A stretch of 64,000 bases of DNA from an uncultured Christensenella sp. GTDB lineage: Bacteria > Bacillota > Clostridia > Christensenellales > UBA3700. How positions within the stretch are numbered: the stretch's first letter is position 1; every line of letters starts with the position of its first letter. Both the position numbers and the translations under genes were made by a program. The stretch covers positions 15,280-79,279 of the forward strand of contig CAJTNA010000004.1 in the NCBI GenBank assembly GCA_910577845.1. Direction: 5' to 3'. Below the pieces are notes generated by a model. That model worked only from the letters and a program-made list of their open reading frames with translations. It was not told where the DNA came from and did no database searches. This document shows positions 1-64,000 of this stretch, piece after piece.

Positions 1-687
1 TATGTTTCAGAGTTTACAGCTTTAGTAAGAACTTTATTAGGTGATTATAACACTGCTGGAACAGTTATGATTGATACTAGCAAACATACTGGCACTGTTG
101 TTGGTGACAATTATAGCAATATTGTTAAAAGTGAAGTTGACGTTGAGTATTTTGAGAATAACATTGCTAAAAAGAAAAAAGTAGCAATTTATACTGATAC
201 CACTAACAATATATCTTTCGTTGTAAACGAGTTCGGTGTTCATATCGTAATGCTAACAGATGTACCAGTTGATGAGCAATACAATACTATTGGTATTGAC
301 TCTGGTTCACAAATTATTATGAGTGATAATGACGATTTTGATTTAGATTTATTTAAAAATAGTATTAATGATTTCAGCGATGACGAAATTAATGCAATTA
401 AAAAAGCTAATGCTTATTACACATATACTTTAAATGCTTATGTTGACTTTGACGAGGAAACTGGTAAGGCAATAACTTTAGAGGAATTGTTATCAAAGCA
501 GTTAAAGAAAACTTATGATAGCACTGCATATAGCAAGCATAGCACAAAATTGTTTGAAATGTATGGCGATGAATTGTTCAATACTAAGGACGATAAAGAT
601 GCTAGCGAGGGTTATGCGGATTATAAGTTTGAGGAAATCAAAATGAATAAATCTGTATTTAATAAAGCTTTAAATGAGTTAAAATAA
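1..687 (+). CDS. C-terminal part of a larger protein, function unknown (weak parvulin/PrsA-like segment)
   Basis: Frame 1 is open from base 1, with no stop before the ATG at 67. The segment NEFGVHIVMLTD weakly resembles a parvulin PPIase core, and the tail is acidic. Confidence 0.45.
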   Translation, partial: YVSEFTALVRTLLGDYNTAGTVMIDTSKHTGTVVGDNYSNIVKSEVDVEYFENNIAKKKKVAIYTDTTNNISFVVNEFGVHIVMLTDVPVDEQYNTIGIDSGSQIIMSDNDDFDLDLFKNSINDFSDDEINAIKKANAYYTYTLNAYVDFDEETGKAITLEELLSKQLKKTYDSTAYSKHSTKLFEMYGDELFNTKDDKDASEGYADYKFEEIKMNKSVFNKALNELK

Positions 688-811
688 TCTAATAAGCATA
701 AATAAGCAATAAAACAAAAAATATGCACTTTAAAGTGCATATTTTTGATAATAAGGCAACAATTATTGCAAATTTTAGTAGTATTAAATAGTAAATTAAT
801 TAAAGGGAAAT

Positions 812-1351
812 ATGGAATTAGTTGAAAAAACTTTAAATAGCAATTTAAAATTTGAAGGTAAAATATTAAAATTGAAAGTTGACAGAGTGCAATTGCCAGA
901 TGGTAGTGTGTCAAGCAGAGAAATAGTTTGCCATAATGGTGGTGCGTGTGTCTTGCCAATATCTGCGGATGGAAAAGTTGCACTAGTAAAGCAATTTAGA
1001 TATCCTTATAAAGAGGTTATTTATGAAATACCTGCAGGCAAAATTGACCAAGGTGAAAGTCCTAAACAAACAGCAGTTAGAGAATTGTTTGAGGAGGTAG
1101 GAGGTAAGTCGAATAATTTTGTTGATTTAGGAATAATATATCCAACTCCTGGATATACAAATGAAAAGATATACGTTTATATTGCTTTAGATACAATATA
1201 TGAACAGCCTTCTTTAGATGAGGGAGAATTTTTAGATGTAGAGTTTTTTGAGTTTAATAAAGTGCTAGAAATGATAGAGGATAATACTATTAAAGATAGC
1301 AAAACAATAATTAGTGTTTTACGTGCTAAAATTAATAACAATATAAAATAA
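812..1351 (+). CDS. NUDIX hydrolase, ADP-ribose pyrophosphatase-like
   Basis: Nudix box GKIDQGESPKQTAVRELFEEVGG (GX5EX7REUXEEXGU). The N-terminal region resembles NudF. Confidence 0.85.
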   Translation: MELVEKTLNSNLKFEGKILKLKVDRVQLPDGSVSSREIVCHNGGACVLPISADGKVALVKQFRYPYKEVIYEIPAGKIDQGESPKQTAVRELFEEVGGKSNNFVDLGIIYPTPGYTNEKIYVYIALDTIYEQPSLDEGEFLDVEFFEFNKVLEMIEDNTIKDSKTIISVLRAKINNNIK

Positions 1352-1520
1352 TCATAATTTACATAAAAATTTTAATACACTTTTTAAGTGTTTAACTAAT
1401 TTTTTGTATAATTCTGAAGCTATAAAGATAGTTACACCAAACTATTTTTATTCCAATAAAATAGTTTTTTGTTGTTTTGATAGCTAACTATAATATTAAA
1501 TATAATATAAAAGGTGATAT

Positions 1521-2036
1521 ATGATTTTATCTACAGATAGATTGATATTAAGAGAAATTACTTTGAACGATTATGATGATTTGTGCGAGATTTTGCAAGA
1601 CAAAAAAACAATGTACGCTTATGAACACGCTTTTTCAAAAGAAGAGGTAGAGCAATGGCTTAATAATCAGCTTTCAAGATATAATAAGTATGGTTTTGGA
1701 TTGTGGGCAGTAGTACTAAAGTCTACCGGGAAAATGATTGGCAACATAGGTCTAACATATCAAAAGTTTGAGGATAGCGATATTTTAGAGATTGGGTATT
1801 TGCTAAACAGAAATTATTGGCATAATGGATATGCAAGTGAGGCAACCATAGCTTGTAAAAATTACGCTTTTGAGGTATTGAAAGTAGATAAAGTATATTC
1901 TATTATAAGGGAAAATAATCTATTGTCACAAGCAGTGGCTAAACGTAATGGTATGAAAATTGTGGGGACGCAACTAAAACATTATTATAATATGGATATG
2001 CCACATTTAGTTTATATGGTAGAAAATAAAAAATAA
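1521..2036 (+). CDS. GNAT family N-acetyltransferase (RimJ/RimL-like)
   Basis: LILREITLNDYDDL start, acetyl-CoA-binding-type segment GKMIGNIGL, and NYWHNGYASEA, typical of RimJ/RimL-type GNATs. A terminator follows the gene. Confidence 0.8.
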   Translation: MILSTDRLILREITLNDYDDLCEILQDKKTMYAYEHAFSKEEVEQWLNNQLSRYNKYGFGLWAVVLKSTGKMIGNIGLTYQKFEDSDILEIGYLLNRNYWHNGYASEATIACKNYAFEVLKVDKVYSIIRENNLLSQAVAKRNGMKIVGTQLKHYYNMDMPHLVYMVENKK

Positions 2037-2108
2037 TTACAAGCAGATTTAAAACACTATTCTCTTTTAAAAGTTAATAATTAAAAAACAAGCAACATTA
2101 TAAACAAA

Positions 2109-2138
2109 CAAGATACCAGTTGGTATCTTGCTGTTTTT
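2109..2138 (+). terminator. intrinsic terminator after the GNAT gene
   Basis: Stem CAAGATACC/GGTATCTTG followed by CTGTTTTT. Confidence 0.7.
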
Positions 2139-2235
2139 AATATTGATTTTATGTTAAAATAAATTTGTCTAAATGAAAAAGAAATTATTGTTTTTAATAT
2201 TTTTTGAACTATTATTTTTATTGTATATGGTTTTT

Positions 2236-2340
2236 TGTGACGTACTTTAGGTAGACTTACTTGAATACCACAAAATGCGTCAACATAAGCCTAACATAAT
2301 CCCTAATGCATTGGTAAGGTTTGATTATCAAAAATTGTAT
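2236..2340 (+). repeat. intergenic repeat copy A (~105 nt)
   Basis: Aligns along its whole length with copy C (5025-5130), roughly three quarters identical by eye. It has the internal half-repeats GGTAGACTTACTTGA and GGTAAGGTTTGATTA. Confidence 0.75.
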
Positions 2341-2616
2341 TTTGTATAAAACATTTTTAATTAAAAAATCTTTTAAGTTAAATTTTATTGTATTTTTATA
2401 TAATGTCAAACTTACGTGTTTTTGTTAAGCAATTGTTATTTTTATAGTGAATGGTGAAGTAAGTATATTTAAAGTTGAAAAAACAACTTTTATATTAAGC
2501 CAACTATTGGCTTAATTAATTGTAAATTAGTGGCATAAACCAACAAGGCAAAATGATAAATTTTACCTTGTTTAGTTATTTGTAAAGTTAAGATTTAGTA
2601 AAAAGTCGAATTTTTG

Positions 2617-2648
2617 AAAATACCCACCGAAAATCGGGGGTATTTTTT
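2617..2648 (+). terminator. intrinsic terminator-like hairpin upstream of the inverted-repeat element
   Basis: AAAATACCC(A)CCGA-AAA-TCGG-GGGTATTTT, about 13 bp with one bulge, then TT. The loop carries the GAAAATCGG motif. Confidence 0.6.
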
Positions 2649-2679
2649 GATAAATGTGCTAAATTATGTAAATTGAGGG

Positions 2680-2702
2680 TACATAGAATACATATATCTA
2701 TG
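2680..2702. repeat. left arm of a perfect 23-bp inverted repeat (candidate inverton boundary)
   Basis: TACATAGAATACATATATCTATG. The exact reverse complement lies at 2833-2855. Confidence 0.9.
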
Positions 2703-2718
2703 TACATATTATATGAAT

Positions 2719-2748
2719 ATTATCTAATTAAATATATACATTTGTCAA
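2719..2748 (-). promoter_or_regulatory. sigma-A-like promoter inside the IR-bracketed segment, pointing away from the 2879 gene
   Basis: On the minus strand: TTGACA (complement of 2743-2748), an 18-nt spacer, then GATAAT (complement of 2719-2724). Confidence 0.55.
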
Positions 2749-2832
2749 GTATAAGCTAAACAATTTGTAAAATGATAACATTAAATTGACTTTAGCTTTA
2801 CAAAAACATAGCCGAAAAGCCTAATTTATGTG

Positions 2833-2855
2833 CATAGATATATGTATTCTATGTA
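2833..2855. repeat. right arm of the perfect 23-bp inverted repeat
   Basis: CATAGATATATGTATTCTATGTA, the reverse complement of 2680-2702. It ends 8 nt before the AGGAGG RBS of the 2879 gene. Confidence 0.9.
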
Positions 2856-2878
2856 TCTAAAAATAGGAGGTTTTTGCT

Positions 2879-4687
2879 ATGAAAATTAGTTTGAAAAAGG
2901 TTGGAATAATTGTTTTATGTATAGCCTTTTTTAGTCTTACAATTTATTGTTTAAATTTTAGCGGTTTGTCATTAGTTGTGTTTGATAATAACAATATAAA
3001 AACTGAATTAAATATAAGCAACACAAATGATATTGGCAAGTTGCCAGTTGCAGAACAAGAAGTAACGTTGACTTGCGATTGTCCTAATGGTGAGGCTTGT
3101 ACTTGTGGTAAAATGGCACAAGATTGGTCTAAAGCTGTAACAGAATCAGTAACCTCAAAACAAGTTGTGAAAGTTACTTTGGGAAGAGATTGGATAGCAC
3201 AAATTGATGAGGACACTCACAATAGTTTTTCTAATATGGGAAATTATGGTTTTGCAAATGGTAGAATAAATATAGATTATGGAGCAATTATTATTTTAGA
3301 TTTAGCTGGGTATTCTATTGATAGACAACTGACTATTGAACAAAAGTCAGAATATGGAAATGTTATAAGAGTAGCTGGTACATTAAATTTAATTGATAGT
3401 AGCTATAATGAAGAGCAAGTAAAAGAATATTATGAACAAGGAAAAATTTTGGAATATGAGTGCGGTAAGATAACTGGTGGCTCTCGTGACCATAATACCT
3501 GGGGTGGTGGCGGTATACTTATTGAACAAACAACTGGTGTATTAAATATGTATAGTGGAATGGTTACAAATAACTATTCTCGCATTGGCGGTGCTGGAAT
3601 CTTTTCATATGTTTATTCTAAAATGAATATTTATGGTGGAATAATTTGTTCAAACTCTTCTGAAAATGGTGGCGGAATTTATTGCTCAAGTGGTAGTGAA
3701 CTAAATATTAATGGTGGTTATATCATTGATAATACAGCAAGTAAATGTGGTAGTGCAATCTCAGTATATAGTGCTAAAGCAAATTTGACAAATTGTATTA
3801 TTGAGGATAATGCTATTGAGCAAAATGGCGGTACAGTAAATGCTACTGGAAATTCTAAATTGCAATTATATAGTGGGGTAAAATTTAAAAATAATTTATC
3901 AAATGGCAATATTAATGATATTTATCTGCATAATAATTGCAAAATAGAGTTAAAGGAAAATATTAGCAATTATGATATGTTATCAGTAGATTTTGGTAAC
4001 GGGTATAATTTGTTTGCACCATTTACTTTTGGTTACAAGTATTATGCTAATGGTGATAACAATCCACAAAATCATTTTGTACTATCATCAGATAATAGTA
4101 AAAAAGCTGTGCTATATGGTGATGAAGTTCGATTTGATTATTCAATAAATAGTGAGTATGACTTTGCTTATATTGAAAATTCTGTTCGTAAATATTACCA
4201 AGATAATGATAGATTACACGATTATAATGATACTACAAATTATGTGCTAGCTAAAATCACCCCAAATACCTCTATAAATGAGTTTATTAGTAATATTAAG
4301 GCGTTTAATTTAGGGGATGTAACATTATATGATAATAAGGATAATATTGTTTATCAAAATGGAAATGCAGTTAATGTTGAACTAAGCAATAACGGAATGG
4401 AGCTTGCTGTTGGAACTGGTTGGTATATAAATTGTCAAAATGGAGGTAAAGCTGAAAGAATTTATTTGTCTGTTTTAGGGGACTTAACTGGTGATGGAAA
4501 AGTTAATTCAGCAGACGTAAATTATTTAAGACAAATCATAAATGATAATACTATTTTTGAAAACTCTAGCTTGGCAGTTAAGTTGAGTATGATTATAAGT
4601 AACAAAGGTAACGCAATAGAAAAAGCAGATGCAGAGATATTGTGGAATGTAGCTTGTGGCAGAATAGATATATCAGATTTTATTTGA
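2879..4687 (+). CDS. secreted/anchored parallel beta-helix repeat protein with a C-terminal dockerin-like module
   Basis: AGGAGG RBS and an N-terminal hydrophobic signal/anchor (IIVLCIAFFSLTIYCL). Cys-rich motif CDCPNGEACTCG. Repeated GGG(I/L)/GGAGI/NGGGIY beta-helix-type repeats. GDLTGDGKVNSADVNYLRQII is a dockerin/EF-hand-like Ca-binding repeat; the second repeat is degenerate. Confidence 0.8.
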   Translation: MKISLKKVGIIVLCIAFFSLTIYCLNFSGLSLVVFDNNNIKTELNISNTNDIGKLPVAEQEVTLTCDCPNGEACTCGKMAQDWSKAVTESVTSKQVVKVTLGRDWIAQIDEDTHNSFSNMGNYGFANGRINIDYGAIIILDLAGYSIDRQLTIEQKSEYGNVIRVAGTLNLIDSSYNEEQVKEYYEQGKILEYECGKITGGSRDHNTWGGGGILIEQTTGVLNMYSGMVTNNYSRIGGAGIFSYVYSKMNIYGGIICSNSSENGGGIYCSSGSELNINGGYIIDNTASKCGSAISVYSAKANLTNCIIEDNAIEQNGGTVNATGNSKLQLYSGVKFKNNLSNGNINDIYLHNNCKIELKENISNYDMLSVDFGNGYNLFAPFTFGYKYYANGDNNPQNHFVLSSDNSKKAVLYGDEVRFDYSINSEYDFAYIENSVRKYYQDNDRLHDYNDTTNYVLAKITPNTSINEFISNIKAFNLGDVTLYDNKDNIVYQNGNAVNVELSNNGMELAVGTGWYINCQNGGKAERIYLSVLGDLTGDGKVNSADVNYLRQIINDNTIFENSSLAVKLSMIISNKGNAIEKADAEILWNVACGRIDISDFI

Positions 4688-4756
4688 TAGATAAAAGTTA
4701 AAAAACAAACTAAATTATTAGAATAAGTTTTTATTAGTATTTTTAATTTAAAATGT

Positions 4757-4858
4757 TGATGTGTAGAGGGCTTAAGATAGGCTTGCTTGGATGCTAACAA
4801 AATGTGTCAACGAAGCTCACCAAAATCAGATTTAATAAAGATAGGCTTGATTTGTTAA
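4757..4858 (+). repeat. intergenic repeat copy B (more divergent)
   Basis: CTTAAGATAGGCTTGCTTGGATGCTAACAAAATG...AAAGATAGGCTTGATTTG has the same architecture as copies A and C. Confidence 0.6.
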
Positions 4859-4918
4859 TAGTAATATAATTAAATAAAGCATTTATTAAAATTAAAACTG
4901 AAAAAAAGACCTTAAGCA

Positions 4919-4951
4919 AACAAGGTGCTAAAACAGCACCTTGTTGTTTTT
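4919..4951 (+). terminator. intrinsic terminator downstream of the beta-helix gene
   Basis: 11-bp stem AACAAGGTGCT/AGCACCTTGTT with loop AAAAC, then GTTTTT. An A-run precedes it, so it could act in both directions. Confidence 0.8.
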
Positions 4952-5024
4952 AAATATGATTTTAAATTAAGTTTGGATAATTAAAAATAAGTTGTTATTT
5001 TAAGATATTTTGGTTATTATTTGA

Positions 5025-5130
5025 TTGTGACTGACTTAAGGTAGGCTTGCTTGAACGCTACCAAATTCATTTACACAAGCCAATCTAAATTCTTTATGCA
5101 TTGGTTAAGGTTTGATTATAAAATATTGTT
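5025..5130 (+). repeat. intergenic repeat copy C
   Basis: TGTGACTGACTTAAGGTAGGCTTGCTTGAACGCTACC...GGTTAAGGTTTGATTAT is collinear with copy A. Confidence 0.75.
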
Positions 5131-5202
5131 TTAATTTTTTATTGAAAAAAGGCAGGACAATTTTAATACAAGTTTATTATTTGTTTAAAGTTCAGCAATT
5201 GT

Positions 5203-5685
5203 TTAGTGTTCATCTTGCTTTGTTTTTTGTTTGGTATTAATATTTAGGCAATGGATAATTATGCTATCTAATATTCGATACACACAGTAGATTAACCAGA
5301 TTATCCAAGTTAATTGCCATTTTTGAGTAATTAAGCTGATTGTAATGTAAAGAATAGCAACTAAAATTGCAATTACCCAATTTGTAATTTTTTTATGCTT
5401 TGCTATAGTGTGGTCACTTTTTTTTAATGCAGATTTAATATTTTCCTCAGATATAGCTCTGTAATCACTTTCACTAATTCTCTCACCATTTAAAATTTCA
5501 TTTATGCTAACCTCAAAAGTGTTTGAAAGAATTTGCAACATTTCTACTGGTGGTAAGTAATTTCCATTTTCCCATCTAGAGATAGTTTTGTTTGTAACAC
5601 CTATTTTTTCGCCAAGTTCAGCTTGAGTTAAATTATGTTCTTTACGCAGGGTTGATAAAAAATTGCCTATTTTTTGCATATCCAT
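5203..5685 (-). CDS. XRE-family HTH regulator with a C-terminal membrane domain
   Basis: HTH LRKEHNLTQAELGEKIGVTNKTISRWENG, followed by two hydrophobic segments (WVIAILVAILYITISLI and WIIWLIYCVY). Confidence 0.8.
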   Translation of the reverse strand: MDMQKIGNFLSTLRKEHNLTQAELGEKIGVTNKTISRWENGNYLPPVEMLQILSNTFEVSINEILNGERISESDYRAISEENIKSALKKSDHTIAKHKKITNWVIAILVAILYITISLITQKWQLTWIIWLIYCVYRILDSIIIHCLNINTKQKTKQDEH

Positions 5686-5876
5686 AGTAATTCTCCTAAG
5701 TTCATCTTAATTTTATACTTTAATTATACCACATTACTTTACAAAATAATTGCCCACAAAAAGCGAATTTGTTTTTAAATAGTAGTTTTTTAGTAATAAT
5801 TATTGCAGTATGGTAAAGAAAATTAGCAGTCTAATGGGCAGATTGCTAAATTTTTGAAAAAATTTGCAAAAAACAC

Positions 5877-5904
5877 TTGACAATTAAGTTTTTTGTGATA
5901 TAAT
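5877..5904 (+). promoter_or_regulatory. sigma-A promoter of the ctsR operon
   Basis: TTGACA (5877-5882), a 16-nt spacer, then the extended -10 TGATATAAT (5896-5904). Confidence 0.75.
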
Positions 5905-5906
5905 AA

Positions 5907-5930
5907 AGTCAAAGGTCAAGGAAAGTCAAA
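5907..5930 (+). promoter_or_regulatory. CtsR operator (direct heptad repeats)
   Basis: AGTCAAA-GGTCAAG-GAA-AGTCAAA matches the CtsR box A/GGTCAAA-NAN-A/GGTCAAA. It lies immediately downstream of the -10. Confidence 0.8.
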
Positions 5931-5940
5931 GGAGGTTAAT

Positions 5941-6402
5941 ATGGCAAGTATAAGTGATGTAATTGAACAATTCATTTTGCAGGCTTTGGCAGATGACGAT
6001 TTATTGCAATTATCACGAAATGATTTGGCAACATTTTTCAGTTGTGCACCAAGTCAAATTAACTATGTATTGTCAACTAGATTTACGCCAGAAAAAGGTT
6101 TTATGATAGAGTCCAAACGTGGCGGTGGTGGTTGTATTAATTTAATTAGATTGAATGATGAAAAAGCAAATGTTTTAAAATCTATATATGATTATTTATG
6201 TGAAGAAAGTGTTCTTGAATATACTAAATTATTGCATATTTTACAAAGGTTAGAGGCGGACGGCATTGTCAGCAAGGCGGAATGTGACATATTAAAAGTT
6301 GCAATGTCGGATAAAGCTTTAGCGAATCCAGTAAATATTACTAAAAGGCTTAGAGCCCAAATGTTTAAGGAAATAATTTTAAATTTATCAAAAAGGAGTT
6401 AA
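5941..6402 (+). CDS. ctsR: CtsR, repressor of class III stress genes
   Basis: ISDVIEQFI...SRNDLATFFSCAPSQINYVLSTRFTPEKGF.IESKRGGGG is typical of CtsR. First gene of the ctsR-mcsA-mcsB-clpC synteny. Confidence 0.92.
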   Translation: MASISDVIEQFILQALADDDLLQLSRNDLATFFSCAPSQINYVLSTRFTPEKGFMIESKRGGGGCINLIRLNDEKANVLKSIYDYLCEESVLEYTKLLHILQRLEADGIVSKAECDILKVAMSDKALANPVNITKRLRAQMFKEIILNLSKRS

Positions 6403-6404
6403 GT

Positions 6405-6905
6405 ATGAGCGGAAATTATTATTGTAGTATTTGTGGCAAACCTGCTACAGTATGTAAAAAGGAAACAATCAACGGTGTAACAAAAGTGTCATATTATTGT
6501 GACGAGTGTTTTAATATGCTTGAGGGTGGAGGAATATCTTCAAACAGCTTATTATCTGCAATGTTTAACTTTGGCGGAAATAATATTGCAAAACCAAAAA
6601 TGCGAGTATGCAGTTGCGGAACTACTGAAAGAGACATTTTGAATAGTGGAAAGTTTGGTTGTAGTGAATGTTATAATTTATTTAGAGATATTGCAGAGAA
6701 TTATGTAAATACTAGAGGTTATTTGACGCATAAAGGTAAAAAGCCTACACAAAATGGAGAAACTACAAGCGAAAGTGAAAAAAGTAGTATGAGTGAACTT
6801 GATAAGTTGAAAGCGGAACTTGCTTTAGCGGTTAAAGAGGAAAGGTTTTTAGATTGTGACAAGCTTGCAAAGAAAATTGCTGAACTTCAAAAGGAGGGCA
6901 AATAA
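6405..6905 (+). CDS. mcsA: McsA-like zinc-finger/UVR-domain activator of McsB
   Basis: CxxC pairs (CSICG, CDECF, CSCG, CSECY), a C-terminal UVR-like coiled coil, and a position between ctsR and mcsB. Confidence 0.8.
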   Translation: MSGNYYCSICGKPATVCKKETINGVTKVSYYCDECFNMLEGGGISSNSLLSAMFNFGGNNIAKPKMRVCSCGTTERDILNSGKFGCSECYNLFRDIAENYVNTRGYLTHKGKKPTQNGETTSESEKSSMSELDKLKAELALAVKEERFLDCDKLAKKIAELQKEGK

Positions 6906-7904
6906 ATGGCGAATATTGATAATATTGTTGTATCTACAAGAGTTCGACTTGCAAGGAATTTAAAAGATATTCCTTTTCCAGCAAGGTTAAAAGGCAGTCC
7001 TAAGAGTAGTGAGGAAGTAATAAACACAGTTAAATCTGTATGTGACAAGCTTTTTAAATATGATTTATTGTTGATGAATAGAATTAGTGATATTGACAGA
7101 ATAGCATTGCTTGAAAGACATTTAATAAGTCCAAATTTAGCAGCAAATACTGAGAATGGTGCAGTTTGCATTGGTAAAGAGAATGGTATGAGCATTATGA
7201 TTAATGAGGAAGACCATATTAGGGCACAATGTTTGATAAGAGGCTTTGCCTTGGAAGAGTGCTATAAAAAAGTCAACGCTTTTGATGATAAACTTAGTGA
7301 TATGGCACAGATTGCGTATGATGATAAGTTTGGATATTTAACTGCTTGTCCAACTAATTTGGGAACTGGTATGCGTGCAAGTGTTATGATGTTTTTACCT
7401 GCACTTACTATAACTGGCGAGTTATCTAGATTGATAAATGAGATTCAACAAGCGGGACTTACAGTGCGTGGTATTTATGGTGAGGGTAGCAATGGCACAG
7501 GATATTTGTATCAAATCAGTAATCAAATTACTATTGGTGTAAGCGAGAGGAATTTGATTAAAGTAGTAAATAATGCGGTTATGAAAATTTGCGAGAGTGA
7601 GCAAAATGCGAGAGCAAGACTTTATAAACAAGAAGGAATTGTACTTGAAGATACGGTTTCAAGGTCATTGGGAATTTTGCTATATGCAAAGAGAATAACT
7701 TCTGACGAGTTTATGGAACATATGGCAAAGGTAAAACTTGGTGTGGCTTTGGGAATACTTGATTTGAGTATGCCAATGTTGAATCAATTAACAGAGTTAT
7801 GTCAGCCAGCAAATATGTGTCATTATTGTGGTAGGAAAGTAAACGCAGACGAGCGTGATATAATGCGTGCCGATTTGGTACGTAATAAAATTAAAGAGAG
7901 GTGA
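6906..7904 (+). CDS. mcsB: protein arginine kinase McsB
   Basis: Guanidino-kinase signature ACPTNLGTGMRASV, plus RVRLARNL and EEDHIR motifs. Confidence 0.92.
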   Translation: MANIDNIVVSTRVRLARNLKDIPFPARLKGSPKSSEEVINTVKSVCDKLFKYDLLLMNRISDIDRIALLERHLISPNLAANTENGAVCIGKENGMSIMINEEDHIRAQCLIRGFALEECYKKVNAFDDKLSDMAQIAYDDKFGYLTACPTNLGTGMRASVMMFLPALTITGELSRLINEIQQAGLTVRGIYGEGSNGTGYLYQISNQITIGVSERNLIKVVNNAVMKICESEQNARARLYKQEGIVLEDTVSRSLGILLYAKRITSDEFMEHMAKVKLGVALGILDLSMPMLNQLTELCQPANMCHYCGRKVNADERDIMRADLVRNKIKER

Positions 7905-7909
7905 GCAAT

Positions 7910-10339
7910 ATGGATAAAATGAATACTGAAAGTAACAAAATATTAGAGCAAGCTAAAATATTTGGTGCAAATAGCGGTGGCTTAGTAGGAACTGAACATT
8001 TGTTATGTGCAATGGTCTATGTAGATGGTACTAATGTGCAGAGTATTCTTAATAGAATAGGCTTTAATAAGAGTGATATACCTAAAATTATACAAATAAC
8101 TGGGCAACAAGTTGAACCATATTTTAGCCCACGTACAAAGAACGTAATTAGTGGAAGCATCAATTTGGCATCACAAGTTGGCTTGAACTATGTTATTCCA
8201 GAACATATTCTTGCTATGATTTTGCAAGACCAATCCTCTTATGCGGTGCGTGCATTAGTTCAGCTAGGTTGTGACCTAAATGGCTTGATACTTGCTTTGA
8301 CAAAGGCAATAAACAACAATAACAAAATAAATCGTGGTGAGGACAATGACGAGTTCAATTTTGAGGATAATAAAGATGGCTCAAATGTGAAAGAACTTGA
8401 CAAACTTGGTGTTGATTTGACCTTAAAGGCGGAACAAGGCAAGCTTGACCCAGTAATTGGTAGACACGAGGAAATTGATAGAGTTATTCAAATTTTGTCT
8501 AGACGTACTAAAAATAATCCAGTTTTGATAGGTGAGGCTGGTGTAGGTAAATCTGCTATCGTTGAGGGACTTGCAAACAGCATTGTTAAAGGTGATTGCC
8601 CTGAAATGTTGAAAGGTAAAAGGATATTCAGTCTAGATATATCAAGTTTGCTTGCTGGAACCAAGTATCGTGGTGACTTTGAGGAAAGAATGAAAAATGC
8701 CATTGAGGCAATTAAGAAATCAGGCAATATAATTTTGTTTATTGACGAAATCCACACAATGGTAGGTGCAGGCGGTGCTGAGGGTGCTGTTGATGCGGGA
8801 AATATTTTAAAGCCTATGCTTGCAAGAGGTGAGTTGCAAACTATTGGTGCAACTACAATTGATGAATATCGTAAGTATATTGAAAAAGACCCAGCATTGG
8901 AGCGTAGATTCCAACCTATTATAGTTAATCCACCAACTGTCGATGATACAATTTGCATTTTGAAAGGGTTAAGGGATAAGTATGAGGCACATCATAAAGT
9001 ACAGATTAAAGACGATGCGATTGAAGCAGCTGCTGTTTTGTCCGACAGATATATCAGTGATAGATTTTTGCCAGATAAAGCGATTGACTTGATTGACGAA
9101 GCTGCAAGCAGAATGAGAATACACTCTCAAGTTGTGCCTAAGGATATAAAAGAAATTGAGGACCAAATTGTTAAATGCGAGCAAAATAAAAACGATGCGA
9201 GCAAGCAAGAAATGTATTTGAAAGCAAACGAATACAAGGAGAAAATAGACGAGCTTAAAAAATTGCTTGACGAGAAAAAAGCGACTTGGAATGAGAATTC
9301 TAGCAATATAGAACTTTCAATTGGCGAGGAAGAAATTGCACAGATAGTTAGTAGTTGGACAGGTATTCCAGTTGTTAAAATGACAGAGAGCGAGGCTGAA
9401 AGGCTAATTAATCTTGAGGACATACTTAAAAAGCGAGTAATTGGTCAAGAAGAAGCAGTTACAAGCATAAGTAAAGCGGTAAGACGTGCAAGAGCTGGTT
9501 TGAAAGACCCTAATAGACCTATTGGTTCATTCATTTTCTTAGGTCCAACTGGTGTAGGTAAAACAGAATTGTGCAAGTCACTTGCTGAGGCTATGTTTGG
9601 TGACGAGAACTTAATGATTAGGCTTGATATGAGTGAGTATATGGATAAGATAAATGTATCCAAATTGATTGGCTCAGCACCTGGTTATGTTGGCTTTGAG
9701 GAGGGCGGACAACTTACTGAAAAGGTAAGACGCAAGCCATATTCAGTAATATTGTTTGATGAGATTGAAAAAGCTCACCCAGATGTGTTTAACTTGTTGT
9801 TGCAAATTATGGATGATGGTAGATTGACTGATTCTCACGGTAGGACTGTATCCTTTAAAAATACTATTATCATTATGACAAGCAATATTGGTGCAAGCGA
9901 GATAGGTAAAATGTCAACTTTAGGCTTTGGCGGAAATAGCAATACAATAAGTGAGGACGAGTATGATGCAATGCGTGATAGGCAACTTGAGGCATTAAGA
10001 CGTACAATGAAACCAGAATTTATCAATCGTATTGATGATGTAATCATATTCCACAAACTATCTAAAGACAATATTATGGAAATTTGCAATTTGATGGTAA
10101 ATAATCTAACTAAACGCCTTAAAGAGCAAAATATCAATATTGTTGTTAGCGATGTGGCTAAAGAGTATATTGCAGAGCAAGGATTCAATGCGGAGTATGG
10201 TGCAAGACCGCTTAGACGTAGCGTTCAAAAGCTTATTGAGGATAAGTTGTCTGACGAGATTTTGCGTGGCAATATTGCAATTGGGGATAATGTAAATATT
10301 GACTTAAAAGACAATGTTTTGACATTTGATAAAATTTAA
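7910..10339 (+). CDS. clpC: ATP-dependent Clp protease ATP-binding subunit ClpC
   Basis: Clp_N repeats and two AAA+ modules (GEAGVGKS and GPTGVGKT Walker A). I chose the ATG at 7910, after the GAGAGG RBS. The ORF track starts at a GTG at 7901. Confidence 0.95.
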   Translation: MDKMNTESNKILEQAKIFGANSGGLVGTEHLLCAMVYVDGTNVQSILNRIGFNKSDIPKIIQITGQQVEPYFSPRTKNVISGSINLASQVGLNYVIPEHILAMILQDQSSYAVRALVQLGCDLNGLILALTKAINNNNKINRGEDNDEFNFEDNKDGSNVKELDKLGVDLTLKAEQGKLDPVIGRHEEIDRVIQILSRRTKNNPVLIGEAGVGKSAIVEGLANSIVKGDCPEMLKGKRIFSLDISSLLAGTKYRGDFEERMKNAIEAIKKSGNIILFIDEIHTMVGAGGAEGAVDAGNILKPMLARGELQTIGATTIDEYRKYIEKDPALERRFQPIIVNPPTVDDTICILKGLRDKYEAHHKVQIKDDAIEAAAVLSDRYISDRFLPDKAIDLIDEAASRMRIHSQVVPKDIKEIEDQIVKCEQNKNDASKQEMYLKANEYKEKIDELKKLLDEKKATWNENSSNIELSIGEEEIAQIVSSWTGIPVVKMTESEAERLINLEDILKKRVIGQEEAVTSISKAVRRARAGLKDPNRPIGSFIFLGPTGVGKTELCKSLAEAMFGDENLMIRLDMSEYMDKINVSKLIGSAPGYVGFEEGGQLTEKVRRKPYSVILFDEIEKAHPDVFNLLLQIMDDGRLTDSHGRTVSFKNTIIIMTSNIGASEIGKMSTLGFGGNSNTISEDEYDAMRDRQLEALRRTMKPEFINRIDDVIIFHKLSKDNIMEICNLMVNNLTKRLKEQNINIVVSDVAKEYIAEQGFNAEYGARPLRRSVQKLIEDKLSDEILRGNIAIGDNVNIDLKDNVLTFDKI

Positions 10340-10706
10340 AGTATGCCATTTAATTAAAAAGTATATATATAATTATTATAAACTTGGTAAATAAAGTGTT
10401 TGTGGTTAAAATCTAGTTGCTTGCTAGTAATTATGGCTACACCTCACTATTGGGTATACAAAAGTGACTTTATGTGTGTAAAGGTATAATTTTGGTAGTA
10501 GATTCACTTTATTTATGGTTATAATTTAAATGCAAATAAATTTTTTAAGAGTAAAAATAACATTTTTATAATAAATGCTTAAATATCGATTTTCAATGTA
10601 AAATTTATATAAAGTGTATAGTAATTTGTAATAAAATATGTTACAATATAATTGATAAAAATAATAGTTTTTATCAAATTAACTTGTAAGCAAAAAGGGG
10701 GCAATT

Positions 10707-11246
10707 ATGCGTATTGAAATTATTGCAAAAAATTACAAACTAAGCGAAAAACTAAAAGACATCATTGAAAAGAAACTTGAAAAATTTGCTCGTTATTTTG
10801 AAGAAGATGCCAAAGCAAAAGTTTTGTTAAAGCAAATCAATCAAGATAAAGATGTAATGGAAGTAACAATTAACTTTGGTGGCGGTAAAATTATGAGAGC
10901 TGAAGTAGTAACCGATAATATGTATGATAATATTGACTTGGTTTTACCAAAACTTGAGCGTCAAGTTCGTAAATATAGGACTAAACTTGGTAAAAAAGTT
11001 AAAGAAAGTGCCTTTGATATGGATGCATTATATAAAGATTCTGCAGAGGAAATTGATACTAAAGAACTTGCAATTGGCAGGGTAAAACAGACAGATGTTA
11101 AAAAGATGTCTGTAAAAGATGCAATTGCTGAAATGGAACTTTTGGACCACTCTTTCTATGTCTTTATTAATGAAGCAAATGGATTAGTTAATATCGTATA
11201 CAGACGTGCTGTCGGTGATGTAGGTTTGTTGGATTTAATTTATTAA
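10707..11246 (+). CDS. hpf: ribosome hibernation promoting factor, long form
   Basis: MRIEIIAKNYKLSEKLKDIIEKKLEKF is typical of HPF/RaiA/YvyD. The C-terminal dimerisation extension is present. Confidence 0.9.
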   Translation: MRIEIIAKNYKLSEKLKDIIEKKLEKFARYFEEDAKAKVLLKQINQDKDVMEVTINFGGGKIMRAEVVTDNMYDNIDLVLPKLERQVRKYRTKLGKKVKESAFDMDALYKDSAEEIDTKELAIGRVKQTDVKKMSVKDAIAEMELLDHSFYVFINEANGLVNIVYRRAVGDVGLLDLIY

Positions 11247-11281
11247 TACTTTGCTATAATAATCTAAAATGTAATATCACA

Positions 11282-11320
11282 AAAGATGACTAAGACGATT
11301 CTTAGTCATCTTTGTTTTTT
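11282..11320 (+). terminator. intrinsic terminator of hpf
   Basis: 13-bp stem AAAGATGACTAAG/CTTAGTCATCTTT, then GTTTTTT. Confidence 0.85.
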
Positions 11321-11517
11321 ATAACCATACGAAAATCGGTATTATTAGCTTTTTTAGCCTTATTTTGGCGAAAGAATTGCACGTTTAGATTTTGTGTAAT
11401 TTGTAATAATACAAAGTAATTCAAGTTTTGTATGTAATTTATAAGCCTAATTACTCAAAAAAGCTAATATGTAGGTAAGCCTTCCTATTTTTAAAATTGA
11501 TAGTTGTTAAAATGAAT

Positions 11518-11535
11518 ATGTAGTTTAAACTACAT
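11518..11535. promoter_or_regulatory. perfect 18-bp palindrome, candidate operator for the downstream XRE pair
   Basis: ATGTAGTTTAAACTACAT, about 110 nt upstream of the 11645 start. Confidence 0.35.
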
Positions 11536-11644
11536 AAATTAGGTTTTAAATTGAATGGTAGAGCATTATTATAAGTTTTTAATACGCCTTGCAAAAGTGG
11601 CTACCAAAACGAGTTTTAATGACTATCTTAGGCGGAGGTAAGGA

Positions 11645-11887
11645 ATGACTACTTGTGCAGCAGTTGCTCAAAGAATTAATCAATTGTTAAAAGAGAAAGA
11701 TATGACTCAATATCGCTTAGAACAATGCTCTGGTATTCAACACGGAAGTATGCAATGTATTATGAATGGTCGCAACTGGACAATTCAATTAAATAATGTA
11801 ATTGCTATTGCAAAAGGTTTTGGAATGTCAGTAAGTGAATTTTTGAATGACCCAATATTTGAGTCTAATGAGTTGGAGATTGAGTAA
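11645..11887 (+). CDS. small XRE-family HTH protein
   Basis: INQLLKEKDMTQYRLEQCSGIQHGSMQCIMNG is HTH_3-like. GGAGG RBS. Confidence 0.7.
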   Translation: MTTCAAVAQRINQLLKEKDMTQYRLEQCSGIQHGSMQCIMNGRNWTIQLNNVIAIAKGFGMSVSEFLNDPIFESNELEIE

Positions 11888-11901
11888 TTCGGGGGTAAGA
11901 T

Positions 11902-12207
11902 ATGGATTATAAACAGATTTTGGAAAGATTATCCGCAATTCGTGCCAAAAAGAATTTGTCAGCTAGGGAACTTGGCAAAATTTTAGGTAATTCAGATACT
12001 TATATTTACAAAATAGAGGACGGCTCAATAATTTTGAGTGTGCCAAAACTTTTGGAAATTTTGGAGGTATTAGAAGTTCCTGTTGAGGAATTCTTTTATA
12101 AAAACATTCAGCAATACAGAGAAGATATGGAAGTGCAAAATATTTTAAGAACACTTTCAAAAGAGGAGTTTAAAGCATTAATGCTATTGCTTGAGAGAAA
12201 AAAGTAA
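11902..12207 (+). CDS. small XRE-family HTH protein
   Basis: LSAIRAKKNLSARELGKILGNSDTYIYKIEDG is HTH_3-like. The gene starts 14 nt after the previous one. Confidence 0.7.
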   Translation: MDYKQILERLSAIRAKKNLSARELGKILGNSDTYIYKIEDGSIILSVPKLLEILEVLEVPVEEFFYKNIQQYREDMEVQNILRTLSKEEFKALMLLLERKK

Positions 12208-12454
12208 TTACCTAATAAATGATAAATAGCATTACTTGATGATTAGGTAATTAAATGTTTTTTAGTTTTAAATGTGCCACCATTTGCAGTGATGACAAAT
12301 TAACTTGCAATTTTTTGTAGTTTTTTTGTTTGAACTGCTTTTTTAAATTTGGAAAATTATTTTGTGATAGAGATATTCTTGCTAGAATATACGATAAAAT
12401 TGTGTTTTATAGTATAATTGTAAAATATTTTTATTTAATTATATAGTAAAACAT

Positions 12455-12483
12455 TTGCTATTATTTTTAAGATATGCTATAAT
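12455..12483 (+). promoter_or_regulatory. sigma-A promoter of rpsB-tsf
   Basis: TTGCTA, a 17-nt spacer, TATAAT, with an extended -10 TGC. The leader to the start codon is about 95 nt. Confidence 0.65.
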
Positions 12484-12583
12484 TGCAATAGCCAAAAAAC
12501 ACTTAACGCTGAAATCATTCACTGTGCCGTAAGGTTTGAGTGGTTTGAGATGCGTAAGGACGAAAAAACAGGAGGATTAAAAA

Positions 12584-13357
12584 ATGGCAGTTGTAACTAT
12601 GAAAAGCCTATTAGAGGCAGGTGTACACTTTGGACACCAAACAAAAAGATGGAACCCTAAAATGGGTAAGTACATTTATGCAGCAAGGAATGATATTCAC
12701 ATTATTGACTTGCAAATCAGCGTTGGTTTGATTGAAGATGCTTATGCATTTATTAGAGATGTTGCTAAAAGTGGTAAGGACATTTTGTTTGTTGGTACTA
12801 AAAAGCAAGCTCAAGATGCTGTTCGTGAGGAAGCTGAGAGATGCGGTATGTACTTTATGAATAACAGATGGCTTGGTGGTACTTTGACAAACTTCAAGAC
12901 TATCAAGACAAGAATTGACAGATTAAAGAAAATTGACCAAATGGAAGTTACTGGTGAGTTTGATTTGTTACCTAAAAAAGAGGTTGCAGGTCTTAAAGAT
13001 GAGAGAGAAAAGCTTGAGGCTAACTTGGGCGGTATAAGAGAGATGAAAAATTTACCAGGTGCTTTGTTTGTAGTAGACCTTAAGAAAGAGGAAATTGCTG
13101 TTAAAGAAGCTAAGAGACTTGGTATACCAGTTGTTGGTTTAGTTGATACTAACTGTGACCCAGACCTAGTTGACTATGTTATCCCTGGTAATGACGATGC
13201 TATCCGTGCTATTAAATTGATTGCTAGCGTTATCGCAAATGCAGTTATTGAGGCTAATGAGGGTATTGCTTATGATGCAGAGGCAGCTGAGGCTGCTGCA
13301 GAAGCTGCTGCTAAAGAGGCAGAGGCTAATGCTATGGAAGTTGCAACACAAGAGTAA
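12584..13357 (+). CDS. rpsB: 30S ribosomal protein S2
   Basis: [19 protein letters not shown]. There is an Ala/Glu-rich C-terminal tail. Confidence 0.97.
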
Positions 13358-13378
13358 TTTTCGGGAGGATAAAAAGTT

Positions 13379-14224
13379 ATGTTTACTAATAAAGACGTTA
13401 TGGCTTTGAGAGCTAAAACTGGTGTAGGTATGATGGACTGCAAAAAGGCTTTGACAGAGGCTAATGGTGATATGGAAAAGGCTGTTGAATTACTACGTGA
13501 AAAAGGTATGGCTACAGCAAGCAAAAGAGCTGATAAGATTGCATCTCAAGGTATCGTTTATGCTATGACAAAAGGTAATAGTGGCGTTCTTGTTGAGGTT
13601 AATTGTGAGTCTGACTTCGTTGCTCGTGGTGACCAATTTAAAGAGCTTGCAAACACTGTTGCTTGCTATATCATAGATAAAAATATCGCTGACATTGATA
13701 CTTTAAACAATGAGCAATATATCAATGACCTTGTTCACGAGGCTATTGCTAAAATTGGTGAGAAAATCAATGTTAGAAGATTTGCTAAATTCAATGGCAA
13801 TGTTACAAGCTATATTCATATGGGTGGTAAAATCGGTGTAATGCTAGAGGGCACTTGTTCTGAAAATATAGCACACGATGTAGCATTGCAAATTGCCGCT
13901 GCAAATCCTTTGTATCTTGCAAAAGAGGATGTTCCTACTGATGCATTGGAAAAGGAAAAAGAAATCTTGCGTGCACAAGCTCTTAACGAGGGTAAGCCAG
14001 AGGCTATCGTTGACAAAATGGTAGTTGGTAGAATCAACAAGTACTATAAAGATGTTTGCTTGCTAGAGCAACCATTTGTAAAAGATGGTGACAAGGCTGT
14101 TAAAAACGTTTTGGACGGAACAATTTCTGCTTTTGTACGTTTTGAAATGGGCGAAGGTCTTGAGAAGAAAAATGAGGATTTGGCTAGTGAAGTTCAAGCT
14201 CAAATTGATGCTTCTAAAAAATAA
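13379..14224 (+). CDS. tsf: elongation factor Ts
   Basis: [34 protein letters not shown]. Confidence 0.96.
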
Positions 14225-14245
14225 TGATATAATGTAATTAAATCT

Positions 14246-14274
14246 AGGGAACACTTTTTCTGTTCCCTTTTTTT
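14246..14274 (+). terminator. intrinsic terminator between tsf and pyrH
   Basis: Stem AGGGAACA/TGTTCCCT followed by TTTTTT. Confidence 0.8.
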
Positions 14275-14324
14275 AAGGTATGATAGTTTTTTTAATAATA
14301 GAGTAATTAATCAAGGAGAAAACA

Positions 14325-15026
14325 ATGGCAAAGTATAAAAGAGTTATTATAAAATTAAGTGGCGAGGCTCTTGCTGGTGAAAAAGGTTTTGGCTTGGATG
14401 AGTCAGTTATAGAATATGTAGTTAAACAAATTAAACAAGTAGTAGATAGTGGTGTTGAGGTAGGTATTATTATCGGTGGCGGTAACTTTTGGCGTGGTAG
14501 ACAAGGCTCTAATATGGATAGAACTACTGCTGACCATATGGGAATGCTAGCAACTGTTATCAATTCACTTGCTATGCAAGACGCTCTTGAGAGAAATGGC
14601 ATTGCTACACGTGTTCAAACCGCACTTACCATAACAAGGGTTGCTGAACCTTATATTTTACGTAAAGCAATGCGTCATTTTGAAAAGGGCAGAGTTGTAA
14701 TTTTTGCTTGTGGAACTGGTAACCCTTATTTTAGTACAGATACTGGTGCAGCTCTTAGAGCAGCCGAGATTGGTGCTGAGGCACTTTTGCTTGCTAAAAA
14801 TGTTGACGGAATTTATGATAGCGACCCTAAAAAGAACCCTAATGCTAAAAAGTTTGACGAAATCACTTATATTGATGTAATCAAAAAAGGCTTGAATGCT
14901 ATGGATACTACAGCTATCAGTCTTTGTATGGAAAATAAAATTCCAGTAATCGCTTTTGCTTTGTCAGAGGAAAATAGTATTATCAAAGCTGTTAAAGGCG
15001 AAACTATTGGTACAATTATTAAGTAA
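14325..15026 (+). CDS. pyrH: UMP kinase
   Basis: [16 protein letters not shown]...[10 protein letters not shown]. Confidence 0.96.
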
Positions 15027-15080
15027 TTTGGCAAATAAATAGCATTTATAATTAGGTTTGCTTAAAATTTGATTTTGCTA

Positions 15081-15109
15081 TTGCTTTTAATTGTACTTTA
15101 ATGTATAAT
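15081..15109 (+). promoter_or_regulatory. sigma-A promoter of frr
   Basis: TTGCTT, a 17-nt spacer, TATAAT. Confidence 0.6.
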
Positions 15110-15150
15110 GTAATTAATGATTACAACTATTTATTATAAGAGGTGAAAGA

Positions 15151-15726
15151 ATGGCTTACGAAAGTATGGAAATATTGGAACTTTTTGATGAGTTCGAGAG
15201 TAAAATGGATAAAAGTGTGTCAAATTTGAAATATGAGTTTTCTCAAATGAAAGCTGGTAGAGCAAATGCACATATTCTTGATAAAATTACAGCAGATTAT
15301 TATGGCACAGAAACACCTATCAATCAAATGGCTAATGTAAGTGTACCAGAGGCTAGACTACTTGTTATAGCTCCTTGGGATGCAAGCACTGTTAAAGGTA
15401 TTGAAAAGGCAATTACTGCTGCAAATATTGGTATTACACCAAATAGTGATGGTAAAGTTATTCGATTAATTTTTCCTGAACTTACTGAGGAACGTCGCCG
15501 TGATTTAGTTAAACAAATTAAATCAACTAGTGAAAATTGCAAAGTTGTTTTAAGAAATGCTAGACGTGATATTAACGATGTGCTTAAAAAGATGAAAAAG
15601 GACTCTGCAATATCTGAAGACGATTGTGCAACTTATGAAAAAGATGTTGATAAAAAGTTAGCAGAGCAAGTTGCAATTGTTGAAAAAGTAACAAGTGATA
15701 AAGAAAAAGAGGTTATGAGTGTTTGA
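15151..15726 (+). CDS. frr: ribosome recycling factor
   Basis: Typical RRF sequence (MKAGRANAHILD, IRLIFPELTEERRRDLVK). Confidence 0.96.
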   Translation: MAYESMEILELFDEFESKMDKSVSNLKYEFSQMKAGRANAHILDKITADYYGTETPINQMANVSVPEARLLVIAPWDASTVKGIEKAITAANIGITPNSDGKVIRLIFPELTEERRRDLVKQIKSTSENCKVVLRNARRDINDVLKKMKKDSAISEDDCATYEKDVDKKLAEQVAIVEKVTSDKEKEVMSV

Positions 15727-15916
15727 TAGTAGAGTGTATATTGGTATGCCATATGAAAAAGCAAAATCTATTTTACTGGAGCAAGGCTACAATGTACAAG
15801 AGTTGGAAAACACTGCAGACGATAAACACGCCTATGATACAAAACTTGTAGTGCGAGTGCATAAAAATAATAACCAAATAACTTTAACAACAGCAAAATT
15901 TTTAATGAATATATAA
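15719..15916 (+). CDS. small hypothetical protein, PASTA-like fold suggested
   Basis: GTG start 6-7 nt after AAAGAGG, overlapping the frr stop. IGMPYEKAKSILLEQGYNV resembles a PASTA-type domain. Weak call. Confidence 0.35.
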   Translation: MFDSRVYIGMPYEKAKSILLEQGYNVQELENTADDKHAYDTKLVVRVHKNNNQITLTTAKFLMNI

Positions 15917-16274
15917 ATAATATTGTATATTAATGTATGTCAAAATCGTTATATATTTGACTTTTGACAACAACAAGGAAATTAAAGAAATATGCCTTGC
16001 CAATATTGTATAAGATTATTTACAAATTATAAACTATGAGGATAGATTGCAATAAATTAAAGATAAATATAAATTACAATTAGTTAAGTGTTATATTTGT
16101 TAAATACAAACATTAAAAAAACAAAATGGGATATTAACATTTCATAGTAGTTTTTATAACTTTTATTTATTAAAAGTAAATTTTGCTCAATTAGTGTATA
16201 AAGTGTCAAAAAAAGTATACTTTTTTTGTAGATAACCATTACTATATTTTTTACAAATTTCTACAAATACAAAA

Positions 16275-16306
16275 AATAATGACTGGATTTTCAGCCATTA
16301 TTTTTG
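16275..16306 (+). terminator. orphan intrinsic terminator inside the frr-uppS gap
   Basis: AATAATGACTG-GATTTT-CAGCCATTATT (one mismatch) followed by TTTTG. The nearest upstream ORF ends about 350 nt earlier. Confidence 0.55.
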
Positions 16307-16559
16307 TTATATGAAAAAGATATATTATTGTTTTGTAGGAATTAAAATTTTAAATAAATTTCATTTGTTTTGTATTTTGCGGTGATAATTTTTATTATTT
16401 ATTATATAATATAAAACTTCTTGATTATTTTGGTAAAAAGTAGTATAATTATAATGTTTAAGTATGTACTAATTAAGATTGTTTGGAATTATGGTAAAAT
16501 TTGTGGAAATTGTATAGATTATTTTAATCTGTTTAATAATTAAACAATACTTTATTTTG

Positions 16560-16568
16560 TGTTATAAT
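16560..16568 (+). promoter_or_regulatory. extended -10 promoter element upstream of uppS
   Basis: TGTTATAAAT-type element. The exact TGnTATAAT (TGTTATAAT) lies about 90 nt before the uppS start. Confidence 0.5.
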
Positions 16569-16658
16569 GTATAAATTATTTAAAATTAGGATTTATTAAA
16601 TTTAATCTTAATACTTATAATTTAGATTTTTACTTTAATATAATTAGGTAGAGGGTAT

Positions 16659-17345
16659 ATGGAAGAATTAAAAATACCAAAACACATTGCATTTATTATG
16701 GACGGCAATGGCAGATGGGCAAAAAAAAGACATTTACCACGTAGTGTAGGGCACAGAGAAGGTGTAGGTAGTATGCGTAAAGTGGTTGAAGCTTGTCACA
16801 ATAGAGGTGTGCAAGTTGTATCCTTTTATGCTTTCAGCACGGAAAACTGGAGTCGTCCTCAAGAGGAAATAGATACTTTGTTTGGTATGCTTGAAAAATT
16901 TGCTAAAAGCGAAATACCAAAGTACGCTAAACGCAATTTTATTATAACTACTATGGGTGATTTAAACCAATTACCAGATAGCGTGAGAAATGCTTTAGTG
17001 GAAAATATGAAGCTTTGCGAAGGCAATACTGGTATGGTTGTAAACCTTGGTATTAATTATGGCGGACGTGACGAAATAGTTTATGCAGTAAATAAAATTA
17101 TAAGTAAAGGGATTGAGGTCAATAAGGAAAATATATCTGCAAATTTGTATACAAGTGATTTGCCCGAACCCGATGTTATGGTGCGTTCAAGCGGTGAGGT
17201 AAGGTTATCTAATTTTATGTTATGGCAGTTATCGTATTCCGAGTTTATCTTTATTGATACACTTTGGCCTGATATGGATGAGAAAATTATTGATGAAATA
17301 ATTACAGAATATAATAAACGTGACAGACGTTTTGGGAGGGTGTAA
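16659..17345 (+). CDS. uppS: undecaprenyl diphosphate synthase
   Basis: HIAFIMDGNGRWA, FSTENWSRP, RSSGEVRLSNFMLWQ. Confidence 0.96.
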   Translation: MEELKIPKHIAFIMDGNGRWAKKRHLPRSVGHREGVGSMRKVVEACHNRGVQVVSFYAFSTENWSRPQEEIDTLFGMLEKFAKSEIPKYAKRNFIITTMGDLNQLPDSVRNALVENMKLCEGNTGMVVNLGINYGGRDEIVYAVNKIISKGIEVNKENISANLYTSDLPEPDVMVRSSGEVRLSNFMLWQLSYSEFIFIDTLWPDMDEKIIDEIITEYNKRDRRFGRV

Positions 17346-17346
17346 T

Positions 17347-18282
17347 ATGCTAAAGAGGATAGTAACAGCAGTCGGTTTGTTGGCAGTTGTCTTTGCAAGC
17401 GTATTTTGGCTTAGAATGTACAGCTTGATAGCCACTGATATTATCATAATGGCATTTGCCTTGGTTGGCGGATATGAAATGTTTAAAAGCTTAAGGAAAA
17501 AGTCTGTTACAAGAGTAGTTGTTGATGTAAATTTTGTAAGTGATGGAAAAAGTAGCTATAAAGTTTCTGAATTCAAATTGCAACCGATGTTAATACCAAT
17601 TGCACTTTGTATGGTAATTATTTACCCTTTGATTTACTTTTTTAAAGAGTTGGGGCTTGTTGTTACACTTGCGGTGGCAACAATTATAAGTTTAATTATT
17701 ATGGTCGTTAAGCATAAAGAGTATTCAATAAGTGATGTTGGTGCTACAGTATTCAATATTGTTTATCCAATACTAATAATGAGTATACTTGTTATAATGA
17801 ATCATAGTAAAATGGGGTTGCTTAGCATATTTAGTACATTTGCAGTAGTAGTACTTACAGATACAATGGCATTTTTTGTTGGTATAACTTGCAAAGGTCC
17901 AAAGTTATGTCCTAATGTAAGTCCTAAAAAGACTATAAGTGGTGCAGTGGGTGGTGTGCTTGGTGGAATACTTGGTATGGTTATAGTATACTTGCTTTTC
18001 TGTCAGTTTAACTTGTTTAATTATATGAATAATGGTGAGCTAAATTATATCTTTTCTAATATTCCACTAAACTTGGCAGTTATGTTGCCATTGGGTGCCA
18101 TTTGCAGTGTAATTGCGGAATTTGGAGATTTAGCTGCAAGCATTATAAAACGTAAGATTGGTATAAAAGATTATGGCAATTTATTCCCAGGACACGGCGG
18201 TGTAATGGATAGAATAGATAGCTTTTTGGCAGTAATTCCAGTTATGTATATTGTTTTTGCAATTTGCGAAAGATTTGTTTGA
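17347..18282 (+). CDS. cdsA: phosphatidate cytidylyltransferase
   Basis: Signature SIIKRKIGIKDYGNLFPGHGGVMDRIDS. I chose the start at 17347, after GGGAGGG. The ORF track start at 17320 overlaps uppS. Confidence 0.88.
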   Translation: MLKRIVTAVGLLAVVFASVFWLRMYSLIATDIIIMAFALVGGYEMFKSLRKKSVTRVVVDVNFVSDGKSSYKVSEFKLQPMLIPIALCMVIIYPLIYFFKELGLVVTLAVATIISLIIMVVKHKEYSISDVGATVFNIVYPILIMSILVIMNHSKMGLLSIFSTFAVVVLTDTMAFFVGITCKGPKLCPNVSPKKTISGAVGGVLGGILGMVIVYLLFCQFNLFNYMNNGELNYIFSNIPLNLAVMLPLGAICSVIAEFGDLAASIIKRKIGIKDYGNLFPGHGGVMDRIDSFLAVIPVMYIVFAICERFV

Positions 18283-18491
18283 TTGTTAAATTGATAATAA
18301 ACACTTTGAAAATCGATATTAATTATAATTTGAATTAATAATAAAATAATTTAGAGCAAACCAATTATAAAATTTATACTGCTTATAAATAGTAAATTCC
18401 ACATTTATAATTAGTTGGTTAATGTTAAGTAGCTGAAATTAGTTGTTACTTAAAGCAATTTGTTTATGTGCAAGTTAGTTAAAGGGGTAAT

Positions 18492-19622
18492 ATGAAAGAG
18501 ATAATTATATTAGGTTCTACTGGTTCAATTGGTAAACAAACTTTGGATATTGTAAGAGAGTATCCAGAAATGTTTTGTGTTGTAGGAATGTCTTGCAACA
18601 GCAATGTAGAATTGTTCAATAAACAAATCGCAGAGTTTAAACCTAAATATGTTTATGTTCACGATAAAGTAGCTCGTAGCAAATGTGAACTTTATGGCAG
18701 TAAAATGTTGGGGTCTAGTGAGGAATTAGTAAGTATTCCACAAGGTCAAATAGTTGTTACTGCTATGGTTGGTATTAGTGGACTAATTCCTACAATAGTA
18801 GCAATAAATAACGGCAAAGATATTGCACTTGCAAACAAGGAAACTTTGGTTACTGGTGGTGATATAGTTATGCCTCTTGCAAAACAAAAGGGGGTAAACA
18901 TTTTTCCAGTTGACTCTGAGCATAGTGCTATATGGCAATGTAGTGAGTATGGTAGAGCAAAAGATATAAAAGGTTTGATATTGACAGCTAGTGGCGGTGC
19001 TTTTAGAGGTCGTAGTCAAGCGGAATTGTTAAAGGTTACTGCAAAAGACGCATTGAAACATCCAACGTGGAATATGGGGGCAAAAGTTACTATAGATAGT
19101 AGTACACTTATGAATAAAGGACTTGAGATTATTGAGGCGAAGCATTTGTTTAATATGCCAGTTGAAAAAATTGAGGTTGTAATTCATAAACAAAGTATTA
19201 TTCATAGTTTGGTTACATATAATGATAATAGCGTTATAGCCGAAATGTCTTATCCAGATATGAGGTTACCAATACAACTTGCATTATCTTATCCATCAAA
19301 AATCGGTACTAAATTGCCAGAGCTTGATTTGACAGAGGTAGCTCAGCTTACTTTTGAAAAACCAGATATGAATGTTTTTCCTTGCCTTGGCATAGCTAAA
19401 GAGTGTGCAAAGCTTGGTGGGTTGTACCCAACATTAATGAATGGTGCAAATGAAATAGCAGTTGATGCATTTTTGAAAAACAAAATAGGTTTTTATGATA
19501 TAAATGATATTATCAGTAAAGTTGTATGCAAAGGCGAAAGTTGTAGTGAAATTACTTTGGATAGTATTATTCAAGCGGATAAAATGGCACGAGAGGTTGC
19601 AAAACAATTGATTAAATGTTAA
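18492..19622 (+). CDS. dxr: 1-deoxy-D-xylulose 5-phosphate reductoisomerase
   Basis: ILGSTGSIGKQTLDI, LANKETLV, DSEHSAI, HPTWNMG. Confidence 0.96.
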   Translation: MKEIIILGSTGSIGKQTLDIVREYPEMFCVVGMSCNSNVELFNKQIAEFKPKYVYVHDKVARSKCELYGSKMLGSSEELVSIPQGQIVVTAMVGISGLIPTIVAINNGKDIALANKETLVTGGDIVMPLAKQKGVNIFPVDSEHSAIWQCSEYGRAKDIKGLILTASGGAFRGRSQAELLKVTAKDALKHPTWNMGAKVTIDSSTLMNKGLEIIEAKHLFNMPVEKIEVVIHKQSIIHSLVTYNDNSVIAEMSYPDMRLPIQLALSYPSKIGTKLPELDLTEVAQLTFEKPDMNVFPCLGIAKECAKLGGLYPTLMNGANEIAVDAFLKNKIGFYDINDIISKVVCKGESCSEITLDSIIQADKMAREVAKQLIKC

Positions 19623-19632
19623 TAGGTGTTGT

Positions 19633-20730
19633 ATGGGTTTGATTTTGTCAGCAGTGACTTTTGGTGGAGTAATGAAATGGATTGGTTTTATTGCCATAGC
19701 TCTACTTTGCCTTATGTTTATGATTGTAGTTCACGAGTTTGGTCACTTTGTAGTGGGCAGATTACTTGGTTTTAAAGTGGACGAATTTGCTGTTGGTTTT
19801 GGTCCTGCAATTTTTAAATATACAAGTAAAAAGTCTGGTGTAATTTTTTCTCTTAGATGTTTGCCATTAGGTGGGTTCTGCGGATTCCACGGTGAGAATG
19901 ACGAGGAAGATAAACCTTTAACTAAAGATAACTTTAATTTTCATAAGCCTTGGAAAAGAATACTTGTTTTTATTGCGGGGGCCGGATTCAATCTTCTGTC
20001 TGCAGTAGTGCTTTGTACAATATTTTTTATGGCATATGGTGATATGATGCCAAAAGTACTTATGACTTATCAGTTTGAAAATGGTATTGAGCAAAATTTG
20101 CAAGAGGGCGATTTGATTATTGCCGTTGACGGAAAAAGTTTATATTCCACTGCTGTGCCTAATGATTTAGCAAACAGAATACAAAAACATAGTGATAAAA
20201 TGAATGTAACCATTATCCGTGATGGTGATAAACAAGATATAGTTATCTATATAGGTGATTATCTTTCAACTAATGCGGAAAATCAAGTAATTGAGAGTCG
20301 TGGACTTGGTATATCTATTACCTATGAGGAATATAGATTTGGTTTTATTGAGTCATTAGGTAGGTCGTTTGTTTTTATCTTTAAGTTGTTTGGTACAATA
20401 TTTACCTCAATTGGTGCAGTCATAACTGGTGCATTGGGAGTAGGGGAGGCAATGGGTGGTACAGTTACTGCAATACAGCAAATTGCAATGGTATCTCAAA
20501 TTGGTTTTAGGGGTGTTTTGTTTGCCGTTTGTGCATTGTCTGCAAATATAGCAATTATGAATTTGTTGCCAATACCAGCTTTAGACGGAGCACACGTTGT
20601 ATTTACAACTATAGAATGGGTAAGAGGTAAGCCACTCAATAGAAAAGTGGAAAATATTATCCATACTATAGGTTTAATTTGTTTGTTTGCACTTGCAATT
20701 ATATTAGACGTGGTACATTTTGTAAGTTGA
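19633..20730 (+). CDS. rseP: RIP metalloprotease RseP (site-2 protease)
   Basis: HEFGHF zinc motif, a central PDZ-like region, and NLLPIPALDG. Confidence 0.9.
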   Translation: MGLILSAVTFGGVMKWIGFIAIALLCLMFMIVVHEFGHFVVGRLLGFKVDEFAVGFGPAIFKYTSKKSGVIFSLRCLPLGGFCGFHGENDEEDKPLTKDNFNFHKPWKRILVFIAGAGFNLLSAVVLCTIFFMAYGDMMPKVLMTYQFENGIEQNLQEGDLIIAVDGKSLYSTAVPNDLANRIQKHSDKMNVTIIRDGDKQDIVIYIGDYLSTNAENQVIESRGLGISITYEEYRFGFIESLGRSFVFIFKLFGTIFTSIGAVITGALGVGEAMGGTVTAIQQIAMVSQIGFRGVLFAVCALSANIAIMNLLPIPALDGAHVVFTTIEWVRGKPLNRKVENIIHTIGLICLFALAIILDVVHFVS

Positions 20731-20829
20731 AAGCATAATATTGTTAAATAATTATTGATTAATTATATATTGTATATTATTTAAGTATTGTAATTTATGT
20801 AGCATAAAAAAATATTTTATGGGGTAAAT

Positions 20830-21852
20830 ATGAAAGTACAAATTGGTAATGTTACTATTGGTGATGGCGAGAAGATAGCTATTCAATCAATGTGTAATAC
20901 AAAAACAACGGATATTGAGGGGAGTATTAAACAAATTTTGCAACTTGAGGAATATGGTTGTGATATTGTTAGGCTGTCTGTACCCGATGTGGAAAGTAGT
21001 ATCGCTCTTAAAGAGATTATAAAAAATGTGCATATTCCAGTAGTTGCGGATATTCATTTTGACTATCGTTTAGCGATTGCATCTTGTGATAGTGGTGCAA
21101 GTAAAATACGTATCAACCCTGGCAATATTGGAGATGAGGGAAAAGTTAAATATGTTGCCGATTACTTAAAAGAGAGGAATATTCCTATTCGTATTGGTGT
21201 AAATGGTGGTTCACTAGAAAAGCAATATAAAAATTTACCACTTGCTGAGGCAATGTGCAAAAGTGCTTTAGGTCACGTAACTTTGCTTGAAAAATGCAAT
21301 TTCTACAATGCAATTATTTCTGTAAAATCAAGTGATGTAAGGACAAGCGTTGAGGCCTATAGATTGCTTGCAAAAGCTTGTGATTATCCTTTACACGTGG
21401 GCATTACTGAAGCAGGAGTTTATGAAAGAGGTGTAATAAAATCCGCTGTTGGAATTGGTAGTTTATTGCTTGACGGAATTGGTGATACAATAAGAGTTAG
21501 TTTGTCAGACGAGCCATATAAAGAGGTGATTGTCGCAAAAAATATTTTAAACTGTTTAGGACTTGGCGAGCCACACGTTGAGGTTATAAGTTGCCCTACT
21601 TGTGCAAGAACAAATATAGATGTTGCGGGGCTTGCTAATATGGTTGTTGAAGCTACAAAAGACATAAAAAAATCTGCTAAGATTGCAGTTATGGGGTGTG
21701 TAGTCAATGGACCAGGTGAGGCATCAAGCTGTGATTTCGGTGTTGCGGGTGGAAAAGATAAGTCTGCAATTTTTGCAAATGGAAAGGTTTTAAAAACTAT
21801 TGATAACAGCGAATTGATTAATGAGATTTTAGCTTTTATATCTAAATTATAA
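20830..21852 (+). CDS. ispG: 4-hydroxy-3-methylbut-2-en-1-yl diphosphate synthase
   Basis: IQSMCNTKT, RINPGNIG, CPTCART, MGCVVNGPGE. Confidence 0.96.
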   Translation: MKVQIGNVTIGDGEKIAIQSMCNTKTTDIEGSIKQILQLEEYGCDIVRLSVPDVESSIALKEIIKNVHIPVVADIHFDYRLAIASCDSGASKIRINPGNIGDEGKVKYVADYLKERNIPIRIGVNGGSLEKQYKNLPLAEAMCKSALGHVTLLEKCNFYNAIISVKSSDVRTSVEAYRLLAKACDYPLHVGITEAGVYERGVIKSAVGIGSLLLDGIGDTIRVSLSDEPYKEVIVAKNILNCLGLGEPHVEVISCPTCARTNIDVAGLANMVVEATKDIKKSAKIAVMGCVVNGPGEASSCDFGVAGGKDKSAIFANGKVLKTIDNSELINEILAFISKL

Positions 21853-22124
21853 AAATTATCTTTGATAAAAAAAACATTGTCATATAATTATGGTCAAAAA
21901 ATGATAATTTAAAATTATTGTGATGAATTGTGCTAAAATTATTTAAAAGATATAAGATAAAGCGTTGTACTAAATTAGGTTTTAAAAAATTGTAAGTTTA
22001 AAGCTATGACTTTAATGTTAATTTAAAAGTTGATAGTGTACAATAATAAATTGTAAAATTATTGGAATGGAAAAATATGTAAATAGGCTGTGAAAATCGG
22101 TACTATTTGTAAAATGAGGTTGTT

Positions 22125-23642
22125 GTGGAATTTTTGGATAAATTTAATGAATTAACAAATGAAAAGTATTTGCCTATGCGTGTTGGCAGTGTGGATATAC
22201 AAAAAAAACCGCCAGTAATAGCTGTTAATTTTTTGGTGCCTTATGACATTTTGGACTCTTACACTGAGGAGGATAAAAAGGCTATTAAAGAGGTGACAAG
22301 CAGTTTGTTGCCTACCTCAATGCAAGTAGAGGTTACTTTTACTAAATCGTTTATTGATGAGGAAATTGTAAGGCGTTATGTGCTTAACTTTTTTAAGGAA
22401 AAACACCCAACAGTTTTGATAGAGAATAATGAAATTGAGATTAAAATAGTAAATCAAATTGCTTTTGTAACTATTAATATGAAATCTATGTTTTATGATT
22501 ATTTTAAGTCGGTTGACTTAGTGCATAACATTACACAATATATGGCTCATAAAATGTGTAATGAAATTAGATTGCAAGTTGTAGATAGCAAACAAGATAT
22601 AAACTTTGATACAGATTTGGCTACTGAGGATTCTATTACTATTGTTAGTCGTAGGATAAGGACAAATAACCATACAAAAATTGTTGGCAAGGAAATTACT
22701 TCTCGTGCAAGGTATATTGTGGACAGCAAAGATACTGAAGAGTACGCAATTTATGCTGGCGAAGTAATTGAGTTTAAGAGAAACGAAAGTAAAAAAACTG
22801 GTAACTCTTATTACGTTTTTAAGATAAATGATACCACTGGCAATATGACTTGTAAGGCGTTTGCAAAATATAAGGGCGAGGGCATTTATGACGAGATAAA
22901 TATTGGTGATGAGGTAATTATTACTGGCAGACGAGATGTGGATACTTTTTTACACGATAGCGTTTTGTTGTGCCGTGATATTAGCAAATGTGAGATTGAC
23001 AAGTCCTCAATCGTTCTTAAAGAGGAGTTGAAAGCTGTTCCACTAAGTTATGTGGCGGTTCGCCCAGAAAAATATGTCGATTTTGTTCAAGACGATTTGT
23101 TTGCAGTTGGTGAGGCTCAACAAGTTACACCTTACCTAATGGGTAAATCTTTTGTTGTGTTCGATTTTGAAACCACTGGCATAGATGTGTCTGATGAGGT
23201 TACGGAGTTAGGTGCTGTTAAAATTGTAGATGGTGTTATTACGGAAACTTTTTCAACTTTTGTAAACCCACATATCCATATACCAGAGGAAATTACAAAA
23301 CTAACTTCTATTACTGACGATGATGTTAAAGATGCACCAGATATGTCAGAAGTTATTGCAGATTTTTATAAGTTTAGCGAAAACTGCACTTTGGTAGCTC
23401 ATAACATTTCATTTGATAAAATGTTCGTGGATAAATATGCAAAATTAAATGGCTATATTTTCCCTAATCATACTATGGATACTTTGGCTATGGCAAGGAA
23501 AAGTGTAATTTGTAAAAATTATAAATTAGGCACTTTATGCACACATTTTGGCATTAGTTTAGAGGGGGCTCATAGAGCGGTTAATGATTGCTTGGCAACT
23601 GCAAAATTGTTTATAGAACTTGTTAAAATTGGTAAGTTTTAA
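22125..23642 (+). CDS. PolC-derived protein: PolC-like N-terminal region + OB fold + DEDDh 3'-5' exonuclease, with no PHP or polymerase domains
   Basis: GTG start after GAGG. OB-like segment YYVFKINDTTGNMTCKAFAKY...VIITGRRDVDTF. Exonuclease motifs FVVFDFETTG, VAHNISFDKMF and HRAVNDC. The gene sits where polC lies in conserved Firmicutes synteny. Confidence 0.85.
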   Translation: MEFLDKFNELTNEKYLPMRVGSVDIQKKPPVIAVNFLVPYDILDSYTEEDKKAIKEVTSSLLPTSMQVEVTFTKSFIDEEIVRRYVLNFFKEKHPTVLIENNEIEIKIVNQIAFVTINMKSMFYDYFKSVDLVHNITQYMAHKMCNEIRLQVVDSKQDINFDTDLATEDSITIVSRRIRTNNHTKIVGKEITSRARYIVDSKDTEEYAIYAGEVIEFKRNESKKTGNSYYVFKINDTTGNMTCKAFAKYKGEGIYDEINIGDEVIITGRRDVDTFLHDSVLLCRDISKCEIDKSSIVLKEELKAVPLSYVAVRPEKYVDFVQDDLFAVGEAQQVTPYLMGKSFVVFDFETTGIDVSDEVTELGAVKIVDGVITETFSTFVNPHIHIPEEITKLTSITDDDVKDAPDMSEVIADFYKFSENCTLVAHNISFDKMFVDKYAKLNGYIFPNHTMDTLAMARKSVICKNYKLGTLCTHFGISLEGAHRAVNDCLATAKLFIELVKIGKF

Positions 23643-23872
23643 TTTAAAACTCCTTAGAAAAGTTTTGACAGATTAAGTTATAAATACTTTCAGAAATGCA
23701 ATCTAGATTGCTAAGAGAACGTATTTTTTGAGGGTAAGGGCTTATATATTAATTAATTGACTATTGGTTTTAAACATTCATATAACAATTAAACTTTTAA
23801 CTTAATATGTAACTTTTATTAGAAAATGAAATTGTTGTGATAAAAAAAATAATAAAAATATTTAAAAAACAC

Positions 23873-23901
23873 TTGCATTATGTTGTACAATGTGATATAC
23901 T
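23873..23901 (+). promoter_or_regulatory. sigma-A promoter of the rimP-nusA-infB operon
   Basis: TTGCAT, a 17-nt spacer, TATACT. Confidence 0.6.
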
Positions 23902-23922
23902 AATAGCGTAATAGATTAGCAT

Positions 23923-23955
23923 CTAAGGAGTGGTCGAACCACTCCTTAGTGTTTT
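23923..23955 (+). terminator. leader hairpin plus U-tract (attenuator-like) between the promoter and the rimP RBS
   Basis: 11-bp perfect stem CTAAGGAGTGG/CCACTCCTTAG with loop TCGAA, then TGTTTT. The GGAGG RBS follows at 23956-23960. Confidence 0.6.
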
Positions 23956-23964
23956 GGAGGATTT

Positions 23965-24429
23965 ATGTCAAAGGTTATTGATATGGTTGCTACACATATT
24001 ACAAAGGCTGTTGAGGATATTGGATATGAGATAGTAGAAATCACTTATAAAAAATATTTAGGTGATATGAACTTGACTATTTATATTGATAAGGATGGCG
24101 GTGTAGATTTGAATGGTTGTGAACTTGTGCATAGAACTATTGACCCTATTTTAGACGAGATTGACCCTACAAGTGGTGAAAAATACATTTTAAATGTTTC
24201 CTCACCTGGGATAGATAGACCGCTTAAGTTTGAGCGTGATTATCGTAGAAACTTGGACAAAGAGGTTAATATATCTTTGTTTGAAAAGGTTGGCGATATT
24301 AAAAAATTTGTTGCCATTTTACGAGCTTTTGACTTGCAAACAGGGATAATTAAAGTTGAGTATAAGGGGAAAGAGTTGGAACTTGAAATAAAAAACATTG
24401 CTCTTATAAAACCAGAACTTAAGTTTTAA
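23965..24429 (+). CDS. rimP: ribosome maturation factor RimP
   Basis: LNVSSPGIDRPLK, plus position upstream of nusA. Confidence 0.9.
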   Translation: MSKVIDMVATHITKAVEDIGYEIVEITYKKYLGDMNLTIYIDKDGGVDLNGCELVHRTIDPILDEIDPTSGEKYILNVSSPGIDRPLKFERDYRRNLDKEVNISLFEKVGDIKKFVAILRAFDLQTGIIKVEYKGKELELEIKNIALIKPELKF

Positions 24430-24603
24430 ACTTTTAATTAAATTTTAATTTAAAAGTAAATATCTCTATCAAGTAACAATAGTGGCAATTTAAGTGATAG
24501 CACTTTTAACTTTTTCAATAATTGAGATTGAACAACTTTATTGTTATAATTTAATATTATAATTTTTATTTTGTATTTTAAATTTAAGTAGAAAGTACTT
24601 AAG

Positions 24604-24740
24604 TAATTTTGGTAGTAGATATGTGCTTAAATTTGGTGGCTTGATGTTGGAATTATAATTAAGTATTATAAAACTTAGGTTATATTGGTGTAGGTTGGAA
24701 TTAAAGTTTTGGTGACTTGAGTTAGAATTTTGACCTAAGT
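24604..24740 (+). repeat. degenerate tandem repeats in the rimP-nusA spacer
   Basis: TTTGGTGGCTTGATGTTGGAATT (24632-24654), TTGGTGTAGGTTGGAATT (24685-24702), TTTTGGTGACTTGAGTTAGAATT (24707-24729), and TTTTGGTAGTAGAT (24607-24620). Confidence 0.7.
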
Positions 24741-24853
24741 AGGATAAGACTTAAATAATAGTAGTTGATATGGTATTATAAAGATACCTTTAATAAAATA
24801 AAAAATAAACAAACTTGAGATGAAAATTGATAATTTGTGGAGGAATTTATAAA

Positions 24854-25921
24854 ATGATTAATAAAGATTTTTTTGCAGCATTGGATGATTTGGAAAGAGA
24901 AAAGCGTATTGACAAGGCAACTTTTATTGAAACGCTAGAGGCGTCTTTAGTTTCTGCTTTTAAAAAGGAAACAGGCGAAGCAAGACCTATGACAGTAAAA
25001 ATCAATGAAAAGAGATGTGAAATAAAGGTTTATGCATACAAGACAGTGGTTGAGGAAGTTGTTGACTCTGACAAGGAAATTTTATTGTCTGATGCTAGAG
25101 AGATTAAAAAATCTTACAAAGTTGGTGACTGGGTATTATTTGAGGTTGCACCAAAAGAGCTTTCAAGAATTGCTATCCAAACAGCAAAACAAGTAGTTAT
25201 CCAAAGACTTAATGATGCACGTAAAGCACGTGTAATGTCTGAAATGTCTGATAGAGAGGGCGAAATTGCTAATGCACAAGTTATCAAAGTTGACGGGGAT
25301 ATAGTCTATCTTGAAATTTTAAGCACACAAATGACAGCAATTATGTCTGGTGCGGACAAAGTGCCAACAGAGAAATATTTGCCAGGTCAAACTTTGAAAG
25401 TTTATGTTAAAAATACTAGAACTAATGCAAGAGGTCCACAAGTAATTGTTTCAAGGTCTGTAGCTGGATTGGTTAAGAGATTGTTTGAGAACGAAGCTCC
25501 AGAAATCAAGAGTGGTGATATTGTTATAAAAGGTATTGTAAGAGATGCGGGCAATCGTACAAAGATGTCTGTGCATACTGACAATCCTAATATTGATGCA
25601 ATTGGCGGTTGTATTGGACAAAAGGGTGCAAGAATTAATGAGGTAGTAAGCGAATTGAATGGTGAGAAAGTGGATGTTATACGTTGGAGTGAGAATCCAC
25701 TTGAATACATTGCAAGAGCTTTAAGCCCAGCACCTGTACTTAGCATTACTCAAGAAGACGAAAAGACTGCAAGAGTTGTGGTTGATGATGATAAATTGTC
25801 ACTTGCTATTGGTAAAGGTGGACAAAACGTTAGACTTGCTGCAAAGCTTACTGGTTGGAAGATTGATGTTAAATCTAAATCACAAATGGCAGAAGCTGGA
25901 ATGGAAATAGTTGAGGAGTAA
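24854..25921 (+). CDS. nusA: transcription termination/antitermination factor NusA
   Basis: S1 and two KH domains (IGQKGARI, IGKGGQNV). ATG at 24854, after GGAGG. Confidence 0.96.
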   Translation: MINKDFFAALDDLEREKRIDKATFIETLEASLVSAFKKETGEARPMTVKINEKRCEIKVYAYKTVVEEVVDSDKEILLSDAREIKKSYKVGDWVLFEVAPKELSRIAIQTAKQVVIQRLNDARKARVMSEMSDREGEIANAQVIKVDGDIVYLEILSTQMTAIMSGADKVPTEKYLPGQTLKVYVKNTRTNARGPQVIVSRSVAGLVKRLFENEAPEIKSGDIVIKGIVRDAGNRTKMSVHTDNPNIDAIGGCIGQKGARINEVVSELNGEKVDVIRWSENPLEYIARALSPAPVLSITQEDEKTARVVVDDDKLSLAIGKGGQNVRLAAKLTGWKIDVKSKSQMAEAGMEIVEE

Positions 25922-25924
25922 ATT

Positions 25925-26197
25925 GTGGTTAAAAAAATTCCTATGCGTATGTGCATTGTCTGCCATAAAATGGAAGACAAAAGAGATTTGATTAGGATAA
26001 TTAAAACAAAAGAGGGTGAGTATATGTTGGATGCCACTTTAAAAGCAAATGGCAGAGGAGCGTATATATGCAAAGACCCAGAATGTTTTGCAAAGCTTAT
26101 GAAAACTAAAGGGTTGAATAGAGCGTTTAAAGAAAATATTCCTAATGAAATTTATGAAAAGATTCAAGGAGAATATGATAAATACTACAAAAATTAA
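25925..26197 (+). CDS. ylxR: YlxR/RnpM family RNA-binding protein (DUF448)
   Basis: PMRMCIVC...GRGAYIC motif, plus position after nusA. Confidence 0.85.
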   Translation: MVKKIPMRMCIVCHKMEDKRDLIRIIKTKEGEYMLDATLKANGRGAYICKDPECFAKLMKTKGLNRAFKENIPNEIYEKIQGEYDKYYKN

Positions 26198-26480
26198 GTC
26201 TTATATAGGATTTGCAATAAAAATGCGTAAAGCGACTTTTGGTGTAGAAGGCATAAAAACTTGTAGACATAAAATATATATTGTATTATATGACGAAAGT
26301 TTGGCTAGTAATTCACGCAAGAAGCTTAATGATTATTGTTCTAATCATAATATAGATTGTCGTTTGGTAGGGTTCAGTTTGAGTGAGCTTACAAAACGGG
26401 CTAATGTTAAAGCTGTTGCTATTGAGGATATGTCTTTAGCTGATGCGATTGCGAAGTGTATGGAGGTGCAATATGAGTGA
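26175..26480 (+). CDS. ylxQ: L7Ae-family ribosomal-protein-like YlxQ
   Basis: Lies between ylxR and infB. SYIGFAIKMRKATFG is L7Ae-like. Start chosen after AGGAG. Confidence 0.75.
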   Translation: MINTTKIKSYIGFAIKMRKATFGVEGIKTCRHKIYIVLYDESLASNSRKKLNDYCSNHNIDCRLVGFSLSELTKRANVKAVAIEDMSLADAIAKCMEVQYE

Positions 26481-29058
26481 TATTAAAGAGATAATTGGTA
26501 AAGTAAATGGTATGCAAACTTTAAAGGAAAATACTATTATTGCTTTGCAAAGGGATATCAGAGAATTAAAAAATTTAATGAAAACCATTGAAGGTGGTAT
26601 GCAAGATAAAAAATCACAAATCAAGGAGAAAGATATTCTTGATAATGTTGCTATGCCAGCAGTCAATGAAACACCAGCCCCTACACCAATTGAGGTAATA
26701 AAAGAGCAAGTGGTAATTTCTGAAACAAAGCAAACAGCTGAGGTTGCACCAGTTGTAGAGGAGTCAGTTGTTAAAGAAACTGCGGATAAAGAGGATAAAC
26801 CAAAATCTGATAATTCAAACGAACCATTTAAAAAGAATGTGTTTATTCCTAAAGAGGATAGAAGACATTCTAATAAATCTTTTGATAATCAAAATAGAGA
26901 TAATAGTTATAATAGAGATAATCATGATAACCGAGATAATAGAAATCGTGATTTTAATAAAGATGGCAAACCTAACTTTAATAAAAATGGTAAACCTGGT
27001 TATAATAAGGATAATAAAGCTGGTGGTGACAAGACAAATAAGCCATATGGCAAACCACAATTCCCTAAATATGAGGCACCGATTGCTACACCTATAAAGG
27101 AAAACACTCAAAAGAAAAAGAAATCTTTTGAGAAAGATGATAATAAAAAGCAATTGAATAAACGTACTTTGATTAAAAAGGGGTATGTTGATGGTGGCTT
27201 TGATAACTATGACGAGGATGGAGTAGTAAGAGTTCATAAAAATAAAAAAGCTAAAAAAACTAGTGATTTTACACCGAACACTGTTAAGATTGAAAATGCA
27301 GTTGTGGAAACTCAAATTATTCCAATTAAGACTTTGGCGGAGAAAATTGGTATTCAAAGTACTGAAATTGTTAAAAAGCTATTCTCATTAGGTCAACTTT
27401 GCAACATTAACAGCAGTATTGATTTTGATACAGCGGAATTGGTTGCTATTGAGTTTGGCGTTACCTTGGAGTTTAAACCACAAGAAACAGCTGAGGATAT
27501 TTTGAAACAAAACATTCTTGAGCGTGAGGTTGAGGGTGAACTAGTTAAACGTCCACCAGTAGTTACAATAATGGGTCACGTTGACCACGGTAAAACTTCT
27601 TTGCTAGATTATATACGTAAGTCAAAAATCGCAAGTGGCGAGGCTGGTGGTATTACTCAACATATTGGTGCTTACACAATTGAACTTAATGGTGAACCTA
27701 TCACTTTCCTAGATACACCAGGTCACGAGGCATTTACATCTATGAGAAAAAGAGGTGCAATGGTTACAGATATTGCTATCATAGTTGTTGCAGCCGATGA
27801 TGGTATAATGCCACAAACTGTTGAGGCAATTTCACACGCAAAGGAAGCGGGTGTTGACATTATGATTGCTATCAATAAAATGGATAAAGCACAAGCAAAC
27901 CCTAATAAAGTAATGGAAGAAATGGGCAGATATGACTTAGTTCCAGAGGATTGGGGCGGTAGTACAATGGTATATCCAGTAAGTGCTAAGACCGGTATGG
28001 GTGTTGACGATTTGTTAGAAGGTATTTTGTTACTTGCAGAGTATAAGGAACTTAAAGCAGTTAAAGATTGCGATGCAAGCGGTACAATAATTGAGGCAAG
28101 GCTTGATAAAGGCGTTGGACCTATGGCAACTTGCTTGATTCAAAATGGTACTATCAAAGTGGGTGACAACATTGTTGCTGGCACTGTAGTTGGTAAAGTA
28201 AGAGCATTGATTGATAATAATGGTAAAAAGATTAAGTCAGCAGGACCTGGTATTGCGGTATCTGTACACGGCTTATCAGATGTGCCAAATGCTGGTGACC
28301 AAGTTATTTGTGTTAAAGACGATAAACTTGCTAAGAAAGTTGCACAAGAGAGATACAACAAAGAGCGTGAGGAAATGCAAAGCAAGAGCAAGGCTCGTAG
28401 CTTGGATGATATGTTTAAAGGTGTATCAAGCGGTGAAAGGAAATCACTTGGTGTTATTATCAAGGGTGATGTTCAAGGTTCAGTTGAGGCTGTTAAACAA
28501 GAGTTCATTAAGCTTGGTGATTCAGTTGCCGATGAGAATGTTGTGCTTACAATTATGCACGCTGGTGTTGGTGCAATTAATGAATCAGATGTTATGCTTG
28601 CAGATACTGGTAATGCGGTTATCGTTGGCTTTAATGTTCGTCCTGAACCTAAAGCTAGATTGCTTGCAGAGAAAAATGGCGTTGATATTAAGATTTATCG
28701 TGTAATTTATGATGCAATTGATGATATTCAAAAAGCACTTAAAGGTATGCTTGACCCAGTATTCCGTGAGGAAGAGCTTGGACACGCAGAAGTTCGTGAA
28801 ACATTCAACATTACTAAGGTTGGAACAATTGCTGGTTGCTATGTTACAGATGGTAAGATTTTGAGAAATGCAAAATTCAGACTTATCCGTGATAATGTGG
28901 TTATTTTTGAGGGTAGCATTTCTTCAATGAAACGTAACAAGGACGAGGCAAAAGAAGTTGCTAGCGGTTATGAGTGCGGTATTGGTTTGGCAGGTTTTAA
29001 CGATATTAAGATTGGTGATATCATTGAGGCATTCATTTTGAAAGAGGAAGAGAGATGA
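26473..29058 (+). CDS. infB: translation initiation factor IF-2
   Basis: GHVDHGKTSLLD, DTPGHEAF, NKMD. The N-terminal region is low complexity (NRDN and GKPxxNK repeats). ATG at 26473, after GGAGG. Confidence 0.97.
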   Translation: MSDIKEIIGKVNGMQTLKENTIIALQRDIRELKNLMKTIEGGMQDKKSQIKEKDILDNVAMPAVNETPAPTPIEVIKEQVVISETKQTAEVAPVVEESVVKETADKEDKPKSDNSNEPFKKNVFIPKEDRRHSNKSFDNQNRDNSYNRDNHDNRDNRNRDFNKDGKPNFNKNGKPGYNKDNKAGGDKTNKPYGKPQFPKYEAPIATPIKENTQKKKKSFEKDDNKKQLNKRTLIKKGYVDGGFDNYDEDGVVRVHKNKKAKKTSDFTPNTVKIENAVVETQIIPIKTLAEKIGIQSTEIVKKLFSLGQLCNINSSIDFDTAELVAIEFGVTLEFKPQETAEDILKQNILEREVEGELVKRPPVVTIMGHVDHGKTSLLDYIRKSKIASGEAGGITQHIGAYTIELNGEPITFLDTPGHEAFTSMRKRGAMVTDIAIIVVAADDGIMPQTVEAISHAKEAGVDIMIAINKMDKAQANPNKVMEEMGRYDLVPEDWGGSTMVYPVSAKTGMGVDDLLEGILLLAEYKELKAVKDCDASGTIIEARLDKGVGPMATCLIQNGTIKVGDNIVAGTVVGKVRALIDNNGKKIKSAGPGIAVSVHGLSDVPNAGDQVICVKDDKLAKKVAQERYNKEREEMQSKSKARSLDDMFKGVSSGERKSLGVIIKGDVQGSVEAVKQEFIKLGDSVADENVVLTIMHAGVGAINESDVMLADTGNAVIVGFNVRPEPKARLLAEKNGVDIKIYRVIYDAIDDIQKALKGMLDPVFREEELGHAEVRETFNITKVGTIAGCYVTDGKILRNAKFRLIRDNVVIFEGSISSMKRNKDEAKEVASGYECGIGLAGFNDIKIGDIIEAFILKEEER

Positions 29059-29396
29059 GCAACAGAATAGAAAGAATAAATGCGGAAATTAAAAAGCAGT
29101 TAGCTCCTATAATTAGCGAGGAGCTATCTGACCCACGCATAAAAGGTTTGGTAAGCATTGTTAAAGTTGATACAGATAGTGATTTATCTACTTGCAAAGT
29201 TTACTTAAGTGTGCTTGGTGCAGATGGCGAGGAAAAGCAAGTTGTAGATGCTATTAGTAATGCAGAGGGATATATCAAAAATATTCTTAAAAAACGCATT
29301 ATTTTAAGAAGTTTGCCAGAATTAAGATTTTATTTAGATGATAGCATAACTTATGGTATAAAAATAAGCAAAATTTTAAATGATATAAATAATTAA
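29055..29396 (+). CDS. rbfA: ribosome-binding factor A
   Basis: RIERINAEIKKQLAPIISEELSDPRI. Overlaps the infB stop. Confidence 0.9.
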   Translation: MSNRIERINAEIKKQLAPIISEELSDPRIKGLVSIVKVDTDSDLSTCKVYLSVLGADGEEKQVVDAISNAEGYIKNILKKRIILRSLPELRFYLDDSITYGIKISKILNDINN

Positions 29397-29512
29397 ATTG
29401 TTGTTAAAGTGTGTTAAAAAGTGATTATTTATAATTGTAAAACATTATCAAAATAAAGAAATAAATTGTAAGAAAATGCTATTTGATAGGATTTTGGTAT
29501 ATAGAGGTTAAT

Positions 29513-30463
29513 ATGAATTTTATTGATGCTATAAAAGAGATAAAAAGAGCAAATGATATTGCAATTATATCTCACATCAATCCCGATGGTGATACTGTCG
29601 GAACTTCACTTGCTATTTATAAAGCATTGAAAATGTGTGGTAAAAAGCCATACATTTTTTGCGATGATAAAATTGTGGGTAAAATAAGCATTTTGAGCGG
29701 TAATGAAAATTATAATAAGGAAAGTTTGGATAAATATGACTTATCTATCGCTGTTGATTGTGCAGATATTGAAAGAATGGGTTGTAGCTATTCTGAATTT
29801 AAAAAAGGCAGACGTAAAATGGTTATTGACCATCACAAAACGAATAATAGATATGGAGATATAAATTTACTTGACGTAAATAGTGCGGCAACAGCTCAAA
29901 TTGCAACATTTTTGCTTGACGAAATGAAATTGTTAAATGCGGATATTGCAAAACTTTTATATAGCGGGCTTGTAACAGATAGTGGTGGATTTAGTTTTTC
30001 CAGTGTTACTGCAGATACTATGAGGGCGGGTAGTGTATTGTTGAACTTTGACATAAAAGCACACGAGATTTGTGAGCATTTTATGAAAAAAATCAAGTAT
30101 AATGTATACAAACTTAAGAGTAGAGTGCTTAATAATGCAAAATTTTATGATGACAACACTATTGGTATAATAACCTTTAAAAAAGAGGACTTTGAAGCTA
30201 CTAATACAGACAATACTTGTACTGAGGGAATAATAACAAATATAATCAATATTATAGGTGTAAAAGTTGCACTATCTATTAGTGAGGTAGGTAGTAAAAG
30301 TTATAAAGTTAGCATTAGGACTGGTGAAGACGTGGACTCAAGCAAGATAGCACTTGTATTTGGTGGTGGCGGACACAAAAATGCTGCCGGTTTAAGGCTT
30401 AGTGGCTATTACGAAGATGTGGTTGAAAGACTATTGAAAGCGGTGCGTGATGAGATATGTTAG
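29513..30463 (+). CDS. nrnA: DHH-family phosphoesterase (NrnA-like oligoribonuclease/pAp phosphatase)
   Basis: SHINPDGDTVGT, VIDHHKTN, and GGGGHKNAAG (DHHA1). Confidence 0.82.
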   Translation: MNFIDAIKEIKRANDIAIISHINPDGDTVGTSLAIYKALKMCGKKPYIFCDDKIVGKISILSGNENYNKESLDKYDLSIAVDCADIERMGCSYSEFKKGRRKMVIDHHKTNNRYGDINLLDVNSAATAQIATFLLDEMKLLNADIAKLLYSGLVTDSGGFSFSSVTADTMRAGSVLLNFDIKAHEICEHFMKKIKYNVYKLKSRVLNNAKFYDDNTIGIITFKKEDFEATNTDNTCTEGIITNIINIIGVKVALSISEVGSKSYKVSIRTGEDVDSSKIALVFGGGGHKNAAGLRLSGYYEDVVERLLKAVRDEIC

Positions 30464-31323
30464 GTGTTTATAATGTATTAAAACCTACGGGTTGGACATC
30501 GTCTGATGTTGTAGTAAAAATCAAGCATATGGTGCGTGAGTATACTGGTGATAAAAAGATTAAAGTAGGACATTTAGGTACGCTTGACCCCGCTGGCAGT
30601 GGAGTTTTGCCAGTGTGCGTGGGCAGTGCAACAAAATTGTTTGATTATTATGTTGGTATGGATAAAATTTATCGTACCACTTTTACTTTTGGTAAAAGTA
30701 CAGATACATTAGACTCTTATGGTGCAGTTGTTGAAAGCTGTAGTAATATACCTAATATTCACGATATAAAAATAGCACTAGAAAGTTTTAAAGGTGAGAT
30801 AATGCAAGTTCCACCAAAATATTCACGCATAAGTGTAGGTGGTGTGCGAGCTGTTGACGCAGTAAGGAAAGGTATTGAACTTGATATTAAAGCACGTAAA
30901 GTTAAAGTGTATAGTATAGATATTTTAAATTATAATAGCGGTGTTTTGACGCTGAATATTCATTGTTCTGGTGGAACATATATACGCAGTATTTGTCGTG
31001 ATTTGGCGGAAATGCTTGGAAGTTGTGCGTATATGTCAAGCATTATAAGATTACAAAACAAAAGTTTTTGTATTGAAAACGCAAAAACTTTAGATGAAAT
31101 AAATAGCGATATTGTTGGTACTATCATAACTTTGGACAAGCTATTTGAGAATATGCAAAAAGTTAATTTAACAAGTGATAAAGAAAAAAAGCTTTTAAAT
31201 GGTGTAAGAATTGCAAAACAAGGCATAAATGGTGACTATATTATTGTTATTGAAGATAAGATTTTTGGCATTTGTGCAGATGTTAAAGATTATACAGAGG
31301 TAAAAGTTAGGTTATGGAACTAA
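30457..31323 (+). CDS. truB: tRNA pseudouridine(55) synthase
   Basis: GHLGTLDPAGSGVLPV contains the catalytic Asp motif. Confidence 0.95.
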   Translation: MLGVYNVLKPTGWTSSDVVVKIKHMVREYTGDKKIKVGHLGTLDPAGSGVLPVCVGSATKLFDYYVGMDKIYRTTFTFGKSTDTLDSYGAVVESCSNIPNIHDIKIALESFKGEIMQVPPKYSRISVGGVRAVDAVRKGIELDIKARKVKVYSIDILNYNSGVLTLNIHCSGGTYIRSICRDLAEMLGSCAYMSSIIRLQNKSFCIENAKTLDEINSDIVGTIITLDKLFENMQKVNLTSDKEKKLLNGVRIAKQGINGDYIIVIEDKIFGICADVKDYTEVKVRLWN

Positions 31324-32207
31324 TTGATTTTAAACAAAAATTTAAAAAGCCTATTTGTTTGAGCCTTGGTTACTTTGATAGTGTACATAATGGGCATAAA
31401 CTATTACTTTCAAAGTGTGTTGAAAGTGAGTATTTGCCAGCGGTGTTCACATTTAAAAATAACCCTCAAAGTCAAATTAGTGGTATGTCAAAACAATGTT
31501 ATACCTTTGAGGAAAGATTGAGAATTTTTGAAGATTTAGGTTTACAATTAGTTGTATCTGGCATTTTTGATAAACAATTTATGAAAATGAGTGGCATAGA
31601 GTTTTTAAATACTTTGACTAATAATCTAAATATAAAAAAAGTTGTTTTTGGAACAGATTATTCTTGTGGCTTTGGAGCGGAATATAAAGAGAAAGAAGTC
31701 GCTCAATATTTTGAGAATAAAAATATCAAGGTTGAAATTGTAGATTTATTAATGACTAACAATGGCAAAATTGCTTCACGTGATATAAGAGAACTTTTGC
31801 GTAATGGTGAGATTGAAAAAGTTAATACTTTATTGCCTTATTCTTACTTTATGTTAGGTGTAGTGGAAAAGGGACGAAATGTTGGTGGAAGTGTTTTGGG
31901 ATATCCAACTGCTAATATACCTTATCCGCACGACAAGGTGGAAATGAAAGCTGGTGTGTATAAGACTTATATTTATTTTGATAACAAAAAATATTTAGGT
32001 CTAACTAATGTCGGGGCTCATCCTACATTTGACGATTACAATTTTAATTTGGAAAGTTTTGTTCTTGATTTTGATGGTGATTTATATGGTAAGAGCATAA
32101 AAGTGGAATTTGTGCAATATCTGCGAGGAGTGTTTAAATTTGAAAATTCCACTCAATTAAAAGAGCAGATTGATAGTGATGTTAAGCGTATACTTGCAGG
32201 AAAATGA
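31314..32207 (+). CDS. ribF: bifunctional riboflavin kinase/FMN adenylyltransferase
   Basis: GYFDSVHNGH N-terminal FAD synthetase motif. The C-terminal kinase part has GYPTANI and RGVFKFENSTQLKEQI. Confidence 0.9.
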   Translation: MELIDFKQKFKKPICLSLGYFDSVHNGHKLLLSKCVESEYLPAVFTFKNNPQSQISGMSKQCYTFEERLRIFEDLGLQLVVSGIFDKQFMKMSGIEFLNTLTNNLNIKKVVFGTDYSCGFGAEYKEKEVAQYFENKNIKVEIVDLLMTNNGKIASRDIRELLRNGEIEKVNTLLPYSYFMLGVVEKGRNVGGSVLGYPTANIPYPHDKVEMKAGVYKTYIYFDNKKYLGLTNVGAHPTFDDYNFNLESFVLDFDGDLYGKSIKVEFVQYLRGVFKFENSTQLKEQIDSDVKRILAGK

Positions 32208-32252
32208 ATCTTGCAAAAATAATATTTAAAATATAAATTGAAGAGGTGCTTT

Positions 32253-33107
32253 ATGATAAAATTTGGACCTAGTGGAACGGGTAGTTTGTTTGAGGAAGAA
32301 GGCTTTACAAAAACTATAGACGTACCAAATTGGTTAAAAGAAAAAGGACTTGATTTATACGAATATTCCTTTGGTAGGGGTGTGCGTATGAGTGAAGGTA
32401 CCGCAACGGCTTATGGTACAGAGTTTGCAAAGCAAGGTATAGAGATTTCTGTACACGCACCTTATTTTATTAACCTTGCAACTGCAGAGGAGGAGAAAGC
32501 ACAAAACAATCATAGATATATAAAAGAAAGTTTAATTGCGTTAAAGCAGTTAGGTGGTAAACGTTGTGTATTCCACCCAGGTTCACCACTTAAATTGCCA
32601 AGAGTTGAGGCAATGGATTTGCTAATGCAAAGGCTTGATACTTTGCTTTCTGATTTATATGATAGTGGTTTAAATGATTGTATGCTAGCTATTGAAACAA
32701 TGGGTAAACAAGCTCAACTTGGTGACGTGGACGAAGTTATTCGTATGGTATCACGTGACAAAATGCTTTATCCTTGTATTGACTTTGGTCACCTAAATGC
32801 TCGTACTGGCGGTAGTTTGAAAAGCTATGACGATTATAAAAGGGTGCTTGAAAGATTTATTGAGGGTGTTGGTTATGACAAAGTAAATAATATGCACGTA
32901 CATTTTTCTAAGATTGAATATACCTCAAAAGGAGAGGTTAGACATTTGACATTTGAGGATAATGTTTATGGTCCCGACTTTGAACCGCTAGCAAAAGCTT
33001 TGGTTGATTTAAACTTAGAGCCGTATATCGTGAGTGAGTCTGCTGGCACACAAACTATAGATAGTTTGTATATGAAAAATTGTTATAATAGCTTAAAAAA
33101 TAACTAA
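32253..33107 (+). CDS. TIM-barrel protein, endonuclease IV/xylose-isomerase-like family
   Basis: FGPSG...YEYSFGRGVRM...ISVHAPYFINL...CVFHPG...IDFGHLNAR resembles AP endonuclease family 2. ATG after GAAGAGG. Confidence 0.6.
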   Translation: MIKFGPSGTGSLFEEEGFTKTIDVPNWLKEKGLDLYEYSFGRGVRMSEGTATAYGTEFAKQGIEISVHAPYFINLATAEEEKAQNNHRYIKESLIALKQLGGKRCVFHPGSPLKLPRVEAMDLLMQRLDTLLSDLYDSGLNDCMLAIETMGKQAQLGDVDEVIRMVSRDKMLYPCIDFGHLNARTGGSLKSYDDYKRVLERFIEGVGYDKVNNMHVHFSKIEYTSKGEVRHLTFEDNVYGPDFEPLAKALVDLNLEPYIVSESAGTQTIDSLYMKNCYNSLKNN

Positions 33108-33221
33108 TCAAATAAAATTTAATGGTTGCAAATAGCTAATTGAATGAAATTTGATAGTTGAAAATTTTAAACATAAAATTAATTTTGCCAGTAAAATACC
33201 TTTGAAAATCGGTACTAATTT

Positions 33222-33264
33222 GAAAAAAATAAAATAATCACTCAAAATTGAGTGATTATTTTGA
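33222..33264. terminator. bidirectional intrinsic terminator
   Basis: 13-bp stem AAAATAATCACTC/GAGTGATTATTTT flanked by an A-run and a T-run. It lies between convergent genes. Confidence 0.8.
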
Positions 33265-33293
33265 TGTGTGTTAGTTATATTTGTGATGAACTT

Positions 33294-33995
33294 TTAATTT
33301 TCTGTATTATTTGCAAGCATTCTTACAGCGATAAATTTGCTTTCAAAATAAATTTCCGTTTGTGTATCTTTGTAAGTACTAATAATTTTGTTTTCCGTTT
33401 CAATAACTTGTAGGTTGTAATTGTTGGTACTACTTAGCCAGTTAGCCATTTGTGTTATTGATATATCACCTATAGCATAAAACTCATACTGGACATTGTT
33501 AAAAGTTATTTGTTTATCAAAACATTGCGTAACCAAAAATTTAGGAAAAACTATCCCCTCAACATACATATTTTCAAATATGTAATTTAGTTCACAATAT
33601 TCTTCAGTTTTGTATAATGTGGCACGAGCAATTATTTTATTGTCTTTTTTTTTGTAAAGGTATGCACCATTTTCATATAGTTCGTAATTTACAGAACTAT
33701 CATAATCGTTTGCTAGTTTGCAAAGTTCAGCAGTGGATAGCTTTGACTCAAAAACTTGACGTGAGGGAACATCTATTCCATTAATCATTTTTACTGGAAT
33801 TATTATTTTTTCGGTTGAGTAAGCATCTACAACAGTAAGTCTATTTTTAGAGGTTAAGCCACCTGCCTCAAAAGAGGAGTACCATACTAGAATAATTTCT
33901 ATAACTAATATCAAAAGTGGAACGATACACACTAATACAAAATTACGTTTTTGTTCAAGTGTAGATTTATTGTTTTGCATAATTTTCCCCTCCAT
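33294..33995 (-). CDS. hypothetical membrane-anchored protein
   Basis: Single N-terminal TM segment (FVLVCIVPLLILVIEIILVW). I recognise no motif. Confidence 0.6.
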   Translation of the reverse strand: MEGKIMQNNKSTLEQKRNFVLVCIVPLLILVIEIILVWYSSFEAGGLTSKNRLTVVDAYSTEKIIIPVKMINGIDVPSRQVFESKLSTAELCKLANDYDSSVNYELYENGAYLYKKKDNKIIARATLYKTEEYCELNYIFENMYVEGIVFPKFLVTQCFDKQITFNNVQYEFYAIGDISITQMANWLSSTNNYNLQVIETENKIISTYKDTQTEIYFESKFIAVRMLANNTEN

Positions 33996-34338
33996 AAATT
34001 TATTATAACATTTTTAAGTACCATTTGCAAGATTTATAAGAGATGTTGACAAATTAATATATTGAATATGTTAGATTTATTTTATAAATATCAGCTTGTG
34101 TTTACATTGCTAGCATAATTGTTGAAGTAATTTTTATAGTTTAACCTATTTTTTAGAGGTCGCTATGTTAAAGAATAAATAACAAATTGTTTTTTTAATT
34201 ATTTTGCCTTACACTTTTTACATAAGAAGTCAACTATGCTTGCAACTATCTCTATAAGAGTATAAAAAATTATAATCATTATATATAAAATATAAAAAAA
34301 ACATTTACAAGTTAAAAAAAATATGTTATAATGCTTTT

Positions 34339-35412
34339 ATGGTAAGTTTAGACAAAATTTTTGATAAGTATAATTTGGATGGAATTTTGATATCAAATAA
34401 CTTTAATGTAAAGTATGTCAGCGGTTATTCTGCCGATTATTGCTTTGTATTGATTACCAAAAAAAGCTGTTATTATTTTACTGATGGCAGATTTTTGATT
34501 GAAGCTAATAGAGATTTGGAAAGTTGTTTTAAAGTGGTTGAGATTACAGCACTTTCCGCTGAGGAAATTATTTGTAAAACTATTAAGGATAACAAGTTAA
34601 AGAAGATTGGTTTTGATAGTGACCTTAGTTATTGTGATTATGTTTTTGTAACAAAAAAATTGCTTAAAGCTTGTAAAATGTTTGATATTACAAACGATTT
34701 GTTACAAATGCGAGCTATCAAGAGTGATAGGGAAATTGAGTATATAACTAAAGCTCAACGCATTGCGGAAAAGTCTTTAGAACAAGTAAAAGTCCTTATA
34801 AAAGAGGGTATGACAGAGTTGGAACTATGTGCCAAACTTGAGTACTTTATGAAAATTAATGGTAGCTTAAAACCTAGTTTTGATACCATTGTAGCTTTTG
34901 GTGAAAATAGTGCTATTGCACACGCTAAGCCGTCAGATAGGAAACTTAAAGTCGGAGATATTATTTTAATTGACTTTGGTGCTACTTACAATGGATATTG
35001 TTCGGATATGACAAGGACATTCGTTTTTGGTAGTGTCAGTGAAGAGATAGAAAAGCTTTACAATATGGTGCTTGGTGCAAATGAGATTGCAATAAGCAGT
35101 ATGCGTTCTGGCATCCCACCACGTGAGGTGGATAGGGTCGCAAGGAACTATTTAGATTTATATAGAATGTCGTCATATTTTAACCATTCTTTAGGACACG
35201 GCGTAGGTCTTGAGATACACGAGTATCCGACTTTATCGTCAAGAGTAATGACAGACGACAGATTGCAAGACGGAATGGTTGTCACCATAGAGCCTGGGAT
35301 ATATATTGAGGGGCTTTGCGGTATTAGAATTGAGGATATGATTGTGGTAAAAGGAGCAAATGCTATTAACTTAACCACTTCAAATAAAAATTTAGAAATT
35401 ATTAATAATTAG
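34339..35412 (+). CDS. pepP: Xaa-Pro aminopeptidase (M24B)
   Basis: [34 protein letters not shown]. Confidence 0.88.
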
Positions 35413-35428
35413 TTTACTGGAGGTAAAT

Positions 35429-35992
35429 ATGGCTACAATTTTGGCTGGTGATTTTCGTAAGGGAATTACTTTTGAAATGGATGGAAAAGTAATGGTTATC
35501 GTGGAATTTTTACACGTTAAACCAGGTAAGGGAGCTGCTTTCGTTCGTACAAAAATAAGGGATGTAATTAACGGCGGTGTTATTGAAAAAACTTTCAACC
35601 CAACTGAAAAATTTGAACTTGCTCACATTGAGAGAAAAACTCTTGAGTATTTGTATACTGATGGTGAGTTGTACTACTTTATGGACCAAGAAACTTACGA
35701 GCAAACTGCACTTAACCAAGAGAGTTGTGAAGACGCACTTAAGTTTATTAAAGAGAATATGACTGTTGATATAGAGTTTTATAAGGGTAAAGCATTTTCA
35801 GTTAGTGCACCAAACTTTGTTGAGTTGCTTATCACTTATTGTGAGCCAGGTGCAAAGGGCAACACTGCTACTAACGCTACTAAACCAGCAACTCTTGAGA
35901 CAGGTTATATAATCCAAGTGCCATTATTTGTAAACGAAGGTGATACTATTCGTATTGATACAAGAACTGGAACTTATATGTCAAGAGTTTAA
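35429..35992 (+). CDS. efp: elongation factor P
   Basis: [20 protein letters not shown] contains the modified-Lys loop. Confidence 0.96.
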
Positions 35993-36003
35993 TTTTTGTA
36001 ATA

Positions 36004-36040
36004 AAATAACTGCAAGTATCATTAGCTTGCAGTTATTTTT
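36004..36040 (+). terminator. intrinsic terminator of efp
   Basis: 13-bp stem AAATAACTGCAAG/CTTGCAGTTATTT, then TT. Confidence 0.8.
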
Positions 36041-36420
36041 GATATGTAATTTTATCAAGAGCTTTTGAGATTTGTAAAATGAGTTTGTTGTATTACTAGC
36101 GTGTGAATACTTTAGTTTATGTTGCATATAATTTGTTTTTTCTATAGTAAGTTGTATTTACTTCATCAACAAAAGAAAAAGGTAATCATTAAATGTCCAC
36201 ATTGTAGTTGCAAGTAAAATTATGCTATTGTGCATATTCGCTATAGTTTGTTTTGCGTGTGTGGCAGTAAATTGTTTAATTATTAATGTGGATTAATTTA
36301 GGTATTAAAATTATTTGTTTTTGATAGTAAAATATATTAATAAACTTGATAAACAAAAAAATGTATGTTTAAGTGAGAAAGTTTGTAAAAGATAAAATGT
36401 AAAGGGATTTTATTAGGTAT

Positions 36421-36912
36421 ATGAGGATATTAGGTATTGACCCAGGGTATGCAATCGTTGGGTATGGTGTAATTGATGTGGAAAGAGGCAATTATTCACT
36501 AGTTGATTATGGTGTTATTACTACACCAAAAGAAGAAAGCACTCCAACACGATTATGTATGATTGAAAAAAGTTTGATTAAGTTAATTGAGCAGTATCAA
36601 CCAGACAATATTGCATTGGAAGAGTTGTTTTTTGCAAGGAACACTACTACAGCAATTACTGTTGCAGAAGCAAGGGGAGTTTTGCTTTTAACGGCAACAA
36701 AATACTGTGGTAATCTTTATGAGTACACACCTTTGCAGATTAAGCAAGCAATTACGGGATATGGTAAGGCAGACAAAAACCAAGTACAACAAATGGTTAA
36801 GATGATGTTAAAATTAAAAGCCATTCCAAAACCAGACGATGCAGCAGACGCTTTGGCTGTTGCAATCACTCACGGACAGACGAACAGAATGTCTAATATG
36901 TTTAGAATTTAA
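36421..36912 (+). CDS. ruvC: Holliday junction resolvase RuvC
   Basis: MRILGIDPGYA, ALEELFF, DAADALAVAITH. Confidence 0.92.
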   Translation: MRILGIDPGYAIVGYGVIDVERGNYSLVDYGVITTPKEESTPTRLCMIEKSLIKLIEQYQPDNIALEELFFARNTTTAITVAEARGVLLLTATKYCGNLYEYTPLQIKQAITGYGKADKNQVQQMVKMMLKLKAIPKPDDAADALAVAITHGQTNRMSNMFRI

Positions 36913-36946
36913 GTAAAATAATTTGCAATCAAGTTGAGGTGATTTT

Positions 36947-37540
36947 ATGTACGCATTTATCAGTGGTATAATAGATTATATAGACCCTAACGGGCTTGTT
37001 GTTGTGGATAACAATGGTATTGGTTACAATATTAATGTATCTTTAAATACATTATCCGAGTTGCCGTCTAAGGGGGATAAAATTAAGCTTTATACTTATA
37101 CGCATATTAAAGAGGATGCTTTTTCTCTTTTCGGTTTTATGAGTTTAAACGAAAAAAGTATGTTTGTCAAGTTGATAGACATAAATGGTGTCGGACCTAA
37201 AATGGCTTTGGGTATTTTGTCGGGTATATCCGCACCAGCACTTGTTGTTGCAGTTGCAAATAATGATGTTAAAAGTTTGTCCAGCATTAAAGGCGTAGGC
37301 AAAAAGACTGCTGAGAGAATTATACTTGAATTAAAAGAAAAGGTTGGTAATATTGAGGGTGATTTACTTGTCAATACTCAAATTAATATTTCAAGTTCAA
37401 AGGAAATAAATGATGCGATTGAGGCTTTAGTTGCGTTAGGAATAAGCAAAAATGATGCGATTAAGGCAGTGCAAAAGGCAAGTGAAACTGCAAAAGATAC
37501 TAATGCTATCATTACTCTTGCATTGCGTAGTATGGCATAA
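36947..37540 (+). CDS. ruvA: Holliday junction branch migration protein RuvA
   Basis: MYAFISG..., the HhH motifs INGVGPKMAL and IKGVGKKTAERI. Confidence 0.92.
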   Translation: MYAFISGIIDYIDPNGLVVVDNNGIGYNINVSLNTLSELPSKGDKIKLYTYTHIKEDAFSLFGFMSLNEKSMFVKLIDINGVGPKMALGILSGISAPALVVAVANNDVKSLSSIKGVGKKTAERIILELKEKVGNIEGDLLVNTQINISSSKEINDAIEALVALGISKNDAIKAVQKASETAKDTNAIITLALRSMA

Positions 37541-37549
37541 GGAGTTACT

Positions 37550-38620
37550 ATGTTTAATTTTGATATGGAAGACGATAGATTAATCACCAGTACTAAACAT
37601 TCAGAGGATAGTATTGAAAATGGTCTTAGACCAAAGAGTATGGATGAGTATATTGGTCAAGATAAAATCAAAGGAAATTTAGAGATTTTTATAAAAGCCG
37701 CACTAAAGCGTGGCGAAGCTTTAGACCACGTATTGTTATATGGTCCTCCAGGACTTGGTAAAACTACTTTGTCACACATTATTGCAAATGAAATGAATTC
37801 CCAAATTAGAGTTACTAGCGGACCTGCGATTGAAAAGGCGGGGGATTTAGCTGCAATACTAACAAATTTGTCTGATAATGACATTTTGTTTATTGATGAA
37901 ATTCATAGGCTAAACCGCAATGTTGAGGAAGTTTTATATCCCGCAATGGAAGACTATGCTTTGGATATTATAATTGGTAAAGGACCATCTGCAAGAAGTT
38001 TGCGAATAGATTTGCCAAAGTTTACTTTGATTGGTGCTACAACTAAAGCGGGTATGCTAACCAGTCCATTAAGAGATAGGTTTGGTGTTAACCTTAGGTT
38101 AGAACTTTATACTCCAGACGATTTGGTTAAAATTATTAACCGCTCAGCAAAATTGCTTAATATAAATATTGATGCAGATGCAAGTTTTGAGATTGCAAGA
38201 CGTTCAAGAGGTACACCTCGTATTGCAAACAGAATTTTAAAGAGAGTAAGAGATTTTGCCGAGGTACTTTCCGACAAAGGGAAAATTGACCTTGAGATTG
38301 CTAGAAAGAGTTTGACACTTATGGAAATTGACGATATGGGGTTAGACTACAGCGATATCAAGATTTTAACTAATATGATAGATACTTTTGGTGGCGGACC
38401 AGTTGGACTTGATACTTTGGCTGCGTCTGTCAATGAGGATAGCAACACTATTGAGGACGTAATTGAGCCATACTTAATGCAGATTGGTTTTGTTGCAAGG
38501 ACTCCACGTGGTAGAATTTGCTTGAAAAAAGCTTATGAGCATTTGGGCAAAACAATGGATACAGAGAAAGAGTTGCTAATTTCACAATATGAAAAAGAGG
38601 TTGCAGATAAAAATGAATAA
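37550..38620 (+). CDS. ruvB: Holliday junction DNA helicase RuvB
   Basis: [29 protein letters not shown]. Confidence 0.96.
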
Positions 38621-39635
38621 AAGTGATTTTTATTACGATTTACCTGAGGAATTAATTGCACAAACACCAGTTTATCCTCGTGATAGCTCAAGAATGCTTG
38701 TGTATAATAGGCAAAATGATAGTATTGAACATAAGCATTTTTATGATGTGATAGATTATTTGAAAGAAGGGGATGTACTTGTAATTAACAATACTAAAGT
38801 TATACCTGCAAGATTGTTTTGTCATAGGGAAGGCAAAGAGGAAGTGATTGAGGTATTACTTTTAAAAAGGATAGATTACAATCATTATGAGTGCATAACT
38901 AAACCTGCAAAAAAATTGAAGCTTGGAACAAAGATTGTTTTTAGTGAAAAACTTTCTGCAGTGGTAAAAGAGATTGGGGAACAAGGCATTAGGATATTAG
39001 AGTTTTTATTTGATGGTGTATGGGAAAATATTTTGAACGAGATAGGCACTATGCCGTTACCACCTTATATTAAGGAAAAATTGCAAGACCAATCACGCTA
39101 TCAAACTATTTATTGTAAGGAATCTGGCTCAAGTGCTGCACCTACTGCTGGTTTGCATTTTACAGATGAGTTGCTTGATAAAATTAAGGCAAAAGGTGTA
39201 ATAGTTGCAGAGGTGTTATTGCACGTAGGTTTAGGAACTTTTCGACCAGTTAAAGAGGACGATATTTTAAAGCATAATATGCATAGTGAATATTGTAGGA
39301 TTGATGAGCAGAATGCGGAAATAATAAATAGTGCAGTTAAAGAGGGTAGACGAGTAATTTGCGTAGGCACTACTTCTGTTAGAACTCTTGAAAGTTTAGC
39401 TGACGAAAATGGTTTTGTAAAAGCTGATACTATGGACACTAATATCTTTATTTATCCAGGATATAAGTTTAAAGTTGTAGGTGGCTTAATTACAAATTTC
39501 CATTTGCCCGAGTCTACTTTGATTATGCTGGTTTCCGCATTTATGGGTAGGGAAAATGCTTTGAATATGTACAATATTGCAGTAAGTGAAAAATATAGAT
39601 TTTTTAGTTTTGGTGATGCTACATTTATAATCTAA
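38613..39635 (+). CDS. queA: S-adenosylmethionine:tRNA ribosyltransferase-isomerase
   Basis: [30 protein letters not shown]. The ATG at 38613 overlaps the ruvB stop. Confidence 0.95.
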
Positions 39636-39985
39636 TTTATTTATTTGTTATTCAATTAAAGTTTATGTAAATAATAATTGATAAATAAATAATTTATTAG
39701 CGAATAAAAGCTATATTTATTTTAAGTAAATTATATATGCCAAATCTATAATTTGTTTTGATTGTGTCAATAACAAATTGCGAGTTAAATATAAAAAGTA
39801 ATAAAATAAATTAATGATAAAATAAAATGATATAAATATTTAATATAATTATAAAAGTAAGAAAGAATTGTTTAATTAATATAATAGCATTGAGGTCAGT
39901 TTTGCAAAACGCAAAATTTGGTTTTGTAAGTGTTTGCTCAAGCAGTTCAAAATTAATATCACTTAAGATATAATTAAATTTTTAA

Positions 39986-41149
<1,164 letters not shown>

Positions 41150-41175
41150 TTTTTTAATTTTTTGGCATTATTATA

Positions 41176-41204
41176 TTGCTAAAATTTGTAAATTGTTGTA
41201 TAAT
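41176..41204 (+). promoter_or_regulatory. sigma-A promoter of yajC
   Basis: TTGCTA, a 17-nt spacer, TATAAT. Confidence 0.6.
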
Positions 41205-41292
41205 ATTAAAAATAAGAGTGGAATGGAAAAGGCATTAGTTTAATTGCCATAAGTGTAACTCTAATTGTTAAATAAGATTTAAGGAGAATTAT

Positions 41293-41847
41293 ATGTTTAA
41301 TTTATTATGTGCAGAAAGTGGCGTTAATACTTGGCTTATGCCTGTGATTTTGGTAGGTATGGTAGTACTTATGTTATTATTTACCTATTTTCCTCAAAGG
41401 AAAAAGAAAAAAGAGGCTCAACAAATGATGGCTTCTGTAAGAGCTGGTAAAAAAGTTAAGACTATTGGTGGTTTTGTTGGTGAAATTGTAAGTATGGATG
41501 AAAAAAATGGTACAATGGAATTGAATGTTGGTACTAAAGATTCACCAGTAATAGTTGTTTTGGATAAAGCTGCGATTTACACAGTACTTAATCCTGATGT
41601 GCCAGTGCAAAACCAAACTGAGGTTAAAGCTGACGAGGAAGTTGTACCAGTAGCAGTAACTGCAGACGATTTAGCTCAAGACGAAAAAGAGGCTACAAAA
41701 GCTGCTGAAAAGAAAGCTAAAAAGGAAGCTAAGAAAAACCAAAAGGCAGATAAAAACGCTCAAGATAATGTTGATACCACAACTGAAAATGCTGATACTG
41801 AGCAAGTGGTTCAAGATGCTATTGTTGAGGAAAATAAGACTGAGTGA
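41293..41847 (+). CDS. yajC: preprotein translocase subunit YajC with a long charged C-terminal extension
   Basis: TM segment plus KVKTIGGFVGEIVSMDE (YajC core). About 90 extra residues are rich in A/K/E/D/Q. Confidence 0.8.
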   Translation: MFNLLCAESGVNTWLMPVILVGMVVLMLLFTYFPQRKKKKEAQQMMASVRAGKKVKTIGGFVGEIVSMDEKNGTMELNVGTKDSPVIVVLDKAAIYTVLNPDVPVQNQTEVKADEEVVPVAVTADDLAQDEKEATKAAEKKAKKEAKKNQKADKNAQDNVDTTTENADTEQVVQDAIVEENKTE

Positions 41848-41992
41848 TATAAATTCAGTTTGTTTAAATACTTTTTAAGTAATGATAAAAATTATTATTT
41901 AACAATATTTTAATAAAGTATAAAATATAAATAGTTGTATAATTTTTAAATTAAAATATATTGACATTCTATAAGTATATAGCAAGTTATCA

Positions 41993-42022
41993 AAAAGGCT
42001 CTTTAAAGAGCCTTTTGTTTTT
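41993..42022 (+). terminator. intrinsic terminator of yajC
   Basis: Stem AAAAGGCTC/GAGCCTTTT, then GTTTTT. Confidence 0.8.
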
Positions 42023-42053
42023 ATATTAGTAAAAATTAGCTACTAATTTAGTA

Positions 42054-42082
42054 TTGATTTTTTTTGCACAATGTGCTATAAT
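42054..42082 (+). promoter_or_regulatory. sigma-A promoter of the ankyrin operon
   Basis: TTGATT, a 17-nt spacer, TATAAT, with the extended -10 TGC. Confidence 0.6.
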
Positions 42083-42111
42083 AGTTCTAATAAATTACTT
42101 TGGAGATAATT

Positions 42112-43362
42112 ATGGATAGAGATTTATTATATAGAGTTAAAGAGGTATTTTTTAGAGAGCAACCTATACAAGACGCTATAGATATTTTAAATGAAAATAT
42201 TGATAAAATAGATTTTGATGATGAGGATGATGTTAAAGAGATAAATGAACTTGTTCGCTCCTCACTAACTTTTAATGAAAAGAATGATGATGGTATCGAA
42301 TTAGTTAAATTTTTAATATCAAAAGGCTATGATATTAATTTTAAGTTTTCCAAAAAAGAGTGCCTTATACTTAACCTTGCAGAATCAACAATAAGACCTG
42401 CATTATTTCAACAACTAATTGATTTAGGTGCGGATGTATATTCTGAAACTACAATTGGCGGTAATGTGCTTACACGTTCAGCTGAAAAAGTTGTAGATAC
42501 TTGGGGAATGCGAGACAAGGATATCAATGAAAGATTACCTATTTACATTGCGGAAAATTTTGATTTGTCACAATTAGACCATCCAAGTGAAACAGGTATT
42601 ACACCTTTGATGTATGCAATAATGAAAAATAAAATGAACTTAGCTAAAAAACTTATTTCGCTTGGTTCAGATGTAAATATGACTGGTGGTCAAGCACAAG
42701 GCGGATATAGTTATTGGATGAATATCTATGGTGTGTCACCACTTGCAATAGCTTGTCGTGAGGGCAACTTAGAGGCTGCAAAATTGCTTATTGAGGCTGG
42801 GGCAGATGACACTTTGTGTGATGCTGATGGTACCCCAACAATGTTTGCACTTTTGTATAATACATTCAGATACAACGAAATGGTTGTGCCTATGCAAATT
42901 GAGATTGGGAAAAGAAAGGGTGAAATTGTTAAATTGCTTAAGGACCCAAACTTTACTGATTCTCAAGGTAACACTTTGCTTATGAAATCAATGTGGAGAT
43001 ATGGTTATTCTAAAGATAAGCAAATTTCACCATTCAATAATGAGGAGATTATGAGAGCCTTGTTAGAGCGTGGTGTAAATGTTAATGTATCTAACAACCT
43101 TGGTAAAACTGCATTGCATTATTCTGCAGAGTATTTTGATTGTATGGTAAAGGAATTGATAGTAGCTGGTGCGGATATCAATGCACAAGATAACCAAGGC
43201 AATACTGCATTAATCATTACTTGTAAAAATCGTAGTGAAAAGATTGCAAAACTGCTTTTGCGTAAAGGTGCAGATTTTAACATTAAAAATGCTGACGGAA
43301 AGTCTGCTATGGACATTGTTGCAGAAAATGGTTTGACAGATGTGCTTGAGCTAATGATATAG
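42112..43362 (+). CDS. ankyrin-repeat protein
   Basis: Multiple ANK repeats (GITPLMYAIMKNKMNLAKKLISLGSDVN, VSPLAIACREGNLEAAKLLIEAGAD, GKTALHYSAE, GNTALIITCKNRSEKIAKLLLRKGADFN). No signal peptide. ATG at 42112, after GGAG. Confidence 0.85.
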   Translation: MDRDLLYRVKEVFFREQPIQDAIDILNENIDKIDFDDEDDVKEINELVRSSLTFNEKNDDGIELVKFLISKGYDINFKFSKKECLILNLAESTIRPALFQQLIDLGADVYSETTIGGNVLTRSAEKVVDTWGMRDKDINERLPIYIAENFDLSQLDHPSETGITPLMYAIMKNKMNLAKKLISLGSDVNMTGGQAQGGYSYWMNIYGVSPLAIACREGNLEAAKLLIEAGADDTLCDADGTPTMFALLYNTFRYNEMVVPMQIEIGKRKGEIVKLLKDPNFTDSQGNTLLMKSMWRYGYSKDKQISPFNNEEIMRALLERGVNVNVSNNLGKTALHYSAEYFDCMVKELIVAGADINAQDNQGNTALIITCKNRSEKIAKLLLRKGADFNIKNADGKSAMDIVAENGLTDVLELMI

Positions 43363-43487
43363 AATATGTTAAGCAAAAATATATAGGAATTGTTTAACAT
43401 TATTCAAATTAACAATACGCAGTGGCATTTGAAAGTAGCTGTTGTTAATTCAAATTGCTATTTGTAATTTGAGCTAGAGGGTATAGT

Positions 43488-43943
43488 ATGGAGTTTTTAG
43501 GAAAAAGTACAAAAGTTGAAGACACAGATTCAGAAATTTCTTTATATAGGGCTTTGGCAATTGGTGATTTGCCGTTAGCATATATAATATCTAAAGATAT
43601 AAAAACTACTAAACCAGCAGTTTCGTTTAATCAAGGTTTGTGTTTATATCTTTTGGGAGAATATGAAAGGGCTTTGGTAGAACTAAAACGTAGCGAACAA
43701 GGCTATTCTAATTGTGCAGAATATGATATTGCTGATAGACGATTATTTATGAAAGCAATAGAGGTAGTTGGAGATAGTGTAAAGTTTTTACCGCTTGATA
43801 GTGAAGCACCTAAGCGTTGCGGTCGTTATGCACTTATTCGCACAAGATGGCTAACTGCTTTATGTTTGATTAAACTAGGTCGTGAGAGTGAGGCAATGCC
43901 AATTATAAGATTTTTATCACAATATAATATTAAGGAGATATAA
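43488..43943 (+). CDS. small hypothetical protein, TPR-like helix pairs
   Basis: FNQGLCLYLLGEYERALVELKRS is TPR-like. The gene ends 2 nt before the next start. Confidence 0.5.
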   Translation: MEFLGKSTKVEDTDSEISLYRALAIGDLPLAYIISKDIKTTKPAVSFNQGLCLYLLGEYERALVELKRSEQGYSNCAEYDIADRRLFMKAIEVVGDSVKFLPLDSEAPKRCGRYALIRTRWLTALCLIKLGRESEAMPIIRFLSQYNIKEI

Positions 43944-43945
43944 TT

Positions 43946-44926
43946 ATGCAACTGGATAATATGCTTTTACAAGCTTGTAAAAATAATCAAAAAACTGTTG
44001 TTCAAATGTTTTTAAAACGTGGTGACATTAATGTGAACAAACGTGACGAATCGGGTAATACACCTTTGATATACTCTTGTATGAAAAACGCAAGGGAACT
44101 TGTCAAAATGCTACTTGATAGCGGTGCTGATGCGAATTTGTCAAATGTCGCAACTCGATACCCACTGCACTTTGCTGCTCAAACGGGTAATTATGAAATT
44201 TTATCTTTATTAGTAGGTGCTGGTGCAGATGTAAACTGCACAGATAAAGAGGGTGTAACACCTCTAATGTTACTTGCACAAAACGGAAAGACAGACACTG
44301 CTTTAAAATTTTTAAAGTTTGACGGTGTTGATGTATCTTTAAAAGATAATAACAATAATAAGGCAATTGATTACGCAACTGTTGCAGGCTTGAGGGAATT
44401 GGTTAAAGCATTGTCTAGTAATATTGAGGAGCATACAGATGCAAATGGCAATACTACTTTGCACCACGCTTGTTGGAATGACCAAGTTGAAGTTGTTAAG
44501 GTGCTTGTTGACAATGGTGCAGAGGTTGATAAGGTTAATGATGATGGAGAAACTGCATTGTTCCTTGCAGTTCGTAGAGCTAACCTTGTTACTACAGAAA
44601 AGCTACTTTCAGCTGGTGCAAAAACAGATATTTCTAATCTTGATGGCGTAATGCCTATACATATTGCGGCGGATAGTGGTGAGCAATTTATTGGTGTTGC
44701 GTTGATTAATGCTGGTGCAGATATAAATGCAAAAACTTCTGATGGTTACACCTCACTTATTTTGGCGGCACGTAATGGTAGAAATGACTTTACAGCAATG
44801 CTTATTGAAAAAGGTGCAGATGTAAATGCAGTTGATAATGAACAACATAGTGCATTGTACTATGCATCTGAGGCTGGATTCACTGAAATTGTGGAACAAC
44901 TTTTAATGGCTGGTGCAATGAACTGA
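43946..44926 (+). CDS. ankyrin-repeat protein (about 9 repeats)
   Basis: Near-consensus ANK repeats along the whole protein (GNTPLIYSCMKNARELVKMLLDSGADAN, YPLHFAAQTGNYEILSLLVGAGADVN and others). Confidence 0.9.
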   Translation: MQLDNMLLQACKNNQKTVVQMFLKRGDINVNKRDESGNTPLIYSCMKNARELVKMLLDSGADANLSNVATRYPLHFAAQTGNYEILSLLVGAGADVNCTDKEGVTPLMLLAQNGKTDTALKFLKFDGVDVSLKDNNNNKAIDYATVAGLRELVKALSSNIEEHTDANGNTTLHHACWNDQVEVVKVLVDNGAEVDKVNDDGETALFLAVRRANLVTTEKLLSAGAKTDISNLDGVMPIHIAADSGEQFIGVALINAGADINAKTSDGYTSLILAARNGRNDFTAMLIEKGADVNAVDNEQHSALYYASEAGFTEIVEQLLMAGAMN

Positions 44927-44955
44927 TAATTAAAATTGCTACAAATTTATAGATA

Positions 44956-44994
44956 ATAAGTATCCCAAAATATCATTTTGGGATACTTATTTTA
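44956..44994 (+). terminator. intrinsic terminator of the ankyrin operon
   Basis: 15-bp perfect stem ATAAGTATCCCAAAA/TTTTGGGATACTTAT, then TTT. Confidence 0.85.
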
Positions 44995-45032
44995 AATTTT
45001 TAACTCTTGCTTTATTCTCATCACGTAAAGTT

Positions 45033-45278
45033 TTAATAGTACAAATATTTGTTTGGATTCTTTGTAATTAGCGATATATCTAAAGAAATTTCTTCTGTAG
45101 TACAACGAGTTTCAACAATGGCTAACAATGCTTATGATGAAAGAGTCAACTATATACTTTCAAATTTAGCAGTATTTGCTGTTGATTTATCAATTCTGAT
45201 AGATAATTCTCTTGCTGAAAAGCCAGCTATTGTCCTTATTATTCTAAGCTTTTCATATAGAATTTTTGATTTGGAGTA
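45033..45278 (-). pseudogene. decayed XRE-family HTH gene (no start codon, two in-frame stops)
   Basis: Minus-strand frame reads YSKSKILYEKLRIIRTIAGFSARELSIRIDKSTANTAKFESI*LTLSS*ALLAIVETRCTTEEISLD... It has the HTH_3 pattern. The stops are the complement of 45150-45152 and 45132-45134. Confidence 0.4.
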
Positions 45279-45301
45279 ACATTTTTTATTTTTAACTTTT
45301 T

Positions 45302-45343
45302 AAAAAGTAGCTAGCTCATAACTAAAGAGCTAGCTTGCTTTTT
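45302..45343 (-). terminator. intrinsic terminator of the 45353-46777 gene (possibly bidirectional)
   Basis: 9-bp stem AGCTAGCTC/GAGCTAGCT with T-runs on both strands. Confidence 0.7.
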
Positions 45344-45352
45344 ATTTGTAAT

Positions 45353-46777
45353 TTATAAGTTTATTACATTGTAGCCGTCATTATAAGGCAAGTTGTTTGC
45401 AAGCTTAATTGTGCTACCAGAACGTTTGTGAGTGAATTTGATTTTAATCTCTTTTACATTTTCATTTATTGTAATTATTTGTTGCTCAAACATATACAAA
45501 GCTTTTTGTGGTATGTCAATTTTTTTGCCATCAGCAATAATTTCAAGTTCATATTCAAGAGGTGATGCAAAACCAAAATTGTTAATCATAAATGAGGTTT
45601 GATTATTACTTGTAAGTAAGTTGCTAACACCTAGGTTATATCCTAGATGGAATTGTAAATATTTATAAATTGAAATTTTATCCTCATTATCAAGCATAGC
45701 AGGTGAGTATGGCAAGTTGTTTTTCTCAAGTTCCGCTTTTGTTAAATATTCTGTCTTCCATTTCTCCAAATGATAAGTTGTGCCTTGTGCATCTGACCTA
45801 TGTTCTTTATAGTTGTGAGTTATACTTAGTGTAGTTAAGCCATATCCAACAACTTGTTTTACAAAACCTAAACCATCTATAGGAAAATGTTTGTCATTTT
45901 CCTTATAGTCACCCCAAGGCATTTCTCCGTCTGCAATAGTGTGTTTATTTTTATTTAGTAAATCTTTGTATTGTGGGTCTTTCCAACTCATCATTCCCCA
46001 CTCGTGGTCCTGACCAACTAAAAAGTCATCGTGTACGGAAATTCTACTTTCAAATTGTTTAGGGACTTGCGACAAGATATCAGGTGTTCTTACCATAATA
46101 TAAATATCCTCTGGAATAATGTTGCAAAGCTTTGTAATAAGTTTTCTTATGTTATGGTTGTACCAATAACCGTGTCCTTCACCCCACAAACCAATTAAAC
46201 CGAATTGCATTGCATAAACAACATCATTAAATAGTTCAGTATTGTCATTAATAAATTTACCAATTTGGTCTAGATGTTTAATAATTTGAGCGTCTTTTGC
46301 ATCTGTGTTAATTTTATCCTCAAACATATATGCAAATCTCAAAAGTACTTTAACATTTTTACTTTTTAAAATCTCAAAGTAATTTTTAATAAGATTTATT
46401 GCATTTGCATCTAAATCTTTATCACGATATTCAGTAAGATAAATATAACATTGAAGTATTTTTATATCGTCTTCGCTGTATAAAGTTAATTGTTCCTCAA
46501 TATGTTCTATGTAAGTCTTCTCACTTGTAGGGTAAGATTTTTCAGTGCCTAAAGTATAAGCTACCTCACCACGAAAACCTCTGTCCTCATTTGCAAGTAA
46601 ACTCCTATCCAATCCGCTTAAACTTAAATTGTTTATAATTGTATAATCAAACTTTGACTTAGTTGCTGGATATTTTTCAATATTATATTTATTACTTGTA
46701 CAACCAACTAAAAATATAGGTGTTGCAATAACTAGTGCTACTAAAAGTGAAATGATAACAACTAAATAACTTTTCAT
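45353..46777 (-). CDS. lipoprotein, glycoside-hydrolase-like (resembles DUF4874/DUF4832-type proteins, from memory)
   Basis: Signal peptide with lipobox FLVGC. LRFAYMFED and GLIGLWGEGHGYW motifs are reminiscent of the GH42-like/DUF4832 family. Confidence 0.65.
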   Translation of the reverse strand: MKSYLVVIISLLVALVIATPIFLVGCTSNKYNIEKYPATKSKFDYTIINNLSLSGLDRSLLANEDRGFRGEVAYTLGTEKSYPTSEKTYIEHIEEQLTLYSEDDIKILQCYIYLTEYRDKDLDANAINLIKNYFEILKSKNVKVLLRFAYMFEDKINTDAKDAQIIKHLDQIGKFINDNTELFNDVVYAMQFGLIGLWGEGHGYWYNHNIRKLITKLCNIIPEDIYIMVRTPDILSQVPKQFESRISVHDDFLVGQDHEWGMMSWKDPQYKDLLNKNKHTIADGEMPWGDYKENDKHFPIDGLGFVKQVVGYGLTTLSITHNYKEHRSDAQGTTYHLEKWKTEYLTKAELEKNNLPYSPAMLDNEDKISIYKYLQFHLGYNLGVSNLLTSNNQTSFMINNFGFASPLEYELEIIADGKKIDIPQKALYMFEQQIITINENVKEIKIKFTHKRSGSTIKLANNLPYNDGYNVINL

Positions 46778-46994
46778 AAAAAAACTTCCATATATAAATT
46801 CATTGTTATAAGTTTATCATAAATTTATACTTTAGTCAATAGTCTGCTAATTTTTAGGCACGATAGGTAGATATTGCTAATTATTTTTACAAGTGCAAGT
46901 TATAAAAAAATGTATTAGTGTCGATTTTTGTCGACTAATCTTTTTTGTCAAGAAAAATTGTCTACAAGTTGTGGAAAAATATTTACAAATTGCC

Positions 46995-47023
46995 TTGACA
47001 ACACACTTTTTATTATGTATAAT
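46995..47023 (+). promoter_or_regulatory. consensus sigma-A promoter of the 47049 regulator gene
   Basis: TTGACA, a 17-nt spacer, TATAAT, both hexamers perfect. Confidence 0.7.
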
Positions 47024-47048
47024 TATATAGCATTCAAAAGAGGTAATT

Positions 47049-47885
47049 ATGTTAAAATTTGCAGAAAATCTAAGATATTATAGAAAATCTATTTCAGTTA
47101 CACAATCAGCGTTTGCTGATATTCTTAATGAAAAACTTAAGGATATGGGACTTACTATAGATTATAATAATAAAAGCATAAGTATGTGGGAAAAAGGGGA
47201 TAGATTTCCAGACAGCCCACTTGTTTGGATTGCTCTTGCAAATATAATGAATGTTAGCCTTGACCAAATGATGTTAGAAGATATTGCTTATATCGGAAAG
47301 GTAGCTGTAGATAGTACAGATGATTTGAAAACTGAGCTTTGCAATAGTTATATGAAAGACGCTTGTATTGGTGATTATACTAAGTTTAGCTCAAGTCAAG
47401 TTGTTATGGATATTGACGAACATTTGGGTGGTGATTTATATCACGGTATGTTTTATGTGCTTAGCAGTGTTAAATCTGGCAATGGTTATCACCAAAAATA
47501 TAACATTGAAAATGGAAAATTAACATCAGAGTATATCAAAAATCTAAGACGTGTACAATTTTGTAATGAAAGGAATTTTGTAAGCGATATTATTGCGAAT
47601 GGTGGTAGTAAAGGTGTGTTTACACAAGACAGAATCTCTAGTGTGTGGGAAGGCTTTTTTGAATGTCTTGGCAGTGTAGAAGAATATAATACTAGATGTA
47701 TGTATGATGAGGATAAAAATCACATTCTAACTATTGTGGAATATAATACTCATATCACAAAAGAAGATTTTGCAAGTGTATTGAAAGTAGATGGCTTAGA
47801 GCTTGAAAAAGAAATTTATAACACAATGGTACGTAACAAAAAGTTCTATCTTGGTGTAAGAATGACAAGGGAGCTTATTAAATAA
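47049..47885 (+). CDS. XRE-family HTH regulator with a large uncharacterised C-terminal domain
   Basis: LRYYRKSISVTQSAFADIL...SISMWEKGDRFP is the HTH. I do not recognise the remaining ~200 aa. Confidence 0.7.
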   Translation: MLKFAENLRYYRKSISVTQSAFADILNEKLKDMGLTIDYNNKSISMWEKGDRFPDSPLVWIALANIMNVSLDQMMLEDIAYIGKVAVDSTDDLKTELCNSYMKDACIGDYTKFSSSQVVMDIDEHLGGDLYHGMFYVLSSVKSGNGYHQKYNIENGKLTSEYIKNLRRVQFCNERNFVSDIIANGGSKGVFTQDRISSVWEGFFECLGSVEEYNTRCMYDEDKNHILTIVEYNTHITKEDFASVLKVDGLELEKEIYNTMVRNKKFYLGVRMTRELIK

Positions 47886-48095
47886 AAATTTAATTAAATA
47901 TTTAAAAGTAGCACTTAGGTGCTACTTTTTTAATTAAATGTAGTTTTATTCTATTGTTTTAATCTTTTTTACAATATTTAGAATTATTGTTAATAAGCAG
48001 TGATTTTTTTGCCTATGATTATTGACAAATTATGTGTAATTGGTTTATAATTATTACAAATAAAGTGAAAAAATCATTGATAAAATGGTGTAAAA

Positions 48096-48749
48096 ATGAT
48101 AAAAAATGTAGTTTTTGATATGGATGGAACAATTTTAAATACAATTGACGATTTGTATAATAGTGTTAATTATGCACTTTCACAATGCGGATATAAAAGT
48201 CGAACAATGAGTGAAGTTTTATCTTTTGTTGGCAATGGTGTAAAATTGTTGATTGAAAGAGCCTTGCCGTCTGGTTTTTCAAAAGAGGAATTTGATAAAT
48301 GCTTTATAGTGTTTATGGAATATTATAATGTACATAAAAATGATAGTACTGCACCATATGAGGGCATACTTGAACTTATGGCGGAACTTAAAAAGAAAGG
48401 TATATCAATGAGTGTGGTTTCAAATAAGTTTGATGCTGGTGTTAAAGAGCTTGCGAATAAGTTGTTTAATGGTTATTTACCAGTCGCAATTGGTGAGAGT
48501 GCAACTATCAAACCTAAGCCAAATCCAAGTGGAGTATGGTACGCATTGGAACTTATGGGTGCAAAACGTGAGGAAAGTGTGTATATTGGCGATTCCGAAG
48601 TTGACTTTCAAACAGCACAAAATAGTGGACTGACTTTTATTGGTGTTTCTTGGGGCTTTAGACCTCGCAGTTTGCACGAAAGTTTAGGGGTGCAATATAT
48701 TGCAGATAAGCCATTGGAAATAGTAGATATATTAGAGCAAATTAAGTGA
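48096..48749 (+). CDS. HAD-family hydrolase (phosphoglycolate phosphatase-like)
   Basis: VVFDMDGTILNT (DxDGT), SNK, and GDSEVD motifs. Confidence 0.85.
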   Translation: MIKNVVFDMDGTILNTIDDLYNSVNYALSQCGYKSRTMSEVLSFVGNGVKLLIERALPSGFSKEEFDKCFIVFMEYYNVHKNDSTAPYEGILELMAELKKKGISMSVVSNKFDAGVKELANKLFNGYLPVAIGESATIKPKPNPSGVWYALELMGAKREESVYIGDSEVDFQTAQNSGLTFIGVSWGFRPRSLHESLGVQYIADKPLEIVDILEQIK

Positions 48750-48846
48750 TTGTATTTTTGATACAATATTAATAGTTATATGTAAGTTTCTCATTTATCA
48801 AAATGAAAGAGAAACATTTTAAAACATTTTGTAATTAATTTTGAGT

Positions 48847-49638
48847 ATGAAAAAATTTGGACTTTTAGGTAAAAAATTAGGGCATTCGTTATCTCCATTT
48901 ATACATAATATCTTGTTTGAGATAAGTGGTATAAATGCGGAATATTTGTTGTATGAAACAGACGATGTAAATGATTTTGTAAAAAATAATCATTTAGATG
49001 GCTTTAATATTACCATTCCTTACAAAAAAGATGTTTTTGGCTTGTGTCAAAAACTGGATAAAAGCTGTTATAATTTAGGTGTTGTCAATTGTGTCGATAG
49101 CAACTTAACAGGTTATAATACAGATGTATATGGTTATTGTGAAAGTGTAAAGGAACTTGCTGACTTTACAGGCAATATATTGCTTTTAGGTTGTGGTGGT
49201 GTAGGTAGTATGATTGCAAAGCAATATGAAGATGCAAACTTATGCGTAGCTGTACGTAATTTAACTAAAGAAAAAGCTTTGAATATCCAAAACCAATTTA
49301 AAGGTTGTGAGGTTGTTGATATATCGGCTATTCCTAAAAAGCAGTATGATTTGATTTGCAATAGTACACCTGTAGGTATGTATCCACATATAGAGAATTC
49401 GCCTATTGATTATGATGTGGTAAGCTGTTCAAAAGCAGTTTATGATACAATTTATAACCCTTATTTAACTAAATTGTTGCAATATGCGGAAAGAGCTGGC
49501 ATCAAGTACAAAAACGGATTGGAAATGTTGGTTTTACAAGCTGTGAAATCTCACGAGTATTGGTATGGTGGTGTTTTTGAGGATAGTGATATTGCAAAAA
49601 TCATTACTTTAACTAAGGGAGAACTTGAAAAATGGTAA
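48847..49638 (+). CDS. aroE: shikimate dehydrogenase
   Basis: FGLLGKKLGHSLSPFIHN, NITIPYK, GYNTD, GCGGVG. Confidence 0.88.
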   Translation: MKKFGLLGKKLGHSLSPFIHNILFEISGINAEYLLYETDDVNDFVKNNHLDGFNITIPYKKDVFGLCQKLDKSCYNLGVVNCVDSNLTGYNTDVYGYCESVKELADFTGNILLLGCGGVGSMIAKQYEDANLCVAVRNLTKEKALNIQNQFKGCEVVDISAIPKKQYDLICNSTPVGMYPHIENSPIDYDVVSCSKAVYDTIYNPYLTKLLQYAERAGIKYKNGLEMLVLQAVKSHEYWYGGVFEDSDIAKIITLTKGELEKW

Positions 49639-50126
49639 TTGCTTTATGCGGATTTATGGGGTGTGGCAAAACAACATTTGGCAAGTTACTTGCAGATAAA
49701 ATGGCACTAGAGTTTTGCGACACTGATGAGTTTATAGAGAAAAAACAAAATAAAAGTATTCCATATATTTTTGAAAACTTTGGTGAAAGTTTTTTTAGGG
49801 AGTTAGAGTACAATGCACTTAAGGAGCTGGCACAAAAAGATAATTTGATTTTGTCTTTAGGTGGTGGGGCAATAATAAGTGATAGGAATAAAAAGGTACT
49901 AAAAAGATATTGTGTGGTATATATTAATTGTCCTTTTGAAGTTTGTTATCAAAGGATAAAAAATAGTGATAGACCGATTGTAACACAAAAGAGTAAAGAG
50001 CAGTTAAACAAATTGTATTCAAGTAGGCTTGCACATTATGAAAAGGTTGCAAATATTACAATTTGTGATGGTGATTTAGATAAAATGGCGGAGCAAGTTA
50101 TTGCAAAAGCAAAGGAGTTATTATGA
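49632..50126 (+). CDS. aroK: shikimate kinase
   Basis: Walker A GFMGCGKTT. FRELE, and LGGG. Confidence 0.88.
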   Translation: MVIALCGFMGCGKTTFGKLLADKMALEFCDTDEFIEKKQNKSIPYIFENFGESFFRELEYNALKELAQKDNLILSLGGGAIISDRNKKVLKRYCVVYINCPFEVCYQRIKNSDRPIVTQKSKEQLNKLYSSRLAHYEKVANITICDGDLDKMAEQVIAKAKELL

Positions 50127-50548
50127 AAATATTGGTGATTAATGGTGTAAATCTTGATATGCTTGGCATACGTGAACCTCAAATTTATGGTGGCAATAGC
50201 TTGGACGAGATAAATAAAAATTTGAGTAAAGAAGCTGAAAAGCTAGGCGTAAGTATAGAGTTTGTGCAAAGCAATATTGAGGGAGAGATTGTTGAATTTA
50301 TTCATAGTGGTAGGCTATATGATGGCATTATTTTGAATGCGGGTGCATATACACATTATTCTATCGCTATAAGAGATGCAATCAGTAGTATTGAAACGCC
50401 TTGCGTTGAGGTGCATTTGAGCAATGTGCATAAACGTGAGGAGTTTAGACATAATTCTGTAATTTCCGCAGTATGTATGGGTGTAATTGCAGGTTTTGGT
50501 GAAAAATCTTACAGCTTAGCATTACACGCTTTGGCAGATAAAAAGTAA
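50123..50548 (+). CDS. aroQ: type II 3-dehydroquinate dehydratase
   Basis: ILVINGVNLDMLGIREPQIYG, NAGAYTHYSIA, EVHLSN. Confidence 0.92.
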   Translation: MKILVINGVNLDMLGIREPQIYGGNSLDEINKNLSKEAEKLGVSIEFVQSNIEGEIVEFIHSGRLYDGIILNAGAYTHYSIAIRDAISSIETPCVEVHLSNVHKREEFRHNSVISAVCMGVIAGFGEKSYSLALHALADKK

Positions 50549-50627
50549 AAGATTGTTTAAACAAATGTAAGTTAAAAGTTTTAACATATTAATTAAAATA
50601 AAAATGGACGCTAAAAGCGTATAAATT

Positions 50628-52886
50628 ATGAAAATTATAAAAATAAATACTACACCTACATACAATGTGTATGTTCAAGGTGGATTGTTAAAAAAAGTTG
50701 GTGAACTAGTAAATAGTATAAAAAGTTATGATAAAATTGCTATCATAACTGATGATGCTGTGCAAAAGTTATATTTAAAAAGTGTTGTAGAAAGTTTTAA
50801 TGACTTTTCTTCTAAGATTGTTACTTACGCTTTCCCAAATGGTGAGGGCAGTAAAAACTTGATTGAGCTTGGTAAAATTTATGACTTTTTGGCAGAAAAA
50901 GAAATTACTAGAACGGACTTAGTTATTGCGTTAGGCGGTGGCGTTTGTGGTGATATGGTAGGCTATGCTACAAGTAGTTATTTGCGTGGGGTTGATTTTA
51001 TCAATATCCCTACCACATTGCTTAGTATGGTTGACTCTTCTGTCGGTGGAAAAACAGCTGTAAATATTTCCGCTGGTAAAAATCAAGTGGGCTCATTTTA
51101 TCAGCCTAAAATGGTTATATGCGATACCTATACTTTGAAAACTTTAAGTGATGATTTGATTGCAGATGGCATTGGTGAAATTGCAAAGTACGCAGTGCTT
51201 GAGGATAAAGGTCTATTTGACATACTAATAAATCAAGATTTTGATAATCATTTAGAGCAAATTATTGAAATTTGCGTTAAGATAAAAGATGAGTATGTAA
51301 GTGGTGATGTGTTTGACAAGGGCAAAAGGCAACTTTTAAACTTAGGTCATACATTGGGACACAGCATTGAAAAGGATAGTAAATATACTTTAGCTCACGG
51401 CAAAGCTGTTTTGATCGGCTTATATTATATTGCACAAAAGTTTGCTGGCACAGATAGTGTGAGTAAGATACTTGAAAATTTGGAAGCCGTTGCAAATAAA
51501 TTTGGTATGCCTTTGAGTTATCCTTTGAATGCGGATGAACTTTGGAAAATGGCAGTAAATGATAAAAAGCGTCACGGCGATTACATTACTATAGCACGAC
51601 CAGTAGCAATAGGAGATTGTAGGTTAGAAAATGTTAAAATTGGTACACCTATTAATTTAACCGAAAAAGTGTTGAAAAGTGCATTTGATATTGAGATAAC
51701 ACCTAAAAAATTAAGTGGGGAAATTGTTCCGCCACCTTCAAAATCACATATGCATAGACTTTTAATAATGTCTGCATTTTGTGGTGGAAATGCTGTGGTT
51801 AATAATGTTACATTTAGTAATGATATAAAAGCTACATTAAACGCATTAAAAAGTTTAGGTGTAAATTTTGAAATAAATAAAAATTGCGTTAAATTTACTA
51901 GCGTAACTCTAAAAGACAATATCAAAATTGATTGCTTTGAGAGTGGTAGTACATTTAGATTTTTTATTCCTATTTGTGCAATGCTTGGAATTAATGCAAC
52001 TTTTGAGGGGAGCAGTAGGCTTGGCGAACGTGGTTATAATGACATTATCACAGCTATGAGTGATAGCGTTAGCTTTGATAAAAATGTTGGTTTGCCTCTT
52101 TCTATAAATGGTAAGTATAGCAAAGACAAAATTATAATTAATGGTGGAATGTCATCTCAGTTTATCAGCGGAATTATGATGGGTGCATTTGCTACAAAGA
52201 GAAATATTTGCATTCAAATTGAGGGTAATCTTGTGTCCAGTGGTTATGTGGATATGACAATTCAAGTTATAGAGCAATTTGGTGGAAAAGTTGTAAAAAT
52301 TCACAATGGCTTTGAAGTCCATTGTAAGGATATAAAGCCGAAAAATTATAACTTGTATCCAGAAGTAGATTATAGCAATTTAGCATTTTGGGAAGTTGCT
52401 GGAGTGCATTTGTCACTACCAAAAGATAACTCAAAGCAAGGGGATAAAATTGTGCTTGATATTGTAAAAAAAGCAAGCAAAGGAAAAGCATTTGATATAG
52501 ATATTGACAAATTTCCTGATTTAGCCCCGATTTTCGGTGTGTTATTAGCAAATATGCAAGGTGTATCCACATTGAAAAATTGTGCAAGGCTTAGAGTTAA
52601 AGAGTGTGATAGACTAAACGCAACCGCAGAAGTTTTGAATAAGTTTGGCATTGAAGCTAACATTAGCGGTGATGATTTAGTTATAATAGGCGGTAAGATT
52701 AAAGGCGGGGTTAAACTGAATAGTTATGGTGACCATAGAATGGCTATGATGCAAGCAATTATGGCAACATTTGCTGATAGTAAAGTATTGATAGAAAATG
52801 CTCAAGTTGTATCAAAAAGTTATCCTAATTTTTGGGAGGACTACATCGCTTTGGGAGGTGAGATAAATGTCATCAACATTAGGTAA
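50628..52886 (+). CDS. fusion protein: 3-dehydroquinate synthase (N-terminal half) + EPSP synthase (C-terminal half)
   Basis: The N-terminal half has GGGVCGDMVGYATSSYLRG, PTTLLSMVDSSVGGKT and LNLGHTLGH (AroB). The C-terminal half has PPSKSHMHR, GSTFRF, GDHRMAM and KSYPNFW (AroA). It is one uninterrupted 752-codon ORF. Confidence 0.9.
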   Translation: MKIIKINTTPTYNVYVQGGLLKKVGELVNSIKSYDKIAIITDDAVQKLYLKSVVESFNDFSSKIVTYAFPNGEGSKNLIELGKIYDFLAEKEITRTDLVIALGGGVCGDMVGYATSSYLRGVDFINIPTTLLSMVDSSVGGKTAVNISAGKNQVGSFYQPKMVICDTYTLKTLSDDLIADGIGEIAKYAVLEDKGLFDILINQDFDNHLEQIIEICVKIKDEYVSGDVFDKGKRQLLNLGHTLGHSIEKDSKYTLAHGKAVLIGLYYIAQKFAGTDSVSKILENLEAVANKFGMPLSYPLNADELWKMAVNDKKRHGDYITIARPVAIGDCRLENVKIGTPINLTEKVLKSAFDIEITPKKLSGEIVPPPSKSHMHRLLIMSAFCGGNAVVNNVTFSNDIKATLNALKSLGVNFEINKNCVKFTSVTLKDNIKIDCFESGSTFRFFIPICAMLGINATFEGSSRLGERGYNDIITAMSDSVSFDKNVGLPLSINGKYSKDKIIINGGMSSQFISGIMMGAFATKRNICIQIEGNLVSSGYVDMTIQVIEQFGGKVVKIHNGFEVHCKDIKPKNYNLYPEVDYSNLAFWEVAGVHLSLPKDNSKQGDKIVLDIVKKASKGKAFDIDIDKFPDLAPIFGVLLANMQGVSTLKNCARLRVKECDRLNATAEVLNKFGIEANISGDDLVIIGGKIKGGVKLNSYGDHRMAMMQAIMATFADSKVLIENAQVVSKSYPNFWEDYIALGGEINVINIR

Positions 52887-53940
52887 AAATTTGGAAATAA
52901 GTATATTTGGCGAGTCACACGGCAGTAGTGTTGGTGTTGTAATAAGTGGTTTGCCCAGCGGTGAGTTTGTTGATACAGAACTTATTAATAAATATCTAGC
53001 AAAACGTGCAAGCGGAAAAGACAAAACAATGACGGCAAGGCGTGAGGCTGACGAGGTACAATACCTAAGTGGGGTATATAATGGATATACGACTGGCACA
53101 CCTCTTACAATGGTAATTTATAATGGTGATTGCAAAAGTAAAGATTATGCTGAAATGGCAACAACTGCAAGACCATCTCACGCAGATTACAGCGGTTTTG
53201 TAAGATATAATGGATTCAATGATATTAGAGGTGGTGGACATTTTTCTGGTAGAATAACTACTGCTATGGTTATGGCTGGCAGTTTATGTTTGGCAATATT
53301 GAAAAATAAGGGCATTGAAATTTGTGCTAATATTTTGGAAATTGGCAGTGTTAAAGGTGAAAGGCTTGGCAGTAGGTTGGATAATGCTACGTTTGAGCAT
53401 TTGAGAGAGATGCCTATTCAAGCAATAAAAAATTCAGATAAAATGCGAGAAGAAATTTTGACCGCTAGAGAAAACTTGGATAGTGTAGGTGGCAAAATAG
53501 AATGTGTTGTAACAGGAATAAAAGCGGGAGTTGGTTCACCTATATTTGATGGTGTTGAAAATAATATCGCAAAAGCGATATTTGGCGTGCCAGCAGTTAA
53601 AGGTATAGACTTTGGTGAGGAAAGTGAACTTAGAGGTTCAGTATATAATGATAATCTTAAAGTGGATAATGGAAAGGTTGTGACTACTACCAATCACGAT
53701 GGCGGTATCAATGGCGGTATTACAAATGGTATGCCTATCGTGTTTGCTGTTAAAGTTAAGCCTACACCTAGTATTGCAAGACCTCAAGATACGATTGACT
53801 TTAAAAAACTTGAAAATAAACAGATTCAAATTAAAGGTAGGCACGACCCTTGCGTTGTTGCAAGAGCTGTTCCTTGTATTGAATGTGTTACGGCAATAAG
53901 TATTTTAGATATGGTTATGGAGAGTAAAATTTATGAATGA
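52867..53940 (+). CDS. aroC: chorismate synthase
   Basis: FGESHG, ARPSHADY, RGGGHFSGR, RHDPCV. Confidence 0.96.
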   Translation: MSSTLGKNLEISIFGESHGSSVGVVISGLPSGEFVDTELINKYLAKRASGKDKTMTARREADEVQYLSGVYNGYTTGTPLTMVIYNGDCKSKDYAEMATTARPSHADYSGFVRYNGFNDIRGGGHFSGRITTAMVMAGSLCLAILKNKGIEICANILEIGSVKGERLGSRLDNATFEHLREMPIQAIKNSDKMREEILTARENLDSVGGKIECVVTGIKAGVGSPIFDGVENNIAKAIFGVPAVKGIDFGEESELRGSVYNDNLKVDNGKVVTTTNHDGGINGGITNGMPIVFAVKVKPTPSIARPQDTIDFKKLENKQIQIKGRHDPCVVARAVPCIECVTAISILDMVMESKIYE

Positions 53941-54190
53941 ACTTGAAAGGTTGAGAAAAGAGATTGACAATTTGGATAAAATAATTGTATCTGCTTATGT
54001 GGAAAGATTGAATGTTATAAAAAGTATAGGTGAATATAAAAAAAATAATAATGTCAAAGTTTTAGATAGCAATAGAGAAAACGAGGTTTTAAAAAAAGTT
54101 TGCGAAAATGCTGGTGAGTACAAAGATGATGTTATTAATTTGTACAAATATATAATGGATTACAGCAAAAAAAAGCAAAGTGAAAGATAA
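53933..54190 (+). CDS. chorismate mutase (AroQ class, CM_2)
   Basis: LERLRKEIDNLDKIIVSAYVERLNVIKSIGEYK...VLDSNRE. Overlaps the aroC stop. Confidence 0.8.
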   Translation: MNELERLRKEIDNLDKIIVSAYVERLNVIKSIGEYKKNNNVKVLDSNRENEVLKKVCENAGEYKDDVINLYKYIMDYSKKKQSER

Positions 54191-54223
54191 TTTTTAAAAT
54201 TTTATAAATTTTGCAAAAAATTC

Positions 54224-54252
54224 TTGCAATGGACTAAAAATTTTGATATAAT
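54224..54252 (+). promoter_or_regulatory. sigma-A promoter of the PEPCK gene
   Basis: TTGCAA, a 17-nt spacer, TATAAT. Confidence 0.65.
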
Positions 54253-54325
54253 GTTATCTAGTGGGAACTGGAAAATTTTCACATATTAAATTTGATAATA
54301 ATAACATTTTAAAAGGAGTATTAAA

Positions 54326-56092
54326 ATGACTAAGAACAAGAAAGTTTTAGAGTATGTTGATTCAGTTGCAAAACTTTGTAATCCTGATAGTGTCGTTTGG
54401 ATTGATGGTAGCGAAGAATTGTACAACAAATTAACTAATGAGGCTTTGGCTACAGGCGAGTTGATTAAACTAAACGATGAGCTTTTGCCAGGTTGCTATT
54501 TGCACCGTACAGCTGTTAATGACGTAGCACGTGTTGAGGGCAGAACTTTTATTTGTAGCAAAGAGCAAGTTAATGCAGGTCCTACAAATAACTGGTGGAA
54601 CCCAGCTGAGGCTTATGAAAAATTAAACAGCATTTTAAAAGATGCTTACAAAGGCAGAACAATGTATGTTATTCCATTCTCAATGGGTCCTGTTGGTTCA
54701 CCTCTTGCTAAAATCGGCATTGAGATTACTGACTCTATCTATGTTGTATTGAATATGAAGATTATGACTAGAGTTGGTCAAAACGTACTAGATGCTCTTG
54801 GTGATAGTAACGATTTCGTTCGTGGTACTCACGCAAAATGCAATATTGACGAGAATGAGAGATATATCTGCCATTTCCCAGAGGATAACACAATTATCTC
54901 TGTAAATAGTGGTTACGGCGGTAACGTATTACTAGGTAAAAAATGTTTTGCACTTCGTATCGCTTCTTTCCAAGGACGTAATGAAGGTTGGATGGCAGAG
55001 CATATGCTTATTCTAGGTATTGAGAAACCAGATGGTAAGATTTATTATATGGGTGCTGCATTCCCAAGTGCTTGCGGTAAAACTAACTTAGCAATGCTTA
55101 TTCCACCAGAAGGTTATAAGAAAGCTGGTTACAAAGTATGGTGTGTAGGTGATGATATTGCTTGGATTAAACCTGGTAAAGATGGCAGACTTTATGCTAT
55201 CAACCCTGAGAATGGTTTCTTCGGTGTTGCTCCTGGTACATCTGTTAAATCTAATCCTAACGCTTTACAAGCTACTAAGAAAAACACTATATTCACTAAC
55301 GTTGTATTGAATAAAGACAACAACACTGTATGGTGGGAAGGTATGGATAAGAATCCTCCTGAAAATGCTATTGACTGGAAAGGCAATGAGTGGAATGGTA
55401 AAACTTCTGATGTTAAAGGTGCTCAACCTAACAGCCGTTTTACTGCACCAGCTATCAACTGCCCTTGCATCAGCTCTGAGTTCGAGTCTACAACTGGTGT
55501 TCCAATGAGTGCATTTATCTTTGGTGGTCGCCGTGCTAAAACTACTCCACTTGTATACCAAGCAAGAGATTGGAATCACGGTGTATTTGTAGGTTCAATT
55601 ATGTCTTCTGAGACAACAGCTGCTGCTACTGGTGCTACTGGTGTATTGAGAAGAGATCCAATGGCAATGCTTCCATTCTGCGGATATCATATGGGTGACT
55701 ACTTTGGTCACTGGATTGAGATGGGTAGCAAAATCCCTAGTGATAAGCAACCTAAATTCTTCAATGTTAACTGGTTCCGTCAAGATGACAATGGTAATTT
55801 CGTATGGCCTGGTTTTGGTGACAATATGCGTGTTCTTGACTGGATGGTTAAGAGAATTGAAGGCACTGTTGACGCTAAAGAAACTGCTATCGGTTATGTT
55901 CCATTTGCTGATGATATTAACTTAGAAGGTTGCGATTGCTCAAAGAAAACTTTGGAATCTATCCTTGCTGTTGACAACACTGCTTGGGCAAAAGAGGCTG
56001 AAGGTATTAAAGAGTTCTACACTAAATTTGGTGATAAGCTACCAAAAGAGCTTGCTAAAGAGTGTGACGAACTTATTAAAAGGACTAAATAA
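54326..56092 (+). CDS. pckG: phosphoenolpyruvate carboxykinase (GTP)
   Basis: GTP-type PEPCK motifs FPSACGKTNLAML, GDDIAWI and NSRFT. Confidence 0.95.
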   Translation: MTKNKKVLEYVDSVAKLCNPDSVVWIDGSEELYNKLTNEALATGELIKLNDELLPGCYLHRTAVNDVARVEGRTFICSKEQVNAGPTNNWWNPAEAYEKLNSILKDAYKGRTMYVIPFSMGPVGSPLAKIGIEITDSIYVVLNMKIMTRVGQNVLDALGDSNDFVRGTHAKCNIDENERYICHFPEDNTIISVNSGYGGNVLLGKKCFALRIASFQGRNEGWMAEHMLILGIEKPDGKIYYMGAAFPSACGKTNLAMLIPPEGYKKAGYKVWCVGDDIAWIKPGKDGRLYAINPENGFFGVAPGTSVKSNPNALQATKKNTIFTNVVLNKDNNTVWWEGMDKNPPENAIDWKGNEWNGKTSDVKGAQPNSRFTAPAINCPCISSEFESTTGVPMSAFIFGGRRAKTTPLVYQARDWNHGVFVGSIMSSETTAAATGATGVLRRDPMAMLPFCGYHMGDYFGHWIEMGSKIPSDKQPKFFNVNWFRQDDNGNFVWPGFGDNMRVLDWMVKRIEGTVDAKETAIGYVPFADDINLEGCDCSKKTLESILAVDNTAWAKEAEGIKEFYTKFGDKLPKELAKECDELIKRTK

Positions 56093-56186
56093 TTAATTTA
56101 TTAATTGCAAGTTGATTAATCTAATAATAGATTAACATCCCTAGTAAAATAATTAAGAAACTTAAATAAAATGATATTAAGCAAAT

Positions 56187-56220
56187 AAAAGGCTACATTT
56201 AGTGGCCTTTTATTGTTTGT
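56187..56220 (+). terminator. intrinsic terminator of pckG
   Basis: Stem AAAAGGCTAC/GTGGCCTTTT (one G-U pair), then ATTGTTTGT. Confidence 0.7.
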
Positions 56221-56483
56221 AAAAAATAATAATTGCAAAATGAATATTATGTTGACTTTTAACATTTAAGTATTATTAAAAATTGGTTATTTTTGATAGT
56301 ACACTTTAATTAATTTTGCACTATAATGAAATTAATATAAATACATATAAAATTTAAATCTTGCTATTGTTGTTAATTTCTAGATTAATTTATGTTAATA
56401 ATTATTATTCGACTTTAATAATTTTCAAAGCATATAAGCTAATAAAGTAAGCAAGTTCTAACAAGTAACGAAAGATAATGTTT

Positions 56484-57428
56484 TTATAAATCTATTATAC
56501 TATTGTTATCTTTATTTATATTATACAAAAGTAGGTCAGTGATATAGTTCGAAAAATGCTGTAAGGTACGTTTTGCGGATTTTGTAAACATATTTTCTTG
56601 CCAATCGTGCATTGCATTTTTTGAATGTACAGCTCTGTATGGAATTTGTAGACTTTCAAGTTTAGTTATTAATTTTTCACCATTGCCTTTGCAAAATATA
56701 TCTGTAGTAGAATATGATACAAAAGTTGGCGGAAAGTCATTTGTTATATAGTCACCAATATTAATATAATTGTACAATTTGTGCTTTTTACAAGTTTCAA
56801 TATCAACAAATTTCTCACCGCATAGATAGTTCCAAAGTGAATGATTTATATTTAATACCATATGTTTATCTAGTGAGTTGGTAGGGTAGTATACGCCACT
56901 AAAAAATACTGCACCAATTATTTTAGTATCGATTTTCGGCAGGTTTATTGCGTTAGCATACTCATTATTTGTAGATAATGCAATCAAGCAAGTAGCTAGA
57001 TATGCACCCGCAGAGTCACCACATAAAATAATTTTGTTTTTATCAATAAAATATTTTTCGCTGTTATCTTTTATCCAATCAAACAAGCTAATCAATTCTT
57101 TTAGTATTTGTGTCAAATTATGTTTTGGTGCTAAGCTGTAGTTAATATTGATTACTTTTACATTTAGTGTCAAACAAAATTCCGAAAAAGACTTGCGATA
57201 CTTTTTATCACCAGCTACAAATCCACCGCCGTGCAAATTAATTAAAATAGCTTGTTTGGTATTTTTTTTAGTTTTATCACAATACAAATCAAAGGTGCAA
57301 TTCTTTTGATTGTTTATACAATAAATCTCGTCTTTTAAAAGCTTAATTGCGTTTTTATTGTGGTATGTGTTTTGCGGTATATAGCCGAAATAATCAATCA
57401 ACTTAAATAAAATAGTAGTTAAGCTCAT
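56484..57428 (-). CDS. alpha/beta hydrolase, HSL-family esterase/lipase
   Basis: HGGGF oxyanion motif and GDSAGA nucleophile elbow. Confidence 0.82.
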   Translation of the reverse strand: MSLTTILFKLIDYFGYIPQNTYHNKNAIKLLKDEIYCINNQKNCTFDLYCDKTKKNTKQAILINLHGGGFVAGDKKYRKSFSEFCLTLNVKVININYSLAPKHNLTQILKELISLFDWIKDNSEKYFIDKNKIILCGDSAGAYLATCLIALSTNNEYANAINLPKIDTKIIGAVFFSGVYYPTNSLDKHMVLNINHSLWNYLCGEKFVDIETCKKHKLYNYINIGDYITNDFPPTFVSYSTTDIFCKGNGEKLITKLESLQIPYRAVHSKNAMHDWQENMFTKSAKRTLQHFSNYITDLLLYNINKDNNSIIDL

Positions 57429-57728
57429 ACTGCCCCCCCTTTTTTGTATAATTTTTTGTTTAATTTTAGTTTTTGAATTATTGTAATTTGCAAACCGAAT
57501 TAGAAGCTTTTTTGTACAAGTGATTTGTCACAAAATAAACTGCATTAACGGCTTACTTATTAATTGATTTTAGAATAGCACTTTAAATTTAATTTGTCAA
57601 GGCGAAAAATTGTTTTAAGTTAAATAAATATAATATATTTAAGACGTACAATTTGTATAGTTTTAGTAATATTTTGTGTGAAAAGTGAAAATATATTGCT
57701 TTTATGTATGATAATAAAAAAATTGCTA

Positions 57729-57757
57729 TTGACTTTATAATAAAATTATAGTAAAAT
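57729..57757 (+). promoter_or_regulatory. sigma-A promoter of the sulfatase gene
   Basis: TTGACT, a 17-nt spacer, TAAAAT. Confidence 0.55.
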
Positions 57758-57805
57758 ATATAATATATAGTAAAATTAATTAGGAAAAAATTGGGAGGCT
57801 TTGCT

Positions 57806-59131
57806 ATGAATATTGTCCTATACTTTAGTGACCAACAAAGATTTGATACAATTAACGAGAAAGTTACACCTAATATATACAATATGTTAGACGAGAGTAT
57901 CTTTATGGATAATTGTTACACAATGCAACCAGTTTGCGGTCCAGCAAGGGCGTGTATTCAAACAGGTGTTTATGCAAGTGAAAATGATTGTTACATAAAT
58001 GGCATTTCATTGAAAAAAGATGAGGAAAATACTTTGGCAAAATGCTTAAATAAGCAAAACTATAACACCTCTTATATTGGAAAATGGCATTTAGCGTCTG
58101 ATACGGACGGGCATAATCCGCACAATAATTTGCAAATAAAAGCTGTACCTAATGAGCTTAGAGGTGGCTATAATGATTACTGGCTAGTAGCAGATTGTTT
58201 GGAGTTTACATCTGATATAAATGGTGGATTCCTTTTTGATAAAAACAATAATAGGGTCGATTTTCAAGGGGTTAGAAGCGATTGTATAAACAATTTCGCA
58301 ACCGACTATATAAAAAATTATGATAGTGATAAGCCATTTTTCTTAATGGTATCACAGCTTGAACCACACCAGCAAAATGGAAAGGGAACTTTCCAATGTG
58401 TAGAGGGTGAAGATATTCAATTTCAAGATTATCCATATCCTGAAGACTTAGTTGGTTTAAAAGGTGATTACAAGGCAGAATTTGCACATTACCTTGCTTG
58501 TTGCAAAAGGCTTGACCAAAACTTTGCAGACTTTGTAAAAGCAATTAAGGATAAAGGAATTTGGAATGATACAATTATTATTTATACTTCTGACCACGGT
58601 TGTCACTTTAAAACACGCAATTTTGAATATAAACGTTCTTGTCACAATGCAAGCACACATATTCCATTTATTATGACTGGTGGTGGACTTGAAAAAATTG
58701 ACGCTTGTAAAAAATATATTGGTAAACACTTTGATGGTCTAGTTAGCTTGTTAGATGTTACATCAACTATTTTGGATTTTGCAAATACTCCTATACCTCA
58801 AAATTATCGTAGCAAGAGCATTGCTCAAATGTTAAATGACGATAAGGGCAGAGACCATATCTTTTTGCAGATTAGTGAATCACAATTGGGCAGAGCTATA
58901 ATTACTGATAAGTATACATATAGCGTTAAAAAACCTTTTTCACTAGGACTTCAAAATGCTACTAGTAAATGGTATAAGCAAGATTTATTGTATGATAATG
59001 AAAAGGATAAAGCCCAACATAAGAATTTAATAAATAAAACCGAGTATAGACAAGTTGCAAAACAATTAAAGGAACTTTTGCTTGAGGATATCCAAAATAT
59101 TGAAGGGATAAAAGCTAAAATTTTTGGTTAA
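57806..59131 (+). CDS. sulfatase (formylglycine-dependent family)
   Basis: CxPxR signature CGPAR, YIGKWHL, and SDHG. ATG at 57806, after GGGAGG. No signal peptide. Confidence 0.85.
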   Translation: MNIVLYFSDQQRFDTINEKVTPNIYNMLDESIFMDNCYTMQPVCGPARACIQTGVYASENDCYINGISLKKDEENTLAKCLNKQNYNTSYIGKWHLASDTDGHNPHNNLQIKAVPNELRGGYNDYWLVADCLEFTSDINGGFLFDKNNNRVDFQGVRSDCINNFATDYIKNYDSDKPFFLMVSQLEPHQQNGKGTFQCVEGEDIQFQDYPYPEDLVGLKGDYKAEFAHYLACCKRLDQNFADFVKAIKDKGIWNDTIIIYTSDHGCHFKTRNFEYKRSCHNASTHIPFIMTGGGLEKIDACKKYIGKHFDGLVSLLDVTSTILDFANTPIPQNYRSKSIAQMLNDDKGRDHIFLQISESQLGRAIITDKYTYSVKKPFSLGLQNATSKWYKQDLLYDNEKDKAQHKNLINKTEYRQVAKQLKELLLEDIQNIEGIKAKIFG

Positions 59132-59291
59132 TTATTAGCAATAAGTGATAATAAATTGTTACTCTAAAAATTAAAATTGTTAAGTTTGCTAATTTTATGT
59201 TAGTAGATTTTAAATTATTAAATTTATTGAAATCGACAATTGATAAATAATAAATAAAACAAATCAAAATTATAAATATGAGGTGTTGATT

Positions 59292-61856
59292 ATGAAATTT
59301 TGTTTAAATGGTGAATGGCGTTTTAGGCAAGTTGAAAACAACGAGTGGTATAACGCAACGGTTCCAGGATGTAATTATCTTGATTTATTGGATAACAATT
59401 TGATTATCGACCCATTTTACGGTACTAATGAAAAGGACTTGTATTGGGTGAGTGAAAAAGATTGGGAATACACTAAAAAATTCACTTTAACAAAAGAGAT
59501 TTTAAGCTCTGAAAAAATTTATCTTGTATGCAAATGCTTGGATACAATCTGTGATATTTTTGTAAACGGCAATTTGGTTGGTAAAGGTGAGAATCATCAT
59601 CTTTGCTACAAGTTTGATGTTAAGCAGTATGTAAAGGCAGAAAATGAAATTAAAATTAGATTTTATTCTCCAGTTAAATATGTGCTTGAAAAGCAAAAGC
59701 AAGAGACTGCACCAGCAAACTGTAACGGCTTAAATGGTATTCCGCATATTCGTAAGCCACAATGCCATTTTGGTTGGGACTGGGGTCCGATTTTGACACC
59801 AAGTGGTATAAGTGGTGATATTTATGTGGAAGGCTTAAATGTTGCAAATTTAAACAATGTTTTAATTAATCAAACACACAATGATGGCAATGTAAAACTT
59901 TCAATTAATACAATAATTGATAATTACAATAAGTTTGGTGTTGAGTGTGAGGTAAAAGTTTACTCACCACAAGGCAAACTAATCTACGAAAACAAAAATG
60001 AATGCGTGGAAAAATTTGCTGTTGAGTTTGATATCGAAAACCCAGAACTTTGGTGGATAAAGGATATCTCTGGTACTAAAAAGCAACCTCTATACACTGT
60101 TGAGGTACAACTATTTAGTGATGGTAAAGTCATTGATGAAAAAACTCAAAAGATTGGTTTACGTACAATTAAAATTAATCAAGAACGTGACAAGTATGGC
60201 AAAAACTTCCAGTTCGTGTTAAACGGAGAGCCAATCTTTGCAAAAGGTGCTAACTGGATTCCGTCAGACACTTTTGTAAATAGAACAAGCAAAGAAAAAC
60301 TTGAGTATTACATAAAATCTGCTAGCGATTGCAACTTTAATATGATTAGAGTTTGGGGTGGTGGCTACTACGAAAGTGATGAGTTTTACGACTTGTGTGA
60401 CGAATATGGTATTATCGTATGGCAAGACTTTGCCTTTGCTTGTCAACCATATCCATTCTTTATAGATACTTTTAGGGACAATGTACTTAAAGAGGTGGAA
60501 TATCAAGTACTACGTTTACGCAACCACGCAAGTTTAGGTGTATGGTGCGGTAATAATGAAATTGAGCTTATGGCTATCGCTTGGAAATTGCGTACAGACT
60601 ATGTGGCGTGGACTGAAAAATTCTTTTGGGATATTTTGCCAGAGGCTGTTAATAGATTTGATAAAAATACACCTTACATCGCTGGTACACCAGTCGGCAT
60701 TGAACATAATGTTGGTTTTTCTAGTGACAATGTTGGTGATACGCACTTGTGGGCAGTATGGCACGGCTTGAAACCTATGACTTACTATCGCACTCGTATG
60801 ACAAGATTTTGTAGCGAGTTTGGCTTTGAGAGTTTGCCAGACATTAAAACTATCCAAACTTATGCAAAACCAGAAGATTACTCACTAACTAGCGAGGTGT
60901 TTACAAATCACCAAAAATGTGCAAGCGGTAATATGAAAATGGCTTTCTATATCGCATCACGTTTTAGATTGCCAAAGAAGTTTGAGGACTATATTTATTT
61001 GTCACAAATTTGTGAACAAGAATGTATAAGAGATGCTACAGAGCATTGGCGTAGACATAAGGGCAGATGTAATGGCTCACTATTCTGGCAGTATAACGAT
61101 TGTTGGCCAGTATGCTCTTGGTCAAGTGTGGACTATTATGGTAACTTTAAAGCGTTGCAATACACATCAAAACACTTCTTTGCACCAATTATGCTATCAA
61201 TTGAGGATACTAAAAAGCAACTAGATTTGTACTTAGTAAATGATAGCCTAAAGAGTGGCAAGTGCGAAATTGATTACAAATTGTGCGACTTTGAAGGTCA
61301 CATTGTTAAACATAGCCAAATTGAGTGCGAAATGATTGCTAATTCATCAGTACTTGTAAAGACAATTACTATGGATGAGTTAAAAAGCCAAGATATGCCA
61401 TACAATCTAAAAGATTATGTATTTGTAGCTGACTTGATTATAGATGGTGAAGTAGTATCTCACAAAACACTTTTGTTTAATAAGGAAAAGAATTTGAATT
61501 TGCCTATTGTTACAATTAATTCCGAAATAGTTGTTAATGACGGCAAAGCACAAATCACCTTGACTGCAGATAAATTCGCAAGACTTGTAAGATTACACTC
61601 AAAAACAATTACAGCACCTTTCAGTGATAACTATTTTGATATTTTGCCAAATGAGAAAAAGATTATTACTTGGGAGTGTGGAGATATGACAGCAGAGCAA
61701 ATAAAGGAGGACTTAGTTGTCTCAAGTGTTTGCGATGTTGAACCAAAAGGTTCAAAATTTAGTGATAATCTATTTAGAGCAAAAGTATTTATGATACCTA
61801 TTAACTTTGGCAACTGGATGTATTACAGCACTTTAAAAAAGACAATAAAAGTTTAA
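59292..61856 (+). CDS. GH2 family glycosidase, beta-mannosidase-like
   Basis: LNGEWRF, VPGCNYLDLL...DPFYGTNE, HFGWDWGP, WQDFAFAC and NEIE are typical of GH2 beta-mannosidases. ATG after GAGGTG. Confidence 0.85.
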   Translation: MKFCLNGEWRFRQVENNEWYNATVPGCNYLDLLDNNLIIDPFYGTNEKDLYWVSEKDWEYTKKFTLTKEILSSEKIYLVCKCLDTICDIFVNGNLVGKGENHHLCYKFDVKQYVKAENEIKIRFYSPVKYVLEKQKQETAPANCNGLNGIPHIRKPQCHFGWDWGPILTPSGISGDIYVEGLNVANLNNVLINQTHNDGNVKLSINTIIDNYNKFGVECEVKVYSPQGKLIYENKNECVEKFAVEFDIENPELWWIKDISGTKKQPLYTVEVQLFSDGKVIDEKTQKIGLRTIKINQERDKYGKNFQFVLNGEPIFAKGANWIPSDTFVNRTSKEKLEYYIKSASDCNFNMIRVWGGGYYESDEFYDLCDEYGIIVWQDFAFACQPYPFFIDTFRDNVLKEVEYQVLRLRNHASLGVWCGNNEIELMAIAWKLRTDYVAWTEKFFWDILPEAVNRFDKNTPYIAGTPVGIEHNVGFSSDNVGDTHLWAVWHGLKPMTYYRTRMTRFCSEFGFESLPDIKTIQTYAKPEDYSLTSEVFTNHQKCASGNMKMAFYIASRFRLPKKFEDYIYLSQICEQECIRDATEHWRRHKGRCNGSLFWQYNDCWPVCSWSSVDYYGNFKALQYTSKHFFAPIMLSIEDTKKQLDLYLVNDSLKSGKCEIDYKLCDFEGHIVKHSQIECEMIANSSVLVKTITMDELKSQDMPYNLKDYVFVADLIIDGEVVSHKTLLFNKEKNLNLPIVTINSEIVVNDGKAQITLTADKFARLVRLHSKTITAPFSDNYFDILPNEKKIITWECGDMTAEQIKEDLVVSSVCDVEPKGSKFSDNLFRAKVFMIPINFGNWMYYSTLKKTIKV

Positions 61857-61867
61857 AAGAGGTAATA

Positions 61868-62806
61868 ATGAATAAAGTTGTTTGTATTGGAGAGAGTTTA
61901 ATTGACTTTATGCCTACTGGTGAAGAGCTAACTTTTCAAGCCAAAGCTGGCGGTGCACCAAGCAATGTTTGTGCTTGTATAGCAAAGCTAGGTGGTGTAG
62001 GTTGCTATTTAGGCAAACTAAGCGAAGACATTTTTTCAAGATTTTTGCTTAAAAATATGCAAAAGTATGGCGTTAATACTGAGTATACAATTATAGATAA
62101 AAATTGTCAAACTGCACTTGCATTTGTGTCCCACGATGAAAACGGGGATAGGGAGTTTAATTTTTACCGCAAGCAAAGTTGTGACTTAATGCTAGACAAA
62201 TCTGAAATTCCATACGATATACTAAAAGAAGGTGACATTTTACACTTTTGTTCTGTAGGGCTAGTGGAGTCACCATCAAAGTATGCACATATTCGTAGTA
62301 TTGAGCTTGCCAAAGCTAATAATTGTATTGTGTCTTTTGATGTGAATGTTCGTGAAAGACTTTGGGATAATATCCAAAATTGCGTCAATACAATTAAGGA
62401 ATTTTTGGTTTATGCGGATATTGTCAAGGTTACAGACGAGGAACTTGTCTTGCTTACTGATATTGCAGACGAAAAGCAAGCTGTAAATAAAATTTTTGAC
62501 ATCGCAAAAAATAGCAAACTTTTGATTGTTACAAAAGGCGGTGCTGGTGCAATTGTTTATGATAGACAAGGTAAGAGCTACTTTAGCAAAGCTATTGATG
62601 TTAAAGTTGTGGATACCACTGGTGCGGGGGATTGCTTTATTGGTTGCATTTTGTACAAATTGATTATTGGTGAAGCAAAACTTACTATAAACGACATCAA
62701 AGAAGCTATGGATTTTGCGAGCTTGGGTTGTGGTGTAGTAATAGGCAAAAAAGGTGCAATTGAATCAATGCCGACATTAGACGATATTGCAAAATTAAAA
62801 GTATAA
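61868..62806 (+). CDS. PfkB-family sugar kinase (fructokinase-like)
   Basis: VVCIGESLIDF, GGAPSNV, and DTTGAGDCF. Confidence 0.85.
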   Translation: MNKVVCIGESLIDFMPTGEELTFQAKAGGAPSNVCACIAKLGGVGCYLGKLSEDIFSRFLLKNMQKYGVNTEYTIIDKNCQTALAFVSHDENGDREFNFYRKQSCDLMLDKSEIPYDILKEGDILHFCSVGLVESPSKYAHIRSIELAKANNCIVSFDVNVRERLWDNIQNCVNTIKEFLVYADIVKVTDEELVLLTDIADEKQAVNKIFDIAKNSKLLIVTKGGAGAIVYDRQGKSYFSKAIDVKVVDTTGAGDCFIGCILYKLIIGEAKLTINDIKEAMDFASLGCGVVIGKKGAIESMPTLDDIAKLKV

Positions 62807-62820
62807 TTGTGAGGTGTGTT

Positions 62821-63873
62821 ATGGATAAAAATAAACTTGCAAGTGAACCATTGTTTTTTGACTTAAACAGAGTTTTCAGAATTTACTTGGGTGGGTTGCA
62901 ATATGCGGAATTGCGAGGTGAAAAGGCTGAGGATACCTTGTTCCCTGAAGAATGGATTGCTAGTAAAGTAAAAGCAATCAATCCAAAATACTTTGGCAAG
63001 CGTGATGGCGTATCCGTTATCAAAGGTACAGATATTTTCTTTGACGACTTTTTGGAAGAACAAAAGGAACTTTTGCTTGGCAATAGAAAATATGACTGCT
63101 TAGTAAAATACTTGGATAGTGCAATAAGGCTACCAGTTCAAGTACACCCAACAAAAGATTTTTCTAAAAAATATTTTAATAGTGAGTATGGCAAAACTGA
63201 GGCGTGGCTTGTAATTGCAACACGACCAAATGCTAAAATCTATTTTGGATTTAATCAATATGTAGGTAAAGATAAATTGTCTAAGCTTGAGGAAGAGAGC
63301 TTGGAAAACAAAGATGTAATGCGTACTATATTGAATGGCGTTGATGCTCACGTGGGTGATATGTATCTAATACCTGGTGGACTTATTCACGCAATCGGTG
63401 AAGGTTGTACTATTGTAGAGGTTCAAGAACCAACTGACTTTACTATCCAACCAGAAAATTGGTGTGGTGATTACAAAATCAGCGAGGAAGAAAAATATAT
63501 CGGCTTAGACAAATCAACAGCTTTAGATTGTTTTGATTACAATTTAGTAGGCGAAAAAGCAATTAACCTTGCGAAAATCGTACCTAAAATTGCCATTAAT
63601 ACAAAAACTTATGTAAAAGAGCAGTTGATTACATATGATGATACAACTTGTTTTGCGGAAAATAGACACATATTAAAAGGTGGTAGTTTTGTAATGGACT
63701 ACGCTCCAAGTGTATATATCTGTTTAGAGGGTGAAGCTGTTATAAAAGGTGAAAACTACAACAAAAAAATTGGTAAGGGCGACTATTTCTTTTTGCCATA
63801 CATTGCAGAGGGCAAGTTTACAGTAGAGGGAAATGCTATATTGATTGAGTGCCTACCTAGCAAGCAAGATTAA
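62821..63873 (+). CDS. manA: class I mannose-6-phosphate isomerase
   Basis: QVHPTK, GKTEAWLVI, and GGLIHAIGEG. ATG at 62821, after GAGG. Confidence 0.85.
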   Translation: MDKNKLASEPLFFDLNRVFRIYLGGLQYAELRGEKAEDTLFPEEWIASKVKAINPKYFGKRDGVSVIKGTDIFFDDFLEEQKELLLGNRKYDCLVKYLDSAIRLPVQVHPTKDFSKKYFNSEYGKTEAWLVIATRPNAKIYFGFNQYVGKDKLSKLEEESLENKDVMRTILNGVDAHVGDMYLIPGGLIHAIGEGCTIVEVQEPTDFTIQPENWCGDYKISEEEKYIGLDKSTALDCFDYNLVGEKAINLAKIVPKIAINTKTYVKEQLITYDDTTCFAENRHILKGGSFVMDYAPSVYICLEGEAVIKGENYNKKIGKGDYFFLPYIAEGKFTVEGNAILIECLPSKQD

Positions 63874-63900
63874 TTTAATAAATATTAATGTAATAAATCA

Positions 63901-63927
63901 AAGCGACTTTTTGTCGCTTGTTTTTTT
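63901..63927 (+). terminator. intrinsic terminator of the sugar cluster
   Basis: Stem AAGCGAC/GTCGCTT with loop TTTTT, then GTTTTTTT. Confidence 0.8.
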
Positions 63928-64000
63928 GTACTAATTTTTTAATTTATAGATTTATTGATTGTTGACAATTTGATTTTGTTAAATTGTTTGAGCTTGGCAA

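Follow-up and report, generated by a model that had tools for sequence, protein, structure and literature searches.

Background

Repeats of the REP/BIME, ERIC, BOX, RUP and bcr1 types are scattered over tens to hundreds of unrelated sites. The repeat described here comes from a 64,000-nucleotide stretch of DNA (hereafter the window) of an uncultured Christensenella sp., and resembles them in being a non-coding, imperfect intergenic palindrome of ~100 nt that often lies downstream of a gene, in forming a stem-loop that is predicted to be co-transcribed, and in varying in copy number between close relatives. Unlike them, it was found only beside one gene family and lies inside a longer, duplicated terminator-spacer module without likeness to Rfam entries.

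In low-GC Firmicutes, stem-loops in the 3' UTR or near the 5' end protect RNA from exonucleases, known stabilisers of this kind being the "positive retroregulator" of Bacillus thuringiensis cry1A and the 5' stabilisers of ermC and aprE. The present element shares with these a long hairpin lacking a U-tract, placed after a stop codon or near a predicted 5' end, and an association with a gene for a surface or secreted protein; it differs in that several copies lie past a terminator and the window copies fold weakly. Integron attC sites, including the Vibrio cholerae repeats, are likewise imperfect palindromes of 55-140 nt that follow genes in the gene's orientation and are alike between the cassettes of one genome, but our element has neither R''/R' core sites nor an integrase or attI nearby, and its cassettes are scattered and have their own promoters.

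Surface genes controlled by invertible promoters (invertons) are known from Bacteroides polysaccharide loci and from the cwpV and flgB switches of Clostridioides difficile. The family described below is similar to these in having inverted repeats (IRs) on both sides of a promoter that immediately precedes a surface-protein gene, with the same repeats at several paralogous loci, but its hairpin repeat is distinct from the IRs and is located beyond the segment that they enclose. No published counterpart of a terminator-spacer-hairpin module that accompanies an inverton was found, the available parts of two inverton surveys (PMC11602134, PMC11892184) included.

Results and discussion

Three copies of a non-coding repeat

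A preliminary description of the window had reported three plus-strand, non-coding repeats, A, B and C, and all three were recovered in a repeat search and in nhmmer and cmsearch searches. The repeat search aligned A with C as an 88-nt direct repeat of 73% identity (2235-2322 versus 5025-5112) and B with C as a 56-nt direct repeat of 71% identity, and the mean column identity of the three-way alignment was 79%. The 20-nt core motif of the repeats occurs twice, as against 0.02 occurrences expected from shuffled sequence. An nhmmer profile search of the 64 kb returned exactly these three copies (E = 2e-23 to 3e-26), and cmsearch with its filters off scored them at 72-103 bits, with everything else at noise level; the window contains no further copy, and no ORF is conserved across A, B or C.

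The copies surround a gene for a 602-aa surface protein (2879..4687, + strand). Copy A (2236..2340), with a hairpin core at 2246-2299 and a tail at 2300-2340, lies 540 nt upstream of its start codon. Copy B (4757..4862; core 4772-4825), which was found by the repeat search, the alignment and the covariance model, lies between the stop codon (4687) and the terminator T1' described below, in the presumed 3' UTR. Copy C proper (5025-5130; core 5036-5089) is followed by ~55 nt of additional homology to the sequence after A, so that the whole element spans 5025..5187 and ends 16 nt short of the stop of a convergent XRE-HTH gene (5203-5685, - strand).

Copy B is a decayed copy in which the tail is replaced by a second AGATAGGCTTG motif; its identity to all other copies is 57-69%, and it differs between strains by 4 substitutions per 106 nt. 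The notion that every unit consists of two related half-motifs holds for B, where the half-motif score is 13 against a shuffle maximum of 10, while in the other 15 copies it is at chance level. Orthologue comparisons of C and B give no sign of purifying selection on the repeats: C is 88% identical to its orthologue and, judged by eye (alignment A6), seemingly no better conserved than the adjoining intergenic DNA, and B is only 67% identical to its own.

The repeats as part of a larger module

The end-to-end likeness of A and C is real, but its length had been understated at ~100 nt: the homology covers ~300 nt (2067-2398 versus 4886-5187, E = 2e-29). This larger module consists, in order, of a terminator (T1), an AT-rich spacer of ~90 nt, an imperfect hairpin of ~54 nt and a tail of ~35 nt. 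Judging from the alignments, each of A and C is a duplicate of this terminator-spacer-hairpin module. T1 (2109..2140, + strand; CAAGATACCAGTTGGTATCTTG followed by a T-run) was detected by the terminator scan on both strands and is homologous to T1' (4919..4955, + strand; AACAAGGTGCTAAAACAGCACCTTGTT and a T-run), which heads the second full module; hairpins of this type occur in the window only at 2108 and 4920. The T1-spacer-hairpin block can be aligned in six loci (alignment A3), across which the terminator stem covaries (GATACC/GGTATC versus GGTGCT/AGCACC) and a spacer block, AAATTATTnTTTTTAnATATTTTTTGAAnTATTAT, is conserved; the T1' sequence also precedes the copy at loci L002 and L031. The first spacer (2141..2235) contains a promoter-like TTGTTT-16-TATTAT with its -10 at 2210-2215, and the second (4956..5024), which has lost 18 nt by comparison with the A module, contains TTGTTA-17-TATTAT at 4992-5020. 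Such promoter-like sites occur in the spacer region at chance density (32 versus 29.1 in shuffles), and a spacer promoter is proposed only from a weak consensus match in AT-rich DNA.

These features bear on the possibility that the T1-preceded copies are independent small RNA genes, transcribed from the spacer promoter, whose hairpin RNA acts in trans, for example in coordinating switchable cassettes. Consistent with this, TATTAT with TTRTTT 16-17 nt upstream is conserved 10-30 nt ahead of the hairpin in A, C, L002, L010, L013 and L031 copy 2, the L013 copy is bracketed by terminators ~180 nt apart, and the apical loop UACAAAAU is well conserved. Against it stand, besides the chance density of promoter-like sites, the lack of a terminator directly after most copies and the absence of the T1-spacer block from B-type copies. 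Three copies, B, L013 and L019, do have a terminator 60-200 nt beyond them, whereas between C and the convergent HTH gene there is none. Moreover, duplexes sought between the inner hairpin and the leader, inverton or RBS were no better than those of shuffled loops, and no Rfam family was matched. The hairpin is not a proven small RNA, and we regard this explanation as improbable.

In covariance-model searches no Rfam 15 family matched A, B or C: the window gave 0 matches at gathering thresholds, and at E <= 10 none overlapped a copy. The best-folding copies (L031/L003) gave only sub-threshold generic hairpins, such as mir-77 (25 bits versus 83) and STnc400 (26 versus 80).

The surface-protein cassette

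Downstream of A lies a conserved leader (2341..2649, + strand), delineated by an alignment of eight cassettes (A4), motif counts and terminator-like features. On the same alignment it comprises a hairpin H2 (2495-2515), a terminator T3 (2543-2571, plus a U-tract) and a terminator T2 (2620-2649), the last containing the invariant motif AAATCGGGGGTA at 2631-2642, which was also assessed by motif counts. The leader is followed by a predicted invertible promoter (2679..2856) with IRs of 27 nt at 2679-2705 and 2830-2856, sharing an exact 21-nt core (2682-2702 / 2833-2853) that is seen twice against 0.00 expected. Between the IRs is a minus-strand promoter, TTGACA (2748-2743), 18 nt and GATAAT (2724-2719), whose orientation in the window is OFF relative to the surface-protein gene; it is conserved in paralogous cassettes (TTGACA-18-TATAAT in L014, TTGACT-18-TATAAT in L008). 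With IRs flanking a promoter beside the gene to be regulated, the element has the make-up of a predicted inverton. All assembled copies show a single orientation, with no flipped inverton among them; many contigs break at this element, and multi-copy repeats would give the same breaks. As the same inverton IRs recur at several paralogous loci, they suggest that one trans-acting recombinase might serve them all.

The 602-aa protein has a signal-peptide-like N-terminus, a repetitive β-helix-like middle and a dockerin-like C-terminus, with a sub-threshold match to Dockerin_1 (20.9 bits versus a cut-off of 22.9); some of its homologues match PF00404, PF13229 or PF02415. Frameshifted alleles are present in this gene family. 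The genes around the locus in the window are NUDIX, GNAT, XRE-HTH and ctsR-mcsAB-clpC. Taken together, the alignments define a cassette in which a conserved leader (H2, T3, T2) and a predicted invertible promoter precede a variable β-helix/dockerin-like gene, and place the module in a multi-copy family of apparently switchable surface-protein cassettes, each with its own promoter.

The hairpin: pairing, covariation and folding

The 6-bp stem proposed in the preliminary description is genuine, and its 32-nt spacing and compensatory A-T/G-C pair are correct, with two emendations. In copy A, GACTTA (2254-2259) and TAAGCC (2286-2291) pair at only five of six positions because A2255 and C2290 are mismatched, and the motifs of copy C lie one base to the right, at 5044-5049 and 5076-5081. 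This stem is the centre of a 22-bp imperfect hairpin in all three cores, with arms TTTAGGTAGGCTTAC / GTAAGCCTACCTAAA in all good copies (alignment A5). The covariation that had been proposed as a check is present: in the same alignment the 22 pairs are kept in 81.6% of cells, as opposed to 15.8-40.8% when the 3' partners are slid, and the covariation score is 0.158 versus 0.126 in shuffles (1/500), although the shuffle control ignores the kinship of the copies. Double substitutions occur at four or five hairpin pairs; the best-covarying pair in the family is 23-52 (AU 10, GC 5), which is the compensatory A-T/G-C pair of the proposed 6-bp stem, and others include 28-47 (AU 11, GC 4) and 30-45 (CG 9, UG 4, UA 2). 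Two polymorphisms between strains, A2255G and T5084C, are favourable to one pair each, the G at 2255 in strains L023/24/27/28 restoring the pair that is broken in copy A. These patterns indicate that base pairing has probably been maintained through substitutions.

The idea of a structured-RNA family thus gains a 22-bp stem, more copies and covariation, but it finds no strand signal and no unusual stability in the window. The best-folding copies have MFE z-scores of -6 to -9.6, while those of A, B and C over 116 nt are -1.06, +1.66 and +0.24, i.e. no better than shuffles, and their hairpin cores reach -0.5, -0.6 and -2.4. A wobble test counted 23 G.U cells versus 28 A.C cells without strand bias, and folding energies are equal on the + and - strands. 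As G.U is not above A.C and both strands fold equally, RNA is not shown to be the functional form, and a DNA palindrome fits the pairing data equally well as an RNA hairpin. Compensatory changes in palindromes can also be neutral, arising by template switching or conversion between the arms (quasipalindrome mutagenesis), and the covariation of the hairpin could be of such origin.

Distribution in related genomes and the question of mobility

The expectation of further copies proved right: a survey of ~277 kb of sequence from related loci together with the 64-kb window (~340 kb in all) yielded 17 distinct copies, which belong to the window species with its strains and to two or more further related gut genomes (at least three genomes in all). 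Each of them is on the same strand as a homologue of the 602-aa gene and no more than ~700 nt away from that homologue (or its leader), and the ~340 kb contained no copy away from genes of this family. When 185,579 genomes were scanned with a DNA pattern in an unbiased way, only two real loci emerged, both at family genes, and there was no match in plasmids, phages or JGI metagenomes. At least 10 of the 17 copies are downstream of the gene; loci have 0-3 module copies after the gene, in tandem, and the module also occurs at the upstream edge of cassettes.

The position of the copies rules out a classical riboswitch or leader, as most are downstream of the gene, and in the case of A a stretch of ~540 nt with two terminators and a separate invertible promoter lies between it and the ORF.

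It had also been proposed that A and C could delimit a cassette that was inserted. In other genomes, homologues of the surface-protein gene at unrelated loci are indeed flanked by the repeats, but the indel boundaries carry no target-site duplications, and in the sister species the surface-protein gene and its downstream copies adjoin the same HTH-ctsR genes. A non-autonomous MITE- or REP-like element, with A and C marking a 2.8-kb insertion, would account for a short palindrome that differs in copy number between close relatives. This is very improbable, since there are only three copies in 64 kb, the rest being found in ~277 kb of related loci beside family genes, which is not the distribution of REP, ERIC, BOX or MITE repeats; the homology extends far beyond the palindrome into the terminator and spacer, conserved sequence passing it on both sides, unlike at the ends of a MITE.

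Comparison of related loci showed that copy number varies and revealed no transposon-like ends. Several family genes lack copies altogether (four cassettes: L008/9, L014, L021 and the L012/L020 flanks), and the repeat is not essential to a cassette. At the orthologous site the sister species has three downstream copies. Copy C of the window has the 5' context (T1' and spacer) of sister-species copy 2 and the 3' tail of copy 3 (37/38), and looks like a fusion of two sister-type copies. Likewise, a single copy is present in L019 but two in L003, its orthologue at 91%, and tandem neighbours are each other's closest relatives. The indels between orthologous loci fall within homologous copies, taking the form of homologous exchange rather than of precise excision. 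These comparisons show that the module is inherited with the cassettes and changes in copy number by recombination between copies, not by transposition.

The same observations bear on a DNA-level site at which a recombinase would recognise the folded or duplex palindrome to duplicate, excise or move cassettes, in the manner of attC or as a hot spot. The attC-like size of the imperfect palindrome, its position after genes in the gene's orientation and sometimes in tandem, the occurrence of cassettes at many unrelated loci and the strand symmetry would all suit such a site. However, the arms as read from alignment A5 contain neither attC core motif (RYYYAAC / GTTRRRY), Pfam annotation of the neighbours places no integrase or other recombinase beside any related locus, every cassette has its own promoter, and precise excision is not what the indels show; an integron attC site is thereby rejected, and a recombination site in general is decidedly improbable.

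A functional module or a neutral relic

More weight attaches to a neutral explanation, though we consider it rather unlikely: the copies would be remnants of the 5' edges of adjoining cassettes or would have arisen by unequal crossing-over in tandem arrays, with a functionless palindrome whose pairing persists because the copies are of recent origin, because gene conversion homogenises them or because they undergo hairpin-templated repair. Several loci have the appearance of such remnants. L010 comprises two tandem family genes with the module between them; the downstream copy of L013 and the upstream copy L003c have ~45 nt of leader in common, after which the former is cut off by a terminator; an upstream remnant in L013 lacks the hairpin centre; B and L010dn are decayed; and on either side of the L008 gene the place of the module is taken by repeats of another leader piece, the T2 motif. 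The shuffle-like folding of the window copies, the unbiased wobble pairs and the cassettes without copies are in line with this. On the other side, flanking modules of different cassettes are 65-90% identical even though the encoded proteins match at only ~35% over most of their length, so something keeps the modules alike; pair 28-47 has undergone a pair-preserving double substitution within one MAG (A-U in L003c, G-C in L032 copy 2); and for the three tandem modules of the sister species to arise in this way, a cassette would have to have been lost three separate times.

We tentatively favour, as the most probable single reading, a non-coding cassette-boundary module of which A, B and C are copies and whose hairpin may act in cis on transcripts as a stable stem-loop. 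The transcript context supports this: B-type copies are located between a stop codon and a T1 terminator, and the A-type copy has T1 on its upstream side and the leader terminators T3/T2 on its downstream side. Copies of the former kind (B, L003a/b and L031 copy 1) would be part of the 3' UTR, and those after T1 and the spacer (A, C, L002 and L010up) would be near the 5' end of a short transcript starting in the spacer, which at A would stop at T3/T2. Stem-loops at such positions would shield the RNA from exonucleases, and together with the three bidirectional terminators the hairpins would insulate the switchable promoter. The copies of the window species would then be decaying, B most of all. 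A more specialized, and quite improbable, variant is that the hairpin module is a dedicated device of the cassette family: either a recombination or capture site by which inverton-controlled cassettes are duplicated and moved between loci, or a 3'-UTR RNA signal of the ON cassette that acts on the identical element heading the leaders of other cassettes, resulting in coordinated or mutually exclusive expression.

Conclusions

These results have no bearing on any long-standing open question. The module, even should it have no function, marks the borders of a multigene family that is rearranging rapidly, with 0-3 copies per locus, copy fusion and frameshifted alleles, and it also accounts for the breaks at the cassette loci in assemblies of these genomes. 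If the hairpin is functional, it would be a compact, portable cis element tied to phase-variable surface proteins in uncultured gut Clostridia (Christensenellales-like organisms from mouse gut and other samples), of a kind that helps in understanding mRNA stability and insulation around invertible promoters in low-GC anaerobes.

The repeats as boundary modules of a surface-protein cassette

The repeats noted around the 602-aa β-helix/dockerin-like surface-protein gene are confirmed, and their interpretation as a structured RNA family or as the limits of a cassette is partly supported: there is good support for A, B and C as copies of a module that bounds a surface-protein cassette, itself multi-copy and probably phase-variable. 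The surrounding DNA is chromosomal, with ~31% GC and nearly all genes on the + strand. A repeat search recovered copies A and C as a direct repeat (88 nt, 73% identity) and the divergent copy B by its similarity to C (56 nt, 71% identity), as the preliminary description had proposed; the mean column identity of the three-way alignment is 79%, and a 20-nt core is present twice, where shuffled sequence would give 0.02 occurrences. Searches of the 64 kb by profile HMM and by covariance model each retrieved exactly A, B and C, also when every filter was switched off, and the absence of any conserved ORF over A, B or C agrees with their description as non-coding. Homology between A and C spans 2067-2398 and 4886-5187 (E = 2e-29), indicating that the repeat unit is a ~300-nt module, made up of terminator, spacer, hairpin and tail, rather than a 100-nt element.

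Along the locus, a GNAT gene (1521-2036) is followed by terminator T1 (2109-2140), an AT-rich spacer and copy A (2236-2340), which opens into a 300-nt leader containing a small hairpin (2495-2515) and the intrinsic terminators T3 (2543-2571) and T2 (2620-2649). Then come a pair of 27-nt inverted repeats (2679-2705 and 2830-2856), the RBS and ORF of the surface protein (2879-4687), copy B (4757-4862), the terminator T1' (4919-4955) with its spacer, and copy C (5025-5130). Beyond these lie an XRE-HTH gene convergent with C and the ctsR-mcsA-mcsB-clpC genes. T1 is homologous to T1', and the window contains no other hairpins of the T1 type; three terminators are largely bidirectional. A hidden peptide in the module was rejected because the small ORFs are not conserved (25 aa in the window spacer; MHW* versus a 12-codon ORF in the tails). 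The 25-codon ORF (MKKKLLFLIFFELLFLLYMVFCDVL, ~2174-2251) runs from the spacer into copy A and is signal-peptide-like; it is broken in the related loci L002, L003 and L010, and is thus probably a by-product of AT-rich sequence. The repeat was also considered as the binding site of the adjacent XRE-HTH protein and dropped, as this protein, with over 1,700 close homologues, is not cassette-specific.

The cassette leader and a predicted invertible promoter

The inverted repeats share an exact 21-nt core (2682-2702 and 2833-2853), with 0.00 expected by chance, and enclose a sigma-70-like promoter, TTGACA-18-GATAAT, on the minus strand and directed away from the gene. The region 2679-2856 is thereby predicted to have invertible-promoter (inverton) architecture (PMC11602134, PMC11892184), assembled in the OFF state. 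Its inverted repeats and promoter recur at at least eight paralogous cassettes, in one assembled orientation throughout. Many metagenome/Logan contigs break here: some (L007, L012, L015, L016, L019, L020 and L022) begin 18-126 nt before the gene, and others (L027-L030) end at window positions 2622-2647. Such breaks at the inverted repeats or T2 fit either mixed orientations of the invertible segment or a collapse of the assembly graph at the multi-copy leader.

Terminator T3 is a textbook case of covariation across cassettes (the window; L010, ~4125-4170; L013, ~4665-4700; L021, L008 and L014), with the stem arms CAAGGCAAAAT, CAGCCTAAAAT, CAAGACAAAAT, CACTCTAAAA and CACACTAAAT each paired with its complement in an alignment of eight cassette leaders; this covariation is far stronger than that of the hairpin repeat. 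The 3' arm of T2, AAATCGGGGGTA (2631-2642), is invariant in 8/8 cassettes and is kept despite a changed 5' arm, L008 pairing via three U.G and L014 having lost the pairing. It stands at 5754-5765 and 8030-8041 in L008; in L008/L009 it recurs downstream, so that direct repeats of another part of the leader flank the gene. In the strain contigs L023/L024, 6-8 substitutions cluster at window 2648-2666, in the gap from T2 to the left inverted repeat, amid surroundings 99.5% identical, which suggests a short tract of gene conversion with another cassette as donor. The same contigs (7358-9165) carry a 1-nt deletion at window 3192 that splits the surface-protein gene into ORFs of 104 and 498 aa; in some of the population, then, the 602-aa gene is either dispensable or a pseudogene.

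Phyletic distribution and genomic context

Scanning 185,579 species genomes with a degenerate 21-nt pattern yielded two real loci, both in the MAG 'uncultured Christensenella sp. MGBC120187', and two unrelated matches. In L003, a 689-aa protein is homologous to the product of the window ORF (34% identity, E = 2e-48, C-terminus nearly identical); one copy lies upstream of its gene and two downstream, as in the window, and the upstream one leads into the same leader and inverted repeats. In L002 the T1' terminator, spacer and a copy precede the same leader and left inverted repeat. Protein searches returned only ~40 homologues, which points to a rare lineage; their samples include mouse gut, and some of the proteins are labelled Candidatus Coproplasma. 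In L010/L011, two family genes lie in tandem with a copy between them, and a decayed copy follows the second. These genes (L010, 1-6486; 1172 and 674 aa) each have their own inverted repeats and are separated by a T1-spacer-hairpin-leader module, forming a natural tandem cassette array. In L013 two T1-type terminators bracket a copy downstream of the gene, and a remnant upstream lacks the hairpin centre. L019 has a single copy, downstream of the gene. Strain variants of A, B and C were found in L007 and L023-L030; over the compared 4.2 kb (1521-5700), identity between L025 and the window is 100%.

In a sister species, whose HTH protein is 92% identical, the gene adjoins the same HTH-ctsR genes and is followed by three copies; the contigs end inside the gene, such that synteny is seen on the HTH-ctsR side and the GNAT side falls outside them. 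The next relatives beyond this species show no synteny at the locus, and the HTH-gene neighbours in a more distant genus (L033/34) include neither family gene nor copy. Over 206,713 + 69,854 bases of loci and the window, each copy is next to a family gene and in the same orientation. No copy accompanies four family cassettes (L008/9, L014, L021 and the flanks of L012/L020/L022) that do contain the leader and the inverted repeats. Scans of JGI metagenome and viral sequences gave only chance matches inside coding regions, and the repeat had no blastn match among PLSDB plasmids or INPHARED phages.

Structure and covariation of the hairpin

The best of the copies have an almost perfectly palindromic core, e.g. 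TTTAGGTAGGCTTAC-TC-GAACGC-loop-GCGTTT-AC-GTAAGCCTACCTAAA in L003c. A 6-bp stem had been described in A and C; it is present in both, but in A only 5/6 pairs form (A2255/C2290 mismatch), and in C its true position is one base rightward (5044-5049/5076-5081). Across 17 distinct copies, a 22-pair structure is formed in 81.6% of cells, versus 15.8-40.8% after a shift of the 3' partners by 1-3 columns. Both sides change at five pairs: 23-52 (AU 10, GC 5), 28-47 (AU 11, GC 4), 30-45 (CG 9, UG 4, UA 2), 31-44 and 13-62. The covariation score of 0.158, against 0.126 shuffled, was reached by 1/500 shuffles in a control that ignores relatedness. RNAalifold independently predicts the central 11 pairs, and the strain polymorphisms A2255G (in A) and T5084C (in C) each improve a pair. 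Sister-species copies fold with z = -6 to -9.6; the window copies A, B and C fold no better than shuffles (z = -1.06, +1.66 and +0.24), with z = -0.5, -0.6 and -2.4 for their hairpin cores.

An early impression of a G.U bias favoring the + strand failed on counting (23 G.U versus 28 A.C cells), and since folding is also equal on both strands, either strand, and DNA as well as RNA, would fit. An independent sRNA is a less likely reading of these palindromes. A known RNA family was rejected, as Rfam searches of the window and best-folding copies returned nothing at gathering thresholds or lenient E-values. Pairing of the hairpin loop with the leader, inverton or RBS was likewise rejected, the best duplexes being no better than those of shuffled loops and the sites differing per locus. 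Two related half-motifs had been described in each unit; their similarity is significant in copy B, solely because of a second AGATAGGCTTG motif that has overwritten its tail, and is at chance elsewhere, and a protein-binding direct repeat was accordingly dropped.

Recombination and copy-number change

The 5' context of window copy C is T1' plus spacer, like that of sister-species copy 2, and its 3' stem arm and tail match sister copy 3 (23/27 and 37/38) better than copy 2 (19/27 and 21/39); the 170 nt separating sister copies 2 and 3 are absent from the window. Judged from these alignments, C is what would be left by unequal recombination between two direct copies, or else reflects the converse, a duplication on the sister side. 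Pointing the same way, L003 carries two copies (89% mutual identity) versus one in its 91% orthologue L019, with the upstream flank replaced. B has diverged fast, being 67-69% identical to its orthologue as against 88% for C. No target-site duplications or precise element boundaries were found at any indel examined, and a MITE-like element is a less likely alternative. That segmental duplication and homologous exchange underlie the spread and variation of the repeats is well supported.

Functional implications

The non-coding flanks (module, leader and inverted repeats) are 65-95% identical between cassettes while the proteins share ~35% over most of their length, so the flanks are kept alike by constraint or conversion. 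It is possible, if somewhat short of an even chance, that the hairpin acts in cis on transcripts, insulating the switch together with the terminators. B-type copies, between stop codon and terminator, would occupy a 3'-UTR position, and ahead of the T1-preceded copies, at a distance of 10-30 nt, stands a conserved TATTAT, itself preceded at 16-17 nt by TTRTTT. Stem-loops at such positions (3' UTR, near the 5' end) stabilise transcripts in Firmicutes. At A, T3 and T2 would end a short leader transcript ahead of the invertible promoter, and the stem-loops with the three largely bidirectional terminators would insulate the invertible switch. The chief rival reading, somewhat less probable, is that the copies are relics without function, the palindrome being preserved by youth, conversion or hairpin-templated repair.

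In its action the element would come closest to a REP/BOX-type or UTR stabiliser stem-loop, but unlike REP/BOX-type repeats it is not dispersed. It differs from integron attC sites in having no attC cores, a DNA recombination site being another less likely reading, and from MITEs in having no TIR/TSD. It belongs to no described family, and is best filed as a lineage-restricted palindromic intergenic repeat tied to a gene family. Its novelty is modest; the more interesting biology is that of the accompanying cassette rather than of the hairpin element.

Follow-up and report, generated by a model that had tools for sequence, protein, structure and literature searches.

Multi-gene promoter switching is well documented in Bacteroides and in mycoplasmas. 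The invertible segments of Mycoplasma penetrans carry 12-bp repeats around about 135 bp, and the arms of the locus described here are longer (27-bp dyads). The mpl family of this species (P35; Horino et al. 2003, via PMC2268961) is the closest analogue in logic. It comprises 38 lipoprotein genes in several loci; adjacent invertible promoters are believed to switch most of them independently, and candidate tyrosine recombinases are found nearby (PMC2268961). Shared with the locus analysed here are a large surface-lipoprotein gene family, its presence at several loci and a short promoter segment with inverted repeats directly 5′ of the genes. Recombinases that act in trans on many loci, with most copies OFF at any one time, are a further parallel to the system proposed here. 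However, the host of mpl is a mollicute and ours is a walled gut Firmicute, a lineage different at the phylum level, the proteins and the repeat sequences are unrelated, and inversion is experimentally shown for the mpl promoters and proposed for our cassette.

The capsular-polysaccharide invertons of Bacteroides fragilis, which are under the global invertase Mpi, are also similar, with many loci, one repeat consensus and promoter segments of 150-200 bp. The gene for the recombinase lies elsewhere, each locus switches independently of the others, and the surface of this gut commensal varies as a result. Mpi belongs to the serine invertases and has a short repeat core, unrelated to the arms described below, and the 9-9-9 dyad layout of these arms fits a tyrosine recombinase better. 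The targets differ too, being polysaccharide operons in B. fragilis and single protein genes here, and the two hosts belong to different phyla.

Among Firmicutes, the switches of Clostridioides difficile (cwpV, flgB, cmrRST and pdcB; RecV and other recombinases) have segments of about 150-200 bp with repeats of about 20 bp and lie 5′ of surface or signalling genes. Those of pdcB and cmr carry an internal promoter, as does our cassette, unlike cwpV and flgB, which act after transcription initiation and do not work by way of an internal promoter. The pdcB switch has 174 bp, 19-bp repeats, an internal promoter, the OFF orientation in the reference genome, and a second start 26 nt outside the left repeat (PMC9286219). 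In C. difficile there are seven unrelated single-copy switches with different repeats (PMC9286219), whereas the cassette type studied here is repeated at least 17 times before paralogues. Large surveys report invertons from numerous phyla, among them the Firmicutes of human metagenomes (PMC11602134), and a literature text search for invertons together with Christensenellales returned no paper.

The sequence analysed (the window) comprises 64 kb from the chromosome of a Firmicute with a low GC content (28-36%). Its host is an uncultured gut bacterium, whose closest metagenome-assembled genome (MAG) is labelled 'uncultured Christensenella sp.'. Over the stretches that were compared, the ENA contig ERZ13405019 NODE_284 and the window do not differ. 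We propose that the unit at 2679-2856 is probably an invertible-promoter cassette, a member of a family in which each copy controls one paralogue among the genes of a surface-protein family. The features of the locus are the following.

Positions 2490-2516, plus strand: first upstream hairpin, AAGCCAA...TTGGCTT (-10.1 kcal/mol, z -3.25).
Positions 2538-2577, plus strand: second upstream hairpin (-10.5 kcal/mol, z -2.9), with a T-rich TTTGTAAAG block after the stem.
Positions 2616-2648, no strand assigned: terminator-like hairpin and U run (fold of 2616-2647, -16.9 kcal/mol, z -4.3).
Positions 2667-2672, plus strand: TGTAAA motif, at a fixed distance of 6 nt from the outer end of the distal arm in every cassette class, with invariant alignment columns.
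Positions 2679-2705, no strand assigned: distal (left) arm, a perfect 27-bp dyad GTACATAGA-ATACATATA-TCTATGTAC (0 mismatches).
Positions 2706-2829, no strand assigned: proposed invertible segment, the 124 bp between the dyad sites, with the promoter inside.
Positions 2719-2748, minus strand: sigma-70-type promoter TTGACA-18-GATAAT (11/12 match), pointing away from the gene as assembled.
Positions 2830-2856, no strand assigned: proximal (right) arm, GTGCATAGA-TATATGTAT-TCTATGTAT, the distal dyad inverted with 2 mismatches.
Positions 2865-2870, plus strand: AGGAGG ribosome-binding site (RBS), 8 nt before the ATG and conserved in all cassettes.
Positions 2879-4687, plus strand: controlled gene (602 aa), with a signal peptide, GGxGG-rich beta-strand repeats and a weak C-terminal dockerin-like motif.

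The repeat search identified two arms of 29 nt (2680-2708 and 2827-2855), which are complementary at 28 of 29 positions (97%) and lie 118 nt apart. They contain the exact 23-nt pair at 2680-2702 and 2833-2855 on which an earlier note on this DNA had based its proposal of a switch, and this perfect complementarity was reproduced. The 23-mer occurs at two places only in the window with up to three mismatches allowed, and none of 100 shuffled sequences contained such a repeat. The gap between the arm and the AGGAGG, previously given as 8 nt, is actually 9 nt (2856-2864) if the 23-nt arm is taken as the reference. A more fitting description of the arms is a pair of 27-bp dyad sites, at 2679-2705 and 2830-2856.

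The general design of an arm is a dyad with a 9-9-9 layout, GTACATAGA-N9-TCTATGTAC, in which the spacer is asymmetric. Chance would give 0.04 matches to this pattern with up to three mismatches. The centres of the two dyads are 151 bp apart, and the proximal 9-nt spacer is the exact reverse complement of the distal one. Across 12 distinct cassettes, the inner half-site TCTATGTAC is invariant, with the sole exception of one base in the window-type proximal arm (GTGCATAGA), and the outer half-site is degenerate (TACATARA). In every one of these cassettes the asymmetric spacer is oppositely oriented in the two arms, and in those of loci L022 and L027 it has changed from C to A in both. Two inverted half-sites around a short asymmetric centre are the core-site layout for a recombinase dimer, and, since the arm centres are oppositely oriented, inversion would be the expected outcome of recombination between them. 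The distal arms of L004 and L027 show heterologies in the spacer, the presumed crossover region, and such heterologies would hinder a tyrosine recombinase. Both the class of the recombinase and the position of the crossover are guesses from the geometry of the site.

A further lead to this class comes from the Xer/dif system. The dif site of Bacillus subtilis is ACTTCCTAGAA-TATATA-TTATGTAAACT (PMC3025954), and it has inverted half-sites and a short asymmetric centre, as our arms have; CATAGAA and TATGTA match the XerC and XerD arms at about 7/11 positions each. Unlike dif, the arms have a half-site core spacing that is 3 nt longer, and they come as inverted pairs at many loci, dif being a single site at the terminus. 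We take the resemblance as a lead to the recombinase class and not as a test of it.

The segment between the dyads has 123-124 nt in all cassette classes. On its minus strand the promoter scan found TTGACA (2748..2743), an 18-nt spacer and GATAAT (2724..2719), which agrees with the promoter facing away from the gene that had been read from the letters. Just 12 matches of at least 11/12 exist in the whole window on both strands, and several of the others lie directly before genes: at 1477 (gene 1521), 5877 (5941), 34304 (34339), 46995 (47049) and 48022 (48096). A match of this quality was present in only 2% of shuffled interiors; weaker promoter-like matches are not enriched (8 found, 9.1 expected from shuffles). 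The diverged cassettes, whose genes are 32-38% identical, have TTGACT-18-TATAAT (L022) and TTGACA-18-TATAAT (L027). The spacer of these promoters differs in sequence from that of the window, but its length of 18 nt is kept, and so is the placement of the promoter with respect to the distal arm.

When the segment is inverted in silico, the promoter falls at 2787-2816 on the plus strand, with a predicted start near 2823 and a 56-nt leader; this mirror arithmetic places the -10 element at 2811-2816, as had been calculated before. In all three cassette classes the modelled distance from start to ATG is 55-56 nt, so that the internal promoter lies where it could drive the adjacent gene after inversion. 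The modelled ON leader begins with a 5′ hairpin from the proximal-arm dyad and leaves the Shine-Dalgarno sequence (SD) largely unpaired. As assembled, the promoter is predicted to start near 2712 on the minus strand and to give a short outward RNA (about 70-100 nt), in which the distal-arm hairpin is followed by the terminator (fold z -4.9). For the window locus, the predicted ON junction is ...TTAGATAATATTCATATAATAT + GTACATAGATATATGTATTCTATGTA + TCTAAAAATAGGAGG (short form ...GATAATATTCATATAATAT-arm-TCTAAAAATAGGAGG), and the predicted reciprocal, distal-side junction is ...AAATTGAGG + GTACATAGAATACATATATCTATG(C/T)AC + ATAAATTAGGCTTTTCGG.

Upstream of the distal arm, the terminator-like hairpin that the earlier note had seen is borne out by folding and is followed by a U run; it is unlisted by a simple terminator scan, and its folded stem has one bulged base. 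The 3′ half of this hairpin, CGGGGGTA (2635-2642), is invariant in all cassettes; L022 and L027 keep the motif, and no hairpin partner was seen there by eye. The hairpin would insulate the cassette from upstream transcription and would also end the outward transcript. Equivalents of the first hairpin are present in the paralogous MAG cassettes, and the second is kept among paralogous copies with a stem that varies in sequence (caacactctaaaag... vs caacaaggcaaaat...). The TGTAAA motif is a candidate accessory or regulator site. It is not a conserved sigma-70 -10 element, because L022 and L027 do not have the final T. A forward promoter outside the arms, between the hairpin and the distal arm, was considered as well and rejected: the site matches 9/12 here, and neither hexamer is conserved across the cassette classes, in which the -35 is variable and the -10 (TGTAAAnn) lacks the final T in two of them.

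When one genome per species was scanned for the exact 23-mer, 17 sites were found, distributed over 16 contigs that all belong to the MAG MGBC120187, 'uncultured Christensenella sp.'. Sixteen of the 17 adjoin AAATAGGAGG, which contains the AGGAGG, followed by the ATG and the signal peptide of a paralogue, in a constant relative orientation; the remaining site (L007) is the MGBC120187 copy of the distal arm of the window. Among the MAG copies the 5 nt between arm and RBS vary and the arm stays exact. On the contigs that are long enough (L004, L006, L010, L012, L014 and L017) the whole unit is present, in the order two hairpins, terminator hairpin, about 35 nt, distal arm, promoter-bearing interior, proximal arm and RBS.

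The cassette was also found upstream of every fetched homologue locus that reaches far enough 5′. These loci encode P0003 (38% identical; L022/L023), P0004 (39% identical; L024/L025), P0005 (L026), P0006 (L029) and P0007 (32% identical; L027/L028), and L025, from the same sample as the window, gives this sample a second cassette. The contig of P0008 (L030) starts at the RBS, and P0009 proved unrelated. Across the diverged cassettes, the arms, the promoter and the RBS are far better conserved than the neighbouring spacers. Since both flanks are conserved and the gene context is constant, the multi-copy distribution is that of a gene family with its control region and not the result of transposition. 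The comparison with a single-locus switch such as cwpV, made when the repeats were first noticed, has to be replaced: the cassette of the window is one unit of a multi-locus family.

The proteins of this family are conserved at the N-terminal signal peptide, which in most of them has a lipobox-like ...IGC, and at a C-terminal LGDLTGDGKVNSADVNYLRQ motif. Their mature part is divergent and contains GGxGG-type repeats. Public data hold few relatives, with only about 10 proteins that match strongly or over the full length. It can safely be said that the product of the controlled gene is a secreted or lipid-anchored repeat protein. The label 'beta-helix/dockerin', under which the gene was first described, is plausible only. 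The dockerin part fell below threshold, with a Dockerin_1 match of 18.6 bits against the Pfam cut-off of 22.9 that covers half a domain only; among the paralogues, 7 of 13 have a dockerin match at E ≤0.01 (best 5.9e-05), and a Chlam_PMP repeat matches one of them. As for the beta-helix, the AF2 model of the window protein has regular short strands over residues 130-440, and most of the Foldseek list consists of enzymes with a beta-helix, tailspikes and autotransporters (right-handed beta-helix), but no match reaches E <0.3 and the pLDDT of the model is 66.

The gene of the window has a 1-nt frameshift in several strains, and the open frames of the complete MAG copies are all intact (11/11; 600-950 aa). 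A conserved signal peptide, divergent mature parts and one frameshifted copy are typical of contingency gene families. The region 3′ of the gene holds an HTH gene and then ctsR, an unannotated 166-aa ORF, mcsB and a clpC-type ATPase gene, and ribosomal, isoprenoid, ruvABC and shikimate genes lie further downstream in the window. The unannotated ORF sits where mcsA would be expected.

The opposite orientation was not found in any of 33 gene-proximal arms, from about 22 loci in 12 consensus assemblies: all promoters face away from the gene. The window's own locus is in the OFF orientation in at least six independent assemblies and flipped in none. This result is compatible with a strongly OFF-biased or one-of-many expression, because consensus assemblies report the majority orientation only, and with at least 17 loci and few of them ON per cell it is the expected consensus. 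It is equally what a non-invertible element would give, and the single orientation throughout therefore lowers our confidence in the inverton reading. The ON/OFF switch proposed by the earlier note is partly supported: the conserved cassette, the dyad sites and the conserved promoter strengthen it, and its second orientation went unseen in these 33 arms, which, at the level of assemblies, points towards the outcome that the note had named as a refutation. The ON-junction pattern had no match in JGI metagenome contigs, a collection without the organism, in which the general arm pattern returned only two unrelated AT-rich sequences; this negative is uninformative. Several contigs end in or beside a cassette (L002, L021, L046-48 and many MAG contigs); this was rejected as a sign of mixed orientation, because the paralogous copies begin sharing k-mers there and the breaks need no inversion.

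Regarding the enzyme, the window has 57 ORFs of 120 aa or more, and none of them is a gene for a site-specific recombinase, in agreement with the previous reading of this DNA. The flanking DNA fetched for the other cassettes showed no obvious recombinase gene either; three of its ORFs were scanned, and for most the N-terminus served as the criterion. A search for the dyad in viral contigs gave one unrelated match, inside a phage gene.

From these elements we infer the inversion itself, the recombinase class and the assignment of ON and OFF, and the following mechanism is proposed. A site-specific recombinase encoded in trans, probably of the tyrosine type as judged from the site layout, would bind each 27-bp dyad as a dimer (half-sites GTACATAGA and TCTATGTAC), and strand exchange between the oppositely oriented 9-nt centres would invert the 124-bp segment. 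In the OFF state, as assembled, the strong promoter would fire outward through the distal arm into the terminator about 70-100 nt away, and the upstream hairpins would block read-through into the cassette. In the ON state, the promoter would lie at 2787-2816 and start an mRNA near 2823, with a 56-nt leader that begins with the proximal-arm hairpin and leaves the RBS free. Because at least 17 cassettes of a closely related genome share the sites, one recombinase may serve all genes, and it could switch them independently, giving combinatorial surface variation. We see an even chance for the fuller picture, a mycoplasma-style system of multiple promoter inversion, in which at least 17 independently switchable, repeat-rich lipoprotein genes of a walled gut Firmicute have identical 178-bp cassettes with dif-like 27-bp dyads and respond to one unlinked, probably Xer-like recombinase.

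Other explanations were weighed against this proposal. The constant orientation in every cassette is also what a fixed regulatory module would present, in which a dimeric DNA-binding regulator would use the two 27-bp dyads as operators and might loop the 151 bp that separate the dyad centres. The promoter inside the segment would then constitutively make an outward RNA of about 100 nt, and the gene would use another, regulator-controlled promoter. Palindromes are typical of repressor operators too, the outward transcript folds compactly into a 5′ hairpin and a terminator (z -4.9), and the conserved CGGGGGTA and the TGTAAA outside the distal arm could be regulator sites. Nevertheless, a symmetric operator gives no reason for asymmetric spacers that are oppositely oriented and change in both arms together. 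Neither does the module find the forward promoter that it needs, since TGTAAAnn loses the essential final T in two classes and the -35 is unconserved. The transcribed region that separates the distal arm from the upstream hairpin is poorly conserved, unlike a functional small RNA, and the Rfam search of the cassette returned no relevant family match at E ≤1. We consider this explanation unlikely. The arms could instead act in RNA, if a forward transcript starting just 5′ of the distal arm let them pair as a leader stem of 27-32 bp, which could serve for processing by RNase III or for stabilising the 5′ end and would compete with anti-SD pairing. The plus-strand leader does fold into a 32-bp stem (-58 kcal/mol, z -6.1), 95% of the arm cells can pair, and the stretch from the hairpin to the distal arm contains a weak promoter-like site (9/12). 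Covariation, however, is not above that of shuffles: 18 of the 27 pairs never vary, a single one has changed on both sides, and at position 53/218 eight of the 12 cassettes have a non-standard pair, which is an A-C mismatch in plus-strand RNA. An RNA stem needs no palindromic arms, so the dyad inside each arm is left unexplained, as is the conserved strong antisense promoter, and the forward promoter is unconserved, with a terminator directly 5′ that argues against longer transcripts. In the assembled orientation an interior segment can pair with the SD and the AUG, but this sequestration was reached in 48 of 200 shuffles for the window copy and in 6-10 of 200 for the diverged copies, which is marginal; an anti-SD 'OFF lock', although seen in the folds, was accordingly discarded as no better than shuffles for the window copy. 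An RNA role of the arms thus appears very unlikely.

Two further explanations concern the history of the cassettes. They may be former invertons, locked after the recombinase was lost or the sites decayed, with the copies frozen OFF and the genes silent or decaying. That every copy is OFF, that the window gene is frameshifted in several strains, that some cassettes have spacer heterologies and that no recombinase was found nearby would all agree with this. Most genes of the family, on the other hand, are intact and long, as in the complete MAG copies, and the parts of the switch are conserved far better than the spacers, which indicates continuing selection; locking of the whole family is quite unlikely in our view. 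A MITE or IS remnant inserted 5′ of the gene would bring terminal inverted repeats, and the unit of about 178 bp has them (27-29 bp), occurs in many copies per genome and is a place where assemblies break. The earlier note had named many genomic copies flanked by TA duplications as the mark of such an element. The many copies were found, but there is no target-site duplication and no other copy in the window, and the flanks are conserved over at least 110 nt upstream, including the three hairpins, and over the RBS and the signal-peptide codons downstream. Position and orientation are constant relative to one gene family, with no copy in an unrelated context. The mobile-element explanation was rejected on these grounds and is extremely improbable.

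Compared with these alternatives, the cassette is a real and well-built inverton-like unit, and multi-locus phase variation of a surface-protein family is probably its best reading from the sequence data. To our knowledge, no comparable multi-gene family of protein-coding loci has been described in Clostridia. Even if inversion were refuted, a striking conserved regulatory module would remain, with paired palindromes, an outward promoter and triple hairpins. With the 27-bp dyad sites, the recombinase in charge could be sought on a defined substrate, and the uniformity of the cassettes makes exact ON and OFF junctions countable in any metagenome that contains the organism, so that the dynamics of its surface states in the host could be measured. 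If the proposal is true, the family would represent, within Clostridia, a large inverton regulon of protein genes under a single recombinase. It would also be a natural model of the way in which such an enzyme, faced with about 34 identical sites, avoids scrambling the chromosome. An uncultured lineage of gut commensals would then vary a surface-protein family by a large and uniform set of promoter switches, of which at least 17 would allow more than 100,000 possible surface states.

In the assembled orientation, in which the internal promoter faces away from the 2879 gene, an interior segment beside the proximal arm of the cassette is able to pair with the Shine-Dalgarno sequence and the AUG of the gene. 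The pairing segments differ in sequence among the three cassette classes (window-type, L022 and L027, the latter two named after loci from other assemblies), and are located as follows:

Window, 2807–2822, pairing with 2865–2881
L022, 3934–3944
L027, 2934–2947

In comparison with shuffles, the pairing was marginal for the diverged copies (6–10/200) and not significant for the window copy (48/200). If formed, it could act as a translational "OFF lock".

Around the distal arm, the motif CGGGGGTA (window 2635–2642) is unchanged across all cassette classes, and is kept in L022 and L027 although no hairpin partner is visible there by eye. TGTAAA (window 2667–2672) likewise occurs in all classes, outside the distal arm and at a distance of exactly 6 nt from it. 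TTGTAAA-like motifs appear again upstream (about 2580) and within the interior (about 2765). All these motifs could be sites for an accessory protein or a regulator.

The 2879 gene itself varies among strains. Several other assemblies of the locus (L042, L045) present a 1-nt deletion at window 3190–3195, near codon 105, which splits the 602-aa gene into 104 and 498 aa. The deletion is a change from GG to G, with no long homopolymer at the site, and apart from it these assemblies are 99.8% identical to the window DNA. In the split form, this family member is represented by a pseudogene allele. The T run at 2871–2875, between AGGAGG and ATG, has five residues in the window and four in other strains (L045–L047), so the RBS-to-start spacing differs by 1 nt.

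Further features of the window are:

2382–2409, minus strand: second strong promoter-like site (TTGACA-16-TAAAAT, 11/12), in a long intergenic region
42100–43362: ankyrin-repeat protein gene, 420 aa
43946–44926: adjacent ankyrin-repeat protein gene, 326 aa (Pfam E for the pair down to 1e-60)

The promoter-like site faces the end of the GNAT gene, with no obvious gene downstream of it except a 50-aa ORF (2257–2409). The 151-aa ORF between the ankyrin-repeat genes is without any Pfam match. The window start falls inside a gene (1–687) whose product, of about 760 aa, has no Pfam family recorded for it; ORF 67–687 is an internal fragment of this protein, and its sole match, to HEPN_AbiV, is weak (E 0.003).

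In the related MAG MGBC120187, a Spo0A paralogue (receiver plus Spo0A_C, 266–267 aa) adjoins a family gene on each of the contigs L005 and L015, which gives this MAG at least two Spo0A-like genes, both adjoining members of the surface-protein family.

The spacer is ATAAATATA in the diverged cassette class and ATACATATA in the window-type one. Both classes were found together in two samples, at similar coverage:

ERZ13657766: L022 versus L029/L033 (62, 68, 79x)
ERZ13657781: L023 versus L035 (5, 7x)

The two classes may coexist in one genome, in which case the spacer difference could prevent recombination between them.

Follow-up and report, generated by a model that had tools for sequence, protein, structure and literature searches.

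Which protein occupies the polC slot in this genome? In Firmicutes, PolC counts as the hallmark replicase and as essential. In the window, which is the whole 64-kb stretch of DNA analysed, the place between ispG and rimP is held by an ORF of 505 codons on the + strand (22125-23642). It starts with GTG, has a GAGG Shine-Dalgarno sequence about 7 nt upstream and ends with TAA. Pfam assigned the neighbours as RseP (19633-20730), IspG (20830-21852) and RimP (23965-24429), followed by NusA and IF2; the genes below the ORF are rimP-nusA-infB-rbfA-truB. The original prediction had described a single 505-codon ORF in this slot, an OB block and DEDDh strings, no PHP domain and no polymerase core, a clean TAA followed by some 320 bp free of polymerase, and a cluster lacking proS. 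All of this was recovered. Coordinates, start and stop codons and Pfam neighbours agree, and the translation contains YYVFKINDTTGNMTCKAFAKYKGEG, VIITGRRDVDTF, FVVFDFETTG, VAHNISFDKMF and HRAVNDC. The spacer 3' of the ORF comprises 322 bp (23643-23964). proS is missing from the cluster, in contrast to the order ispG-proS-...-polC of other Clostridia.

Table. Features of the 505-aa gene and its flanks
Feature	Position	Strand	Evidence
Promoter-like TTGATA-18-TAAAAT in the 272-bp spacer between ispG and the ORF	22030..22059	+	Consensus scan, 10/12 matches; such sites no commoner regionally than in shuffles
Whole gene, NTD-OB-linker-Exo, 505 aa, polymerase-less PolC derivative (supported)	22125..23642	+	ORF call, Pfam, homologues, dN/dS
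NTD subdomain 1, residues 1-95, alpha-beta-beta-alpha-beta, KH-like	22125..22409	+	AF2 model with pLDDT >90; in register with genuine PolC NTD model
NTD subdomain 2, residues 96-158, alpha-beta-beta-alpha-beta, KH-like	22410..22598	+	AF2 models; hmmsearch
Flexible inter-domain linker, residues 159-179	22599..22661	+	pLDDT <50 at residues 166-174
PolC-type OB fold, residues 180-291, I-x-D-x-T-G motif (INDTTG)	22662..22997	+	Profile, hhalign, hmmsearch
OB-Exo linker, residues 292-340, in place of the PHP N-terminal segment of PolC	22998..23144	+	Length comparison; no PHP detected
Conserved Y-x-x-V-x-P-x-x-Y segment, residues 309-317	23049..23075	+	Alignment (n=65); pLDDT ~84-91
QDDLF, residues 322-326, putative beta-clamp-binding pentapeptide	23088..23102	+	Motif statistics; lower-confidence loop with pLDDT 63
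DEDDh 3'-5' exonuclease (Exo) domain, residues 341-505	23145..23639	+	RNase_T, invariant catalytic residues, best matches to PolC Exo
12-bp GC-rich hairpin followed by a T-run, directly before the rimP ribosome-binding site	23923..23949	+	Terminator scan, folding energy

The polymerase part of PolC was searched for in the protein, in its relatives and in the surrounding DNA. Pfam found neither PHP (PF02811) nor DNA_pol3_alpha in the 505-aa protein or in 65 aligned relatives, and the Pol3 core families PF07733, PF17657 and PF14579 gave no match. PHP is present in nearly all PolC fragments running beyond the OB fold. Also missing are the palm, thumb and fingers of the Pol3 core, the HhH motif and the clamp motif that PolC has at its C terminus. 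A tblastn search with PHP and Pol3 segments of real Clostridial PolCs returned nothing from the window or from 84 related loci. All ORFs in the window are shorter than 900 aa, and none of 84 loci has a polymerase gene within 10 kb on either side of the family gene. Extension of the window edge by about 7 kb yielded pth and mfd, and no polymerase. In six loci, the large ORFs close to the family gene code for surface repeat proteins, PurL, IF2 and a glycosidase.

The protein belongs to a family with more than 120 full-length relatives at identities down to 30%. The homologue search covered proteins no longer than roughly 1.75 times the query (a 355-aa query reached 622 aa, a 399-aa query 698 aa), a range below full-length PolC; in an exhaustive search, the best 150 clusters (50% identity) all had 447-573 aa and the same architecture. 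The family is present in at least 80 species genomes, all of them Christensenellales-type MAGs. A length of about 500-535 aa is uniform over independent assemblies in their hundreds, among them the closed chromosome OZ006985.1 of 1.8 Mb. A chance origin is excluded, as hundreds of divergent sequences share the architecture. The gene order is also conserved: rimP is directly downstream in 70 of the 76 loci that allowed the test and ispG directly upstream in 68 of 79. Compared with the 97% identical orthologue of L006, dN/dS is 0.030, with values of 0.014-0.043 for the individual modules (NTD, OB, linker, Exo). The family gene is intact and under strong purifying selection. Throughout a large, uncultured Christensenellales-type lineage of Clostridia, it sits where polC ancestrally lay (rseP/ispG -> X -> rimP-nusA-infB).

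Synteny, OB homology, the best match of Exo to PolC and an NTD topology like that of PolC support the view that the 505-aa protein descends from PolC and stands alone, as an NTD-OB-exonuclease, at the ancestral locus of polC. For the OB fold, a profile comparison with the Geobacillus kaustophilus PolC OB gave E = 2.6e-8, and hhalign against the PolC OB gave 95.9%. The Pfam OB match is weak (residues 211-269). Among 65 aligned sequences, G212, D236 and G268 are invariant and the I-x-D-x-T motif is conserved. NTD and OB together align with the PolC NTD+OB profile over 285 collinear columns (hhalign 99.5%, E = 2e-21). In hmmsearch, Clostridial PolCs scored 58 and 47 bits versus 27 bits for Enterococcus faecium, with alignments of 283-297 columns, and the Clostridial PolCs are the closest to the family. 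The alignment with the A. arabaticum PolC reaches NTD subdomain 2 (profile positions 127-303).

The NTD by itself has a weak sequence signal. Pfam PolC N-I and N-II matched none of 65 members, and hhalign of the NTD alone with the NTD of Bacilli PolC gave 23.8, not above the controls (circular shifts 13-22). Because the PolC NTD is not resolved in the PDB, a genuine PolC fragment was modelled by AF2 as comparator. DSSP assignments of the two independent AF2 models, paired by a sequence-only alignment, agreed at 72% of the NTD, versus 34 +/- 11% in shifted controls. The order of elements is the same in both, a double alpha-beta-beta-alpha-beta, so that the double KH-like NTD of PolC is present with the caveat of its weak sequence signal. 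The OB fold lies between NTD and catalytic module as in PolC. The top Foldseek match was full-length PolC 9qpc (393 columns). The whole protein stays below the PolC equivalog level, with 175 bits for NF001688 (cut-off 873) and 157 bits for TIGR01405 (cut-off 1043).

The exonuclease domain was assigned by Pfam RNase_T (PF00929, residues 344-496, E = 2e-35). Its catalytic residues D347, E349, D431, H483 and D488 are invariant across 65 sequences. The best matches are PolC Exo domains with 198 and 171 bits, versus 132 bits for DinG and 96 bits for epsilon. A neighbour-joining tree nested the family Exo inside the PolC Exo radiation with a moderate bootstrap of 60%. Membership in the DnaQ/epsilon family of DEDDh enzymes is indicated by TIGR00573 (100.8 bits, cut-off 71.5); the epsilon equivalog TIGR01406 is not reached (98 bits, cut-off 222.7). 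In the AF2 model, the protein stops directly after the last Exo helix and lacks a C-terminal tail for binding the PHP domain of alpha. The original prediction had proposed a stand-alone PolC-descended protein and had named two findings that would speak against it, N-terminal 340 aa without PolC homology or a contiguous full-length polC at this place in other assemblies. Instead, the N-terminal 300 residues align with PolC, and the other assemblies carry the same 505-aa gene.

The connecting segments differ from those of PolC. The first linker falls well short of its long, helical counterpart in Bacilli PolC; at this place the PolC model has a helix at 177-215. Between OB and Exo lie about 50 aa, versus about 98 aa in PolC. 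This stretch has conserved positions (Y309 in 60/65, V312 in 51/65, P314 in 63/65 and Y317 in 47/65) and a pentapeptide, Q-x-x-[LMIF]-[FL], which is located 17-23 aa ahead of Exo in 204 of the 244 proteins of the family (84%; chance expectation 0.015 per window scanned). The strict motif is missing in the other ~16%, most of which retain x-x-D-L-F. Q-x-x-L-F was found at this distance before Exo in none of 102 genuine PolC fragments; it is a new feature gained by the family, without a counterpart at that position in real PolCs. It resembles a beta-clamp-binding motif, and clamp binding is predicted from these five residues. The clamp motifs of Clostridial PolC and DnaE1 have the same form, Q-x-x-[LF]-[FL] (Table S1, PMC3919608). 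The size and conservation of the family, its strong purifying selection and this family-specific motif go beyond the original prediction.

The family shares with PolC (NF001688/TIGR01405) the slot, the N-terminal module order and the DEDDh type of Exo. In PolC, of about 1200-1450 aa, this Exo is inserted in PHP; in the 505-aa protein it is terminal. The functional analogy to epsilon, also a stand-alone DEDDh proofreading exonuclease, would be that of a clamp-tethered proofreader acting in trans. A beta-clamp-binding motif adjoining Exo in epsilon, QTSMAF, is said to have been described in 2013 by Jergic et al. and by Toste Rego et al. The motif follows Exo in epsilon and precedes it in the family. 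Epsilon has neither NTD nor OB, and it binds the PHP domain of alpha by the C-terminal tail that is absent here. Another PolC derivative is the Exo-less PolC, limited to Firmicutes of the PolC+DnaE1 type (Timinskas et al. 2014, PMC3919608). Exo is lost from it while NTD-OB-PHP-Pol3-HhH is retained; the family represents the complementary deletion. PolC fragments on long contigs that look Exo-less were found in the canonical polC slot of other Clostridia (L085-L090). Actinobacterial PolX-like proteins are also nuclease-only derivatives of a polymerase family (PMC12926913), but they belong to the unrelated X-family of another phylum, have a PHP nuclease and show no tie to a replicative polymerase locus.

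The best reading, held with modest confidence, is a replisome-tethered stand-alone exonuclease proofreading in trans for a polymerase encoded elsewhere. Q-x-x-L-F would dock the protein on the beta sliding clamp beside the polymerase, as in Escherichia coli epsilon. The NTD may retain the clamp loader contact proposed for the PolC NTD (PMC3919608), and the OB fold may hold single-stranded DNA. Exo would then remove misincorporated 3' nucleotides of DnaE1, or of an Exo-less or relocated PolC. The reading draws on Bacillus subtilis PolC, whose exonuclease was demonstrated to proofread DnaE errors in trans, even in the polymerase-dead PolCpol- (Paschalis et al. 2017, PMC5627055). There, Exo resides within the full polymerase and is recruited via a PolC-DnaE contact, whereas recruitment via clamp and NTD is proposed for the family. 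An active PHP proofreader is usually present in Clostridial DnaE1 and PolC (PMC12926913), and it is therefore not obvious why an additional one would be needed. A Christensenellales lineage without PolC polymerase, replicating by DnaE1 alone and using the NTD-OB-Exo remnant as an epsilon-like trans-proofreader with a clamp motif, is possible but rather doubtful.

The protein may instead be an obligate subunit of a PolC split over two genes. It would form one holoenzyme-like unit with a separately encoded PHP-Pol3 polymerase, e.g., an Exo-less PolC, and not act as a free clamp-bound factor. Exo-less PolCs (NTD-OB-PHP-Pol3-HhH) are confined to Clostridia and Negativicutes (PMC3919608), and since they sit in the identical slot in other Clostridia, the two derivatives are complementary. 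The strand bias in the window, with 31 of 33 large ORFs on the + strand, and a purine skew go with PolC-type replication. Both features are also the indirect evidence in favour of a full-length polC that, as the original prediction supposed, may exist elsewhere. Against the split PolC stand the polymerase-free neighbourhoods of the 84 loci and of the extended window, and the end of the protein at Exo, without an obvious tail for docking to a polymerase. Simple fission also does not fit because known Exo-less PolCs retain their own NTD and OB. The split PolC is unlikely. The combination of KH-like, OB and DEDDh modules would also suit an RNA-processing or repair nuclease, which speaks against the proofreader reading. 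A co-opted, non-replicative 3'-5' exonuclease for DNA repair or RNA processing, merely inheriting its position beside ribosome-maturation genes, would agree with a gene upstream of rimP-nusA-infB-rbfA-truB and with KH-like and OB folds binding RNA or single-stranded DNA, as in RNA-processing nucleases; a weak profile match between the NTD region and ribosomal protein S3 is not significant (E = 0.8). But each module has the corresponding PolC module as its closest relative, polC descent fully accounts for the location, and the motif of clamp type suggests work on the clamp, in DNA replication or repair. We consider this role clearly unlikely.

Very unlikely is an origin outside PolC, either as an independent fusion of a DnaQ-like Exo, a generic OB and an alpha/beta domain in the polC slot, or as a relic of a PolC ancestor before fusion. 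The moderate bootstrap and the NTD, with its missing Pfam families and control-level hhalign score, would allow it. The domain order, the slot, the PolC-specific OB motif and the collinear NTD+OB alignment are nevertheless shared with PolC, and the closer similarity to Clostridial than to Bacilli PolC fits descent within Clostridia. The confinement of the family to one order makes a relic unlikely. A polC truncated by misassembly, frameshift or recent pseudogenisation has practically no chance of being correct. Short length is all that suggests it, and noisy assemblies of other taxa do contain frameshifted PolCs; it was rejected on the uniform length, the clean stop with a conserved hairpin, the dN/dS of about 0.03 and the lack of PHP/Pol3 remnants.

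Surveys of complete genomes recognise only three ways in which Pol III alpha subunits are combined (PMC3919608, PMC12926913). Here, a large, gut-abundant order keeps a polymerase-less PolC at the polC locus under selection. Its maintenance implies a differently organised replisome, in which the proofreader is physically separated or the PolC polymerase is lost. Both outcomes bear on the evolution of separate proofreading subunits such as epsilon. Replication by DnaE1 alone would, if true, be the first such case inside Firmicutes, and loss of the PolC polymerase would mean that a separate proofreading subunit arose independently, by convergence. How remarkable the polymerase-less PolC is depends on the presence of a PolC polymerase elsewhere in these genomes. 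By inference, the answer also bears on whether PolC-targeting antibiotics, e.g., ibezapolstat (PMC12592400), spare or hit these commensals. At least one family member is labelled 'DNA polymerase-3 subunit alpha (Gram-positive type)' by JGI; such PolC-like annotation would falsely score polC as present.

An Rfam scan over 15-30 kb had zero matches. The hairpin upstream of rimP has a folding energy of -24.5 kcal/mol (z = -5.2) and is kept at the equivalent place in the loci L001, L005-L010 and L012. It is either the terminator of the 505-aa gene or a leader attenuator of rimP-nusA-infB.

The polC slot between ispG and rimP is filled by a 505-codon ORF, which starts with GTG and ends with TAA. 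With the neighbours assigned by Pfam, the gene order is RseP, IspG, the ORF, RimP, NusA and IF2. Pfam detected a complete RNase_T/DEDDh exonuclease domain (Exo; residues 344-496, E = 2e-35) and, as a weak match, an OB fold (residues 211-269); PHP and polymerase domains were not detected in the product. The top NCBIfam models are PolC equivalogs, with scores far under the cut-offs and covering the OB and Exo parts only. In the AF2 model (pLDDT 89.9), the C-terminus comes directly after the last Exo helix. No ORF in the 64-kb window reaches 900 aa, and PHP and Pol3 segments of real Clostridial PolC, used as tblastn queries, had no match there or in 84 related loci. The original prediction was exact in start, stop and codon count, all motifs it quoted were located in the translation, and the lack of PHP and polymerase regions was borne out by Pfam and tblastn.

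The ORF belongs to a large, unnamed and strongly conserved family that stands in for polC at the polC locus in Christensenellales. A protein database search retrieved more than 120 proteins of ~500-535 aa spanning the entire query, with identities down to 30%. When 1.84 billion cluster representatives were searched exhaustively with an HMM, the best 150 matches were all 447-573 aa long (150/150, all E <= 1e-131). A species-genome scan found the gene in at least 80 species; other assemblies of the lineage share the ~505-aa architecture. The carriers are all MAGs, named as Christensenella, Christensenellaceae, Borkfalkia(ceae), Pumilibacteraceae or 'Clostridia bacterium'; one is a closed chromosome of 1.815 Mb. 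Synteny is nearly invariant: the gene lies directly 5' of rimP in 70 of 76 testable loci and directly 3' of ispG in 68 of 79, most others having rseP instead. Comparison with an orthologue of 97% identity gives a dN/dS of 0.030 for the whole gene and 0.014-0.043 for each of four regions. An alignment of 65 sequences shows no change at any of the five DEDDh catalytic residues. An assembly artefact is ruled out by the full-length relatives in many genomes, the synteny and the low dN/dS.

Descent from PolC, as originally predicted for this stand-alone protein, is backed by the locus, the exonuclease, the OB fold and the N-terminal domain (NTD) joined to it. Other Clostridia have polC in the identical slot. 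The family profile scored 198 and 171 bits with the PolC Exo domains of T. maritima and E. faecium, versus 132 bits with DinG, 123 with Streptococcus DnaQ and 96 with E. coli epsilon. Neighbour joining of 74 Exo domains, with thin outgroup sampling, placed the family as a single clade within the PolC radiation with moderate support (60% bootstrap). Only 15% of replicates kept PolC monophyletic to the exclusion of the family; DinG and epsilon branched outside.

The family profile matched the OB fold of G. kaustophilus PolC (E = 2.6e-8), with the OB folds of YhaM, DnaE and ExoVII ranking behind; hhalign gave 95.9% for family versus PolC OB. The top PDB match of the AF2 model was full-length PolC (9qpc, 393 columns, Foldseek). 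Homology to PolC in the N-terminal region, without which the original prediction would have fallen, came out clearly in some comparisons and not in others. The Pfam PolC N-I and N-II models matched none of 65 family members, and the NTD alone reached 23.8 against a Bacilli PolC NTD profile in hhalign, not above circular-shift controls (13-22). NTD and OB together were collinear with those of PolC (99.5%, E = 2e-21, 285 columns). Clostridial PolC N-termini, drawn from Table S1 of Timinskas et al. (PMC3919608), scored 58 and 47 bits versus 27 for Bacilli PolC, and aligned from residues 13-15 on (hhalign, 97-97.5%, 283-297 columns). A modelled genuine PolC NTD+OB fragment has the same order as the family model: (alpha-beta-beta-alpha-beta) x2, linker, OB. 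Along a sequence-only alignment, DSSP agreement was 72%, versus 34 +/- 11% in shifted controls (maximum 62%). We conclude that residues 1 to ~300 form a PolC-type NTD and OB fold, closest to Clostridial PolC, the support for the NTD being mainly structural.

Where PolC has a PHP-N segment of ~98 residues between OB and Exo, the family has a linker of ~50 residues. Its conserved positions are Y309, V312, P314 and Y317, followed by Q322-x-x-[L/M/I/F]-F326. The motif Q-x-x-[LMIF]-[FL] is found 17-23 residues ahead of the Exo start in 204 of 244 family proteins (84%; chance expectation from the background rate, 0.015 per such stretch) and in 0 of 102 genuine PolC fragments. Most proteins without the strict motif keep x-x-D-L-F. 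It lies in a lower-confidence loop of the AF2 model (pLDDT 63). The motifs with which Clostridial PolC and DnaE1 are predicted to bind the clamp share its form (QITFF, QLSFF, QIELF, QLGLF; PMC3919608), and it is a putative beta-clamp-binding motif.

The protein keeps four parts: a proofreading nuclease, predicted to be active, a ssDNA-binding OB fold, the PolC NTD, for which the clamp loader is the proposed contact (PMC3919608), and the putative clamp motif. The simplest model is an exonuclease tethered to the replisome and proofreading in trans, a proposed functional analogue of E. coli epsilon. This model has a direct precedent in B. subtilis, where the exonuclease of PolC acts in trans on errors made by DnaE and corrects them while template, DnaE and PolC form one complex; polymerase-dead PolC still stimulates synthesis by DnaE (PMC5627055).

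Neither the 64-kb window, nor the ~7 kb past its 5' edge, nor the +/-10 kb around the family gene at 84 loci contains a polymerase gene. The + strand of the window holds 31 of 33 ORFs of at least 250 aa; GC skew is positive in all 2-kb windows (+0.09 to +0.35) and AT skew mostly non-negative. Such biases are associated with PolC, as a correlation only, and weakly favour a PolC-type polymerase elsewhere in the genome, where the original prediction would put a full-length polC. Replication with DnaE1 only is less likely than not. The chance is at or just under even that a PolC of non-canonical form, for example an Exo-less one, is encoded elsewhere. Exo-less PolC (NTD-OB-PHP-Pol3-HhH) is restricted to Clostridia and Negativicutes (PMC3919608), and several occupy the canonical slot in other Clostridia. 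It is the complementary derivative, keeping PHP-Pol3-HhH and lacking Exo. A canonical PolC, with the family protein as a paralogue, takes the probability left by these two. Depending on the case, the outcome ranges from ordinary to remarkable. The architecture is a new variant of the PolC and DnaQ kinds, and the family is evidence that the replisome of an important gut lineage has been reorganised.

Public labels are 'hypothetical', 'exonuclease domain-containing' and 'epsilon subunit family exonuclease'. In one case, a 498-aa member (P0072) has the JGI label 'DNA polymerase-3 subunit alpha (Gram-positive type)'. As a result, polC may count as present in KO-based gene-content tables for genomes in which only the polymerase-less protein was seen. 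No paper describing the family was found.

Coordinates of the ORF and of further features (window positions unless a locus is named)
Feature	Position	Strand	Context
602-aa ORF	2879-4687	+	flanked by acetyltransferase and ctsR-mcsB-clpC stress operon
Small conserved ORF, 65 aa	15719-15916		5' of the gap
AT-rich non-coding gap, ~740 bp	15917-16658		before uppS
PolC-derived 505-codon ORF	22125-23642	+	between ispG and rimP
Possible extended -10 promoter TGaTATACT	23893-23901		upstream of hairpin
GC-rich hairpin, 12 bp	23923-23949, T-run to 23955		directly before rimP ribosome-binding site; rimP ATG at 23965
420-aa protein, nearly all ankyrin repeats	42100-43362	+
Frameshift in locus L085	11560-11700 of L085		right after A7 run

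The pre-rimP hairpin is conserved in eight related loci (L001, L005-L010, L012; folding z-score -5.2) and had no Rfam match. It may terminate the exonuclease gene or act on the rimP-nusA-infB operon as a NusA-type attenuator. Where other Clostridia have an Exo-less PolC at the canonical position (L085-L090), it is called as 2-3 neighbouring ORFs. The frameshift at the break, right after the A7 run, is identical in L085, L086 and L087, from three separate assemblies; either a sequencing error that recurs or a real frameshift, perhaps a programmed one, could account for it. Co-orientation of the window genes is extreme; pth and mfd lie on the upstream extension. The gap before uppS is unusually long for an otherwise compact operon cluster, and had no ORF above ~50 aa and no Rfam match; the small ORF beside it is also called in two related loci (L001, L002). 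The 602-aa ORF had no Pfam match at E <= 1e-6 and occurs unaltered on five contigs. Ankyrin-repeat proteins of the kind found in the window are uncommon among free-living gut bacteria.
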